Source of the DNA: a virus
Lineage: Duplodnaviria > Caudoviricetes
DNA length: 64,000 nucleotides
Virus record (IMG/VR): IMGVR_UViG_3300029288_007089
Coordinates: 8,654 to 72,653 of that record
Reading direction: 5' to 3' (one strand)
The notes under the pieces are model-generated. The model worked only from the letters and a program-made list of their open reading frames with translations, did not search any database and was not told the origin of the DNA. Positions 1 to 64,000 of this stretch are shown here, one piece after another; position 1 is the first letter of the stretch; each line of letters opens with the position of its first letter. Position numbers and translations under genes: made by a program.

Positions 1-11
1 CTTTTCAGTCA

Positions 12-620
12 TCACTCGCCCCCATAAGCGGCTATGCGCACGTAGCCGCCTTTTTCGAGAATGCGCATCACCATCGGCGGCGCTTCGGCGGGAATGGACA
101 TCGAGCCGTCGGCGAATTGCACCGTCTCGCCCGTATTGTCCCGGTTCTGGTACAGCCACACTGCCAGCCGTGTCGCCGCCTCTTCGATGTCGCCGGGCCG
201 GGTCGCGTCGGTGCAGTAGCCCCGCGCTGCGACGACCGTGATCGCGCCGCGCCAGTCGGTGGTGTACTGCCAGATTTTGTTGCTGGCGATGGTCAGTTCA
301 ATGGCGTACTTCGGCGTGCTGTTCACCGGCAGGAGGTGATATTCGTCAGACGTGACTTCCGCGCCGTCGCCGTTGGTGACGCTGGACACGCTCACCACGT
401 CCTCGTCGAAATAGAGCTTGCGCCCGCTGAGCGTGGGCGGGCGGCAGTCCAGGTAGAGCGTGCCCGTCGCATCATAGAACCGGCGCTTGCACGCGCCGTC
501 GATCATGCGCGAGGCGGCGCTGACGAGCGTGCCGAGATAGGCGTCATCGGCGGTATCGCTATCCGCCATGCCCAACTGCTGGCGCACGCGCGCAAGCGTG
601 GTGTAATCCCCTGTCGCCAT
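12..620 (-). CDS. Phage head-tail connector protein (HK97 gp6-like)
   Basis: About 200 aa with YTTLARVRQQLG...DDAYLGTLVSAASRMID and DIEEAATRLAVWLYQNR, typical of gp6-like connectors; GGAG RBS before ATG at 620. Confidence 0.75.
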   Translation of the reverse strand: MATGDYTTLARVRQQLGMADSDTADDAYLGTLVSAASRMIDGACKRRFYDATGTLYLDCRPPTLSGRKLYFDEDVVSVSSVTNGDGAEVTSDEYHLLPVNSTPKYAIELTIASNKIWQYTTDWRGAITVVAARGYCTDATRPGDIEEAATRLAVWLYQNRDNTGETVQFADGSMSIPAEAPPMVMRILEKGGYVRIAAYGGE

Positions 621-778
621 ATCTGCTCCAAACAAAAAGCGCCCGCGTGAGGCGCAGTGACGCTCTCTAGCGCGGGCGCTCAGGGGCGCACGTTATGTCT
701 CGTAAAAAGTATACACCGTTTACGGTGACGTGTCTATTATGACAAACTGCTCAAATGCTCCTTTGTCAACGCCCGGTT

Positions 779-1129
779 TCATTCTGTTTTGCATTGGGAA
801 TTCTTTTTATCGAACTCGGCGCGCCGCCTTTGTTCTTTTTGCATTGCCCTATCTACAAGGCGTACTAGCCCGATGTCGTTTTCACATTCTACAATCAAGT
901 CCTCTTTCTCCATAAGCTCCAAAAGACGCTTAAGCGTGTCACGAATGTCATATTTCGAATAGGGAAGTTCGACTCGTATTGTCTCCTCTGGTGCCTCCTC
1001 ATCGCTTCGCTTCTCAATAACGAGCAGATATTTGATCCGATCCGAATACATGCTCTTTTTCTTTTGCGCGCGAATATAGACACGCCAGCCCGCCCAATTG
1101 TATAAATAAACCATCTCATCTTTGTTCAT
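779..1129 (-). CDS. Hypothetical protein (low-GC insertion)
   Basis: 116-aa ORF, markedly lower GC than flanks, RBS-like GGAGA upstream. Confidence 0.6.
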   Translation of the reverse strand: MNKDEMVYLYNWAGWRVYIRAQKKKSMYSDRIKYLLVIEKRSDEEAPEETIRVELPYSKYDIRDTLKRLLELMEKEDLIVECENDIGLVRLVDRAMQKEQRRRAEFDKKNSQCKTE

Positions 1130-1130
1130 G

Positions 1131-1889
1131 TCATTCTCCTATTCCTAATCTCTCTATCCGCCCCCGCCACCGGTACAGCGCGCGCCGGCTCTCCATCGCC
1201 GTCTGCTCCTGGTCCAGCGACAGCGCGCCCTCGGCGCAGTAGTAGATGCCCAGTACGTCCCCGATCTTCTGGAAACACACGCCGTGTGCGGCGAGGCGTA
1301 GCCACATCTCGTAATCGCCGGCAATGGTGAACGACTCGTCGAAGTAGCCGTATTCTTCGTGCAGGCTGCGCCGCCACATCGGGTGCGGCCCGCAGATGCA
1401 CCGCTCTAGCAGCACGCGCGGCGTAAACTGCGCCCAGCCCGTGACGCCGCCCGGATACGGCGCGGCGCGCACAATGTTGAACTTGCCGCCCCATGTCGCG
1501 TTAGGCGTGTCGGTTACGTAGTCGTCGGCGTATACGAGGCCGATGTCGGGGCTGGCGTCCAGCGCGTCAGCAAGGCGCTCCAGGGCGTCGGGGGCGCGGC
1601 GGTCGTCTACATTGCTATTGCTCACGTAGTCGCCGGTCACAAAGCGCAGCGCGCGGTTCCAGCTGCTATAGAGCGGCTCCCTAAGCGACGTGATGACCTT
1701 GAGCGGGACGCCCTGCGCCAGATAGTCGCGGATCAGCCACGCCTCGCCCTGCTTGCTGCCCGCGTTGACGACCACGATTTCAAGCCGGCCCTGTGCGTAA
1801 AGCGTCTGCGCGAGCAGGTCTTCGACGCAGCCGGCAAAGAAACGCTCGCCGTTGTAGGTGGAGATGAAGGCGGTGACGGTGCTAGGCAT
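1131..1889 (-). CDS. Glycosyltransferase family 2 (GT-A fold)
   Basis: N-terminal FISTYNGERF, IVVVNAGS, GDYVSNSNVDD (DxD-like), YFDESFTIAGDYEMWLRL. Confidence 0.9.
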   Translation of the reverse strand: MPSTVTAFISTYNGERFFAGCVEDLLAQTLYAQGRLEIVVVNAGSKQGEAWLIRDYLAQGVPLKVITSLREPLYSSWNRALRFVTGDYVSNSNVDDRRAPDALERLADALDASPDIGLVYADDYVTDTPNATWGGKFNIVRAAPYPGGVTGWAQFTPRVLLERCICGPHPMWRRSLHEEYGYFDESFTIAGDYEMWLRLAAHGVCFQKIGDVLGIYYCAEGALSLDQEQTAMESRRALYRWRGRIERLGIGE

Positions 1890-2658
1890 TTAGCCACTCC
1901 AATATCTGCCGCGCCCGGTGCGCATACGTATTCGCCTGCGCCCACGCGACGCCCGCCGTGCCAATGCGCGCCGCTGCGTCGGGGTCGTTAATTAGCGCAC
2001 ACGCCTTTTCCAGCATGTCACTCATGCCCGCGTAGGTGACACAGTTCACACTATCCACAAGCCCCAGCGCCGCCAGATCGTCCAGCGCATTCGTCAGGAG
2101 CGGCGTGCCCGTCGCCAGAACTTCAGGCACGCGCATAGGCACATCATACGCCAGCGGGTCGCCGTAGTTCGTGGGCACGTTCAGCCCTACGCGCGCGGCA
2201 TGATAGGTATGCGCCGCGTCCGCGCCGAACACGCCCTGCGCGATACTGGTGCGAAAACGCGCCATACACGCGCGCAGCATCGCCTCACGCCATGCGTCGC
2301 GCACGTAGCCGACAAAACCCACGTCGTACAGCTTCTCGACCGGGGCCGCCGGCGGCGCATAGCCCGGCGTTACAGCAAGCGGCAACCACTCGCCTCCGAC
2401 GCGCTCCTGGTCCGGGCGCTGCGCGTGACACACGACCGCGCCCTGCTCGAGCAGCCGGCGCGCAGCGGCGTCCTCGTGCTGGCGCTCGTGTAGCCAGCGG
2501 TTGTCGATCAGGTAGACGACCACGCGCCCGTTGACGACAAGCCCCCAACAGTTATCCGTCTGCGGCCCGCGCCCGGCGAACGACACGTCCGCGCCCTCGG
2601 CGCGCAAGGCGTTTTCGAGAAAAAAGACGGGGTGATGGCGGTCGGGGTAGTAGCTCAT
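1882..2658 (-). CDS. Glycosyltransferase, CgeB/Glyco_trans_1_2-like
   Basis: YDVGFVG, TYHAARVGLN, MRVPEVLATGTPLLTN, NTYAHRARQIL motifs. Confidence 0.8.
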   Translation of the reverse strand: MSYYPDRHHPVFFLENALRAEGADVSFAGRGPQTDNCWGLVVNGRVVVYLIDNRWLHERQHEDAAARRLLEQGAVVCHAQRPDQERVGGEWLPLAVTPGYAPPAAPVEKLYDVGFVGYVRDAWREAMLRACMARFRTSIAQGVFGADAAHTYHAARVGLNVPTNYGDPLAYDVPMRVPEVLATGTPLLTNALDDLAALGLVDSVNCVTYAGMSDMLEKACALINDPDAAARIGTAGVAWAQANTYAHRARQILEWLNA

Positions 2659-3395
2659 TTCGGCAACGCCACAATCGTGTACTCCAGGTCGCTATCCAGC
2701 ATGGCGTCGGTGAACGGCTCCAATTTCGCGCCGAGCCGGTACAGGCCATAGCCGATACCGCGCAGTAGCGTTGGTAACCGCGCCGGCGCATCCGGGCCGC
2801 TTGCCGTCGCCAATCCTTCGCGCCAGTATTCGAGCATCAGCACGGGATATTGCCCCAACGTGAAGGGCATCCCCAGAAGCGCATTAAGCTCACAGCCCTG
2901 AATGTCCATCTTGACGAAATCGACGCGCGCGCCGTTTATGAGATCATCAATCCGCCCTACCGGAACCTCAATCGTGGCGCGCGGTTCGTGGCCGGGCACG
3001 TGAAACATGCGGTGATCGCCGTGGTTGCCGGGCGAGAGGTGCATTTGCCCGCGCCCCGCCTCATGCCCTGCCGCCGCCTCGATGACGGTTGCGGGCGCGT
3101 AGGGCGCGGCAAGTTTAGCATTCTTGCGCAGGATGGCGCACAGGTTCGGCTCCGGCTCCAGCGCAATCACGCGCCCGGTTTGCCCTACAAGGCGCGCAGC
3201 GAGCATGGTGTAGTAGCCGACGTTCGCGCCCACGTCGAGAAAGCTCATGCCGGGCTTGACGCGCTCTTGCACGAACGCCGTCTCCTGTGGCTCCCAAATG
3301 CCCCGCGCGCGCAGCACCTCCGTCACCGCGCCGGGATCGCTGGCGTCGATGTAGAGGTCAAAGCCGAGTACGGTATGACAGAGTTCGGCGGTCAC
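2655..3395 (-). CDS. FkbM-family SAM-dependent methyltransferase
   Basis: WEPQET, FLDVGANVGYYT, VIALEP, VDFVKMDIQGCE; GTG start at 3395 assumed. Confidence 0.9.
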   Translation of the reverse strand: MTAELCHTVLGFDLYIDASDPGAVTEVLRARGIWEPQETAFVQERVKPGMSFLDVGANVGYYTMLAARLVGQTGRVIALEPEPNLCAILRKNAKLAAPYAPATVIEAAAGHEAGRGQMHLSPGNHGDHRMFHVPGHEPRATIEVPVGRIDDLINGARVDFVKMDIQGCELNALLGMPFTLGQYPVLMLEYWREGLATASGPDAPARLPTLLRGIGYGLYRLGAKLEPFTDAMLDSDLEYTIVALPK

Positions 3396-3673
3396 GCCTT
3401 TCCTCCTGCCTTCCACTCGTCAGTTATCGGTTGCCAAAATTCCTGCGGCAAAGCGCGTAACATAGATGCAACTACGACAGGACCGCTGATAAGGCAGCCA
3501 AAGGCGAAAGCGCCGGCAACAATCCAATCACTGGTCAAAAGGACAATGATGACAGCCGCGATAAGAGACAGCGCCGTAGAGGGGATAATCGACAGGCATG
3601 ACAAAAGAATGATGAGCGTTGCCTTTGGTTGTAGCTTAACCCTAAACATCTTATCTAGTTCCCACTGAAACAC
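3392..3673 (-). CDS. Small membrane protein (low GC)
   Basis: 93 aa with two hydrophobic segments; overlaps neighbours in operon fashion. Confidence 0.5.
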   Translation of the reverse strand: MFQWELDKMFRVKLQPKATLIILLSCLSIIPSTALSLIAAVIIVLLTSDWIVAGAFAFGCLISGPVVVASMLRALPQEFWQPITDEWKAGGKA

Positions 3674-3933
3674 ATGTACACGAGCGTTTTGTTGCGATAG
3701 ACGATTAACGGACCAAAGCGGAATGGCGGGAAGAACATATTTTTGAGGGCGCTCAGGGTTTGTTCATCCGCTACGGTAAAGCCAAACGAAACCTCAAACG
3801 GAGTAAACTTTATGGTTTCGCGCTCTTCCGTATCATCGCTGTCGCTGGTCAGGCGGAAAGATGAAAACGACGAGAGATCAATCCGCTTTCCGTCTTCGTC
3901 TTCTAGATGTGCGCCGCTAATATTGTAGGTCAT
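3655..3933 (-). CDS. Hypothetical protein (low GC)
   Basis: ATG at 3933 overlapping the upstream stop; GGAGG RBS. Confidence 0.5.
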   Translation of the reverse strand: MTYNISGAHLEDEDGKRIDLSSFSSFRLTSDSDDTEERETIKFTPFEVSFGFTVADEQTLSALKNMFFPPFRFGPLIVYRNKTLVYMCFSGN

Positions 3934-4859
3934 GCCGCCACCTCCCGCAACACGCCGGCCACTGTCTCTGCCATGCGCGCCCACGTAAACTGCGCCGCCC
4001 ACTCCTGGCCCATGCGCCGGCCCTCTTCGCTGTAGCCGGTTGCTGCAACCGCCAGCGCCTCAGCAATGCGCGCCGGCTGCGCTACGTCCACGTAAATCGT
4101 CGCCTCGCCGCCGATCTCCGCCATGCTGCTCGCGTCATTGCAGATGACGGGACAGCCGCACGCCAGCGCCTCAACGATGGGCAGCCCAAAGCCCTCGTAC
4201 AGCGACGGGTACACCAGCGCCACCGCGCCGCCGTAGGCCGCCGCTAGTTCCGCGTCGTCAAGCCGGGCAAAGCGCAGCCAGCGGTAGCCGGCCATGAACG
4301 CGCGGTCCTGTGGAAGCAAATTGCCCTCACCGCCGATGCACACGACCGTGCAATCCGCGTGCTCCGCCCACATCGGCCACGCCTGGTAAAGCGCCTGCGC
4401 ATTTTTGTAGAAGTCGCGCCCGCCTACGAGGAGCACGTAGGGCGTGCCCGCCTTCTCGCGAAACGCCACGATGTCGTCAAGCGGCGCGGGCGTCAGATCG
4501 CAGCCGGGATAGGCGACGGTTGCCGCGCGGTTGGTGTAGCGCAGACAGTCCTCCGCCGTCGCCTTGCTGATGGCGATGGCCGCGTGCGCGCCGGCAATCG
4601 CCGCCCGTTTCTTCATGGCGTCTGGGTTGTACGGTCCCCAGTGCGGATACCGCTCATGTACGAAGTCGTACACCATCGCCACCGCGCGTTCATCGTGTGG
4701 CGGGAAGCCATAGTAAGTAGACATAAACACGTCGCAGGGCGCGTCGCCGTCAATGGTAAGCTCCGGCATGGCGCGCAGGAGTTCGGGCACAAGCCGGGAC
4801 CACAGGCGACTGACGCCGGCCTGATGCTTGCCGTGCGCGTGGTGGAGGTGGAGGTTCAT
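3930..4859 (-). CDS. Glycosyltransferase family 4 (GT-B)
   Basis: VYDFVHERYP, IAISKATAED, LVYPSLYEGFGLPIVEALACGCPVI, FTWARMA. Confidence 0.92.
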   Translation of the reverse strand: MNLHLHHAHGKHQAGVSRLWSRLVPELLRAMPELTIDGDAPCDVFMSTYYGFPPHDERAVAMVYDFVHERYPHWGPYNPDAMKKRAAIAGAHAAIAISKATAEDCLRYTNRAATVAYPGCDLTPAPLDDIVAFREKAGTPYVLLVGGRDFYKNAQALYQAWPMWAEHADCTVVCIGGEGNLLPQDRAFMAGYRWLRFARLDDAELAAAYGGAVALVYPSLYEGFGLPIVEALACGCPVICNDASSMAEIGGEATIYVDVAQPARIAEALAVAATGYSEEGRRMGQEWAAQFTWARMAETVAGVLREVAA

Positions 4860-5590
4860 GCCGGCTTCCTCCCGATGAAGTGCCACCCATTGCGGTACAC
4901 CGGCTCCCAGCGCGCCAGCCACGCCTCCATGTACGCCGCGCCTAGCGCGAGCGGGTGCCCTGCATCATAGTGGATGGCGGGGTCGATCTCGCGCGGTTCG
5001 TCAAAGAGAACAACCCACCCGCCGGGGCGCGTGATATCCCACACTTTCTGCGTCACGGCGTCGGCGTCACGGCAGTGGTCCAGGACGTTTATCATCACAA
5101 CGGTGTCGTATTGCTGCGTCGTAGGAAAGTCCTCAATTGTCCCCGCCTTCAGTTGCGCCATCGGCTCGCCGCGCGTGGGCAACCGCTGATAACCGTTGTT
5201 GGGTAGGCCCAGATAGTCACGCATGAGTGGGTCGAGCAGCGTAACCGTGTGCGCGCGCCGGCCCTCCAGGATAATGCGCGCGTTCGTGAACGGCCCGCAG
5301 CCAAGCTCGATGAAGTCCCCCAGGTCGTCAGGCAGCGCCTTGTAGTCGTCGAACTTCTGCGCATGCGCCACGTTCTTGTCGTCATCCCACTCGCGGGCGT
5401 GGATCAGCCACGTGTCGCGCTCGTACTCCTGCGCGCGTTGCCAGCGCGCCGCGTCCACGCGCGTGATGCCGTGCGCGCCGGCAAAGCGCGCGTCGTTGTC
5501 CTGCATGAGCTTGTTCAGCGCCTCGCCCGCGAAGTAGACCTCAATTTGCGAGGCAACGTAAAGGGGGAGCTTTTTAGTCGCGTTCACCAA
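4856..5590 (-). CDS. Class I SAM-dependent methyltransferase
   Basis: FIELGCGP motif I, YDTVVMINVLDHC, RPGGWVV. Confidence 0.85.
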   Translation of the reverse strand: MVNATKKLPLYVASQIEVYFAGEALNKLMQDNDARFAGAHGITRVDAARWQRAQEYERDTWLIHAREWDDDKNVAHAQKFDDYKALPDDLGDFIELGCGPFTNARIILEGRRAHTVTLLDPLMRDYLGLPNNGYQRLPTRGEPMAQLKAGTIEDFPTTQQYDTVVMINVLDHCRDADAVTQKVWDITRPGGWVVLFDEPREIDPAIHYDAGHPLALGAAYMEAWLARWEPVYRNGWHFIGRKPA

Positions 5591-6581
5591 TGACCTCCAA
5601 CACCCGCCGCCACACCGTATCCTTGAACCGCTCCCAGGTGTAGGTTGACGTAATGTAATCCGCCACCTCGCGCGAGCGCCGGCGCAGGTCTAGCTCTGGC
5701 ATGTGCTGGAGGCGGTGTATCTGGTCGAGGTTGAACGGCATGTCGTCAAGGCGCAGTTCCAGGAACGGCTGCCCCGGCCAGTACCCGCTCTCCTTCGTGC
5801 AGGCGACGACCAGCCCCCACGCCGACGCCTCAAAGAGCGTATACGGGTTGGCGTCCTCGCGGCCCATCGTGATAAAGAAGTCATACTCATCCACAAGCGC
5901 CTGGATTGCCGACGGCGTGAAGTCTACCCAGCCGTACTGCTTCATATTGGCGACGTGCTCAAAAACCTCCGGGCCGGCGTTGCCGCAGTGCCCCAGGAAG
6001 ATACCCGACACGCGCGCCAGTTCCGCCACCTCCCGCGCGCCCTTGTACCACTTGTCGTTGCCGAGCGCCAGAAACGCGCGCTGTCCCGGCGGGTTCCACT
6101 TACGCTTCAGGTACGGGTGCAGCGCCGGCGTGATGGCAAGCTCCAATTGCGAGCACTTGTGTTGCAGCGGCGCGTAAGGGCCGTCCTGCCACGTATCCCA
6201 CCAGTACGGGCCGGTAATGGCGATGGTGTGGTCGCTGCGCTCCATCATCTCGATCTGCCGCGCCGTCTCCGCCGGCTGAAACATGCCTGGCGTGTAGGGC
6301 TGCATAATGATCTTGTGGCGCGGGCCGGGGTCGGCGTAAATGGCGCGGTTGACAAAGCCATCGGGATACCAGGGATGGCCGATCACGATGTCATCCGGGC
6401 CGATGTCGTGCGGCGCGAGATCGTCAAGCTGGCGGTATTCAAAGCGCCAGCCACGCGCGGCGCACTGCTCGCGAAACATGCGAATGAGATGCCAGGTGTG
6501 GTTGTACGGCCCCTGTAGCGGCTCCGGGCCGTCCATCATGACGACGGGTATGGAGTAGGAAAACCAAAGCGTGCGGGTCAT
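5574..6581 (-). CDS. Glycosyltransferase (GT-B, GT4-like)
   Basis: KWYKGAREV, YDFFITMGREDANPYTLFEASAWG (E-x7-E), YTWERFKD. Confidence 0.75.
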   Translation of the reverse strand: MTRTLWFSYSIPVVMMDGPEPLQGPYNHTWHLIRMFREQCAARGWRFEYRQLDDLAPHDIGPDDIVIGHPWYPDGFVNRAIYADPGPRHKIIMQPYTPGMFQPAETARQIEMMERSDHTIAITGPYWWDTWQDGPYAPLQHKCSQLELAITPALHPYLKRKWNPPGQRAFLALGNDKWYKGAREVAELARVSGIFLGHCGNAGPEVFEHVANMKQYGWVDFTPSAIQALVDEYDFFITMGREDANPYTLFEASAWGLVVACTKESGYWPGQPFLELRLDDMPFNLDQIHRLQHMPELDLRRRSREVADYITSTYTWERFKDTVWRRVLEVIGERD

Positions 6582-6832
6582 TCTCCCTCCTCGTTCGGCA
6601 TCTCCCACCGCGCCCCCACCACCGCCAACTGCCGCGCGCCGTCGCCGACCTGCACCAGACCGCGCGCCTCCAACTGACGCAGCGCGTAGCGCACGCTTGA
6701 CGTGGAGGCGTAGGGCGTCAGCGCAATAAGTTCTCGTGTCGTCGGCGGCCAGCCGTGCGCCCTGATGAAATCGCAGAGCGCCGCGTACACCGCGCGCTGG
6801 CGGGCAGTGAGTGGAAGTGTGTCCGTTACCAC
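6578..6832 (-). CDS. LexA N-terminal DNA-binding-domain protein (stand-alone)
   Basis: LTARQRAVYAALCDFIRAHGWPPTTRELI...STSSVRYALRQLEARGLV matches the LexA winged HTH; no peptidase domain; GTG start at 6832. Confidence 0.8.
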   Translation of the reverse strand: MVTDTLPLTARQRAVYAALCDFIRAHGWPPTTRELIALTPYASTSSVRYALRQLEARGLVQVGDGARQLAVVGARWEMPNEEGE

Positions 6833-7821
6833 CAATCCCCTCGCATACACGCCGCCAGCGCGTCCTCGTACTGGTCGATCTGCCGGCTCACGTTGCAGAA
6901 CGTCGTATCCAGAACGTTGTCGCGCACGCGGCGGCGGTCGATGCGCCACGCGCGCGCAATCGCGTCCGCAACCGCGCCCACCACGTCGCCCGTCGTGCGC
7001 GGCACGAATACGCCCGTCTCGCCGTAGCGCACGAGGTCCAGCGAGCCGCCCGCCGGCCACGCCACAACCGGCGTCCCGTGTAGCATGGCCTCCAGCGTCG
7101 TGAGGCCGAACGCCTCCACGCGCCCAAGTTGCAAAAACACGCGCGCCTGTTGCATCAGGTGATTGCGCTCCTTTGGCCCCACGATGCCGCGATACTCCAC
7201 GTTTTCGGTATTGCCCTCGATAGGAAACGTCCCCTGGAGCGACGCGCCGGCGATGACCAGCTTGACGCCGACGCGGGCGCACGCCTCGATTGCCAGGATG
7301 GGCTGCTTGTGATCCGCAAGCGCGCCGAGAAAGAGCGCGAATGGCGGCTCCTGCGCCTTCACCGTCGGCTCGTACCCTTCTGGGTCGAGTGCGTTGAAAA
7401 TCAGCCGCGCGCCGCCGAACTCGGGCGGCATGAGCGCCCGCTGTCCGGTCGAGAGCACGACGGGGCAGCGCGCGTAGCCCTGCCAGATGTCGTGATAGAC
7501 GTTGACGACGGGCAGTTGCGGGAACAGCGCCGCGAGCGCGTGCAGGTGGTCGTTGGATAGAAACACGTCGAAGCGCCACTCGGCGTGCCGGCGCATGGCG
7601 TCGCGCGCAATGGCGTGCTCGCCGTCGTAGCCGTTCTGCCCGCCGGCGTCCTTTGGCGTTACGAGGTTGCCGCTGAAACGGGAGCCGGGCGCGGCGAATA
7701 GCGTCACGTCATGCCCGCGCGAGTACAGGCCTTCGGCGATCTGATGCACCATGCAGCCCAGGCCGTGCCCGCCAGCCATCGGCGTCGGAAAGACGGAGTC
7801 AGAGAGAATGGCAATCCTCAT
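6826..7821 (-). CDS. Glycosyltransferase family 4
   Basis: MRIAILS, GHDVTLFA, EAFGLTTLEAMLHGTPVVAW...GSLDLVRYGETG. Confidence 0.92.
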   Translation of the reverse strand: MRIAILSDSVFPTPMAGGHGLGCMVHQIAEGLYSRGHDVTLFAAPGSRFSGNLVTPKDAGGQNGYDGEHAIARDAMRRHAEWRFDVFLSNDHLHALAALFPQLPVVNVYHDIWQGYARCPVVLSTGQRALMPPEFGGARLIFNALDPEGYEPTVKAQEPPFALFLGALADHKQPILAIEACARVGVKLVIAGASLQGTFPIEGNTENVEYRGIVGPKERNHLMQQARVFLQLGRVEAFGLTTLEAMLHGTPVVAWPAGGSLDLVRYGETGVFVPRTTGDVVGAVADAIARAWRIDRRRVRDNVLDTTFCNVSRQIDQYEDALAACMRGDWW

Positions 7822-8978
7822 GCCGCTTTCCACCCTTCCAGCGCCCGCTCCGCAATCACGCGCAGCACGGGCATGGCGTATTTGCCGATCACGTAGTCGA
7901 TGTCATAGTCGCGCGCGCCCTCAATCGCGCGCCGCCGGCGCTCCGGGTCGCCGCGCTCCAAATACGCCGCCTCCAGCGTCTCAACGATTGACGCAATACT
8001 GGGGCCAATCCAGAAGGCGTTTTGTTCGCTCCACTCCGGATCGCCCTCCACGAGCCAGCCGCTAAAGTTCAATTCTTTCTGCGCGCCGAAGTCGGTAGTG
8101 ATGACGGGGCAGCCGGCGCGCTGGAATTCGAGCACCGGCAGGCCAAAGCCCTCACCCCGGCTCGGCGCAATGAGCACATCGCTCGCCTGCGCCAGCGTCG
8201 CCAGTTCGCGCGCCGGGATGCCGGTGCGGTACCGGTACTGGTCGGCAATGCGCACGCGCTGTGGGTCGAGGCCGAGCGTCTTGATGATAACCGGGATGTT
8301 GACGCCGCCGAATACCGACGTGAGCAGGTTGCCCGTCTCAGACGTGTGCAGGTACAACATGGCGTCGGGGTACGTCTGCGCGAACATCTGCCACGCCACC
8401 AGCAACTCAGGGATGCCCTTCCTGCTTGGCACGCTGTCGTTGACGCCCACGAAGGACACGAGAAACACATCATCGGCCAGTCCCAGCGCCTTGCGTGCGG
8501 CGCGGCGGTCGCCGGGCTGCCACACCGCCGGGTCAACGCCGTGCGGCAGGTAGTAGCTCTCATGGCCGGCTACGCGCAGTTGCCGCTCGCCCCAACGTGT
8601 AAGCGCAATCGGCGCGCGGCACGCCGCCAGCGCGTTTGTCACCCGTTCCGGCACGGGCTGGCGATCAATGGGTGTGATGGGATACCAGGGCATGTGGCGC
8701 ATGATTTCGGGGTTCAGTCCCCAGGCGTCGATGAGAGAGATTGCCGCGTCGGCGCGGAAGTGCGCCGCGTGCCCGTGAATAATGTCGCTGCCCAGTGGGT
8801 CGAGCGCCGGCGGGAGCACCTTGACGCCTTCGACCAGCGCCGGCAGGCTGCCTGCGCCGATGCCCAAATTGAACACGGCGACCTCGTGCCCCAGGCGCTT
8901 CAGGCGCGGCACGAAAAGGCGCGACTGGATGCTATAGCCGGACTGCGAGGTGAAGTTAGCCGCCCAGAGTATGCGCAA
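7818..8978 (-). CDS. Glycosyltransferase family 4
   Basis: RKGIPELL, SDVLIAPSRGEGFGLPVLEFQRAGCPVITT; TTG start. Confidence 0.92.
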   Translation of the reverse strand: MRILWAANFTSQSGYSIQSRLFVPRLKRLGHEVAVFNLGIGAGSLPALVEGVKVLPPALDPLGSDIIHGHAAHFRADAAISLIDAWGLNPEIMRHMPWYPITPIDRQPVPERVTNALAACRAPIALTRWGERQLRVAGHESYYLPHGVDPAVWQPGDRRAARKALGLADDVFLVSFVGVNDSVPSRKGIPELLVAWQMFAQTYPDAMLYLHTSETGNLLTSVFGGVNIPVIIKTLGLDPQRVRIADQYRYRTGIPARELATLAQASDVLIAPSRGEGFGLPVLEFQRAGCPVITTDFGAQKELNFSGWLVEGDPEWSEQNAFWIGPSIASIVETLEAAYLERGDPERRRRAIEGARDYDIDYVIGKYAMPVLRVIAERALEGWKAA

Positions 8979-9300
8979 TTGTGTCGCCTCCCAACGTCCA
9001 ACCGCATTCGGGGCACCGGATGATGCCAGGGTTGTTGTGTTCGTCTACGTTCGTGAGCGCCGCGCCGCAACGCGGGCAGGTATCGGAGATGGATAAATCG
9101 CCGGCTAGTGAACTTACCAAGCGCGGCGGCGACGGTACCCACGGCGGTGGCGGCATCATCCGTCCCTCCCGCCACGCCTCGCACGCCTTGACGACAATGT
9201 AGGACACGCTGCGGTCGTCACGCGCGGCTTCCGCTTCCAGCCACGCCAGCAGGTCGTCGGGGAAGGATATGCCTCTTGCGGTCGTTGTGCGTTTGCTCAT
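8956..9300 (-). CDS. Ribbon-helix-helix (Arc/CopG-like) protein with C-terminal Zn ribbon
   Basis: GISFPDDLLAWLEAEAARDDRSVSYIV; CPRCG...CPECG. Confidence 0.7.
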   Translation of the reverse strand: MSKRTTTARGISFPDDLLAWLEAEAARDDRSVSYIVVKACEAWREGRMMPPPPWVPSPPRLVSSLAGDLSISDTCPRCGAALTNVDEHNNPGIIRCPECGWTLGGDTIAHTLGG

Positions 9301-9403
9301 TATAGACAAAGCGCCCACTGCACTTACTGCCGGCGGGCGCTCACGGGCGCACAGATGTTCAAGTCACAGTGTAGCACGGAATTGCAGCGCGTGCAAGTCA
9401 CAG

Positions 9404-9579
9404 GTCACGGTGCGCTATTCTGAGATTCGCCCACTGCAACTGCAGCACAGAACCACACCTCGGCGGGATGTCACAGTGCGCTATTCTGAGATTCGCCCAC
9501 TGCAACTTTTGCGCAACATCCTCAGGCAGAAACACAGTGCAGGTCACAGTGCGCTATTCTGAGATTCGCCCACTGCAAC
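9404..9579 (-). CRISPR. Mini CRISPR array A: 3 repeats of 37 nt (GTTGCAGTGGGCGAATCTCAGAATAGCGCACTGTGAC), 2 spacers
   Basis: Repeats at 9543-9579, 9470-9506 and 9404-9440 (last with 1 mismatch); spacers 36 nt (9507-9542) and 29 nt (9441-9469); directly downstream of a RuvC effector gene. Confidence 0.92.
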
Positions 9580-9727
9580 CCCAGTTGCAGTGCCGTGCAA
9601 AGCACGGAGTTCGGTCCAAAGCCGCCGCTAGTGGCGCGTTTTGACGCGCCAGGAACGCCGGGCGTCCCGTCTGGTCTTACGCGCGGCCCCAGGCCCAGGA
9701 TGTGTGACTGCATCCTGTTCTCAAACC
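9580..9727 (-). ncRNA. tracr/omegaRNA-like scaffold fused to first repeat of array A
   Basis: Hairpin CAGGATG-CAGTCACA-CATCCTG, hairpin CCGTGC-TTT-GCACGG, anti-repeat CACTGCAAC (9584-9592) four nt from the repeat start; homologues at 46.6 and 59.8 kb show compensatory changes. Confidence 0.8.
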
Positions 9728-11149
9728 TCATTTGGTTGTTAAAGTACTGACGTTTGCGAAACTACGATGGAACTCCCGATAACCTCCCTCCCAGTCTGCC
9801 TTGCGGTACAGCGCGCGGCGCGCAATGTTCACCGCCGCGTTGTCGTCAGAGTGGCCGGCATAACCGCACGCGCCGCAAGTCACACTGCGGTCGTCGCGGT
9901 CCATGTCCGCGCCGCACTTGTGGCAGATCACCGAACTATAGGCGGCGAACACGCGCCGGAACGGGACGCCGGCCAGCTTGCACTTGTACTCCAGGATACG
10001 GTCGAGCTTGCGGAACCGGCTCACCACGCGCCCACCGCGTACCTGCACGTTGAGGTCTTCGACCACGATGCCGGCCTGCGCATTCTGCGCCGCGCCGATC
10101 AGCGTATTGGCGAGCGTGTGCAGGATGTTGTCGTAGGCCTTCTGTTTGTAGTGACGCTTGGTGATCTTCTGCCCGTTGCGCGCCAGTTGTTCGCGTTCCT
10201 TGCCGTGCTTAAGCTGAAGCGCGCGTAAGTCATCGTCGAAGTGCCCCATCTCCAGCACCGCGCCGGTCCCGTCCACGAGCGCATACGCGGCGGTGTACAG
10301 GATGCCCTTGTCGATGCCCAGGTACGCCGCCGGCTCGTAAACGTCGGGGCACTCAACCTCAAACGTGACGTGCAGCGCATAGCCGGCGTCGCGCTTCACC
10401 AGGAACGCCGCCTTCACGCGCCCCGCCCCGTCGCGGCTCGGCTGCAAGAATTTCGCCTCGTGCCAGCCGTTGCGCCCGATCTCCAACGGCACAAGAATTG
10501 CCGAGGCGCTATTGCTCTTGAATACCTCGCCGGTATCCAGGCGCACAAGATTATCTGCGCTTGCGCCGATGGGCCTTGTCAGTTCATGGCCCTTCGGTAG
10601 CAACCACAGCGCCGCGATAAGCTGGCGCTTTTGTGTGTTCCACAAAAGAGAGAAAAGGCGATTTCGTGCCGCACCATCTGCCCCGCAGAAATAGAGTGGC
10701 ATGTATTGGCCGCGCATCCGCATGAGCATGAGGTTGCGCGCTTCGTTGTAGTCGGCTTCGTCGCCGCCTACAAGAACGAAGTCATCAAGCGCATTGTCCA
10801 CCGCGTCGGGTGCGGGATCGCGCCCTACCGGAAAGCCGGTTGCGCCGGCCATGCCATCGAGCGCATAGTAAGATGCGAGGTTACCAGCCACGTCCACAAG
10901 TAGGCTGTCTTTGGCGCTGGTGTGTAGTGCGGCATTGGGGCGCGGCAGGAGCGACATTATGGCCTTGCCGTTGTACTTGTCGCGGTACATGCCCTGTTCG
11001 CGCAACAAGTCGTCATTGTCGCGCGCCCAGTCCAACATAGCTTGATATGCCAGCGTGTATTCACGCAGTGCGTGATCCATCACCGCCGTTTTATGCGCGG
11101 AGGGATTGTGGACTTTGAAAATGCAGGTTAGGTGGATAGAATTGCTCAT
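9728..11149 (-). CDS. Compact type V effector, TnpB/Cas12f-like RNA-guided nuclease (473 aa)
   Basis: RuvC-I YLGIDKG, RuvC-II IVVEDL, Zn finger CHKCG...CGACG, RuvC-III HSDDNAAVNIA; adjacent CRISPR array; start MSNSIHL at 11149. Confidence 0.88.
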   Translation of the reverse strand: MSNSIHLTCIFKVHNPSAHKTAVMDHALREYTLAYQAMLDWARDNDDLLREQGMYRDKYNGKAIMSLLPRPNAALHTSAKDSLLVDVAGNLASYYALDGMAGATGFPVGRDPAPDAVDNALDDFVLVGGDEADYNEARNLMLMRMRGQYMPLYFCGADGAARNRLFSLLWNTQKRQLIAALWLLPKGHELTRPIGASADNLVRLDTGEVFKSNSASAILVPLEIGRNGWHEAKFLQPSRDGAGRVKAAFLVKRDAGYALHVTFEVECPDVYEPAAYLGIDKGILYTAAYALVDGTGAVLEMGHFDDDLRALQLKHGKEREQLARNGQKITKRHYKQKAYDNILHTLANTLIGAAQNAQAGIVVEDLNVQVRGGRVVSRFRKLDRILEYKCKLAGVPFRRVFAAYSSVICHKCGADMDRDDRSVTCGACGYAGHSDDNAAVNIARRALYRKADWEGGYREFHRSFANVSTLTTK

Positions 11150-11265
11150 GCTCTGACTCTCGGTAGTCGGAGGGCCGGTGGGCGTTGCTGCGCCGCGACC
11201 GGCACCGCGCATTACTATAGCACAAATGGTCTGACTGCGCAAATAGATTCTGTGGTATACTCTAA

Positions 11266-11437
11266 GTGGCGGATGATCCGGCCACCCGACCGTAACCAGC
11301 CGGCGCTGAACCGGGTGTATCCCCCGCATAAATCCACACCATCAACGAACTGCGATGGGAGCAAATCGCCTTAGTGGTGACGGGGGCCTCCGCTATATGA
11401 TGGGCACCATCAATGTAGATGGTGCCCATTCTTTTTT
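11266..11437 (+). ncRNA. Putative structured small RNA divergent from the type V gene, ending in an intrinsic terminator
   Basis: TGGTATACT -10-like box near 11254, nested complementary segments, terminator 11400-11437. Confidence 0.4.
11400..11437 (+). terminator. Intrinsic terminator
   Basis: ATGGGCACCATC-aatgta-GATGGTGCCCAT followed by TCTTTTTT. Confidence 0.8.
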
Positions 11438-11438
11438 G

Positions 11439-11795
11439 CTATCCCTTCACCGGCAGGATAAAGCTCACCCCGCTCGCCTGCGCGATGCTGCTCTTGATCT
11501 TCACGTACCGGTATGGCGCGATGCAACTCAGGTCGTCGCCGGTCAGCGCAAATGTGCCGCTCACCGGGCCAAAGCTCTTATCGTCGCCGTCGGTGTTCTT
11601 CACGTCAACGTAAGTGCCGCCGCCGGCGTCCGGCAAGTGCGACACCTGAAACGTGATCGTGCCGTTGGTGAACGACGTGGCGGCGATGAGGCCGAGCACG
11701 CCGTACTCGCCGGTGTCGATCTCACTGGACAGCGTGCCGCCGGGCAGGATCGTGCCGTTCAGCACCGCCGGGCGGTGTCCGATGATGCGCGTCAT
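11439..11795 (-). CDS. Virion structural protein (capsid-associated, putative)
   Basis: 118 aa, beta-rich composition, GGAGG RBS, downstream of capsid and decoration genes. Confidence 0.55.
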   Translation of the reverse strand: MTRIIGHRPAVLNGTILPGGTLSSEIDTGEYGVLGLIAATSFTNGTITFQVSHLPDAGGGTYVDVKNTDGDDKSFGPVSGTFALTGDDLSCIAPYRYVKIKSSIAQASGVSFILPVKG

Positions 11796-11850
11796 AGGTC
11801 AACCTCCTGTGTGGTGGGGGGCAGGACTTGCGCCCCGCCCCCGCGAACGG

Positions 11851-12270
11851 TTAGAGGTCAACCGATTCGAGTAGCACGAAGAGCAGCGCGTTGGCGTCGC
11901 GCGAGGTCGGGTCAACCGTATCCTCAACCTGATAGATCAACCCCACCACGTCGCCGGCGTTGAACGTGTAGTTCGCGCGCCGCGCCTCGAAGTGCTCCGA
12001 GTTTTTGCCCGCGTTCAGGTGCAGCACCGCCGTCGAGAAGGACGGCGCGAGCGAGCCGTTGATGGTCGGCTGGAAGGTGAGCGTCCCGGTCGTCAGCGAC
12101 CCGTTGAGCGTACCGCTGAAACCAAAGATACTGCCCGCCGCCGGCATCACGTACTCGTTCGTGCTATCCTCCAGCGCAAAGAACGTGCCGTTCGCGTTGG
12201 CGATGTTCGTCTTGCCGAACGGGAGCGCCATCGGCAGATGCTTGGGCGCGCCTGGGAATTGTGCAGTCAT
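11851..12270 (-). CDS. Head decoration/cement protein (putative)
   Basis: 139 aa immediately after the major capsid gene, strong GGAGG RBS. Confidence 0.55.
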   Translation of the reverse strand: MTAQFPGAPKHLPMALPFGKTNIANANGTFFALEDSTNEYVMPAAGSIFGFSGTLNGSLTTGTLTFQPTINGSLAPSFSTAVLHLNAGKNSEHFEARRANYTFNAGDVVGLIYQVEDTVDPTSRDANALLFVLLESVDL

Positions 12271-12293
12271 TTCAGCACCTCCTTAGTGCGCCG

Positions 12294-15038
12294 CTACGAG
12301 ACTTTGATGTAGTAGAGCAGCGATGCGCAGTCCGTGTCGAAGTTCTCGAACGCGAAGCGGCTGGTCATGGTCAGGATGTACAGGTCGTCGCGCGCGAAGA
12401 ACTCCACCGTGCTCGTGACCTGCCGGCGGTAGCCGAGCTTCCACGAGGGCTTGTGCGCAATGACGATCTGGCCGTACAGGTTGTCGCCGCTGGTGTCGTT
12501 GACGTAGCCGCTCGTGTCACCCAGCGCCAGTTCCTGCGTCTGCTTGACCTCCACGCCGTCGATGGTGGGCACCACGCCCGTCGTCACGGTGCTGCCCTGG
12601 CCGTTGATCGACCACGCCAGCAGTTCGTCAATGCCGAGCAGTTTTCCGTAGGTTTCGGGGTCGCAGAACATCACCAGGTCGCGCGTGCGCGCGGCGTAGG
12701 CGCGGCTGAGCAGGTAGCGCGTCGCGCGGATGTTCTCCAGGTTGGGCACCGCACCCGCCATGCTCTGCTTGTTATCGGTGTTGTCCACGAGCGCCAGGTG
12801 GCGCAGGCCATCGCCGCCGCCATAAAGCACCTTGTCGTCGTCGTCAATGTCCGTGCCGTAGTAGTTGATGTTGGCGCTGCTGTTGGTGCTATCCGCGTTG
12901 AGGAGCACGTTGTCGATGGCGTCCTGCATGGCGCGCATCGCCTGCGCGCGCAGCTGCGGGATGAAGGGGATGATGCTGTCCTCGTTCATCTCGTTCGAGA
13001 AGGGCACCTGGAGGCCGAGTTTGCCGGCAGTGAACGTCACCTTCGCGACCGTCAGGCGCGACTTTGAGGTAAAGACGTTGGTTGAGTACACGGTGTCGTC
13101 GGTCGTGGTCGCCTGCCCCACCGCGTACACAATCGGATCAGTGGACTCCGCCGGGTACTCGTAAGTCGGGGCGGGCATTTCAAAAACGTCGAAGCTGGAG
13201 GCGACGACGTTTTCCAGCCGCGCCCTCTCCCACAGATCACTAGACCAAAGCGTGGGAATCCACGAGGTGTCGTAGGCAGTGTTGTTGACTTCGTTAGACT
13301 TGACGCCATTGGCCTTGATCGCGGCGTAGGTGCGCGCGTCCACGAGGTAACGGCCCTTTTCGTATTCCTGGGCCGTCTTGATCGCGAGCGCGTTGTAGAA
13401 TTCCTGGTCGGGCAGGAACTGGCGCTGCACGTCCGGGTCGAGGCCGCGCGCCGTCTTGAAGGCGCGCAGGAAGCTCATGTCCTGCGCGCTGAGCGGGTCG
13501 TACTTGGACGCGACCTGGATATTGGGCTTGCGCTCCGGCAGGCCGTTGCCGTTGCCCGTGTAGGGCTGGGCCTTCGGCTCGCCGGGCAGCGCGGCCTTGA
13601 TGCCTTCCTGCACCATGCGCTTGACCTGCGCGGTCGTGAGCGTGCCGTTGCGGTTGGCGCGCCTCGGTTTCGCCGCCTTGACCGGGGCCGGCTTCGGCTC
13701 CTCGGCTTTCGCCTCAGCCTCCGGCTCCTCGGCCTTGTATTCCTCCGGCGTCTCTTCCTCTTCGTCCTCGGCCATCAGCGCCTCGTCGTAGACCTCCTCT
13801 TCGGGCACGGCCTCGGCTTCGGGCGTCACGTCCTTGAGGACTTCGAGGATCATGTCGGGCGAAGCGCCGGCGGTCTCCATCGCTTCGATGAGCGACCCCT
13901 GATCGACTGGCTCCGCCTCCACGACAGAAAGAACAGTAGAAGGCTCTGCGCCAAGTTCTTTCATCTTGGCGATGAGCCGTTGCTGGTTGTACATGGTTTT
14001 CAACCTCCGTTGAGGTGTTGGTTTTTCCGTCACAGTTTCCGTTTTTGCCGCAAGCGGCGCGGCAGCCGTCGCTAACGCAACCGGGGGCGGGGCGGATACG
14101 CTTTCCGCCGTTGCCTCTTTAGCCTTCGCCGGCACGTGGCCCTCTGGCGTCGGCTCTTCAGGCGCGGGCGCGGGCGTCGCCGCGTCGCTTTCCAGCGCGG
14201 TAACATCGAACTTGAGTGCGTGTACCGTCGTGCGGTACGGCTCGGCGGGCGTGGGCGTCAGGCTGCCCTCGACGATAGGCCAGCGGTCAATGCGCCCGTC
14301 GCCGGCGACTTTCACCAGGTGCGGGATGCTGCCCGATGACCAGCCCAACTCGCCCCGGCGCACGGCGGCGTACACTTTCTGCGCCCACTGCGCTTTCTGC
14401 GGGTCGGGATCGTCGAGCGCAAGCTGCGCCTCGGCATAGATGCCCTTCGCGTCGGGCGTGACGCGGTAGATGTGACCCACCTCCTCGGTCTGGATATGGC
14501 CGTCCAGCCCGTGGTGGTAGAGCACCGGGCGCTCCTTGTACCAACCCAACTCGAATTCCGTGTCGGGGTGGAACCACTCGCCCTGGCTGTCTTTCTGCTG
14601 CGGGTTACCCCACACCACGAGGTAGCCGCCGATGCGCCCGTCGCCCACGTCGCTGAGCGCCTTGAGCGCGCCTCCGGCGTAGTAGGTCAGCTCGGCGGCC
14701 TTGATGCTGGCGGGGTCGGGCGCGTCGCCCTTTTCCGCCTCCGCCTTAAGCTGCGCCTCAATTGCTTCCAGCGCCTTGAGGTAGTCGTCGGGGCCGATGT
14801 AGAGCCGCCCGTCCTTAACGTGCTCAATGTGCGCCGCCCACAGCGCGCGGGTGACGCGCTCCGCCTGCGCCGCGTCCTCGTAGTACGCCTTGAGGTGATC
14901 GCGCGTCGCCTCCCAGGTCAGGCCGGCCTCTTTGCCGCCGTGCGCGTAGTACGCGCCGTAGCAGCGTTGGTTGGCCTCCTCTTCCGAGAAGCCCTTGCTG
15001 AGATATTCGCGGATGCAGTCGTGTACCCACTGCGGCAT
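12294..15038 (-). CDS. Prohead protease - scaffold - HK97-fold major capsid polyprotein
   Basis: Protease motifs GYLVVWG...DSQGEWF...LYHH...GWSSGS...VEGSLTPTPAEP; acidic linker; capsid motifs WIPTLWSSDLWERARLE, GKLGLQVPFSNEMNEDS, DAIDNVLLNAD. Confidence 0.85.
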   Translation of the reverse strand: MPQWVHDCIREYLSKGFSEEEANQRCYGAYYAHGGKEAGLTWEATRDHLKAYYEDAAQAERVTRALWAAHIEHVKDGRLYIGPDDYLKALEAIEAQLKAEAEKGDAPDPASIKAAELTYYAGGALKALSDVGDGRIGGYLVVWGNPQQKDSQGEWFHPDTEFELGWYKERPVLYHHGLDGHIQTEEVGHIYRVTPDAKGIYAEAQLALDDPDPQKAQWAQKVYAAVRRGELGWSSGSIPHLVKVAGDGRIDRWPIVEGSLTPTPAEPYRTTVHALKFDVTALESDAATPAPAPEEPTPEGHVPAKAKEATAESVSAPPPVALATAAAPLAAKTETVTEKPTPQRRLKTMYNQQRLIAKMKELGAEPSTVLSVVEAEPVDQGSLIEAMETAGASPDMILEVLKDVTPEAEAVPEEEVYDEALMAEDEEEETPEEYKAEEPEAEAKAEEPKPAPVKAAKPRRANRNGTLTTAQVKRMVQEGIKAALPGEPKAQPYTGNGNGLPERKPNIQVASKYDPLSAQDMSFLRAFKTARGLDPDVQRQFLPDQEFYNALAIKTAQEYEKGRYLVDARTYAAIKANGVKSNEVNNTAYDTSWIPTLWSSDLWERARLENVVASSFDVFEMPAPTYEYPAESTDPIVYAVGQATTTDDTVYSTNVFTSKSRLTVAKVTFTAGKLGLQVPFSNEMNEDSIIPFIPQLRAQAMRAMQDAIDNVLLNADSTNSSANINYYGTDIDDDDKVLYGGGDGLRHLALVDNTDNKQSMAGAVPNLENIRATRYLLSRAYAARTRDLVMFCDPETYGKLLGIDELLAWSINGQGSTVTTGVVPTIDGVEVKQTQELALGDTSGYVNDTSGDNLYGQIVIAHKPSWKLGYRRQVTSTVEFFARDDLYILTMTSRFAFENFDTDCASLLYYIKVS

Positions 15039-15155
15039 GGCGCTACTCCAAAACAAAAAACGCCCCGACTGGGGCGCTCTATGGCGCACACAATCGGGGC
15101 GTTTGCACAACGCACGCTTATGCGGTTTGGCGCGGCGGTTTCCCCGCCGCTGGTA

Positions 15156-15473
15156 TCAGTCTACACCACTTTCTCCGTTATGACAAGTGGCGTCGCGCGC
15201 CGGCACGCGCACATTTTCCGGGATCACCAGCGCGTCGCCGAGCAGTTCCATGACGCGCGGCGACAGCGCCTCCGCGCGCACGAGCACGCAGTTGATCGCG
15301 CCGGCGACCTGGAGCACGGGCACGTCGAAGCGCAGCCGGTCGCCGTGGTAGCGAAACGAGATGACAATGCACTCGTTGCTCAGGTCCAGCGTCAGGTATG
15401 GCGCGTTCGTCTTTGGGTCACGCCACGTCTCCAGGCGGCGCGGCTTGGCAATGGCGAGCGTGTCATTCCCCAT
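15156..15473 (-). CDS. Hypothetical protein in head module
   Basis: 106-aa ORF in the operon. Confidence 0.5.
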   Translation of the reverse strand: MGNDTLAIAKPRRLETWRDPKTNAPYLTLDLSNECIVISFRYHGDRLRFDVPVLQVAGAINCVLVRAEALSPRVMELLGDALVIPENVRVPARDATCHNGESGVD

Positions 15474-16044
15474 AGATGCTCTCGCGTACAACCCGTATCC
15501 ACTCCCGGTGCAATACCGCCGTCGCGTCCTCGGACGCCTGGTCCAGCGTTTCGCGCACCTCGTCCGGCGTCAACCAACCCGTATCCACGTGAAATTGTTG
15601 CTGCCACGAGGGGCGCGATGGATCGCCAATGACGAACGGAAAATGATCGGCGGTGTTGCTGACTTTCAATAATGCCTCGCCTGCGCGCAGCGACACCGCC
15701 TCCACGCGCCAGGCGAGGTTGACTTTCGCCGGCTTGTTGCGCCGCGCCGGAATGCCGCGCCCAAAGCCGTCGGTAGCGAAGAACGCGGCCTTCTGGCGCG
15801 AGTAGTAGCCAAAGCGCGTGTTGGCGCGCTTATTCCTGTCGGCGGGATGGCGCGAGGGCGCCCACCGGATGGGATAGCGCGGCGGTCCCGGCGCGTAGGT
15901 AAACAGGTCTTCGGTCAGGAATTTGGTGATCTCGTCGCGCGTCACGGTAAGCGCCTCACTTGCCAGCGACGGCGCTTCCGCCAACGTCTCACGGATATTC
16001 TTCAGCACGCGGTCGTCAGTTATTTCGACGTAGGCTCTGAACAT
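15463..16044 (-). CDS. Neck/tail-completion protein (HK97 gp10-like, putative)
   Basis: Position after portal; VSNTADHFPFV...WLTP pattern resembles gp10-like proteins. Confidence 0.5.
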   Translation of the reverse strand: MFRAYVEITDDRVLKNIRETLAEAPSLASEALTVTRDEITKFLTEDLFTYAPGPPRYPIRWAPSRHPADRNKRANTRFGYYSRQKAAFFATDGFGRGIPARRNKPAKVNLAWRVEAVSLRAGEALLKVSNTADHFPFVIGDPSRPSWQQQFHVDTGWLTPDEVRETLDQASEDATAVLHREWIRVVRESIYGE

Positions 16045-16045
16045 G

Positions 16046-19000
16046 CTAACCGCCTCCAAAGAGCGGAATGGCGCTCAGATCGCCGCGCGGCTCCGCGCCC
16101 GCAGGCGCGGGGATCAGGCCGCAATCGCAGTTGTCGCCGTGACATTCCAGATTGCTTTGCTTGGGCGCAACGCCCGCCTCGCGCCACTCGCGCGCGGTGT
16201 GTATCTGTCCTTCGGCGACGCGGCAGGAGGCGCAGTGCTCAATCGTGTCGCCGTAGACCCAGATGAGTAGCTGATTATCCTGCGCAAAGAGCTTGCCCAG
16301 TTCAAAGGCGTTGCCCAGGCCCTTATTGACCCACACCGCCATACGGTCGATAAATGCGCGTTGCGCCATCTTGAATTCGTCAAAGGCGCGGTTGGCGGAG
16401 GCGAGGCGCTTTTCCGCCTCTGCGCACGCTATTTCGTCACCCGTCTCGGCGCATTGCTGTTGAAAATCAAACGCCGCCTGAAACATGAAGTCGATAAACT
16501 GGCGCTGGGGGAGCATGTCGCCATACAGTTCATTAGCGAGTTTGGTCCAGTATTTTGCCTCCTCGTTGGCGCGGGCGTGTATCTCGGCGCGCGCTTCGTC
16601 GGTGAGATCGTCAGCGCTATCAACCTGCGCGCCGGCGTCGTGCATCCCGTCGATGAATCCCTGCGTCAGATAGGCGCGTATCTCGGCGCGCCCCAGGTCG
16701 CCGAACTCTTTGCGCGGCACCGCCGGCCCGCCCTCTGCGCCCGTCTGGAAAGCGCGCATCACGAGGTCCACGAGCGCAATATGGTAATCTATCTCCGTCT
16801 GCGCAAAGCTCTTGCCTGCCCAGCGGCGCGCAAACACACGCGCCTCATCCAGTGCCGCCGCGTTGTCGCCTGTCAGTTTTAGCCACATGCGCGCTACCGC
16901 CCGCACGTGCGCCGGAATGTCGCCGGCGTCGGCCTTCGCGCCGTTGAATACCCACGCGGCAAGCGCATCATCAAAAGGGAGTTCGTCAACAGCATCCTCC
17001 TTGCGCGCCTGTCGCGCCGCCGCAAACACCGCCCGCACGCCGTCCCTTCCCGCCGCCGCCGGCAATTCCGCCAGCGCCATGCGCACAACGGCCTGCGTCG
17101 CCGGCGGCGTCACGTAGCACTCGAAGTCCTGCGCGCGCCTGGTGGACTTGAGCGCCACCTTTTCCCACGCGGCAAGCTCATCCGCTACCGATTTCAGATT
17201 CCAGGTGTATTGCGGCGCGTCATCGACAAGCTGCACGATTTCGATGGGCAGGCGCACGCCGGCGACAATCGCCTCAGCGTCTACCTTGTCGAGCAACCCG
17301 TCGGCGACGTTGTATGCGAGGGTGACGTGCGGTTTCCAGTCTTCGGGCTGCGAGTAGTCCGAAACGATAAGGCCGGCGTATATCATGCGCCCCACGCACT
17401 CGGCCTGCAACGCGCGCAGGGCATCATTGGCGGCAACGCGCAGCACGAGACACGCGCCATCTTCCGTATCCCAGACCTCCAGGCGCTCCGCTGCAACCGT
17501 GGTCGGCTCCAGCGCATAATTGTCCTGAAAATCCACAAAGGGCGTCATGGCCGCGCGCGGCTGTGGTGCGGCGGCATAGCACAGCGACAGGTGCCATTCC
17601 GCCGGCGCAAGCCAGTCGGCGTCGGGGTCAACCGCAAACAGCGTCTCCCAGAGCGCGGCGAGGTCGCCGTTGTTGGCAAGGCTTACCCAGAAGCCAAAGC
17701 CGGCGTCTTTAGTCGCAACGGGCCGCGCCTTCTGCCGCTGCGTCACCCCGCGCACGACCGTCGCCGGCTTCCATTCCGCGCGCTCGCGCCCGTTGCCGTT
17801 GCCGGGAGTGAGCAGTTTCGGCTTCGGCGCGGGTAGATGCGGCGCGGTGGTTGTCGCCTGCGCCGCCACCGGCGGCGGGGCCGGCGCAAGCGGCATCTGG
17901 TCCAGTTGCGCGACCGGGATGGGCTGCCCGCCCAGATAGAGCACGTTGCCGGCCGGCAACGGCTCCAGGCCCTCGGCGTCGCGCGCCTCGTTGAGTGTGA
18001 TGAGGCCCGCGCCTAGGCGTTGCGTGGTCAACTGCGTCTGACGCAGCGCGTCCTCGGAGAGCGCCTTGATTTCGTCGAAGACGAACTCGAACTCCGCGTC
18101 GCCGCTGGCGTCAAAGAACGGCATGGCCTGCGCGTTGATGTCGGCGGCGATGTCGCGCCCATCAGGGATAACGCGGCTCTCCGCAAACCACTGCTGGTCG
18201 CGCAGCTTGTTCTCGTAAGTCACCTCCGCGCCGGTGTCCACCAGTGACAGGGGCACGCCGAACGCCGCGCAGATTTCGCGGCGCACGCTCTCGCGCAGGC
18301 CGGCGTCATCCAGTGTCGGCGCGCGCTGCACCTCGATGACGGAGACCTTGCGCTCCAGCAGCGCCGGCTTGCCCGCCTTGTCCGGCCCCTGAAACTGCGC
18401 CTTCCACGTGTCCATAAAGCGCGTCGCGTCGGCCGGTGACATGGCGTTTTCGGGCACGAGCAGGATGCCGGGCCGCGCGTCATTGGCGTAAAAGGCGCGC
18501 GTCACCCGCGCCACGTCGCGGTCAATGCCCAATTCATCCATGATGGTCAGGAAAGGCGACAGGCCGCGCAGGTCGTCGAACGGGTTGTCGGTGTGCGCGA
18601 AGATCATCTCGTGCGGGTCGAATTCGGCGTAGTTCGCGCCGCCGGGCGCGCTGTACATGAACTTACGGATGTAGCCGGTCGAGGCGTCTACCGTGACGCC
18701 CAGGTTGTTGAGCCAGTTCAGGCCGGCGGGGTAGTTGGCGCGGTTGCGCGTCTTCTCGACGAAGACCTCACCCCATAGCTTCATGCTCCACTGCCACTTG
18801 CGCAACAGCTTTTGCTCGTTGCGGCGCAGCGCGCGCGCCAGCGGGTGGTCGGGCAACTCCTCGCGACTGTCCTTGTCCACCACGCGCCAGCGCAGGCCGG
18901 CTATGGCGTCGGCGCACACATTCACCGCGCGGAAAGCCCACACCGACACGACGAGGGCATAGGCGAGGCCGGTAGCGGAATTGCTCAGGTACTGGTCGGC

Positions 19001-19156
19001 GCTGTAGTACACGCCGCCGGTCCAGTAGCTATCGCCAGCCTTGATCGCCTCCATGCGCCCGGACGAGTCGAGGCGGAAACCGATTACGCCATCGCGGGCG
19101 GCTTTCACCGCCGGCGCGTCCGGCGCTTTCCTGCGAAATGGTTTGAGCAGGTCCAT
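16046..19156 (-). CDS. Portal protein fused to a 2H-phosphoesterase domain and a Mu gpF-like head morphogenesis domain (about 1036 aa)
   Basis: Portal motifs WAFRAVNVCADAIAGLRW, RGLSPF, FYANDARPG, ICAAFGVP, ITLNEARDAEGLEPL; 2H motifs WHLSLCY and PHVTLAY; MuF-like C-terminus HCASC...ECHGDNCDC. Confidence 0.85.
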   Translation of the reverse strand: MDLLKPFRRKAPDAPAVKAARDGVIGFRLDSSGRMEAIKAGDSYWTGGVYYSADQYLSNSATGLAYALVVSVWAFRAVNVCADAIAGLRWRVVDKDSREELPDHPLARALRRNEQKLLRKWQWSMKLWGEVFVEKTRNRANYPAGLNWLNNLGVTVDASTGYIRKFMYSAPGGANYAEFDPHEMIFAHTDNPFDDLRGLSPFLTIMDELGIDRDVARVTRAFYANDARPGILLVPENAMSPADATRFMDTWKAQFQGPDKAGKPALLERKVSVIEVQRAPTLDDAGLRESVRREICAAFGVPLSLVDTGAEVTYENKLRDQQWFAESRVIPDGRDIAADINAQAMPFFDASGDAEFEFVFDEIKALSEDALRQTQLTTQRLGAGLITLNEARDAEGLEPLPAGNVLYLGGQPIPVAQLDQMPLAPAPPPVAAQATTTAPHLPAPKPKLLTPGNGNGRERAEWKPATVVRGVTQRQKARPVATKDAGFGFWVSLANNGDLAALWETLFAVDPDADWLAPAEWHLSLCYAAAPQPRAAMTPFVDFQDNYALEPTTVAAERLEVWDTEDGACLVLRVAANDALRALQAECVGRMIYAGLIVSDYSQPEDWKPHVTLAYNVADGLLDKVDAEAIVAGVRLPIEIVQLVDDAPQYTWNLKSVADELAAWEKVALKSTRRAQDFECYVTPPATQAVVRMALAELPAAAGRDGVRAVFAAARQARKEDAVDELPFDDALAAWVFNGAKADAGDIPAHVRAVARMWLKLTGDNAAALDEARVFARRWAGKSFAQTEIDYHIALVDLVMRAFQTGAEGGPAVPRKEFGDLGRAEIRAYLTQGFIDGMHDAGAQVDSADDLTDEARAEIHARANEEAKYWTKLANELYGDMLPQRQFIDFMFQAAFDFQQQCAETGDEIACAEAEKRLASANRAFDEFKMAQRAFIDRMAVWVNKGLGNAFELGKLFAQDNQLLIWVYGDTIEHCASCRVAEGQIHTAREWREAGVAPKQSNLECHGDNCDCGLIPAPAGAEPRGDLSAIPLFGGG

Positions 19157-19158
19157 AT

Positions 19159-20694
19159 TCACCAGTCCAGTGACCACACCTGCATCGGTGCGGCCATGAG
19201 ATGCGCCCAGTGCGCCAGCACAACCGCGTCGCCTTTGTCGGGCGAGCGGCCAAGTCGCGCCTGTATCGCCTCTTTCGGCTCCACCACAATGCCGCGTGGC
19301 GTAGCCTTCCAGCGCGGCGCGCAAAGGTCGGCCAGCAACTCGCGGTCATCGGGCAGCATCAGCCCGTCGCCCGTATTCGGGTCAAGCGCCTCGCGCAGCT
19401 TCCAGTATGACGCCGCGCGCACGTTGACAAAGCGGAGCTTGCCGCTCCTGTCGGTCTGGTCCGATCCCGCCGCGTTGTCGATTGCCATGACGGTAAAACC
19501 GGGCGCATTCAGTGAGTCGTAAACCGACGCGCCGACGCCGATTACGTCAACGCCGATGACTGCCTGTCCCTCGTGCGCCGATAGCACGAGCGCCGCCGCC
19601 GCCGGGCCGTCGGGCGTTGACGCGCCGGGATAGGTCAAGAGCGACGCGAAATACGGGCCATAGACGCGCGCTATGGCCGTGCGGTCCTTGCCGCCGCGCG
19701 CCACATCCACGCCAAGCGCCGATAGCCCCATATCCGGCGCGCCGGCCTCCCCGTGGCGCTGCTGGGCGAGACGCACCCATTCCGTCGGAATTACCTGCCA
19801 GGGATCATCCTCAACGCCAACGGTGAAATCGCCAAAGAGTAGTTGCGAGCGCAGCGGTTCGGGCAGGTTTTGTAGCACCGCCTCGTAGCGCCCGTCGTGC
19901 GACAGGTGGGGGTTGTCCCTGAGCAACGCGGGGATAAAGGTGCGCGACTTAGGCGTGATCGTCTCGCCCTTCCACACGAACGGCTCTCCGTTCTCACGCT
20001 CCTGGTCCTCGTTGTCCACGCGCGCATACCAGCGCAATTCGCCCGGCTGCGCGGGATAGGGATACTGCGCGTCAAGCCACGCGCGCCAGTACCGAATCAC
20101 CCATTCCCCCTCTGCCGTCGTGGGCGGGTTGCCCGTCGCGATAATGCGCACGCGCTGGCGCGGATCGGTCGTGCGCGCCCAGCCCGAAAGAAAACGGTAC
20201 TGGCTTTCGGTGAATTCCGTCACCTCGTCGAAGCCCTTGAAGTCATGTGCGCGACCCTTGTACTTGACCACATCGACCTCACGCTGCACCGCGCCGAACT
20301 CCAACATGCGCCCACCGGGAATGCTACGCCAGACGTGCTCCCACCCGTTGTATTTCGCCCTGTCCGCAAGCAGGTCGCGGCTGCGCTGGATAAGGCCGTC
20401 TGCGCCCGTAAGCTGCGTAAATTCGCGCCGGAAGATGATGCTCTTCTTGTGGCGCGTCAGGGCGCAGCCCAGAAGCAACTCGCTTTTGCCGCCGCCGGCT
20501 GCGCCGCCAAAGAACAGTTCATCGGCAGGGCAATCCAATGCATCGGCCTGGGGCGAAGCGGGAATAGGCAACCAGACGGTGGCCTCCTCTGGCGCGCCAT
20601 CCTCACCCGACCACTGCCGGATCAGGCCGCGCCAGGAGTCGGTCCATGTCGCGCCCGATGGCGGCAATGGCATCGCGGTCCTTGACGTGCTCAC
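19159..20694 (-). CDS. Terminase large subunit
   Basis: LFFGGAAGGGKS Walker A, KGFDEVTEF Walker B, ATGNPP, LGVDVARGGKDRT nuclease, GRSPDKGDA; exact start uncertain. Confidence 0.93.
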   Translation of the reverse strand: MSTSRTAMPLPPSGATWTDSWRGLIRQWSGEDGAPEEATVWLPIPASPQADALDCPADELFFGGAAGGGKSELLLGCALTRHKKSIIFRREFTQLTGADGLIQRSRDLLADRAKYNGWEHVWRSIPGGRMLEFGAVQREVDVVKYKGRAHDFKGFDEVTEFTESQYRFLSGWARTTDPRQRVRIIATGNPPTTAEGEWVIRYWRAWLDAQYPYPAQPGELRWYARVDNEDQERENGEPFVWKGETITPKSRTFIPALLRDNPHLSHDGRYEAVLQNLPEPLRSQLLFGDFTVGVEDDPWQVIPTEWVRLAQQRHGEAGAPDMGLSALGVDVARGGKDRTAIARVYGPYFASLLTYPGASTPDGPAAAALVLSAHEGQAVIGVDVIGVGASVYDSLNAPGFTVMAIDNAAGSDQTDRSGKLRFVNVRAASYWKLREALDPNTGDGLMLPDDRELLADLCAPRWKATPRGIVVEPKEAIQARLGRSPDKGDAVVLAHWAHLMAAPMQVWSLDW

Positions 20695-21259
20695 TTACCA
20701 CCCCCAGAAACGCCGACAGCAGCATGACAGACGCCTCCACGCTGACCATCATCTGCATCTCGACCAGCCGCTTGCGTTCGCTCTCCACCAGCCGGCGGCG
20801 CGCCTCTAGCAGTTGCCGTATCTCGGCGGTGATGTCCTGCTCCTGCGCGCCCTGGCGCACGAGCGACACGACGGCGTTCAGGTGCGCCGCTATGCCGGCG
20901 TTGTCGTTGTCCGCCCGCGCCTTCAGGAGCGCGCCGACCTCGTTGCCCAGCGCCTTCCACAGCCCGCCGCTCTCGCCGGTGTCCAGGCGTGCGATCATCT
21001 CCGTCAGCAGCGCGTCCGTCAGTGCCACCTCCTCGCGCAGGTTGAGCAGTTCGGCGTCCGCCTGCGCCTCCTGGTAACGCGCGGCGAGGCGCGTGGGCAG
21101 GTGCTTGGAGTAGCGGCCCGTTACGGTCTGTGGCAGCGCAAAACCGCGCGGCGTTTTGCCGCCGTGGATGTGGCACACGTTGCGCCCCGGCACGGCGGCG
21201 TTTTTGCACCGCTCGCCCGTCCGTTTTGACTTCGCCGTACACTGCGCCATTAGCTGCAT
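20603..21259 (-). CDS. Terminase small subunit (HGGxT motif)
   Basis: CTAKSKRTGERCKN...CHIHGGKT, immediately upstream of the large subunit. Confidence 0.85.
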   Translation of the reverse strand: MQLMAQCTAKSKRTGERCKNAAVPGRNVCHIHGGKTPRGFALPQTVTGRYSKHLPTRLAARYQEAQADAELLNLREEVALTDALLTEMIARLDTGESGGLWKALGNEVGALLKARADNDNAGIAAHLNAVVSLVRQGAQEQDITAEIRQLLEARRRLVESERKRLVEMQMMVSVEASVMLLSAFLGVVSEHVKDRDAIAAIGRDMDRLLARPDPAVVG

Positions 21260-21496
21260 CCATGAGGGTTTGCCCCATCCATGAGGGTATCACTCCCCCC
21301 GCGCCGGCTCCAGACCGAGGGCGGCGAGGCGCTTGACCGAACGCCCGTTCTGGTATATACTGAATGTGTCTAGGTGGCGTTGCTCAGAGGGCGGATTTAT
21401 GTTTCTATCAACATGCTTCCTGCGGGTTAAACGAGCGCTGCCTAGACAACAACGCCGCCGCCCAAGGGAAGCACCATTTTTACTAAGGAGCGCACA

Positions 21497-22279
21497 ATGA
21501 ACGAAACCGTCATCTCGTGGACCAAGAAAACGTGGAATCCGGTGTTCGGCTGTAGCAAGGTCAGCGAAGGCTGCCGCTACTGCTACGCCGAAACGCTGGC
21601 GCTGCGCTACAGGCATTCCACAAAGCCGTGGACTGCCGCCAATGCCGTGGAGAATGTACGGCTGCAAGAGCACAAGCTGCGCGAACCGTATGCGCTCAAA
21701 GAGCCAACGATGATCTTCGTCAATTCGATGAGCGATCTGTTCCATGAGCGGGTGCCAGACAGCTACATCGCGCGCGTCTTCGCCGTAATGAATGATCTGC
21801 CGCAACACACATTTCAGGTCCTTACCAAACGACCAGAGCGTGCATGGAAGTGGTATGGTCCGTGGACAGAAAACATCTGGATGGGTGTATCGGTAGAACT
21901 TCAAAAACACGTGGACCGCATTGAGTTGCTGCGCTACGCGCCGGCCAAGGTCAAGTTTGTCTCGTTCGAGCCGCTGCTTGGGCCTATCGAGGGTGTCCAT
22001 CTGCGCGGCATCCACTGGGCCATCGTGGGCGGCGAAAGCGGCGCACATCTGACGCCGGACAGCCCGCGTTGGCTCAACATGGCGTGGGCGCGGGCGCTGC
22101 GCGATCAATGCGTCAGGGCTGGCGTCGCGTTCTTCTTTAAACAGGACAGTGGCACACGCACCGAACTGCGACCGTATCTGGTCGAAGAAGACGGTAGCCA
22201 CACGATATGGCAACAAATGCCTAAACACGACGAGGCTCCAGTCCAAAATCGGCAATACGCTCAAGCGCCACTGCTGTAA
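21497..22279 (+). CDS. Phage Gp37/Gp68 family (DUF5131) protein
   Basis: ISWTKKTWNPVFGCSKVSEGCRYCYAE, IFVNSMSDLFHE, FQVLTKRPER, FVSFEPLLG, WAIVGGESG, FFFKQ. Confidence 0.92.
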   Translation: MNETVISWTKKTWNPVFGCSKVSEGCRYCYAETLALRYRHSTKPWTAANAVENVRLQEHKLREPYALKEPTMIFVNSMSDLFHERVPDSYIARVFAVMNDLPQHTFQVLTKRPERAWKWYGPWTENIWMGVSVELQKHVDRIELLRYAPAKVKFVSFEPLLGPIEGVHLRGIHWAIVGGESGAHLTPDSPRWLNMAWARALRDQCVRAGVAFFFKQDSGTRTELRPYLVEEDGSHTIWQQMPKHDEAPVQNRQYAQAPLL

Positions 22280-23378
22280 CTTCTGGCGACAATTCCACAT
22301 TTAACGACGCTCTGGCAAGCTGCTCGCAGGCCAGGAGCGTCGTGCCCGTGCCCGCAAACGGGTCGGCAACAATCTGCCAATCAAAACCACGAAGCATTTC
22401 CACAAAAATTGCAACTGCCTTCCCGTGACCCATAACCGTGTTTTCAAATTCGCTACCGCCCACTTCTATCACGCTGCCGTAACCAGAGGTAGGACGATGC
22501 CAACCAAGCGTCTCACCGCCTCGCGTCAACATTACAATGTTGTGGTGATACCACAGCGGCATAAACTCTGATGGAATGGCGCGCGACGCTCGCGTGCGCC
22601 ACACGAAATCAAGACAATATTTCCAGTCATCGTCTGCCAATGAAAATGCCTGCTTGCCGCCCGTCAGAATAATAGCGCGCGGCGCAAAAAACGCAGCGGT
22701 ATCCATAACGATATGTGCATCCAAATCATATGGCGGGTCAGTGACGATAATATCTGCTCGTGTGTCTCTCATCACCCGCGCCACGTCCTCCGCCTTCGTG
22801 CTGTCCCCGCACAGCAGCCGGTGCGCACGCCCCGGCGTCGCCTTGCTCGGTATCTCCCACAGGTCGCCGGGCTGCACGCCCCACTTCGCCTGCAACTCCG
22901 CCGCGCGGTCCACCTGCGCGCCGGCGTCCTCCGCCGGCTCCGGCGCGTCGCCCAGCCCCCACTCCGCCAACTCCTCCGCCGTCCACCACGCGCCCAGGTC
23001 CGCGCCTTGTTCCCGCGCCCACGTTAGCGCCTCCACGTCCCAGTCGAGCGAGTGCTCTTGCACAACGTTATCCGCAATTGCCAGCCCGCGTCCCTCTGGC
23101 GTGTCTAGGTCAAGGTCTTTGCGCTGCACAAAAACGGGCACCTTGCCATCCGTCTCAATAACGATAGCTTCCTCAAATCCCTCAGCAACCAACACTTCAT
23201 GTGTGAGGTTGCCCGCCATAATGCGCCCGTTGCGGTCCAGTAGCCCAGAGCGCCCGGCCCCAAACCTGCGGATACTCTCCACCAACTGCCAATGTCCGCG
23301 CTCGGTGTGTCTATTGGGGTTATGGTCGTCGGGCGCGAAGTCGGTTAGTTTGACTTTACGGATGGTCGGTTCATTCAT
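22221..23378 (-). CDS. ParB-like domain - DNA N4/N6 methyltransferase fusion
   Basis: N-terminal LTDFAPDDHNPN...IMAGN; HRLLCGDST; TDPPY (motif IV) and DPFAGTGTT (motif I). Confidence 0.88.
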   Translation of the reverse strand: MNEPTIRKVKLTDFAPDDHNPNRHTERGHWQLVESIRRFGAGRSGLLDRNGRIMAGNLTHEVLVAEGFEEAIVIETDGKVPVFVQRKDLDLDTPEGRGLAIADNVVQEHSLDWDVEALTWAREQGADLGAWWTAEELAEWGLGDAPEPAEDAGAQVDRAAELQAKWGVQPGDLWEIPSKATPGRAHRLLCGDSTKAEDVARVMRDTRADIIVTDPPYDLDAHIVMDTAAFFAPRAIILTGGKQAFSLADDDWKYCLDFVWRTRASRAIPSEFMPLWYHHNIVMLTRGGETLGWHRPTSGYGSVIEVGGSEFENTVMGHGKAVAIFVEMLRGFDWQIVADPFAGTGTTLLACEQLARASLNVELSPEVTAVALERIADFGLEPRRV

Positions 23379-23430
23379 TGCATTTATTCCTCAACCATGC
23401 TATACTGTTCTGTATATAAGGGAGGCTAAT

Positions 23431-24000
23431 ATGGATGTTCCTGTCGCAGTCAAGAAAATGGCAAAACCCTTTGAGGTGCGTCCCGTTAAAGACACGAAAG
23501 GCCTTTTTATCACATCGGGTGGACAAGTTATATCTATCAAGGTTCACGGCAGTAAATTTGGCAGGATCGATCCCTCTCGGCCCCGGTTTCTGTCGATGCC
23601 GAAATCTAAATATGGCTATCCGATGGTTAGCATCAATAATCGAATGGTATATGTGCATAGGTTGGTTCTGGAAACCTTTGTAAAATCGCAGCCACCTGGA
23701 CTTGAGGCGCGCCACCTGGATGGTAACCCTGAAAACAATAATATTGATAACCTTTGTTGGGGTACCCACGCTGAAAATCACCAAGATAGCGTATGGCATG
23801 GCACAAGCAAGAATCCTCCGCGCAACAACGTCCGTGGTTCTGATAATGGGCAATCGAAACTTACTCAAGACGATGTTCTTAAAATTCGCGCCAATTGCGC
23901 ACGCGGTGTGTCGCAATATATCCTTGCGCAAGAATTTGGCGTTACCCAACAAACCATAAGTGATATTGCCCGGCGAAAAAGCTGGCGCTGGTTGAAATAA
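23431..24000 (+). CDS. HNH homing endonuclease with C-terminal HTH (free-standing, low GC)
   Basis: YVHRLVLETFV...EARHLDGNPENNNIDNLCWGTHAEN...D, GSDNGQSKLT, LAQEFGVTQQTISDI. Confidence 0.92.
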   Translation: MDVPVAVKKMAKPFEVRPVKDTKGLFITSGGQVISIKVHGSKFGRIDPSRPRFLSMPKSKYGYPMVSINNRMVYVHRLVLETFVKSQPPGLEARHLDGNPENNNIDNLCWGTHAENHQDSVWHGTSKNPPRNNVRGSDNGQSKLTQDDVLKIRANCARGVSQYILAQEFGVTQQTISDIARRKSWRWLK

Positions 24001-24084
24001 TCCCCGCTCCGTCCCCCGGTTGGCGTTGTGCGGGTCGGGCGTGAAGTCGGTTAGCTGCGCTTCGTATATCTGAGATTCGTCCAT
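24001..24084 (-). pseudogene. Orphaned 5' stub of the ParB-methyltransferase gene
   Basis: MDESQIYEAQLTDFTPDPHNANRGTERG parallels MNEPTIRKVKLTDFAPDDHNPNRHTERG; homology stops at the HNH stop codon. Confidence 0.75.
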
Positions 24085-24159
24085 GTCATCCCTAAAAACA
24101 AAGACGCGACTCCCTTGCGAGAAGCCGCGCCTGCGGGATTGCCTCGTCAGACAGCGGTG

Positions 24160-24375
24160 CTACTGCGCCTCGTCCTCGACCTCTACCGGGTCAAACGGCC
24201 CGATGGACGGCGTAGGCTGCAAGAGACTCCTGCCGCCCTGCACAACCACCGTCACCCGGCCATGCCCGATGCTGAGCACTTCGTTCATGCGCTCGATCCA
24301 CTGGCGCAGCAAGTCCGGGTTGATCCGGCCCAGCGCCGGCAGGTCGTTGGTCGGGGCGATAGCGCTCTTGTCCAT
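24160..24375 (-). CDS. Small protein, DUF2292/YezD-like
   Basis: 71 aa with IGHGRVTVVVQGG pattern. Confidence 0.45.
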   Translation of the reverse strand: MDKSAIAPTNDLPALGRINPDLLRQWIERMNEVLSIGHGRVTVVVQGGRSLLQPTPSIGPFDPVEVEDEAQ

Positions 24376-24376
24376 A

Positions 24377-24467
24377 AGTTTACAGTGTCCTCTCTGTTAT
24401 GTCAACGCCGCGCGCGGGAGCATAGAACGCATGTTGCATTGACGGCGCTGCCCCCATGCCCTACACT
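24377..24467. promoter_or_regulatory. Divergent sigma70-type promoters
   Basis: Minus: TTGACA(24405-24400)-17-TAAACT; plus: TTGACG(24439-24444)-17-TACACT(24462-24467), placing the TSS near ATG 24474 (leaderless). Confidence 0.6.
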
Positions 24468-24473
24468 GGCGGC

Positions 24474-25313
24474 ATGGACATCGTACAACGTCGCGTCACC
24501 GTGCGCCCCACGCTGCTCGTGCTCATTCTCGCGCTTGCGTTCCTGCTCGTCGTGTACATGCGCGTGCTGCCCTGGGGCGGCATCGACTGGCGTGACTACT
24601 TCCGCCCTGCGAGCCTCGCGCTCTTGCGCGGCGCGTCGCCATACACTGTGGACGGATTCTACTCGCCACCGTGGACAGCGCTGCTGCTTGCGCCGCTGGC
24701 GGTGCTGCCCTTCGACATCAGCCGCATGGTGTTTCTCCTTGGCGCGCTCACGGCATTCGTGTACCTGCCGCGCCGATACGGCGCGTCGCGTCTCGCGGGT
24801 GCGCTCTTCGTGCTCTCCCCGCCGGCCATTGCCGGCCTCGCCACACAGAACATTGACTGGCTGGTCCTGTGCGGCCTATTGCTGCCCCCGCGCTGGGGGC
24901 TGTTCTTTGTGCTCATGAAGCCGCAGACGGTGGGCTTCGTCGCCATCGTCTGGGCGCTGGAGGCGTGGCACGCGGATCGCCTGCGTGGACTGCGGCGGCT
25001 GCTATGGCCGGTGACGCTGGCGACACTCGCGTCGTTCGCCCTCTTCGGCTTCTGGCCCGCTGCCGCGTCGGATCTGACACACGACACGTACTGGACGTCG
25101 CTCTGGCCCATCGGCGTCCCGTTCGGCCTGGGGCTGGCGGTGCTGGCGCTACAGAGGCGCAGCGAACGACTCGCGTGCGTCGCCTCGCCGTTGCTGGCTC
25201 CGCACGTGCTGATGCATAGCTGGGTCGGCGCGCTGCTGGGCGTGTGTGACAACACCGCGCTCATGGTGGCGGTCGTCGGCGGCCTGTGGGCGGTGCGGCT
25301 GTTCATGGCATGA
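24474..25313 (+). CDS. Membrane glycosyltransferase, GT87/DUF2029-like
   Basis: IDWRDYFRPASLALLRGASPY...FYSPPWTALLLAPL, QNIDWL, MKPQ; multiple TM helices. Confidence 0.75.
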   Translation: MDIVQRRVTVRPTLLVLILALAFLLVVYMRVLPWGGIDWRDYFRPASLALLRGASPYTVDGFYSPPWTALLLAPLAVLPFDISRMVFLLGALTAFVYLPRRYGASRLAGALFVLSPPAIAGLATQNIDWLVLCGLLLPPRWGLFFVLMKPQTVGFVAIVWALEAWHADRLRGLRRLLWPVTLATLASFALFGFWPAAASDLTHDTYWTSLWPIGVPFGLGLAVLALQRRSERLACVASPLLAPHVLMHSWVGALLGVCDNTALMVAVVGGLWAVRLFMA

Positions 25314-26277
25314 TGCGCGCCTCCGCAACCTGTGCCGCGATCCACGCATACGTGTGCGCGATACCATCCTCCAAACTCACGCGCGGCTCCCAGCCCAGCA
25401 CGGCGCGGGCGCGGCTGATGTCGGCGTTGCGCGTGCGCACGCCCTCCGGCCCCGGCGTGTGGTTGAGCACCAGCGTCACCCCGGCGGCGTCCATGATGAG
25501 GCGCGCCAGTTCGTCGATGCTCACCGCGCGGTCGCTGCCCAGGTTGAGCGGCGTCGTGTGGTCGCTCTCCATCAAACGCAGCAACCCCTCAACCGCATCA
25601 TTGACGTACAGGAACGAGCGCACCTGCTGGCCGTCGCCCCAGATGTCGATGTGGTCCGCGCCGTGTAACTTCGCCTCCGCTACCTTGCGGCACAGCGCCG
25701 CCGGCGCTTTCTCGCGCCCGCCGGTCCATGCCCCCAGTGGTCCATACACGTTATGCAGCCGCGCCACGCGCGTCTCCAGGCCGGCGTTGCGCCGGTACGC
25801 CGCGCACATGTGCTCCGCGTCCAACTTCTCCCAGCCGTATACGCTGTCCGGCAGCGCGGGGTAGGCGTCGGCCTCGCGCAGCGGCGCGCTGTCGGCGTCG
25901 GACTGGCGGTACTGCGGGTACACGCACGCGCTGGACGTGAAGAGGTAGCGCAGCACGTAACTGGCGGATGCGGCCTCGATCATGTTGGCATTGATGAGTG
26001 TGTTATTGCGGATGATGGCGGCGTCGTTGTCGCCGGTAAAGACGAAGCCCGCCCCGCCCATGTCGGCGGCGAGTTGAAATACCCACTCAACGCCGCGCAC
26101 CGCCTCACAACAATTGCCGTAGTCGCGCAGGTCCAGGAGCTTGAATTCATCCGCCGCCGTGGGCGCAAACTCCGGACGCTTGAGGTCCGCGCCGCGCACC
26201 CAGTGGCCGGCGGCCTTGAGGCGCGCGACGAGATGGTGGCCGATGAAGCCGCCCGCGCCGGCGACGAGAATTCTCAT
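25303..26277 (-). CDS. NAD-dependent nucleotide-sugar epimerase (GDP-mannose 3,5-epimerase-like)
   Basis: ILVAGAGGFIGHHL, FQLAADMGGAGF, FTSSACVYP, YGWEK, HNVYGPLG, GREKAPAALCRK. Confidence 0.93.
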   Translation of the reverse strand: MRILVAGAGGFIGHHLVARLKAAGHWVRGADLKRPEFAPTAADEFKLLDLRDYGNCCEAVRGVEWVFQLAADMGGAGFVFTGDNDAAIIRNNTLINANMIEAASASYVLRYLFTSSACVYPQYRQSDADSAPLREADAYPALPDSVYGWEKLDAEHMCAAYRRNAGLETRVARLHNVYGPLGAWTGGREKAPAALCRKVAEAKLHGADHIDIWGDGQQVRSFLYVNDAVEGLLRLMESDHTTPLNLGSDRAVSIDELARLIMDAAGVTLVLNHTPGPEGVRTRNADISRARAVLGWEPRVSLEDGIAHTYAWIAAQVAEARIMP

Positions 26278-26538
26278 GGCTTTTCCCCGGCGTTCGTGTC
26301 CGTTTTCTCTAGAGACATCAATGTTTTTCTTTATCTTCCTTTGAGGTCGGCCAATTGCGAGCGCCGAGAACGCCCACCATCAGGCCGGACAGAAAAATCA
26401 TGGCGCGAATCTTTGCCTCTGAGTCGTCTACAAAAAGCACGACCACAATGACCCCTGTGACAAAGCCGAGCAATAGAAATGGTCCCATCGTTGGCTCCCG
26501 TCCGCCCTTGGCGGTCAAAAATGTGCCCGTCTAATATG

Positions 26539-27769
26539 TTAGCGCGTCCGTATACTCTGCGCCCGCCAACTTGCCCCCGCCGGCAGGTCCGTCACCGGCC
26601 TGGGCGTCTCCCGCTCCACCATGCCGACCCACACCGTGCCGCGCGGCTGCTGCGGGTCGCGGCGCAGCGTGTAACCGGCGGGCGCGGTGACGCCGCGTGC
26701 GTCGTGCGGGTTGAGCACGATGAGGTCCGCCCACAGGCCGTGCTCGCGAAACAGGCGCTGCGCAAGCTCCGTCACCTGCGCGCCGAAGTCGCCGGCGTGT
26801 GTGGCGTGAATGCCGGTGCCGCGTTGTTTAGTCGTCATGATTCGTGTCCTCCTGTGACGGTTTTAGATTCGCCTCCGCTTCCACCGCCCGCGCGCAGTAC
26901 CGGCACACGCGCTCCGGGCGTTCCGCGCACACCTGCGCCGCCTCGTCGAGCGCCGGCGCGTGGCGGCACTGCGGCACGGCGTCGCGGTAGATGTGCCACT
27001 TGCGCACGTTGCCGCAACAGTCGCAGATGGTGCGGCGGCGCGCGTAGATGAGGGTGGGGGCAACGACTACCGGGACGATGGTGAGGGTGGCGGCGTCGCT
27101 CACGTCTTCGCCCCCACCAGCGCCCACACGCGCAACACCGGCCTGACGCCGCGCGGCGTGACGCTCAGTTGCGGCTCAATGCGCACCTCAATGCCACGCG
27201 CGGGAATGCGTATCTCGATGGCGTGGCGCTCGTTTTCCTCGTCCGGCTCCGCGTACAGCACCGGCGCGTCGTCAGGCGCGCCGGCGGGTTGCAGCGCCAC
27301 GCCGCATAGCCGGCTGAAGATGTCGGCCAGCGTCTGCCAGTCAGCGGCGCTGCCGGTGCGCGCCTCGAGTTCGGTAGGCTCGCTCACCTCACGCTCCTCT
27401 CGCGGCTCCCACCGCCTAGTCCCGGAATTCCCGCGCCGCCGCCGCGTTCACGTCGTCCTGCGTGGCGGTCACAGCGTCGGCAGCGTCGTTAAACCCAATA
27501 CTCCACGTCATGCGGTGCCTTCTCATACCTGTCCCATGTATGACGCAAGCGATAGAGCGCCGTCATGACGCCGCGCCAAAGCCAGCGCCACCACGCAATA
27601 CGCCCGGTACCCGCGCACGTTTCGCACTCAGACATGACGTGACGCGGGCCGAAGCCGTCCTGCTCAATGTAATCGTGCCAGCCCCCGCCCCGGCAATCGG
27701 GACAGCGGGGTAGCCGGTTCTCTTGCCAGTCGCGCCAGAACCAGCGTAGGTCGCTCCTGAGTTTTTTCA
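26539..27769 (-). other. Run of small hypothetical ORFs (26539-26838, 26835-27103, 27100-27387, 27489-27769), some with CxxC pairs
   Basis: Tandem ORFs with overlapping start/stop codons and GGAG RBSs. Confidence 0.5.
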
Positions 27770-27786
27770 CGGTTCGCTCCTTTCGT

Positions 27787-29163
27787 TCACAGCGTCGCCA
27801 AATCCACGCGGCGCGTCTCCAGGTCGCGGAAGCGCATCGCGTTACGGTCAAAGAACAGCTTAACTGTGCCCGTCGGCCCGTTGCGAAACTTGAGCACGAT
27901 GACCTCTAGCACGTTCACGTCTGCCGTGTCCCGGTCGTACATCGCGTCGAGATACAGGCCCAGCACAATGTCGGCGTCCTGCTCTAACTGCCCGCTGTCG
28001 CGCAGGTCCGACAGTTGCGGGCGCTTCTCGCCGCGTTGCTCCAGCGCACGCGACAATTGCGCGGCGGCGATCACCGGGCAGTTCATCTCGCGCGCCAGCG
28101 CCTTCATTGCGATGCTGATGGCGGTGACTTCTTCGTACCGCTTGTTGCGGTCCAATACCTTGATGAGTTGGGTATAGTCGATCAGCACCGCGTCCACGCG
28201 CCCGCGCAGCGCCCGGAGCCGGAGCGCCTCGGCGCGTATCTGCGCCGGCGTCAGCCCGCCCCGGTGGTCGATGTACAGGTTGTCGCCAAGTTCGTCATTG
28301 AGCCGCGTCAATCCGCCCATTGCGCGCGTGTACTCGTCTGCCGTGACGCGCCCGGTGCGCAGGCCGTGCGAGTTGACGCCCGACGCGCCGGAGAGCGCGC
28401 GCCGCGCCAGTTGGATGTCGGCCATCTCCAGCGAGAAGAGCGCGACAACCTTGCCGGTGCGCACCGCGTGCTCCGCGATGTTCATGAGCATGATGCTCTT
28501 GCCCACACCAGGCCGGGCCGCGATCAGCACGAACTCGTCTGGCTCCACGCCACCCAGGTGCTTGTCGAGGTCGGTAAAGCCGGTGGCGAAGTTGTGCGTC
28601 CGCTCCGGCGCGGCATAGCGCGTCTCCAGTTGCGCGTACAGGTTGTCGAGCGCGCGGCGAAATGGTTGCAGGCCGCCGCCGGCGGCGCGCGCATCGTCGA
28701 GGGTGAGCATGTCCTGGTAGACGCGCTCCATGAGCACGGGCGTCTCCAGTGCCTCGTCGTGCGCCAGCTTCGCTACCTCGCCGGCGTAGGCGAGCAGCCG
28801 GCGGCGCAACGCGGCGCGCGCCACCACTTGCGCGTAGGCGTCGGCGTGGATGCTGGTTGGCGTGAGCGTGATCAGGCGCGTGAGATACGCCGGCCCGCCC
28901 GCCTCTTCGAGTTGGCCCACGCGCCGGAGTTCTTCCGCAACCGTGAGGTTGTCGATGGCCTCCCGGCGCGCGTGCAGGCGTGCGATGGCATCCCAAATCC
29001 AGCCGTGGCGCACGATGAAAAAGTCAGCGACCTCGACCAGCCCGTGTACCCACACGTAGGCCTCCGGGTTGATGAGCACCGCGCCCAGGAGCGCCTCTTC
29101 CGCCTCGACGGAGTTGGGCGCGATCACCGCAATGTCAGCTTGTTTCCCGTTCTGCCGGCTCAT
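27787..29163 (-). CDS. dnaB: Replicative DNA helicase
   Basis: PNSVEAEEALLGAVL, LIAARPGVGKS, LFSLEM, IDYTQL, AAQLSRALEQRGEKRPQLSDLRDSGQLEQDADIV, KFRNGPTG. Confidence 0.97.
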   Translation of the reverse strand: MSRQNGKQADIAVIAPNSVEAEEALLGAVLINPEAYVWVHGLVEVADFFIVRHGWIWDAIARLHARREAIDNLTVAEELRRVGQLEEAGGPAYLTRLITLTPTSIHADAYAQVVARAALRRRLLAYAGEVAKLAHDEALETPVLMERVYQDMLTLDDARAAGGGLQPFRRALDNLYAQLETRYAAPERTHNFATGFTDLDKHLGGVEPDEFVLIAARPGVGKSIMLMNIAEHAVRTGKVVALFSLEMADIQLARRALSGASGVNSHGLRTGRVTADEYTRAMGGLTRLNDELGDNLYIDHRGGLTPAQIRAEALRLRALRGRVDAVLIDYTQLIKVLDRNKRYEEVTAISIAMKALAREMNCPVIAAAQLSRALEQRGEKRPQLSDLRDSGQLEQDADIVLGLYLDAMYDRDTADVNVLEVIVLKFRNGPTGTVKLFFDRNAMRFRDLETRRVDLATL

Positions 29164-30178
29164 GTTGTGCCCTCTTTTCGGCTAGCCAGTCGTCAGTCTC
29201 AACCGCGAATGCGTCCTTCGCCAGCACCCACAACAACTCTGCGTTCTGTAGCGCGTAGTGGCGCTGCGGCGAGGCGCGCGCCTCGCCGGTGGTGAACAGC
29301 CGCGCGAAGAGCGGCCACTGCGCCCGCGCCAGCTCGGACAGGTAATGCGTCGGCGGCTCGTAGGGCTGCCCGTCGCAGAGCGTGCGCGCGTGCACCGCCC
29401 GCGCGCAGTTGACCAGTTCGGCCCAGGCGTCGGGCGAGAGTTGGGCGAGCGGCGCGTATTTGTTGGGTGGTGGCACGCGCGACTCGACCTGCCGGATAAA
29501 GTGCCCCGTCATGGCGTCGTCGGGCACCTTACCGGCGGCATTGTCCGCAACCGTCTTAAGCCACCAGCCCATCAAGAACCAGTTAGGGTATTCGGTAGCG
29601 ACGATGTCTTGCGCCTTCGTACCCCAGTCGAGACCGAAGCCGCGCATGAGGAGAATCTTCTGATAGTCCGAATTCGACGACGACGGTGCGCGCGCGTCGC
29701 CATTTGCGCGCTCCGCGCCTATGGTGTCGTTATTATGGGTTGGTTCAGATGGGATAGTTCTTGTGACACCGGTGACACTAGGGGTAGTGTCATGGGTGAC
29801 ACTAGGGGTAGTGTCATGGGTGACACTAGTGTCATGGGTGTCACGCTTTCGAGGCTCATTCCATACCGTATAGACATTGGAATCGTAACGGCGCGTAGCA
29901 GGATCATAGCGGCGCTCGATGTCAACGTAGCCCGCGCATTCTAGCTCCTTGATGAGCCGAATGATCGTGCGCCGGCTAAGCCCTATATCTTTGGCGAGGC
30001 GTGTCATGCCTGGCCAGGCTGCCTGTTCTGAGTTCATGTATCCGCAAATATTGGCATACAAAAGCCGTGCGCCTTGTGAGAGTGTCGTATCCCTAATGCA
30101 CGCGACAGATACCGACGCCTTCCAGGGATCACCGCTCTTCAGTGTGCCATGTTCTGCGACCTCATCCGTGTTGCTCAT
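29135..30178 (-). CDS. Phage replication initiator (HTH_36-like N-terminus)
   Basis: LSQGARLLYANI...AWPGMTRLAKDIGLSRRTIIRLIKELE..GYV...SNVY; internal repeats; upstream of dnaB. Confidence 0.8.
   Translation of the reverse strand: MSNTDEVAEHGTLKSGDPWKASVSVACIRDTTLSQGARLLYANICGYMNSEQAAWPGMTRLAKDIGLSRRTIIRLIKELECAGYVDIERRYDPATRRYDSNVYTVWNEPRKRDTHDTSVTHDTTPSVTHDTTPSVTGVTRTIPSEPTHNNDTIGAERANGDARAPSSSNSDYQKILLMRGFGLDWGTKAQDIVATEYPNWFLMGWWLKTVADNAAGKVPDDAMTGHFIRQVESRVPPPNKYAPLAQLSPDAWAELVNCARAVHARTLCDGQPYEPPTHYLSELARAQWPLFARLFTTGEARASPQRHYALQNAELLWVLAKDAFAVETDDWLAEKRAQHEPAERETS
29771..29844. repeat. Iteron-like tandem repeats (putative replication origin) inside the initiator gene
   Basis: GGTGACACTAGGGGTAGTGTCATG x2 plus GGTGACACTAGTGTCATG; each unit has the inverted repeat TGACACTA/TAGTGTCA. 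Confidence 0.8.
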
Positions 30179-31151
30179 GTGTGTGTCCGTTTAGGCGCTC
30201 TAGTATCCGTAGTACCTGATCCACGCAGCCGCTGGCATCCTTGTACACTTCGGAGCCGGTGAACCGGATTACTGTCCATCCATTTTCCTGCAAGTAGCGC
30301 TCGCGTTGTGCGTCGTTCGTGCGCTGCTCTTTGGTTTTGTGATAGTCGTGACCGTCTAGCTCGATGGCTATAAACCGTTCGGGAATGGCAAAGTCAATGC
30401 GGTAAGAACCCACAGAATATTGTGGATCAACGGTGAGTCCGGTTCGAAGCGCGGCCAAATAGAACATTTCTTCGATGGGCGATTCTGTTCTGCTTAGGGC
30501 CTCATTGGTAGTTTCATAATTGCGAACGACACGCATCAGGGCTTCAGTGGGATCAGAGAAGTCAAAGATCAGCCGTGACGCCATTCGGTAGACAAACCAG
30601 AGGTCATCATATACCTGTGGGCCGGCAATGATGACAAATTTATCGAAGCTGCGCGCGTATCCTATTTCTGCCAGCGTCCCGAATGCAGAGGGATCATCTA
30701 GCCACGCGTAGAACACGTCACAATCTCGAATGGCCGCCAAGCATCGCCTGACAATAGACGATTGCAATGAAGTCCTAAATTCTGGATTGTAACTTTCGTT
30801 AGGATACTGGAGCGCCTCGCCAGTTTCGGAATTGATACCATCGCGATAGGGCGAATATTCGGCGTCATACGTGCAGATAAAGCCATGAGAGTTGGAACCA
30901 TGAAAGCACCCATGATCGTCGGAGACAAAGAACGGGCCTACATAATGATGCTGATCTGCGATGGCGTATCGTAGGGGTCTCCATTGCAGTGTCATAACAT
31001 CTTCATCTGCGCTCTTTGAGCGCACGTTATAGGTAGTGATCGCATTGGAGCCACAGGAACCGATGAATTGTTCACCCAGGCCGCGCACAATCTTGTGTCG
31101 CCAATCATTCTTGGCAATCTTCCCCGCGAGATAAAAGCTAAGCGGTTCCAT
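30162..31151 (-). CDS. Nucleoside 2-deoxyribosyltransferase-like domain fused to DUF559 (Vsr-like) endonuclease
   Basis: FYLAG, CDVFYAWLD..AFGTLAEIGYA; C-terminal ESPIEE...PQYSVGSYRIDFAI...IELDGHDYH...DAQRERYLQENGWTVIRFTGSEV; low GC. Confidence 0.75.
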   Translation of the reverse strand: MEPLSFYLAGKIAKNDWRHKIVRGLGEQFIGSCGSNAITTYNVRSKSADEDVMTLQWRPLRYAIADQHHYVGPFFVSDDHGCFHGSNSHGFICTYDAEYSPYRDGINSETGEALQYPNESYNPEFRTSLQSSIVRRCLAAIRDCDVFYAWLDDPSAFGTLAEIGYARSFDKFVIIAGPQVYDDLWFVYRMASRLIFDFSDPTEALMRVVRNYETTNEALSRTESPIEEMFYLAALRTGLTVDPQYSVGSYRIDFAIPERFIAIELDGHDYHKTKEQRTNDAQRERYLQENGWTVIRFTGSEVYKDASGCVDQVLRILERLNGHTHEQHG

Positions 31152-31485
31152 TCCCGTGCTCCTTCTCGTGGCACTCCCGGCACAGCACAACCACGTCGCG
31201 GTCACGTTCGCAGCCGAGGTTTTCATAGGTAAGGTGGTGCACGTCAATAAGTCCATACCGCTCGCCACATTCCTCGCAGGTGCGATCGCGGTCCTTTAGA
31301 ATACGCGCCCGGAACGCGCGCCAGTGCACCGTGCGCAGGTACTGCTCGTAGGGCATGGCGCGGTACTTCTCAGTCGTCGCTTCCGCCAGCGCGTCGCCGG
31401 CGCGGTCCTGTCGGCGCTGCGCAATGCCGAGGCGCGTTTCGTGTTGCTGGACCAGAACTGCCGTCAATGTGCGTTTCCTAGACAC
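31138..31485 (-). CDS. HNH endonuclease
   Basis: YLRTVHWRAFR...CEECG...VHHLTYENLG.E...VVVLCRECH. Confidence 0.85.
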   Translation of the reverse strand: MSRKRTLTAVLVQQHETRLGIAQRRQDRAGDALAEATTEKYRAMPYEQYLRTVHWRAFRARILKDRDRTCEECGERYGLIDVHHLTYENLGCERDRDVVVLCRECHEKEHGNGTA

Positions 31486-31630
31486 AAAAAGCCGCCTTTT
31501 CCTTGTACGGGAATAGCGGCTGTGGTATGCTCTCTTTTGGGCATTGCCGTGGTCGCTAGTCCCGTCACGGTGATGTCTGGAGCGCCGGCGGGTCCGAACC
31601 GCTGGCGCTCACTGTTCAGTTGTCCCCCCA

Positions 31631-31659
31631 TTATACTCGAACATCCGTGCGTCGTCAAC
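31631..31659 (-). promoter_or_regulatory. sigma70-type promoter followed by a structured leader (31490-31620)
   Basis: TTGACG-17-TATAAT on minus; downstream hairpins, the last (AGCCGC...GCGGCT) followed by TTTTG. Confidence 0.7.
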
Positions 31660-31663
31660 CGCG

Positions 31664-32404
31664 TCACAGCCCCGCCTCCGTAAACAGCGGCAGCCCCGCC
31701 ACCGGCGAGTACCGCCCCTCCAGGCACGCGCGCACGTGCTGCGCCACATAGCGCCCCATTGCCAGCGGGACGCCGTTGCCGAGCAGGTGCACGCACATGA
31801 CCTGGTGCGCCCGCCGCGACAGTTCCGCCGGCCACGCGGCGCGCATGTCATTGGCGAATTCCGGGAAGCCCTGGAGCCGCGCCGCGTCCTGCGCGCTCAG
31901 TTCCTCGTGCCCAACGAAGCGCTGGCGCGGTGTGCGCCGCTTCCAGTTCGTCGCAATGACGGAATATTCGCCCCGCCCCGGTCGCGCTTCCGGTGCGGGC
32001 GCAGGCGGCAGGCCGTAAAAGTAGAACAGGCGCGTGCGCTGCGTGTTGCCGCCGCAGTCCCAGTCGGACAGGCGCGTGTACTCCCATGCCGGCGCGTGCG
32101 CCTCCACACCGGGCACGTTCTCCATCACCGCCCATGTCGGCTGTGCCTCTTCGACAATGCGCAGGAATTCGGGTATCAGGTTCACCGCGCCGGTGCCCGT
32201 AAACGCGGCGCTGCTAAACGTCTGGCAGGGCGGCCCGCCGATAATGCCGTCGAAGCGGCCCGGCGGTGCGCGGAAGTCGCGCACGTCGCCGCCCCACAGC
32301 ACGTCCGGCCCGCGCACCACGCAGAAGCCCTCCGCCTCGAACGCGCGCCCGAAGAGGTCCGCGCCGGGGAACAGGGAGAGCACGAGTGGCGTCAACCGCG
32401 TCAC
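31664..32404 (-). CDS. DNA (cytosine-5)-methyltransferase
   Basis: LSLFPGADL (motif I), IIGGPPCQTFS (motif IV), VMENVPG (VI), QRTRLF (VIII), LLGNGVP (X). Confidence 0.9.
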   Translation of the reverse strand: MTRLTPLVLSLFPGADLFGRAFEAEGFCVVRGPDVLWGGDVRDFRAPPGRFDGIIGGPPCQTFSSAAFTGTGAVNLIPEFLRIVEEAQPTWAVMENVPGVEAHAPAWEYTRLSDWDCGGNTQRTRLFYFYGLPPAPAPEARPGRGEYSVIATNWKRRTPRQRFVGHEELSAQDAARLQGFPEFANDMRAAWPAELSRRAHQVMCVHLLGNGVPLAMGRYVAQHVRACLEGRYSPVAGLPLFTEAGL

Positions 32405-33030
32405 AGCCCCAACTCCTCCTGCACCGCGCCCGCCTCCAACACAACATCGCACGCAATCTCATTACCCCACACATCCCAGCCCGGCCAACGCCGCCGCGCG
32501 AAAAGCTCCAGCCGGCGCGTGTTGGGATAGAGGCGGTCGATCAGGGCGTATTGCGCGTCAGGCTTGCGGCTGTGCTCGCGCACCGGCGCGAGGATCACGT
32601 CCAGAACGTCGTGCGCCGCCACCGGCATCCGCCCGCGCACCGCCAGCAGGCAGAACTCGGCGTTCGCGCGGGTGTAGTAGCCCAGGCCCATGTGTAGGCC
32701 CGCCCCGCTGCGCTGCGTCTTGACCCAGGTCCAGGCTACCGTGGCGTAGCGAAAGCCCCAGGCCTCGATCACCTGCTGCGGCGCGCTCAGGCTCCCCGGC
32801 GCGCCCAGCAGCAGGGGGCGGGTGGTCCAGTAGAAGAGCGCGGCGTTGTCCGCCGCCAGGCCCGCCACCGGGAGCCGGCACAGCGCCTCAGTGGACATAA
32901 CCGGGTAGTGGCGCTCCGGTGAGCGCCCCTTGCCCCGGTCGCTGCGCGTCTCGAAGCGCGTGGGCGGATCGGCCAGAATGATGTCATACACATCATCGTC
33001 CGTTCCACGCAACCGCCCCCGCGTCGTCAT
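32401..33030 (-). CDS. MT-A70 family adenine methyltransferase
   Basis: YDIILADPPTRF, HYPVMS, ALFYWTT, WGFRY...WVK, GLGYYTRANAEFCLL, REHSRKPD, LELFARR...WDVWGNE. Confidence 0.92.
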   Translation of the reverse strand: MTTRGRLRGTDDDVYDIILADPPTRFETRSDRGKGRSPERHYPVMSTEALCRLPVAGLAADNAALFYWTTRPLLLGAPGSLSAPQQVIEAWGFRYATVAWTWVKTQRSGAGLHMGLGYYTRANAEFCLLAVRGRMPVAAHDVLDVILAPVREHSRKPDAQYALIDRLYPNTRRLELFARRRWPGWDVWGNEIACDVVLEAGAVQEELGL

Positions 33031-33248
33031 GCCCCCGCCTCCGCAAACAACTCCGCCAGCGTCATATTCAGCGCCGCGCATATCACCGCCAGCGTCGTCA
33101 ATTGTGGCGCTCTGCCATGTTCCACTTCATGGATCGTCGTCGCGCATACCTCACCATTGGCGCGGTTCACTACCGCGTCGCGCGACAGGCCCAGCGCCTC
33201 GCGCCGCTTGCGCAGGATCGCACCGAGTGCGTAGGCGTCAAGTGTCAC
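33027..33248 (-). CDS. XRE/Cro-like HTH protein
   Basis: LRKRREALGLSRDAV...TIHEVEHGRAPQLTTLAVICAALNMTLAELF. Confidence 0.85.
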   Translation of the reverse strand: MTLDAYALGAILRKRREALGLSRDAVVNRANGEVCATTIHEVEHGRAPQLTTLAVICAALNMTLAELFAEAGA

Positions 33249-34290
33249 GCCCGTCCCTCCGTCATCGGCGTCGCCGCCTCTTCCCGCGCCGCGTCGGCGT
33301 GGCGCTGCATGGCGTTGGCGCGCAGGTCACGCTCCAGCGCGCAGGGTTCGTGCAGCCACACGTGCCCGCAGTGGCGACAGTAGTAGCCGTCGCGCGCCGC
33401 CTCGATACTGTCCGGGTCGTGGCCGCAGTTGGGGCAATGGGTGGGTGTCACGCTATAGTCTCCTATGCCATTCCCGCGCCGACCAACTGTCGCTGTTCAG
33501 TTCGTTGCCGTCCATGTCGAGCATGACGCCGAATACGCCATCGGCGCGGGCCTCGAACCATAGCCATAACCGGTTCGCAACGTCACCGGCGTACAGCAAT
33601 AGCCAGTAGGCGGCGCGCAGGAAACGGTAGCGCAAGCGCGTCACGCCGCCCGCCTCGCGTACCGGTCGCACAGCGTTTGCGCCAAGTCTGCCGTCACCCA
33701 TATCAGGAAGAGCGCTGTCAGCGCGTCGGCGCTGTCCACGCCCTGCGAGATCGCCAGCGCATAGACGAAGATCGCCCCCGCCTTGAATACATCAAGCAAT
33801 CCGTTCAGTTCAGTCACGAATTTCACGCGCGTCATTTTATTGTCTCCGTTCACGTCCCCGCCTCCACCGGCAATACCGTCGCCACCTGCCGCCGGCTGTG
33901 ATCCCACGCGATGCAGAAGCGCAGGCCGGCGTACTCCACCTCGCGGATGCTGATGCGGTTGCTCTCGCGTCGCACCAGCCGGCTCTCGTTGCGCGTCACG
34001 AGGTGCGCAATGCGCCGCAGGTCTTCCTCGCTCCACCGCGCGCCGAGCCGTTGCCGCGCGCGGCGTATGGCATGAACGCGCTGCGCCTGGCGCTTCGTTC
34101 ACGCCCCCGCCTCCAGGTTCCGCCCGAACACCGTCAACTCGTGCCCCCGGCACTGCGCGTTGGGGCACGTGCGCCGCAGCGTATTGCGCTGCGCATAAGG
34201 CACCCAGCCGGTCGTGAAGCCGCACAACGGGCACCGCGCCTGCGCTTCGGGCTGCTTCGTCTTCGTGGGTGTTGCGACGCGGGCGCTCAC
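33245..34290 (-). other. Run of small hypothetical ORFs, several with Zn-finger CxxC motifs
   Basis: For example 33245-33451 (CPNCG, CRHCG) and 34099-34290 (CPLCG, CPNAQC); overlapping GTGA/ATGA junctions. Confidence 0.5.
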
Positions 34291-34415
34291 TGGCGCACCC
34301 TCGCCGGATGCTTCTTGGCGACGTGAATATCCAACTTGTTCGCGCCGACCTTCATGCCGCACCAGGGGCACGTAACCATTGCGGGGGTCGTAACGCCGGT
34401 CTTCTTCTTGGACAC
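34287..34415 (-). CDS. Small C2H2-type zinc-finger protein (42 aa, below the ORF-track cutoff)
   Basis: GTG start after TAGGAG; VSKKKTGVTTPAMVTCPWCGMKVGANKLDIHVAKKHPARVRQ. Confidence 0.6.
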   Translation of the reverse strand: MSKKKTGVTTPAMVTCPWCGMKVGANKLDIHVAKKHPARVRQ

Positions 34416-34442
34416 GTCATACTCCTATCGCACTCAGGCACA

Positions 34443-34535
34443 TGCGCTGTTCCCGGAGTCGAACCGGGCCGCGACGTGGTGTGCGCCGCGTACCATACTC
34501 ATTGCCGCGTCGGTGGGCGGCTAGAGGAACAGCGC
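34443..34535 (-). ncRNA. tRNA-like cloverleaf (non-canonical)
   Basis: 8-bp acceptor GCGCTGTT/AACAGCGC, perfect T-arm CCCGG-TTCGACT-CCGGG, two other hairpins; no canonical D-loop or anticodon loop. Confidence 0.55.
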
Positions 34536-35610
34536 CAGTGGACCGGCGCTTCCGCGCGCACGGCATGGAGCCGACTTTCGCGGCAGGGAGAGCGGTTGCC
34601 GTCCCTCGGCAAAGGCGAAGCGTTCCAGCCTGTGTTAAAGTCCCTGAACCGGACCGGTCATGACGCGATCCGGTTCAGGGGGTGCGTGCCCTGGCGTGCG
34701 CCGTGCGCACGCTGGTACTAACCGCTCATGTTAAGTTGCCGCCCCCGACAACAGGTTAAAAAGCGTGTGACAGTTGACGCATGTATGCGCGCCGGGGGCG
34801 GCTGCAAAACGGGCGCGGCGGGGCTTGATACCCGATTGCCGGCAAACGTGCGGCGGAGCGTACCGCCGTCACTCATCCCGCCGCGCTACCGACGGGACTT
34901 ACGACCAACGATGCCGGCTCAGTCGTTAAGGCCTCGCGGCCATAGCGTGTCCTTCCACGCCGCGCGCCCGTTGTTGCCTATGTTGTTGTAAAAGTCCTGG
35001 GCGCTCACATGCTCCGTCTGGAGCGTCAGCCCCGCCATTTGCGGTTGGTCCGGGTGCGCCCGTCGGTTTGCCCCGCCCCGGCTGCGGGGTCGCTGAATGG
35101 TACGTGCCACCGTAACCACACGTCATGCCTATATTGCCCCCTCCGGGGTGGGGCGGTGCAGCCCGCCTTGCGGCCCGGTTGCCGCCCCACCCGCTGCCAG
35201 GAGGAGGAGATATGAACCACCGGGGGCGTCGCCTCTATGCCGGGCTAGCGACGCGGGTCAAGGAGTCAGGACGTAAATGCACAACGCCCCCCGGCATGGC
35301 CCGCGTAAAGCGCCCCGGTTGCCTTCATATTCTTCACAAACGCTCTATGTGCGCCTGACATACGTTCATACGTTTTTAGTCTCATACCGAACGTTCACCG
35401 AGCGTTCGCGAAAATCATCATATGCTGTTATTAACGTTCTACACTCGCTATGCTATATTTAGTTGGAAAGGTGCTGCCCCCGCCCCGACGCAGGAGCGCC
35501 GCGACTACCAGGGTTGGAGCGCATAGAGCGCCAGGGCGGGGACGCGAGCTAGGCACTAACGACTTTGGCGAGTGGATAGTGTTTAGCTCTAGAACATGCG
35601 GTCTGGTGAC

Positions 35611-35621
35611 ATTATAGCACA
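35611..35621 (-). promoter_or_regulatory. Extended -10 promoter for the leftward early block
   Basis: TGTGCTATAAT on minus, upstream of the long non-coding region and the leftward operon. Confidence 0.55.
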
Positions 35622-35667
35622 GAAACCAGACACACAAATGGCCCTCACTTCGGTGGGGGCTATTTGT

Positions 35668-35955
35668 TTACGCCCTTATCAGGACGTTCCTCTCCTGGGC
35701 CGTCATGGGGACATTGCCGTCCACGCGCACCACAAGATCGTTGATGTCCTCTAGTCCGAGAAAATCCATGATCTTGTCGGCGGTGGTCCGGCGATAGTCA
35801 CTCAGGTAGAACTTGGAACCAACCTGCGCCTCATACCACGTGCGCAGCGTTCGGTCACTGACGCCAATTTCCCGCGACAACTGTTCCCAGTCGATGCGGG
35901 CGTACTTCGGCAGACGCTTGCCCAGGAGAGTAGCAAAGTGTGTCTGGTATCGCAC
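35668..35955 (-). CDS. HTH transcriptional regulator (repressor-like)
   Basis: IDWEQLSREIGVSDRTLRTWYE; driven by a consensus promoter at the divergence point. Confidence 0.7.
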   Translation of the reverse strand: MRYQTHFATLLGKRLPKYARIDWEQLSREIGVSDRTLRTWYEAQVGSKFYLSDYRRTTADKIMDFLGLEDINDLVVRVDGNVPMTAQERNVLIRA

Positions 35956-35992
35956 TATGGACCGTCACCTCCTCTCGCGCATGGTTAAATCC

Positions 35993-36057
35993 ATTATAGA
36001 GACTTCCGCCGATTTGTCAACTAAGTAGTTGACAGAGAAACGTATTTCTGCTAGAAT
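35993..36057. promoter_or_regulatory. Back-to-back consensus promoters with palindromic operator
   Basis: Plus TTGACA(36029-34)-17-TAGAAT(36052-57); minus TTGACA(36020-15)-16-TATAAT(35998-93); palindrome TGTCAACTA-ag-TAGTTGACA. Confidence 0.85.
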
Positions 36058-36079
36058 GTAGTCAAGTACGGAGGCATCA

Positions 36080-36436
36080 ATGACAAAGCCGGATCGCTGT
36101 GTTGATTGTGGAATAGAACTGACGCCCGCAAATCTTGATGGTTTCTGGCCGATAAGCGTGACGCGCATTCGCTGCAATGACTGTATAAGAAAGCGCCGGA
36201 AACTTGAATATGTGGCGGGTAAAGCAGTGCAAGATGCAATCAGGCACGGCGATCTACCCAAGGCCCAGGCGTTGAAATGCGCAATGTGTGGCAAGCCGGC
36301 GTATGACTATCATCACCACAGGGGCTACGATGAGGCACACCACCTTGATGTCATCCCGCTTTGTCGGAAGTGCCATGTACGACTACACACAAAAGAAATC
36401 TTGGCGCTAAAAGAGGCGGCTCGCGCCGCTTCGTAA
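36080..36436 (+). CDS. HNH-like Zn-binding protein
   Basis: CVDCG, CNDC, CAMCG...YHHHRGY...VIPLCRKCH. Confidence 0.7.
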   Translation: MTKPDRCVDCGIELTPANLDGFWPISVTRIRCNDCIRKRRKLEYVAGKAVQDAIRHGDLPKAQALKCAMCGKPAYDYHHHRGYDEAHHLDVIPLCRKCHVRLHTKEILALKEAARAAS

Positions 36437-36467
36437 AATCCGGTCACGGGCACGAAAGGAGACTATC

Positions 36468-56631: not shown

Positions 56632-56949
56632 CTAACTCCGCGCCGCGAAGTACTTACGCACCGTATGCGCCGCCTGCGTGGTGAGGTACACCATCAGCCC
56701 GGCGACGATGGCCTGCCACCACGGGTTCAGCGCCTCGATGGTCTCCGGCGGCACGCTGTCCTGCAACAGCTTCGACAGCAGCGGCAGGCCGATGCTCGCC
56801 ACGATGACGAGCGCGTGCTTCACGCCGCCGGGGAACTCCGCCGGCAATAGCGGCCACACGCGCTCCGCAATGAGCGACAGCACCGCACCGACCACGAGCG
56901 GCGAGCCGATCCAGATAAAGAAGTCGTTGAGGTTGGTTGGAATATCCAT
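56632..56949 (-). CDS. Holin-like membrane protein
   Basis: 105 aa with three hydrophobic segments, near the endolysin. Confidence 0.55.
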   Translation of the reverse strand: MDIPTNLNDFFIWIGSPLVVGAVLSLIAERVWPLLPAEFPGGVKHALVIVASIGLPLLSKLLQDSVPPETIEALNPWWQAIVAGLMVYLTTQAAHTVRKYFAARS

Positions 56950-57047
56950 TGTCCCCTATCCTTTCACCCTTTCGGGTCTCTGCTTTCGCGTCTTTTTCGT
57001 TCGCCGTTTAGGTGGCGGCGCACCGTTGCGTTGTTTGTCGCGTGCGT

Positions 57048-57266
57048 TCATTTCGCCTCGCCGAGCGGCTTGAGCCGGTTCTCGACGAAACGAACGTCGG
57101 GTGGATCATCGAAGCTCCGCTCGTGGAAGCAAGTCCTGCAATACGTAGTAAATGGCACGCCGTGAATGCAGCGTCCCTCCACATCCATTGTGTTCGTGGT
57201 TTCTCCATCGTATTGGAGAAACCGCAGCAACCGCTCCGCCATGTTACGTTTGATTTGTCTAAGCAC
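57048..57266 (-). CDS. Hypothetical protein
   Basis: 72 aa, GGAGG RBS, CIH...YCRTC. Confidence 0.45.
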   Translation of the reverse strand: MLRQIKRNMAERLLRFLQYDGETTNTMDVEGRCIHGVPFTTYCRTCFHERSFDDPPDVRFVENRLKPLGEAK

Positions 57267-57275
57267 ATTGGCCTC

Positions 57276-58685
57276 CTAAGAGATTAAATCCGCCAGCACA
57301 TCTTGATAATTGCTGTTCGTCTGCATCCACTCCCCCAGCGTGAACAGCGCCCCGCCGAGCACGTAACTGTCGCGCTGCATCTCGTCCCGGAACCAGCGCG
57401 CGTCATTCACGAACGCCGCCGCCCCCTCCCGCGACCAGTCATATCCGCCGAACGGCGCGCACTCCGAGATGACGAACGGCAGCATGAACCCGCGCTCCAG
57501 GAACCGTGCCGCGTAGTCGCGGTAGCGCAGCACAATCGCCGGGTTCTCGCGCATGAGGCCCGGCAGGTCCGGCGCGGCCCCGCCGTAGCTGTGGTAGCCC
57601 AGCGCGTGCTTGCCCGCCGCCATGCGCGCGAAGGACGGCATGAGCCAATCCACCTCTTCGTACCCCGGCGTGCCCGGCGAGAAATTGTAGACGCACAGCC
57701 GCCGGCCCTCGACCTCCGCCAGCGCGCACGCGCGCGTCACGAAGGCGTTGCACCACGCGCACTCCGCTTCGCCCTTGGGGTGCGGCTCGTTCAGGAAGCC
57801 GTAGTAATGCGCGTTCACCCCTTGCCAGCGCGCGGCGTTCTGCGCATACCACGTTTCCGCCAGCGCGCGCGCGTCGTCAGCGTCACCGGCGTACATGCCC
57901 TCCGGCGTCCCGCCGGGGTATTCGGTGCGGTACACCGTCACCGTGTCCGGGCTGACGCTGCGCACCTCCTCGACCACGCCGGCCACGTCCACCGACACGA
58001 CCAGCCCCACCGGGCGGTGACGCGCCACGCCCGCGCGCAGCGCGTCGCCGAAGCCGGTGCGCGGCCCCGAAATGACGTGAAAGCCGAGCGGGGAGACGCC
58101 GGGCGCGCGGAAGATCATGTCGGGATAGGGCATTTCGTAGGCTTTCCAGTGATGCAACGAAATGCCGCGCATTGCGCCGACTAGCGCGTCGGCGTCAATG
58201 GGGATGTACGCCCCGCCCTGCCCGTCGCGCTGTTCGGGCCGCCACAGAGGATCGTGGAGCAGGAAGCCGTCGCCGTCAACGCCCGTGACCAGGAGCCAAT
58301 GAAGCCCTTGCCGGTTCCCATTCGCAAGGTCCGGGCGCGGGATGCCCAGGCTTTCGTAATTCACGAGCAGGATGGGGCTGTGACCCTGCTCGATGTAGCC
58401 GCGCAAAATGGCCGGCGTCGGGTTCGGGCCGGCGCTGAGCACGAAGGGCCTTCCCTCCGGGCCGTAGCGGATGCCCTCAGCAAGCCGTTGCAGGTCGCCG
58501 GCTATGGTGCCGTTCGGCGCGGGCGCGCGGCGGTACAGGTCGTCTACCGTGATGTCCGGGCCGGCATAGCGGTAGTAGCGCGCCAGCATCAAGACCGCCG
58601 CCTGTCCACAGTCCATCGGGCTTATGGAGGTGGCGTCCATCTGCGAGACGAACGGAACCCGGAGTTTCTTCTGTTTCGTGCTCAT
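57276..58685 (-). CDS. Endolysin-like protein: C39-like peptidase plus glycoside-hydrolase-like domain
   Basis: VPFVSQ...DCGQAAVLML (Cys), HWLLVTG (His), LHDP; C-terminal LNEP, HSYG, VISE TIM-barrel pattern. Confidence 0.75.
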   Translation of the reverse strand: MSTKQKKLRVPFVSQMDATSISPMDCGQAAVLMLARYYRYAGPDITVDDLYRRAPAPNGTIAGDLQRLAEGIRYGPEGRPFVLSAGPNPTPAILRGYIEQGHSPILLVNYESLGIPRPDLANGNRQGLHWLLVTGVDGDGFLLHDPLWRPEQRDGQGGAYIPIDADALVGAMRGISLHHWKAYEMPYPDMIFRAPGVSPLGFHVISGPRTGFGDALRAGVARHRPVGLVVSVDVAGVVEEVRSVSPDTVTVYRTEYPGGTPEGMYAGDADDARALAETWYAQNAARWQGVNAHYYGFLNEPHPKGEAECAWCNAFVTRACALAEVEGRRLCVYNFSPGTPGYEEVDWLMPSFARMAAGKHALGYHSYGGAAPDLPGLMRENPAIVLRYRDYAARFLERGFMLPFVISECAPFGGYDWSREGAAAFVNDARWFRDEMQRDSYVLGGALFTLGEWMQTNSNYQDVLADLIS

Positions 58686-59224
58686 GGCCCAAAGTCAATA
58701 AACGGGCAACCTGTCGTGTCAACCGCTGCCATGACCCAGCCGGCTATGTAGCCCACCGCAAAGCCCCGGTCGTCGAGCGCGCGCAGCCACATGCTACCCG
58801 TCGCGTCACGGTGCCCCTCGCTGACGGCAACCACCTGCCCGATTTGCACCTGTTGTCCCGTGAGCGCGCCGCCGATGTCCGGCAAGCTGCGAACGTTGAC
58901 GCGATACGCACCGCCGGGCCGCACCGTGCAGGGCTGCGAGAAGAACAGCACGTCGCTTTCCGGCGTGGGCGTCGGAGTTAATGTCGGCGTCGGGAACGGC
59001 GTCCACGTCGCGGTGGGCATCGGCGTCACACTTGGCGTTGCGGTTGCGGTGCTCGTGGCCGTCGGCGTCGGCGTTACTGTCGCGCCGGGGCACGGGATGG
59101 GCACAAGCTCCAACACGCCGGCGCGGTAATACACCGCCACGCACAGCAGCGGCGGCGCTTCCTGCGCAACCGCCAGCGCCGGCAGGAGCAGGAGCAGTGC
59201 AAGTAACAGCAATAACCGCTTCAT
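58682..59224 (-). CDS. Exported protein with Pro/Thr repeats and SH3b-like domain
   Basis: Signal peptide MKRLLLLL, TPTPTAT repeats, VNVRSLP...GYIAGW. Confidence 0.65.
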   Translation of the reverse strand: MKRLLLLLALLLLLPALAVAQEAPPLLCVAVYYRAGVLELVPIPCPGATVTPTPTATSTATATPSVTPMPTATWTPFPTPTLTPTPTPESDVLFFSQPCTVRPGGAYRVNVRSLPDIGGALTGQQVQIGQVVAVSEGHRDATGSMWLRALDDRGFAVGYIAGWVMAAVDTTGCPFIDFGP

Positions 59225-59598
59225 GCCTCACCTCGTTTATAAAACAGCGCCGCCAGGACCAGCTGCACGAACGGCGACACCGCGCCCGCACCCAGCGCGC
59301 CGGCCAGCGCGATGGTGATCTCTACCTGGTGGTAGAGTAAGAACACCAGCACCGACAGGCCCACCGCGAACGCCACGCCCGCGCGCAGCGCGTCCACGTC
59401 GGCGCGCAGCTTTTTGATGCTATGCCGCGTCTCCCGCGCTTCTTTCAGGCCGTAAATCTGCGCCGCGAACCGCAACTGCGCCTGCACGTCCGGCGACAGG
59501 CGGTTGTGCAGTTCCACGAACTGGCGCACGTCGATGCCATTGCTGATGCCGGCTTCGAATTCGGCCATTGCCTCAAAGAGCGTCACGTCGTCTGCCAT
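59221..59598 (-). CDS. Membrane protein (lysis module, putative)
   Basis: Coiled-coil N-terminus and two C-terminal TM segments. Confidence 0.55.
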   Translation of the reverse strand: MADDVTLFEAMAEFEAGISNGIDVRQFVELHNRLSPDVQAQLRFAAQIYGLKEARETRHSIKKLRADVDALRAGVAFAVGLSVLVFLLYHQVEITIALAGALGAGAVSPFVQLVLAALFYKRGEA

Positions 59599-59763
59599 GT
59601 TGCCTATCTCCCGCCTTTAGTCCGAGTTTCTAACCTTCTCGCCTTCACGTTCTTCACAATTCGTGCTACGCTATCTCTGGCGCGGGTGTGGGCTGCTCCC
59701 GCCGCCCGCGCCTGTGCCCGGCCCCGGCTGTTCACGCAGTCGGGGCTTGCTTGTGCTGAATTC

Positions 59764-59792
59764 TTGTCGCCTGCATTTACATTCGCTATACT
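59764..59792 (+). promoter_or_regulatory. Promoter for the stand-alone scaffold RNA
   Basis: TTGTCG(59764-69)-17-TATACT(59787-92), about 12 nt before the first scaffold hairpin. Confidence 0.6.
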
Positions 59793-59804
59793 CTCACTGT
59801 CTAT

Positions 59805-59946
59805 GGGATGCAGTCACACATCCCTGGCCTGCGATCGCCCGCGTCCGTGGCGACGGTTGCGGACCGAACTCCGCGCTTTGCGCGGCTTCCCCAAAAGGGG
59901 AGACAATGTGATGTGCCCTGGCCCCCGTCGTTCACGCGGCGGGGGC
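59805..59946 (+). ncRNA. Third, minimized copy of the guide scaffold
   Basis: GGGATG-CAGTCACA-CATCCC, GGACCGAACTCCGCGC-TTT-GCGCGG, TGTGAT at 59907-59912, then a short tail and a GC hairpin. Confidence 0.75.
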
Positions 59947-59950
59947 TTGC

Positions 59951-61195
59951 TTACAACGTCTCCAGTATCCACGCGCCGAAGCGCGCGGAGAATACCTGCC
60001 CGACGAACGGCGTCTCGAAGCCGATAGGTGCAGGCGTCGTCCAGTCTGTCATCGGCACCGTCAGCATCCCGTCCACAACTGCGATGTCCTGGTATTCGTC
60101 ATCCCACAGCATCGGGTTGCGCACGCGCACCGTACCGCTCTCCGCCAGCGCCGACACGTCCACCGCCACCGCGCCGGTCTCGTCGAAGTCGAAAACCGTG
60201 AGCGAGGCAAACCCCGGCGCGTACTCGTTCGGCACGAAATTGGTAAACTGCCCGGTGGTTGTGGCGACGACCTCCTGAATGTCGTAGACGCCGCCGGGCA
60301 GCTCGATATTGGTCCAGTCGTCCACCGTGAACACGTTGCCCGTCACCGTCGCCTGCTCCCAACGCTTCAGGTAGAACGCCTCCGCGCCGTAGGGATCGTG
60401 CAGATACGGGTCGATCACGCAGTCCTTTATCAGCGCGACGCCGTTGATCGCCACCTCATCCTCCTGGATATACAGACCCAGGCATGGATGGCCGTTGTGG
60501 ATGAACAGGCGTTCCACGCTCAAGTTTTTATTGAATCGATTGCCAGAGGTGAACGCGCGGTTGGCGACCGTAATGTCCTCGAAGACGAACGTGCCATAGC
60601 ACCAGTCGCCCGCGCCAACCTGTACATGCCGAAACGAGTTAAGAAACAGGCAGTTGCGGAACGTCTTCGTGTCCGCCGCGTCGGTGCAGGATGTGTAGAC
60701 ACTTGGTCCGTGCGGGCGGTCGCTGCCCACCCAGCCGTTGTCCGTGATGACGACGCCGTAGGCCTGCCCGCCGCCGTTGAGGAACCACGAGATGCCCGTG
60801 CCCGGCACGTTGTGGATGCGCACGTTGATGAACTCCATACCGGGGATGTTGTTGGCGTAGAGGCCGGAGTGCTGCCCCGGCACGGTCGGCGTCTCCGTGC
60901 TCGTGCGCTCCGTGAGCGTGTCGTCGATGATGAGGCCGTAATCCTCAGACAGCCAGCGCACGTAACCGCCAGACGGTTGTTGCACCACGTCGCCGCGCAG
61001 CACCGCTATCTCGCCGGGGTAGTTGCGTATGGTGATCGGCTCATCCGGCGTGCCTTGCAGCGTGCAGGATAGCGCCGTCTCCAGGTCGTACACCCCGCCG
61101 CGCAGGTAGACCGTGTGCCCCGACTGGATGTCCGGCCAGGACATGCCGGTGCGGATGTCGAAGGGAAACTCCTTGCTGCCGTTGCCGAGGATCAT
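59951..61195 (-). CDS. Right-handed beta-helix (pectin-lyase-like) tail/depolymerase protein
   Basis: G.TVYLRGGVY, GTPDEPITIRNYPGE, INVRIHN, HGPSVY repeats. Confidence 0.75.
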   Translation of the reverse strand: MILGNGSKEFPFDIRTGMSWPDIQSGHTVYLRGGVYDLETALSCTLQGTPDEPITIRNYPGEIAVLRGDVVQQPSGGYVRWLSEDYGLIIDDTLTERTSTETPTVPGQHSGLYANNIPGMEFINVRIHNVPGTGISWFLNGGGQAYGVVITDNGWVGSDRPHGPSVYTSCTDAADTKTFRNCLFLNSFRHVQVGAGDWCYGTFVFEDITVANRAFTSGNRFNKNLSVERLFIHNGHPCLGLYIQEDEVAINGVALIKDCVIDPYLHDPYGAEAFYLKRWEQATVTGNVFTVDDWTNIELPGGVYDIQEVVATTTGQFTNFVPNEYAPGFASLTVFDFDETGAVAVDVSALAESGTVRVRNPMLWDDEYQDIAVVDGMLTVPMTDWTTPAPIGFETPFVGQVFSARFGAWILETL

Positions 61196-61238
61196 GGTTC
61201 AATGTACCAGTCTGGCCCCGTCCAGGGCACGGGGCTGC

Positions 61239-62450
61239 CTAAAAATCCCGCGTGTAAGTAAACGAGTTGGCCCACGTATCCACGTCATACGTGGCGAATA
61301 CACCGTGTACCTTGCCGGTCAGCCCCGACGCCGGCGCGCCAAGCACGAGGTTCGCGCCGTCGTAGGCAATGTCGATGGTGCCGTCCTCATGGCGGTTGAC
61401 GACCAGGTTGCGGTCGTCGGCGTAGGTAATTGACGGGCTTTCTATCAATGTCTGCACACCGGCGACGTATGTGGAGTAATGGATGCGGTTGCCCGCGCCG
61501 GAGGCGCGCGTGTAGAACACCGCGAAATTGTTTGCATCCTCCCAGTTCAGAATCAGGCCGATGTTGACGCCGCGCGCCGCGCCGCCCGCGCGCCGGAAGT
61601 TCAACGTGAATTGACCATACGCGAAGTCAAACTCCCTGAGCGCCACCGAGCCGGGGATGTCTACCGGGTAGCAATACCAGTTGTCAATAGAGCAGGTAAG
61701 TCCCGTGGCGTTGATTGTACCAATATTCGCGCCATCCGCCGGCAACGAGACGATATAACTGCCATTTGCGCTGATCGTTTGCGCATACAGGGAACCAATC
61801 ACGGGGCGGAAGCTCCCGGCGGCGTAGTTCTTTACCTCCAACTCGGTGCGATACCACGTATGCTGCGTCAGTGCGCCGACCTGCGATAGGCTATTGTTCG
61901 TTGCCGTCGCATCGGCCTCATCGTTCACCGCGTCGTAGGCCCAGCCCGCGTTGAACGTCCACGGCGCGCCGGTGTCAAACGTCGGGTCGGCAACGACGTT
62001 CGCGCCCAGCGTCGGCGTGATGACGAGGTGCCCCGCGACGTTGGCGATGACGCCCGCGCCGGGCGAGTACCACCCGTTCGTCGCGGGGCCGGCGGCGGTG
62101 AAGTCGTCGGAGAAGGCGACTTCGCCTATCTCCAGCGCCAGCGTGTTGCTCGCCAGGTTCGCCGGCGCTGTCACGCCCGCCGGCACGCTCACCGTAACCG
62201 CGCCGGCCCAGTCCGGCGTTACCGTTACCGTGTACACCGCGCCGGAGCCGGCGAAGTCGCTCAGCGCCGCGTTGGTCACGTCGATGTCGTCTACCGTGAA
62301 GCCGGTGACCTCGCGGCTGAACGTGATCGTCACCGTGAACGCGGTCAGTACCGGCTCCGTGGCGTCGGTGGTGAGAAGGCAGGTGAGGCCGGCGGCCCGC
62401 GCCGCCGCGTTCTTGTACGGCACAAACAGCGTCTGCATGTGAATGCCCAT
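61239..62450 (-). CDS. Tail/receptor-binding protein with bacterial Ig-like domain
   Basis: FTVTITFSREVTGFTVDDIDVTNAALSDFAGSGAVYTVTVTP Ig-like repeat. Confidence 0.7.
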   Translation of the reverse strand: MGIHMQTLFVPYKNAAARAAGLTCLLTTDATEPVLTAFTVTITFSREVTGFTVDDIDVTNAALSDFAGSGAVYTVTVTPDWAGAVTVSVPAGVTAPANLASNTLALEIGEVAFSDDFTAAGPATNGWYSPGAGVIANVAGHLVITPTLGANVVADPTFDTGAPWTFNAGWAYDAVNDEADATATNNSLSQVGALTQHTWYRTELEVKNYAAGSFRPVIGSLYAQTISANGSYIVSLPADGANIGTINATGLTCSIDNWYCYPVDIPGSVALREFDFAYGQFTLNFRRAGGAARGVNIGLILNWEDANNFAVFYTRASGAGNRIHYSTYVAGVQTLIESPSITYADDRNLVVNRHEDGTIDIAYDGANLVLGAPASGLTGKVHGVFATYDVDTWANSFTYTRDF

Positions 62451-62460
62451 CGTCGCCCCC

Positions 62461-62781
62461 TTACGTCGCCTGTGTCAGCGCGGCGTACCACCAGCCCGCG
62501 CCGTCGCTCGCCACAAGGTATACATTTGCGCCGCCGCCCGCGTCGTCGAGAATGGCGACGAACCCCGCGCCCACGTCCGCCGGCTGCCCAAACGCGCTGT
62601 CAAGCTCCCCATCCGTTGGCGGGTTGCTCACGTTCGCCGTCGAGGTCGCAATGCCCAATCGCCGCACGTTGCCGGCGTCGTCTTTGTACTCCAGGCCCCG
62701 CGCCAGCGCGTACCACACCCAGTAGCCCGTCGCCGGCGTCGCCGGCGCGCTTGCGCCTTCCTGCGTCACCACAATGCCCAT
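62461..62781 (-). CDS. Tail-associated protein
   Basis: 106 aa in the tail operon. Confidence 0.5.
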   Translation of the reverse strand: MGIVVTQEGASAPATPATGYWVWYALARGLEYKDDAGNVRRLGIATSTANVSNPPTDGELDSAFGQPADVGAGFVAILDDAGGGANVYLVASDGAGWWYAALTQAT

Positions 62782-62785
62782 AGCC

Positions 62786-63679
62786 TCACCTCACTAAATA
62801 CACACTGCCGTTGACGTTGAGCGTTCCGCCGGCCAGTGTCAGGTCGCCGTGCCATACCGCCTGGTGCGTCCCGATAACCGTCTGCGACCACGTGATGCGC
62901 GACGGCTGCTGAATGACGCCCGTCGCCAGCGGCCCCGGCGTCACGGGAACGGTCGTGAAGCGCAGGTCAACGATGTCGTTGTCATAAAAGCGCGTCGCGT
63001 CGCCGCGCAACCGCACGCCGCCCAGCGGGTAGTAGCCATCGAATGCAATCGCCGCGAGCGCCGCAATGGTCAGGTTGCTCATGACGCTCGTGTCCGCTCC
63101 CGCCGTCGCCACGAGCGCATTGCTCGCCGGATCGACGCCCACCTTGACCCACGCCCAATTGAACGCGCTCGCCGGCTGGTACGCCGTCAGGTCTAGCGTC
63201 GCGCCGTCCTCCAGGACTTTGTGCGCACCCTGGTACACGTACCAGAAGTCGCCGTCCGTCGTCACCGAAAGCGCCGCGCCGTTGGGCGCGATGCGCCCGC
63301 CCTGCACGCGCTGCGGGTTGACTAAATCCCACAGGCCGTTGCCGTACTCGTTGTGCGTGTGCCAGGGCACGTAATCGACCTGGTTGGCCTCGATAAAATC
63401 CCGCGCGCGCGAGCGGTCAATGTCGATGATGCGCCACTCCCGGTCCGGCGTGCGGTCCACGAGCACCGGGAAATCCCAGATGAGCGGCGTCGGCCCGCGC
63501 AGCGCCTCTATCGGCGCAGCGGAGCGGTTGACGATGCGCGCGTACACGTAGGCGGGGCGGTCCGCAATCGTCACGTTGCCGTCCCAGTCGCCCAGGTCCG
63601 CCGGCACGCCGCCGCGCGCCTCGCGCTTGACGGAGCGGCGGTAGCGCCACCGGGACTGCTCGAAGTCGTGTCGCCGCAT
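62786..63679 (-). CDS. Minor tail protein (putative)
   Basis: 297 aa in the tail operon. Confidence 0.5.
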   Translation of the reverse strand: MRRHDFEQSRWRYRRSVKREARGGVPADLGDWDGNVTIADRPAYVYARIVNRSAAPIEALRGPTPLIWDFPVLVDRTPDREWRIIDIDRSRARDFIEANQVDYVPWHTHNEYGNGLWDLVNPQRVQGGRIAPNGAALSVTTDGDFWYVYQGAHKVLEDGATLDLTAYQPASAFNWAWVKVGVDPASNALVATAGADTSVMSNLTIAALAAIAFDGYYPLGGVRLRGDATRFYDNDIVDLRFTTVPVTPGPLATGVIQQPSRITWSQTVIGTHQAVWHGDLTLAGGTLNVNGSVYLVR

Positions 63680-63682
63680 CGC

Positions 63683-64000
63683 CTATGCCCCCGGCGCGAA
63701 CAGCCAGCCGGTGTCGGAGATGTCCGCCTGTACCGCGATGATGTTGGGGAACGACCCCGACCCCGTGCCCTGGCCGGTCACGGTGAAGAGGTTCGTCGCG
63801 CCCGCGCCCTGGATACTGCTGGCGGTCAGCCCCACGTCGTCGGTGACAAAGACATCGGGCGCGCCGAGCGTGCTCTGGTTGCGCCACCACACGAACCAGG
63901 AATTGTGGTAGCTGTAGCCGTTGATGCCTCCCCAGGCGTCCGAGAACCGGATACGGTCTGCGTTGATGCCGAGAGCCGGCGGGCGATACCACGACGCCCC
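63683..64000 (-). CDS. Tail protein, 5'-truncated by the window end
   Basis: Open frame entering from the window edge and ending at 63683. Confidence 0.45.
   Translation of the reverse strand, partial: GASWYRPPALGINADRIRFSDAWGGINGYSYHNSWFVWWRNQSTLGAPDVFVTDDVGLTASSIQGAGATNLFTVTGQGTGSGSFPNIIAVQADISDTGWLFAPGA

What the first reader, a model, noticed from the sequence alone, without database searches (positions are those of the whole stretch)
9404..11149. Phage-encoded compact type V system with a naturally fused tracr-repeat single guide
Seen: a 473-aa RuvC protein with all three catalytic residues (GIDKG, VEDL, DDNAA) and a Zn finger. Its stop codon runs straight into a scaffold of about 150 nt. 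The scaffold's anti-repeat CACTGCAAC is joined by a 4-nt loop (TGGG) to the first repeat's GTTGCAGTG. The loop of the first scaffold hairpin (GTCACA) is complementary to the repeat 3' end (TGTGAC), a pseudoknot right before the spacer. Three 37-nt repeats and two spacers follow. Known: TnpB omegaRNAs are single RNAs, whereas Cas12f uses a separate tracrRNA and crRNA. Inference: this is an intermediate between TnpB and Cas12f, co-opted by a phage. It lacks cas1/cas2 and sits inside the head operon.
Basis: partly seen in the sequence, partly recalled or inferred. Interest (0 to 1): 0.92.

Follow-up and report, generated by a model that had tools for sequence, protein, structure and literature searches.

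The report
Phage TnpB-to-CRISPR intermediate nuclease locus
A prophage carries a small TnpB/Cas12f-like RNA-guided nuclease whose guide-RNA scaffold is joined directly to the first repeat of a three-repeat CRISPR array, a real example of the recently described transposon-to-CRISPR intermediates rather than a new kind of system.

Summary
On the minus strand lie a 473-aa RuvC/zinc-ribbon nuclease (9728-11149) and a 144-nt scaffold. An anti-repeat (CACTGCAAC) is joined by TGGG to the first of three 37-nt repeats, with spacers of 36 and 29 nt.

The scaffold fold and the pseudoknot (hairpin loop GTCACA with repeat end TGTGAC) are supported by compensatory changes across 14-15 related loci.

The protein belongs to a rare, mostly phage-borne family: 129 relatives passed the E cut-off among the candidates scored. 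The catalytic D-E-D and four Cys are invariant in the 34 aligned. Nearly all members with enough downstream DNA carry arrays of 2-11 repeats. Spacers are mostly 35-38 nt.

Its nearest solved structures are Cas12f (AsCas12f, OsCas12f). It passes no curated TnpB or Cas12 cut-off.

The same provirus holds two more scaffold copies. One (46.4-46.7 kb) is a 5'-truncated gene remnant plus scaffold plus one repeat, ending exactly where a disrupted host-phage gene resumes. The other (59.8 kb) is a compact copy with a promoter-like site.

No cas1, tnpA or serine recombinase was found in the record.

This matches the published "TranC"/type V-U concept, so it is a new member of a known kind. No spacer target, PAM or RNA evidence was found. 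Earlier notes of this scan cover only this same genome.

The parts
9728..11149 (-). Nuclease gene, 473 aa (P0001): TnpB/Cas12f-like, with RuvC D280/E364/D435 and a CxxC...CxxC zinc ribbon
   Evidence: Translation. Pfam PF07282 at 9e-18. NCBIfam guided_TnpB 91.5 bits, below the cut-off of 100. Catalytic and Cys residues invariant in 34 homologues. AF2 model pLDDT 87.3. Best Foldseek hits are AsCas12f and OsCas12f.
9728..9875 (-). 3' end of the ORF that is probably also the 5' part of the guide-RNA scaffold (inferred)
   Evidence: This stretch is kept in the 5'-truncated solo copy at 46.4 kb (read laying record 6). A shorter stretch is kept in L065. The invariant GCAA in TTTCGCAAA can pair with TTGC of the repeat start; that pairing never varies, so it is untested.
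9584..9727 (-). Scaffold downstream of the stop codon: hairpin 1 (9717-9696), a long-range helix, GAAC, the last hairpin CCGTGCTTTGCACGG (9607-9593) and the anti-repeat CACTGCAAC (9592-9584)
   Evidence: RNAalifold and pair counts: hairpin 1 has 6 of 7 pairs with changes on both sides, the long-range helix 8 of 10, the last hairpin 5 of 6. Covariance model R1 scores 177.9 bits here. No Rfam family matches.
9703..9708 (-). Loop GTCACA of hairpin 1, pseudoknot partner of the repeat 3' end TGTGAC
   Evidence: 100% paired in 14 sequences, with 2 pairs changed on both sides. In the wider family: GTTACA/TGTAAC, GTCTCA/TGAGAC, GTCGTA/TACGAC, GTCGTG/CACGAC.
9580..9583 (-). TGGG loop that joins the anti-repeat to repeat 1 (the cis fusion)
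   Evidence: Sequence. The same 4-nt join, with a compensated stem, is seen in window copy 2 and in L072.
9404..9579 (-). Mini-array: repeat 1 (9579-9543), spacer 1 (9542-9507, 36 nt), repeat 2 (9506-9470), spacer 2 (9469-9441, 29 nt), repeat 3 (9440-9404)
   Evidence: the repeat finder family D1. Family-wide arrays of 2-11 repeats.
9300..9403 (-). Post-array stretch with decayed repeat fragments (..CTACACTGTGAC.. and ..GTGCAGTGGGCG..). It would be the guide of the last repeat.
   Evidence: families D2, D4. Contigs of relatives share the flank 9200-9398 and diverge at about 9399, 5 nt past the last repeat.
46384..46765 (+). Solo copy 2. Nine codons of a disrupted phage gene, then the nuclease remnant (aa 414-472, stop at 46554-46556), the scaffold (46557-46704) and one repeat (46705-46741). 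The disrupted gene then resumes in frame and would act as the guide.
   Evidence: tblastn 78% identity. Alignment with compensatory changes in three stems. R1 scores 176.6 bits. The 3' flank is homologous to the C-terminus of the intact paralogue at 42891-43337 from the first base after the repeat.
59764..59952 (+). Solo copy 3. Promoter-like TTGTCG-17-TATACT, then a compact scaffold (59786-59917). The repeat:anti-repeat stem is replaced by a short CTCCCC/GGGGAG hairpin and the end reads TGTGAT. A hairpin-forming 23-mer flanks it on both sides (59730 and 59930).
   Evidence: R1 60 bits, E 1.6e-14, full model span. Sequence. The flanking 23-mer occurs only at these two places in the window.

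Best explanation
This is a phage-borne, TnpB-derived, Cas12f-like RNA-guided DNA nuclease caught between the transposon (omega/right-end RNA) state and the CRISPR state. In published terms it is a TranC-like, type V-U variant.

Proposed mechanism (inferred by analogy to TnpB and Cas12f, except where marked as shown):
1. The nuclease mRNA reads through into the scaffold and the array.
2. The scaffold starts in the last ~50-150 nt of the ORF. It folds into hairpin 1, a long-range helix and a terminal hairpin (fold shown by covariation).
3. Each repeat is held at two sites. Its 5' part pairs with the anti-repeat. Its last six bases pair with the loop of hairpin 1, a pseudoknot that places the spacer as the guide (pseudoknot shown by covariation).
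4. For repeat 1 both contacts are in cis, through the 4-nt TGGG join, which gives a natural single-guide RNA.
5. Repeats 2 and 3 would have to use a scaffold in trans, which is the functional RNA split.
6. The RNP would cut PAM-flanked DNA matching the spacers. The likely targets are competing phages or other mobile elements, since the phage has no cas1/cas2.
7. Two further scaffold copies elsewhere in the provirus (one full repeat, one compact with a promoter-like site) would supply extra fixed guides to the single intact nuclease.
8. New spacers probably come from host adaptation enzymes acting in trans, or from recombination between repeats.
For: Protein:
- RuvC D-E-D and four Cys are invariant in 34 homologues.
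- The AF2 model is confident, pLDDT 87.3.
- Nearest solved structures are AsCas12f and OsCas12f, E 1e-18 to 1e-16, TM about 0.55-0.63. The profile search agrees, AsCas12f at 1e-19.

RNA:
- Covariation supports three helices and the pseudoknot.
- Model R1 finds three copies in the window and copies next to most homologues.
- The anti-repeat/repeat stem is compensated in copy 2 and in L072.

CRISPR character:
- Relatives carry arrays of 2-11 repeats right after the gene.
- 46 of 52 spacers in the 37-nt-repeat clades are 35-38 nt.
- Loci with the same or near-identical nuclease differ in spacer content: L005 against L006, L017 against L018. A 93%-identical variant in another landfill sample has a different sequence after repeat 1.

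Transposon character:
- Copy 2 ends exactly at the repeat end inside a disrupted gene.
- Relatives carry compact fused forms and tandem scaffold units.

Phage context:
- The record is an IMG/VR provirus with portal, terminase and capsid genes.
- Homologue loci show phage contexts.

No minus-strand terminator is predicted between the gene and the array.
Against: - No RNA, cleavage, PAM or target evidence exists.
- No protospacer was found for any window spacer in the window, the phage database or the viral contigs.
- Family-wide, the 28 nt upstream of the first repeat do not pair better with the cognate repeat than with non-cognate repeats (-14.2 against -13.3 kcal/mol). The anti-repeat stem is therefore supported only in this sub-lineage.
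- The repeat can also fold on itself, and the MFE structure prefers that.
- How repeats 2 and 3 would get a scaffold is unexplained.
- Spacer 2 (29 nt) is off the family's length norm.
Confidence: 0.72

Rival explanations
1. It is essentially a non-autonomous TnpB transposon or homing element. The repeat is the transposon right end. The array and the dispersed copies are by-products of repeated insertion, tandem duplication and recombination of right ends. The nuclease serves element retention or homing, not defence.
For: - Copy 2 ends precisely at the repeat end inside a disrupted gene, so its would-be guide is flanking DNA, as in omega-RNAs.
- L072 and L003 carry whole scaffold units (gene remnant plus scaffold plus repeat) placed directly after another repeat.
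- B-type relatives end in a compact fused scaffold followed by flank.
- No cas1 and no spacer targets were found.
Against: - The record has no Y1 TnpA and no serine recombinase.
- Only one intact nuclease copy is present.
- Spacers are unique and mostly 35-38 nt, with up to 11 repeats. This points to a ruler-type acquisition rather than random flanks.
- The junction sequences of copy 2, L072 and L003 share no common adjacent motif by eye.
Confidence: 0.17
2. The locus is a decaying relic, with a nuclease or RNA no longer in use. The repeats are leftovers without present function.
For: - Degenerate repeat fragments follow repeat 3.
- Repeat 3 carries a change that weakens the pseudoknot.
- The provirus also holds a gutted second tnpB and truncated copies.
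- No targets were found.
Against: - The ORF is intact and all catalytic and zinc ligands are conserved.
- Compensatory substitutions keep every stem between diverged copies.
- The architecture is conserved across a family with 48 clusters (50% identity) at E <= 1e-30.
Confidence: 0.06
3. It works as an RNA-guided DNA binder or regulator of phage or host genes, like TldR or Cas12m, rather than as a cutter. The fixed guides of copies 2 and 3 would aim at phage or host promoters.
For: - Two solo guide genes carry fixed guides, one of them with a promoter-like site.
- A small RHH plus zinc-ribbon gene follows the array directly.
Against: - The RuvC D-E-D triad is invariant, whereas known repressor derivatives have lost it (PMC10691335, PMC13565253).
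- No second match to any guide exists in the window.
Confidence: 0.05

Closest known systems
TranC, transposon-CRISPR intermediates (Jin et al., Cell 2025; known here only through citing papers PMC13565253 and bioRxiv 10.64898/2026.03.27.714800)
   Same: - A TnpB-sized nuclease with a right-end/omega-type scaffold at the 3' end of the gene and a CRISPR array downstream.
- No adaptation genes.
- The idea that the single RNA is functionally split into tracrRNA and crRNA.
- Phage-borne examples exist (CauTranC9). Repeats of 32-38 nt and median arrays of about 5 repeats are similar.
   Different: - Sequence relation to the solved LaTranC is marginal: E 5e-5, zinc-ribbon region only.
- Whether this family equals one of the numbered TranC clades could not be checked, because no sequences were available.
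- Here the anti-repeat is covalently joined to repeat 1, and the same genome also holds two solo scaffold copies.
Cas12f / type V-F (AsCas12f, OsCas12f, Un1Cas12f1)
   Same: - Best structural and profile matches.
- Size class, RuvC plus zinc-ribbon TNB domain, and an array downstream.
- Guide RNA with a repeat:anti-repeat stem plus a second contact (pseudoknot) at the repeat 3' end next to the guide. The comparison of RNA layout rests on my knowledge of the published Cas12f sgRNA structures.
   Different: - Only 15-17% identity in structural alignments.
- NCBIfam Cas12f2 scores 74 bits against a cut-off of 450.
- The N-terminal half has no sequence match.
- The tracr part is physically fused to repeat 1.
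- Dimerisation was not tested.
IS200/IS605 and IS607 TnpB with omega/right-end RNA (ISDra2)
   Same: - RuvC/TNB core.
- The RNA overlaps the 3' end of the ORF and has a pseudoknot next to the guide.
- Copies 2 and 3 have a single guide that is simply the flanking DNA.
   Different: - No TnpA or serine recombinase.
- The score is below the NCBIfam guided_TnpB cut-off, 91.5 against 100.
- A repeat-spacer array with regular 35-38 nt spacers is present.
- There is one intact gene per genome.
Type V-U variants V-U6 to V-U45 (Altae-Tran et al. 2023, PMC10691335)
   Same: TnpB branches that are stably linked to a downstream CRISPR array without cas1/2/4. Many are known only from metagenomes. The arrays are thought to arise by duplication of omega-RNA segments.
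   Different: Assignment to a particular V-U branch could not be tested here. That paper reports no natural cis fusion or co-resident solo copies in the passages I read.
Cas12p ('Cas12 hacker', bioRxiv 10.1101/2025.01.20.633832) and other phage type V effectors (Cas-phi, Cas-lambda)
   Same: Compact type V effectors carried by phages without adaptation genes. They are thought to act against rival nucleic acids.
   Different: - Cas12p is 500-700 aa and is only marginally related: E 5e-4, Foldseek rank 44.
- Cas-phi and Cas-lambda use crRNA only.

Membership tests
TnpB (OMEGA, IS200/IS605-IS607) | RuvC D-E-D nuclease with a C-terminal zinc-ribbon (TNB) domain | tested here: met
   Motifs. PF07282 at 9e-18. 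Invariant D280/E364/D435 and four Cys.
TnpB (OMEGA, IS200/IS605-IS607) | Score above the curated family cut-off (NCBIfam guided_TnpB, IS200_TnpB, IS607_TnpB) | tested here: not met
   91.5 against 100 bits, 35.1 against 425, and 42.5 against 350. All 34 members match these models at E <= 1e-5, but whether the other members clear the cut-offs was not tabulated.
TnpB (OMEGA, IS200/IS605-IS607) | Partner transposase (Y1 TnpA or serine recombinase), or multiple mobile copies | tested here: not met
   No PF01797 and no PF00239 in the 72.6-kb record. One intact copy plus one C-terminal fragment. The record is only about 65% complete.
TnpB (OMEGA, IS200/IS605-IS607) | A single RNA that overlaps the ORF 3' end, with the guide being the DNA flanking the right end | tested here: met
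   Met for copy 2, whose junction lies exactly at the repeat end inside a disrupted gene. Copy 3 is a compact scaffold followed by flank. Not the state of the main locus, which carries an array.
Cas12f (type V-F) | Curated Cas12f model cut-off | tested here: not met
   NCBIfam Cas12f2 scores 74.4 bits against a cut-off of 450. PADLOC Cas12f models give partial matches, 1e-18 to 1e-14, over aa 245-448 only.
Cas12f (type V-F) | Fold closest to solved Cas12f | tested here: met
   Foldseek ranks 1-8 are AsCas12f or OsCas12f chains, E 1e-18 to 1e-16, TM 0.53-0.64 for the A chains. ISDra2 TnpB is at rank 23.
Cas12f (type V-F) | Adjacent CRISPR array, and a tracr-type RNA that pairs with the repeat at two sites | tested here: met
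   Array. The pseudoknot is supported by covariation. The anti-repeat stem is compensated in this sub-lineage but is not supported family-wide.
Cas12f (type V-F) | Asymmetric homodimer on one guide RNA | not tested
   No complex prediction was run.
TranC (transposon-CRISPR intermediate) | A TnpB-like protein linked to both a right-end-type scaffold and a CRISPR array | tested here: met
TranC (transposon-CRISPR intermediate) | Uses both the CRISPR RNA and the single right-end RNA as guides | not testable with these tools
   Needs RNA sequencing and cleavage assays. No RNA holder was listed among public runs.
TranC (transposon-CRISPR intermediate) | Membership of a described TranC clade | tested here: inconclusive
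   LaTranC matches at only E 5e-5 over the zinc ribbon.
Adaptive CRISPR-Cas system | Own adaptation module (cas1, cas2) | tested here: not met
   No Cas1 (PF01867) in the record. None is seen in the homologue loci.

The most novel reading that the evidence does not exclude
In this family, arrays grow without Cas1-Cas2. The element's own right end (the repeat) is copied together with new flanking DNA through transposition- or homing-type events and repeat recombination. The three states in this one provirus (array, right-end junction copy, compact promoter-linked copy) and the tandem scaffold units in relatives would then be direct snapshots of how an omega-RNA became a CRISPR array. The phage would run one nuclease with several dispersed guide genes.
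Probability: 0.12. Interest if true: 0.9.

Novelty: new member of a known kind. Interest (0 to 1): 0.6.

Why it matters
How CRISPR arrays and tracrRNAs arose from the single RNA of TnpB transposons has only recently become testable. This family offers natural material for that test.
- One locus has the scaffold still joined to the first repeat while further repeats follow.
- The same phage genome holds a right-end-junction copy and a minimised copy with a promoter-like site.
- Relatives have the scaffold before or after the array.

A small set of constructs could therefore test cis against trans use of the scaffold, the role of the pseudoknot, and how spacers are gained.

The protein is also a compact (473 aa) candidate genome editor with a ready-made natural single-guide design.

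For phage biology, it adds to the evidence that temperate phages carry RNA-guided nucleases, probably for conflicts with other mobile elements.

Tried and rejected
- Spacer targets. The two spacers, the post-array guide and the copy-2 guide have no second match in the window at up to 3 mismatches. There are no meaningful hits in the phage database (only E = 8 noise). There is no exact 20-mer match in IMG/VR. 121 spacers from all fetched loci gave no cross-matches apart from duplicate contigs.
- Second array. The array at 42.3 kb has no phage-database hit.
- Repeat elsewhere. The window's repeat was not found in genome contigs or viral contigs, so no host array with this repeat was identified.
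- Close relatives in IMG/VR. A single-protein scan found none. The alignment-based scan found 8 loci.
- RNA evidence. No RNA holder was listed among public runs. The run labelled RNA-Seq is probably DNA and is held as contigs, so it says nothing on expression.
- Rfam. No family matches at gathering score, and only chance-level hits appear at E <= 1.
- Anti-repeat co-evolution. Cognate and non-cognate duplex energies do not differ family-wide, so I do not claim a family-wide anti-repeat stem.
- Assignment to published clades. No supplementary text is held for the 2026 preprint, and a family peptide motif occurs in no paper.
- The small ORF after the array (8956-9300). It is not a significant relative of the nuclease.
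- Pseudoalteromonas phage J2-1 homologue. No repeats were found downstream.
- A consistent TAM from the three junctions (copy 2, L072, L003). None was apparent by eye; this was not pursued.
Full report
**What is there.** The feature lies on the minus strand.
- An ORF from 11149 to 9728 encodes 473 aa (P0001). It carries GIDKG, VEDL and DDNAA motifs and a CxxC...CxxC zinc ribbon.
- After the stop codon come 144 nt of non-coding sequence.
- Next is the anti-repeat CACTGCAAC (9592-9584), a TGGG loop, and repeat 1, which begins GTTGCAGTG.
- There are three 37-nt repeats (9579-9543, 9506-9470, 9440-9404). The spacers are 36 and 29 nt.
- The first scaffold hairpin (9717-9696) has the loop GTCACA, complementary to the repeat end TGTGAC.

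**The protein.**
- Pfam sees only the Cas12f1-like TNB domain.
- NCBIfam gives guided_TnpB at 91.5 bits (cut-off 100) and Cas12f2 at 74 bits (cut-off 450), with weaker CasX and IS607/IS200 TnpB matches.
- PADLOC Cas12f and Cas12u models match the C-terminal half only.
- An AlphaFold model built on 34 homologues is confident, pLDDT 87.3.
- Foldseek puts AsCas12f and OsCas12f first (E 1e-18 to 1e-16, TM about 0.55-0.63). CasX, CnCas12f1 and ISDra2 TnpB follow. Cas12p ('hacker') is only at rank 44.
- A profile search of PDB sequences agrees: AsCas12f 1e-19, LaTranC 5e-5, Cas12p 5e-4.

The protein is therefore a TnpB-derived nuclease nearest to Cas12f in fold, and it passes none of the curated family cut-offs examined.

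**The family.**
- A word-seeded search gave 129 homologues at E <= 0.001 among the 8000 candidates scored. The 120 listed share 34-95% identity, and nearly all come from metagenomes.
- An exhaustive search of 1.84 billion cluster representatives found 48 clusters at E <= 1e-30 and 274 at E <= 1e-10. The family is rare.
- D280, E364, D435 and the four Cys are invariant in 34 aligned members.
- Contexts are phage-like: DnaB, holin, methylases. Eight IMG/VR contigs carry it, one of them a complete 105-kb genome. Only four MAG contigs in GTDB species genomes carry it.
- The window itself is an IMG/VR provirus with portal, large terminase and capsid-like genes upstream and a glycosyltransferase block downstream on the same strand.
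- Distant full-length relatives (27% identity) sit in 182 cultured Salinibacter ruber phage records. In the one I opened, seven 30-nt repeats follow the gene.

**The RNA.** Downstream of nearly every homologue with enough sequence lie the same scaffold and a repeat array of 2-11 units.

On 14 aligned scaffolds, RNAalifold recovers hairpin 1, a long-range helix and the last hairpin. With the pseudoknot added, the pair counts are as follows.

| Measure | Observed | Shuffled | Slid controls |
|---|---|---|---|
| Cells that form a standard pair | 94.3% | 77.9% | 27-42% |
| Covariation score | 0.504 | 0.175 (0 of 500 reach it) | about 0.1 |

| Helix | Pairs changed on both sides |
|---|---|
| Hairpin 1 | 6 of 7 |
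| Long-range helix | 8 of 10 |
| Last hairpin | 5 of 6 |

- The pseudoknot is 100% paired. It switches in concert in other clades: GTTACA/TGTAAC, GTCTCA/TGAGAC, GTCGTA/TACGAC, GTCGTG/CACGAC.
- By my knowledge of the published Cas12f sgRNA and TnpB omega-RNA structures, this is the same two-site grip on the repeat.
- The anti-repeat stem is compensated within this sub-lineage: CACCGCAAC/GTTGCGGTG in copy 2, and a wobble-paired version in L072.
- Across the family, the upstream 28 nt pair no better with the cognate repeat than with other repeats. I claim the stem only locally.
- The repeat termini GTTGCA/TGTGAC can also pair with each other, and the MFE fold prefers that.
- No Rfam family matches.

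**More copies in the same provirus.** A covariance model built from 15 scaffolds finds three hits in the window.

| Copy | Position | Score |
|---|---|---|
| Main locus | 9543-9736 (-) | 178 bits |
| Copy 2 | 46549-46741 (+) | 177 bits |
| Copy 3 | 59786-59917 (+) | 60 bits, E 1.6e-14 |

Copy 2:
- It keeps only the last 59 codons of the nuclease (78% identity), the scaffold and one repeat.
- It sits inside a gene whose intact paralogue lies at 42891-43337. Nine N-terminal codons precede it.
- The C-terminus (LVLAAHAALQAGWLE...) resumes in frame 2 nt after TGTGAC. DNA homology to the paralogue starts at the first base after the repeat.
- The repeat end therefore behaves as the right end of an inserted element, and the would-be guide is flanking DNA. 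This is the omega-RNA state.

Copy 3:
- It is compact and is preceded by TTGTCG-17-TATACT.
- The repeat:anti-repeat stem is replaced by a short hairpin, and the end reads TGTGAT.
- It is bracketed by a duplicated hairpin-forming 23-mer that occurs nowhere else in the window.

Earlier first-reader notes of this scan, on this same genome, pointed me to copies 2 and 3 and to a second array. I re-derived each here.

**Variety in relatives.**
- L016, L017, L052 and L058 have gene, then array, then a full scaffold that ends in a fused half-repeat plus flank.
- L003 has a compact fused unit followed by a second scaffold with five repeats.
- L072 has a nuclease 95% identical to the window's. Its first scaffold-repeat is followed directly by a 45-nt gene remnant, a second scaffold of the window's copy-2 type, and further repeats.
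- L065 is another truncated solo copy, in a complete phage genome that lacks a full cognate nuclease.
- L044 and L045 have a single repeat, as does L021, which belongs to the L016/L017 lineage. L005 has one full repeat plus a 12-nt repeat fragment.
- Spacer content differs between loci with the same or near-identical nucleases: L005 against L006, L017 against L018.
- In another landfill sample, a 93%-identical variant carries a different sequence after repeat 1. Contigs of relatives share the flank 9200-9398 and diverge about 5 nt beyond the last repeat.
- In the 37-nt-repeat clades, 46 of 52 spacers are 35-38 nt. This argues for a measured acquisition process.

**What is absent.**
- The 72.6-kb record has no Cas1, no Y1 TnpA and no serine recombinase. 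CheckV estimates it at 65% complete.
- No spacer target was found anywhere I could search.
- No PAM could be inferred.
- There is no RNA evidence.

**Interpretation.** The best reading is a phage-borne, TnpB-derived, Cas12f-like RNA-guided nuclease at the omega-RNA-to-CRISPR transition.
- Shown here: a conserved intact nuclease, a conserved structured scaffold with a pseudoknot to the repeat end, the cis join to repeat 1, CRISPR-like arrays across the family, and a right-end-type junction in copy 2.
- Inferred: co-transcription, processing, trans use of the scaffold by later repeats, DNA cleavage, a role in conflicts between mobile elements, and the source of spacers.

The main rival is a homing or transposon element whose arrays are by-products. 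The junction copy and the tandem units keep it alive. The regular unique spacers and the lack of a transposase weaken it.

**Comparison with the literature.**
- Independent captures of TnpB by arrays are well documented, with the array downstream 'mimicking the location of the omega-RNA': 40 V-U branches in PMC10691335 and about 50 events in PMC12669027.
- The intermediate class has been named TranC. Functional splitting of the right-end RNA into tracrRNA and crRNA is proposed as the key step (Jin et al. 2025, as cited in PMC13565253 and bioRxiv 10.64898/2026.03.27.714800). The preprint also reports a phage-borne TranC.
- Phage-encoded compact Cas12p is described in bioRxiv 10.1101/2025.01.20.633832.

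I could not test whether this family is one of the numbered TranC or V-U clades.

What may add to the published picture:
- the covalent join at repeat 1;
- three scaffold states in one genome;
- the before-array and after-array scaffold arrangements within one protein family.

**Verdict.** This is a new member of a known kind, with interest about 0.6.

Noticed in passing
window 41798-42560 (+): A second guide locus of another lineage. A structured ~116-nt leader (41798-41913) is followed by a gutted tnpB, of which only a 121-aa ORF with the HTH_OrfB_IS605 N-terminus remains (41920-42285). Four 37-nt repeats GTTGCAACCGTCAACCTCCGGAGGTGGAGGGTGCTAG follow (42304-42560), with 37, 37 and 35-nt spacers. 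The repeat end does not match the GTCACA loop, so the intact nuclease probably cannot use it. The leader is 85% identical to the leader in front of the 95%-identical nuclease in L072.
   Followed up: partly
window 8956-9300 (-): The gene right after the array encodes a 114-aa protein with a weak CopG-like RHH N-terminus and a CxxC...CxxC zinc ribbon. It is not significantly related to the nuclease. It may be a regulator.
   Followed up: partly
window 49865-54428 (+): Another first-reader note calls this a phage-borne type IV-B Cas operon. I confirmed only the CysH-like PAPS-reductase domain in 53212-54177. The three other ORFs tested in that block (50253-51122, 51367-52335, 52142-53005) gave no Pfam match. 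If the call is right, this provirus carries several RNA-guided systems.
   Followed up: partly
window 47302-48300 (+): A tyrosine integrase (Phage_integrase plus SAM-like N domain) lies about 560 nt downstream of solo scaffold copy 2.
   Followed up: no
window 11251-11324: Contigs from four different metagenome runs all break away from the window at 11324, and at 11251-11290. A short ~70-nt segment upstream of the nuclease therefore occurs in several contexts. A strong intrinsic terminator on the + strand lies at 11399-11430.
   Followed up: no
L047:717-755: The first spacer of an 11-repeat array in a distant family member resembles the 3' end of tRNA-Asn genes of phages (91% over 35 nt, E 1e-3). 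This may point to a tRNA gene or an attachment site as target.
   Followed up: no
L071 (Salinibacter phage 1_25, OR896199.1) 3391-3808: Cultured Salinibacter ruber phages carry a distant homologue of the nuclease, annotated as hypothetical. About 550 nt downstream of it lie seven 30-nt repeats. This would be a tractable laboratory system for this kind of locus.
   Followed up: partly
L068/L069 (complete 105.6-kb phage, G001:C1:22008-25070): This complete phage genome has a solo truncated remnant plus scaffold plus repeat, and no full cognate nuclease. A different TnpB-like ORF of 371 aa lies 2.3 kb downstream.
   Followed up: no

Follow-up and report, generated by a model that had tools for sequence, protein, structure and literature searches.

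A temperate phage is the carrier of a small promoter-driven cassette (copy 3) that probably encodes a functional one-piece guide RNA acting in trans with the phage's own nuclease, in the manner of stand-alone omega-RNAs, with sibling-phage alleles of the hairpin sequence that follows the scaffold as its proposed target. The DNA that was analysed, referred to here as the window, is a stretch of 64,000 nucleotides comprising bases 8654-72653 of the 72.6-kb (72,653-base) IMG/VR provirus record IMGVR_UViG_3300029288_007089. All comparative data come from metagenomic contigs, which are either nuclease loci (numbered with L) or sequencing runs (numbered with X). The features discussed below are collected in Table 1.

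Anatomy and gene context of the cassette

The first-pass annotation of this DNA had recognized a third, stand-alone scaffold with its own promoter, and all the elements that it listed are in place (Table 1). The promoter is the only promoter-like site between positions 59000 and 60400, where 0.2 would be expected from shuffled sequences; its consensus is that of sigma-70, which may not be that of the host. Transcription is predicted to start near 59799, 6 nt before stem-loop 1, and the -10 box lies 12 nt before this stem-loop in the window and 7-9 nt before it in five other loci with a mini or a scaffold, that is, 7-12 nt across the six promoter-bearing loci. When aligned with copies 1 and 2, copy 3 is found to be without about 65 nt of the central domain, without the anti-repeat, and without the repeat except for its last 10 nt or so. 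As it has neither the repeat:anti-repeat duplex nor about 27 nt of the 37-nt repeat, it can form neither a crRNA:tracrRNA dual guide nor the fused form of copy 1. The alignments also bear out the earlier description of a duplex replaced by the short TCCCC-AAAA-GGGGA hairpin, the last six scaffold bases can indeed pair with GTCACA through a G-U (GUCACA/UGUGAU, one G-U pair), and the roughly 8 nt said to precede a strong hairpin are the free bases GTGCCCTG, which are followed by a 12-bp stem. The 60-nt tail after the scaffold folds with -26.3 kcal/mol, and the whole mini RNA has a fold z-score of -3.5.

Table 1. Positions of the guide-RNA features in the window and of the minis in other nuclease loci
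Feature	Contig	Coordinates	Strand	Description
Cognate nuclease gene	Window	9728-11149	-	473 aa, TnpB-derived, Cas12f-like; RuvC D/E/D and zinc finger conserved
Copy 1	Window	scaffold 9543-9736; with array 9401-9736	-	Full scaffold joined to repeat 1 of a CRISPR array with three 37-nt repeats; 181.9 bits
Copy 2	Window	scaffold 46549-46741; whole 46420-46741	+	Remnant of nuclease-gene 3' end, full scaffold and one repeat; 170.7 bits
Leader before hairpin A	Window	59644-59712	+	Homolog of the trailer that follows the copy 1 array (alignment A7)
Hairpin A	Window	59714-59752	+	Diverged direct copy (paralog) of hairpin B, just upstream of the promoter
Copy 3 (mini cassette)	Window	59764-59952	+	Promoter, mini scaffold, guide and hairpin B
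Promoter	Window	59764-59792	+	TTGTCG-17-TATACT; sigma-70-like
Mini scaffold	Window	59798-59912	+	116 nt; fold, covariance-model match of 91.8 bits, alignments A3 and A6, covariation counts
Closing helix	Window	59798-59802 with 59901-59905	+	UGUCU/AGACA, re-paired with new bases
Stem-loop 1	Window	59805-59824	+	GGGATG-CAGTCACA-CATCCC (RNA loop CAGUCACA), then TGGCCT
Central helix	Window	59825-59866	+	Shortened; from fold
GAAC, then hairpin	Window	59871-59885	+	RNA CCGCGC-UUU-GCGCGG; DNA GGACCGAACTCCGCGC-TTT-GCGCGG, ends at 59885
Small hairpin	Window	59888-59901	+	UCCCC-AAAA-GGGGA, 4-5 bp, in place of the repeat:anti-repeat duplex
Pseudoknot 3' strand	Window	59907-59912	+	UGUGAU, last six scaffold bases; scaffold ends ...ACAAUGUGAU at 59912
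Free guide bases	Window	59913-59920	+	8 nt (RNA GUGCCCUG), unpaired in the predicted fold
Hairpin B	Window	59914-59952	+	Terminator-like; 12-bp GC-rich stem with predicted loop UCAC, followed by CUUGCUU
Mini	L011	888-719		Promoter TTGACA-17-TATAAT
Mini	L020	382-175		Near-consensus promoter
Mini m3	L059	12951-12824		Promoter TGnTATAAT
Mini	L067	4778-4639		Promoter TTGACA-17-TATAGT; ends GCAATGTGAT like the window mini
Mini	L005	11380-11537		Promoter-less
Mini	L044	450-598		Promoter-less

According to the ORF list, the cassette is flanked by ORFs 59221-59598 and 59951-61195, both on the minus strand, and the mini RNA is antisense to both, in agreement with the first-pass annotation; the 3' end of hairpin B abuts the stop codon of the latter gene. 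A location between tail and lysis genes, as claimed before, was not confirmed on the lysis side: domain searches returned weakly tail-fibre-like matches (Big_12, beta-helix) for the genes upstream of the cassette and no holin or endolysin match for those downstream. Relatives of the 125-aa neighbour were found only within its own cluster. Close relatives in IMG/VR were found neither by protein-pattern scans with the 414-aa neighbour and the nuclease nor by scans with two scaffold patterns. GenBank phages gave no DNA match to the cassette, and the nucleases there are only 27% identical. A TnpA/Y1 transposase (PF01797) is absent from the genome and no RuvC ORF adjoins copy 3. A contig from a metatranscriptome (run X21) covers 59679-59906; with a first base that precedes the predicted transcription start, an end at branch points of the assembly and a possible origin from carried-over DNA, it was discounted as a mini transcript.

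A covarying scaffold family

The likeness to copies 1 and 2, which had been noticed by eye, proved real both by alignment and by a covariance model (R1) that was built in this analysis from the scaffolds of the nuclease clade. Across the full record of 72,653 bases, this model matches three scaffolds and no more, with scores of 181.9, 170.7 and 91.8 bits, the last being copy 3 (E ~1e-21). Rfam gave no match at gathering score in the window. Among 12 sequences, RNAalifold predicts 22 pairs, 18 of them with compensatory changes. For a larger set of 27 aligned scaffolds, to which the pseudoknot was added by hand, 95.7% of the cells are paired versus 75.2% in shuffles and 25-42% in slid controls, and double changes affecting both sides occur in 23 of the 28 pairs.

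Copy 3 retains all four helices that are supported by covariation. Stem-loop 1 with its 8-nt, CAGUNACA-like loop is 96% paired across the 27 scaffolds, with covariation in 7/7 pairs, and the long-range helix that closes the central domain and the CUUUG hairpin, both present in copy 3, are 91% and 100% paired, respectively. The pseudoknot between the loop of stem-loop 1 and the last six scaffold bases, which copy 3 maintains with one G-U pair, is 98% paired in this family and covaries in 4/6 pairs; other covarying sets are GTTACA/TGTAAC, GTTATA/TATAAC, GTTTCA/TGAAAC, GTCTCA/TGAGAC and GCCTCA/TGAGGC.

The cognate nuclease and the full-length scaffolds

The 473-aa nuclease matches Cas12f1-like_TNB in Pfam (1e-17), scores 91.5 bits against guided_TnpB in NCBIfam, under the cut-off of 100, and has TnpB and Cas12f as its best PDB matches. 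Its RuvC residues D340/E424/D495 are invariant in an alignment of 40 homologs (A2), and the protein is apparently active rather than catalytically dead, as judged from these residues. Homologs at E-values up to 0.001 number 73 and are 33-95% identical; at the loci that were fetched, homologous scaffolds lie downstream of the gene. In copy 1 the stop codon of the nuclease gene runs into the scaffold, which measures about 185 nt when counted to the end of the first repeat, and the anti-repeat is joined to the first 37-nt repeat by four bases. Copy 2 sits inside a paralog (46385-46800) of ORF 42891-43337 and is clearly a truncated insertion remnant. The start of this paralog, MNDEELRAA, precedes the insert, the paralog tail LVLAAHAALQAGWLE resumes right after TGTGAC, and the copy is located ~560 nt before a tyrosine integrase gene (47302-48303).

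The ORF directly after the copy 1 array (8956-9318, minus strand) encodes a 120-aa protein with an RHH (CopG-like) domain and a zinc ribbon. Its promoter region and the copy 3 leader have a 16-17-nt motif in common (9368 and 59662), which suggests a common operator or a common origin of the two sequences. Leader and trailer share CAATTC(C)GTGCTACRCT and a GC-rich stretch, with the motif exact only at 9368 and 59662, and the leader also contains the weak promoter-like sequence TTCACG-17-TACGCT.

Other arrays were encountered in the window and in related loci. At 41899-42561, a 129-aa ORF encodes no more of a TnpB than its N-terminal HTH_OrfB_IS605 domain (5.5e-11) and precedes four near-identical repeats of 37-40 nt, spaced 72-74 nt (42302-42561), that are unrelated to the main repeat apart from their GTTGCA start; the region looks like a second, effector-less array. 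The closest relative, L057, with a nuclease that is 95% identical, has two tandem scaffolds at 2231-2655, of which the first is followed by one repeat and a duplicated 3' end of the nuclease gene and then by the second scaffold with its array. In L060 (1514-1800), spacers 2 and 4 of a 5-repeat array are near-identical (35/37 nt), i.e., a spacer has been duplicated. The L017 array contains a self-targeting spacer, number 4, which matches a site on the same contig (44-78, upstream of the nuclease gene) with one mismatch and ATCGCC as 5' flank.

Minis beside related nuclease genes

Promoter-driven minis of the same build are found beside related nuclease genes on at least four other metagenomic contigs (L011, L020, L059 and L067). 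Common to this build are the missing repeat:anti-repeat duplex, a small hairpin in its place, and an end resembling ...AATGTGAY. In L011 the pseudoknot of the mini carries a compensatory change (GTTATA/TATAAC) with respect to the contig's main scaffold. The minis of L011, L020 and L067 lie just upstream of the nuclease operon and are divergent from it, that of L059 lies 1.4 kb downstream, and the distance in the window amounts to 50 kb. A terminator-like hairpin starts 8 nt after the scaffold in the window, ~9 nt after it in L059 m3 and ~12-16 nt after it in L067, so that the short guide recurs in three minis. Judged by sequence, the minis are a recurrent class rather than a one-off product of decay. 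The notion of a natural mini-sgRNA with its own promoter is well supported by all covarying helices, the re-paired closing helix, the four further promoter-driven minis and the presence of the same cassette in another sample (L062).

Several loci show how such elements are arranged in their surroundings. The promoter-less mini of L005 sits as an insert where the nuclease gene ends, immediately ahead of the normal scaffold, and the near-identical contig L058 (1940-1990) is without it, reading ...TTTCGCACGT and then TAACAACTGAG... at the empty site; the two contigs form an occupied/empty pair. In L059, a 22-nt direct repeat, ATGGGARCCGCGCCCCCTCYC, at 9663-9684 and 11529-11550 brackets the whole nuclease module, which consists of a promoter-driven scaffold, repeats, the gene and the trailing mini. 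The m3 mini of this locus has the 9-nt repeat TGTACTCAT both at its own -35 box and at the start of its guide. An apparent antisense match of the L020 mini guide to the 3' end of a tRNA was rejected, as ARAGORN finds no tRNA there.

Cassette boundaries and allelic variation

The window contains this hairpin twice and no more, as A and B, against an expectation of none; the TTCACG centre and the flanks GTGCCC...GGGGCTTGCTT are identical in both, and the stem of hairpin A is re-paired. In the window, hairpin A is without the T at guide position 7 that is present in L062 and L061, and in run X3 a T is inserted behind 59719 in most of the depth. Such a missing seed T is what self-avoidance would predict for a guide reading GTGCCCTGG..., although this is a single case.

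Contig L062 is identical to the window through hairpin A, promoter and scaffold and continues into unrelated coding DNA after ...AATGTGA. Among contigs from four other runs that were compared with the window, one of run X2 departs from the window sequence at 59911 into a third flank, and in run X3 a 1550-nt contig holds 59723-59951 with 3 differences in 229 nt and diverges afterwards. The cassette is thus 100% identical in L062 and has 1 difference in 228 nt in X21, while neighbouring genes are ~5-6% different. Given the different flanks after the scaffold in L062 and X2, the last base of the scaffold is, on the contigs compared, a homology breakpoint between phages, as is the right-hand boundary of elements that carry an omega-RNA. 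Three right flanks occur in all, and the window and L062 agree in their left flank; with this constant left flank and without TnpA, classical transposition is not supported.

Contigs from X19 (59712>59912) and X3 (59725>59936) resemble cassette-less alleles with a single hairpin, with one side of the joint covering only 20-21 nt. These joints are ambiguous because hairpins A and B are alike, and the contigs could be hairpin-A variants of occupied genomes. As read, the putative cassette-less junction is ...CGCGCC followed by TGTGCCCTGGCCCCC..., and a scan for it gave two chance matches that are unrelated to the window. The direct repeats around the L059 nuclease module do not begin at the scaffold end, so an equality of flank and target is not general. 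Taken together, the hairpin paralog, the breakpoint and the possible, ambiguous cassette-less alleles point to omega-RNA-like flank targeting at least as much as to repression.

Searches for guide targets

Beyond its own flank, the first 16 nt of the guide have no match exceeding chance at up to 3 mismatches. A seed of at least 7 nt is missing from the promoter region of the nuclease gene (11150-11400), and the mini guides of L011, L020 and L067 have no matches near their nuclease genes. RNAs of the CreR type, which regulate cas genes, have a short effective guide that pairs, over about 10 nt beside a PAM, with the cas promoter; since none of these nuclease genes has a seed nearby, autorepression in the style of tracr-L or CreR is not supported. 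The exact 10-mer GTGCCCTGGC, comprising the first guide bases, occurs at three further sites in the window (34686 +, 63370 - and 63765 +) where 0.26 would be expected. The length of 10 was picked after inspection of the data, and no shuffle reached 4. All three sites are inside ORFs and have no common 5' flank that could be a PAM. Three IMG/VR spacer scans found no protospacers of close spacers, and a BLAST search with 60 spacers and tails as queries against every locus that was fetched returned only the one self-target in the distant L017, which is too remote to transfer. A common PAM, CCT, derived from hairpin A of the window and the L059 m3 repeat, failed at other sites.

Proposed function and competing explanations

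We propose that 59764-59952 may form a complete small transcription unit that would start at ~59799 and end at hairpin B. Its RNA was most likely re-fused from a tracrRNA and the 3' end of a repeat and has the build of an omega-RNA or reRNA, not that of a crRNA:tracrRNA pair. It would bind in trans the TnpB-derived nuclease (Cas12f-like, TranC-grade) encoded 50 kb away, using as guide the DNA that abuts the scaffold, GUGCCCUG(G...), and runs into hairpin B. The cassette is part of a conserved block of ~270 nt that has other 3' flanks in other phages, so that the guide changes with the junction. In sibling phages, the ribonucleoprotein could then recognize the inter-genic hairpin sequence behind a proper PAM, and alleles recognized in this way would be cut or blocked, resulting in allele exclusion or homing. 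The phage's own junction may be spared by the scaffold end ...AATGTGAT, which stands in the place of the PAM, versus the candidate ...CGCGCC(T) before GTGCCCTGG, and its own hairpin A by the 1-nt deletion in the seed. A strong hairpin ties up 12 of the first 20 guide bases and should hinder R-loop formation, which speaks against the proposal. If the RNA does serve as a guide for the nuclease, such targeting of sibling alleles is the role that we favour, tentatively and at somewhat less than an even chance. A further step, in which the cassette acts as a guide-only gene drive, is improbable: the nuclease, acting in trans, would cut sibling phages at the junction by the tail-fibre-like gene, and repair would copy the cassette in and recombine the host-range module at the last base of the scaffold.

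The main rival to a guide that directs the nuclease to sibling phages is a regulatory short guide, which the first-pass annotation had also considered possible, with repression in place of cutting. About 8-10 accessible guide bases might then allow binding without cutting to partially matching sites, in the manner of tracr-L with Cas9 and of CreR-type RNAs, and thereby tune phage or host transcription, for example that of the late operon; on our analysis this is unlikely, though not negligible. In its favour, three independent minis (those of the window, L059 m3 and L067) have the terminator-like hairpin 8-14 nt beyond the scaffold, the 10-mer occurs three more times in the window besides its guide copy against an expectation of 0.26, and the first 9 guide bases of L059 m3 recur at its own -35 box. 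Against it, the 10-mer test is post hoc and its three sites lie within ORFs without a common PAM-like flank, no seed of at least 7 nt is found at the nuclease promoter here and none near the nuclease genes of L011, L020 and L067, the nuclease has kept its RuvC D/E/D and is not catalytically dead, and L062 combines the same cassette with a wholly different guide.

That copy 3 is a relic, i.e., a decaying scaffold duplicate left as a scar of recombination or of unfinished homing behind a chance promoter-like sequence and without present function, is improbable. Copy 2 of the same genome does provide an example of a truncated insertion remnant, copy 3 is itself without part of the central domain and the repeat, and direct repeats flank it, but all helices are retained, some by re-pairing, the cassette is better conserved (100% in L062, 1/228 nt in X21, 3/229 nt in X3) than its neighbours (~5-6%), and four other loci have this architecture too, again with strong promoters. 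Very improbable is the decoy that had been offered earlier as an alternative, a guide-less scaffold resembling an RNA anti-CRISPR (Racr) that would soak up a rival or host nuclease or buffer the phage's own. A guide largely sequestered in a hairpin and a strong independent promoter would suit it, but since the phage itself encodes the cognate, apparently active nuclease along with a CRISPR array, a decoy would disarm its own system, and the guide-adjacent pseudoknot is maintained. Known Racrs, which are solitary repeat units, mimic CRISPR repeats from systems not used by the phage itself, and most of the repeat is missing in copy 3. We give the least credence of all to an RNA that serves the late operon simply as an antisense or terminator element, pairing with minus-strand mRNA, and for which the likeness to the scaffold is irrelevant: this accords with the full complementarity to a read-through late transcript between genes 59951-61195 and 59221-59598, but leaves unexplained the conservation of scaffold helices and pseudoknot and the minis at other genomic positions.

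Relation to known systems

The one phage genome contains guide RNAs in three states, namely an array-fused scaffold, a single-repeat scaffold in an insertion remnant, and a re-fused, minimal, promoter-driven guide, which bear on the way in which the guides of type V CRISPR systems split from, and can revert to, the omega-RNAs of transposons. If the flank-targeting proposal is true, the homing logic of TnpB would extend to phage competition and module exchange, and if the gene-drive reading is true, an RNA-guided nuclease would be shaping phage mosaicism. In addition, a natural minimal scaffold of 116 nt for a 473-aa nuclease is a candidate compact guide for editing.

Stand-alone omega-RNAs that have no effector beside them are found where a genome also contains OMEGA loci; they function in trans and have no known biological role (Altae-Tran et al., as summarised in PMC10691335), and PATE-like elements often encode omega-RNAs that are used in trans (Meers et al., PMC10055086). 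Like these, copy 3 has no adjacent effector and a compatible nuclease elsewhere in the genome (9728-11149), its guide would be the DNA abutting the 3' end of the scaffold, and the scaffold end is a homology boundary between copies. Unlike OMEGA elements, copy 3 shows no IS200/IS605 ends, TnpA or multi-copy spread; instead, it has a sigma-70-like promoter, a terminator 8 nt into the guide and a temperate phage as carrier, and the nuclease here also uses a CRISPR array.

The omega-RNA of Sigma-TnpB is a Cas12f tracrRNA re-fused to half a repeat (PMC10691335). The mini resembles it as a one-piece RNA that combines a tracrRNA with the 3' portion of a repeat, with the repeat 3' end as scaffold end, but in Sigma-TnpB the nuclease is inactivated and the array lost, whereas here the nuclease looks active, and array, copy 1 and mini coexist. 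Removal of the crRNA:tracrRNA hairpin does not stop Cas12f (PMC10691335), and engineered truncated Cas12f sgRNAs, with the duplex removed and the scaffold shortened, keep their activity according to the work cited in the same source. Those sgRNAs are man-made; by sequence and predicted fold, the mini is their natural counterpart. TranC systems are described as TnpB-Cas12 intermediates, some of them phage-borne, in which the reRNA is split into tracrRNA and crRNA (Jin et al. 2025, via bioRxiv 10.64898/2026.03.27.714800, PMC13565253), and are reported to accept guides of both the reRNA and the CRISPR type. As far as these secondary sources describe them, they share with the present system a nuclease of TnpB to Cas12f size, a small CRISPR array and a tracr-like scaffold, and a separate promoter-driven gene for a one-piece guide beside the array, as seen here, goes unmentioned there.

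The tracr-L of Streptococcus pyogenes Cas9 occurs naturally as a single guide and represses the cas promoter (bioRxiv 10.1101/2020.05.21.102756). Like tracr-L and CreR, the mini is a one-piece guide of natural origin whose effective guide is short, but it is without a match to the nuclease promoter and belongs with a different effector family. It differs from Racrs in that the phage encodes the cognate nuclease and an array and in that most of the repeat is missing. The mini is thus a stand-alone-omega-RNA-like element, set apart by the lack of IS ends and TnpA and by a constant left flank; such elements are known from transposons, and this one occurs in a phage, together with a normal CRISPR array for the same nuclease.
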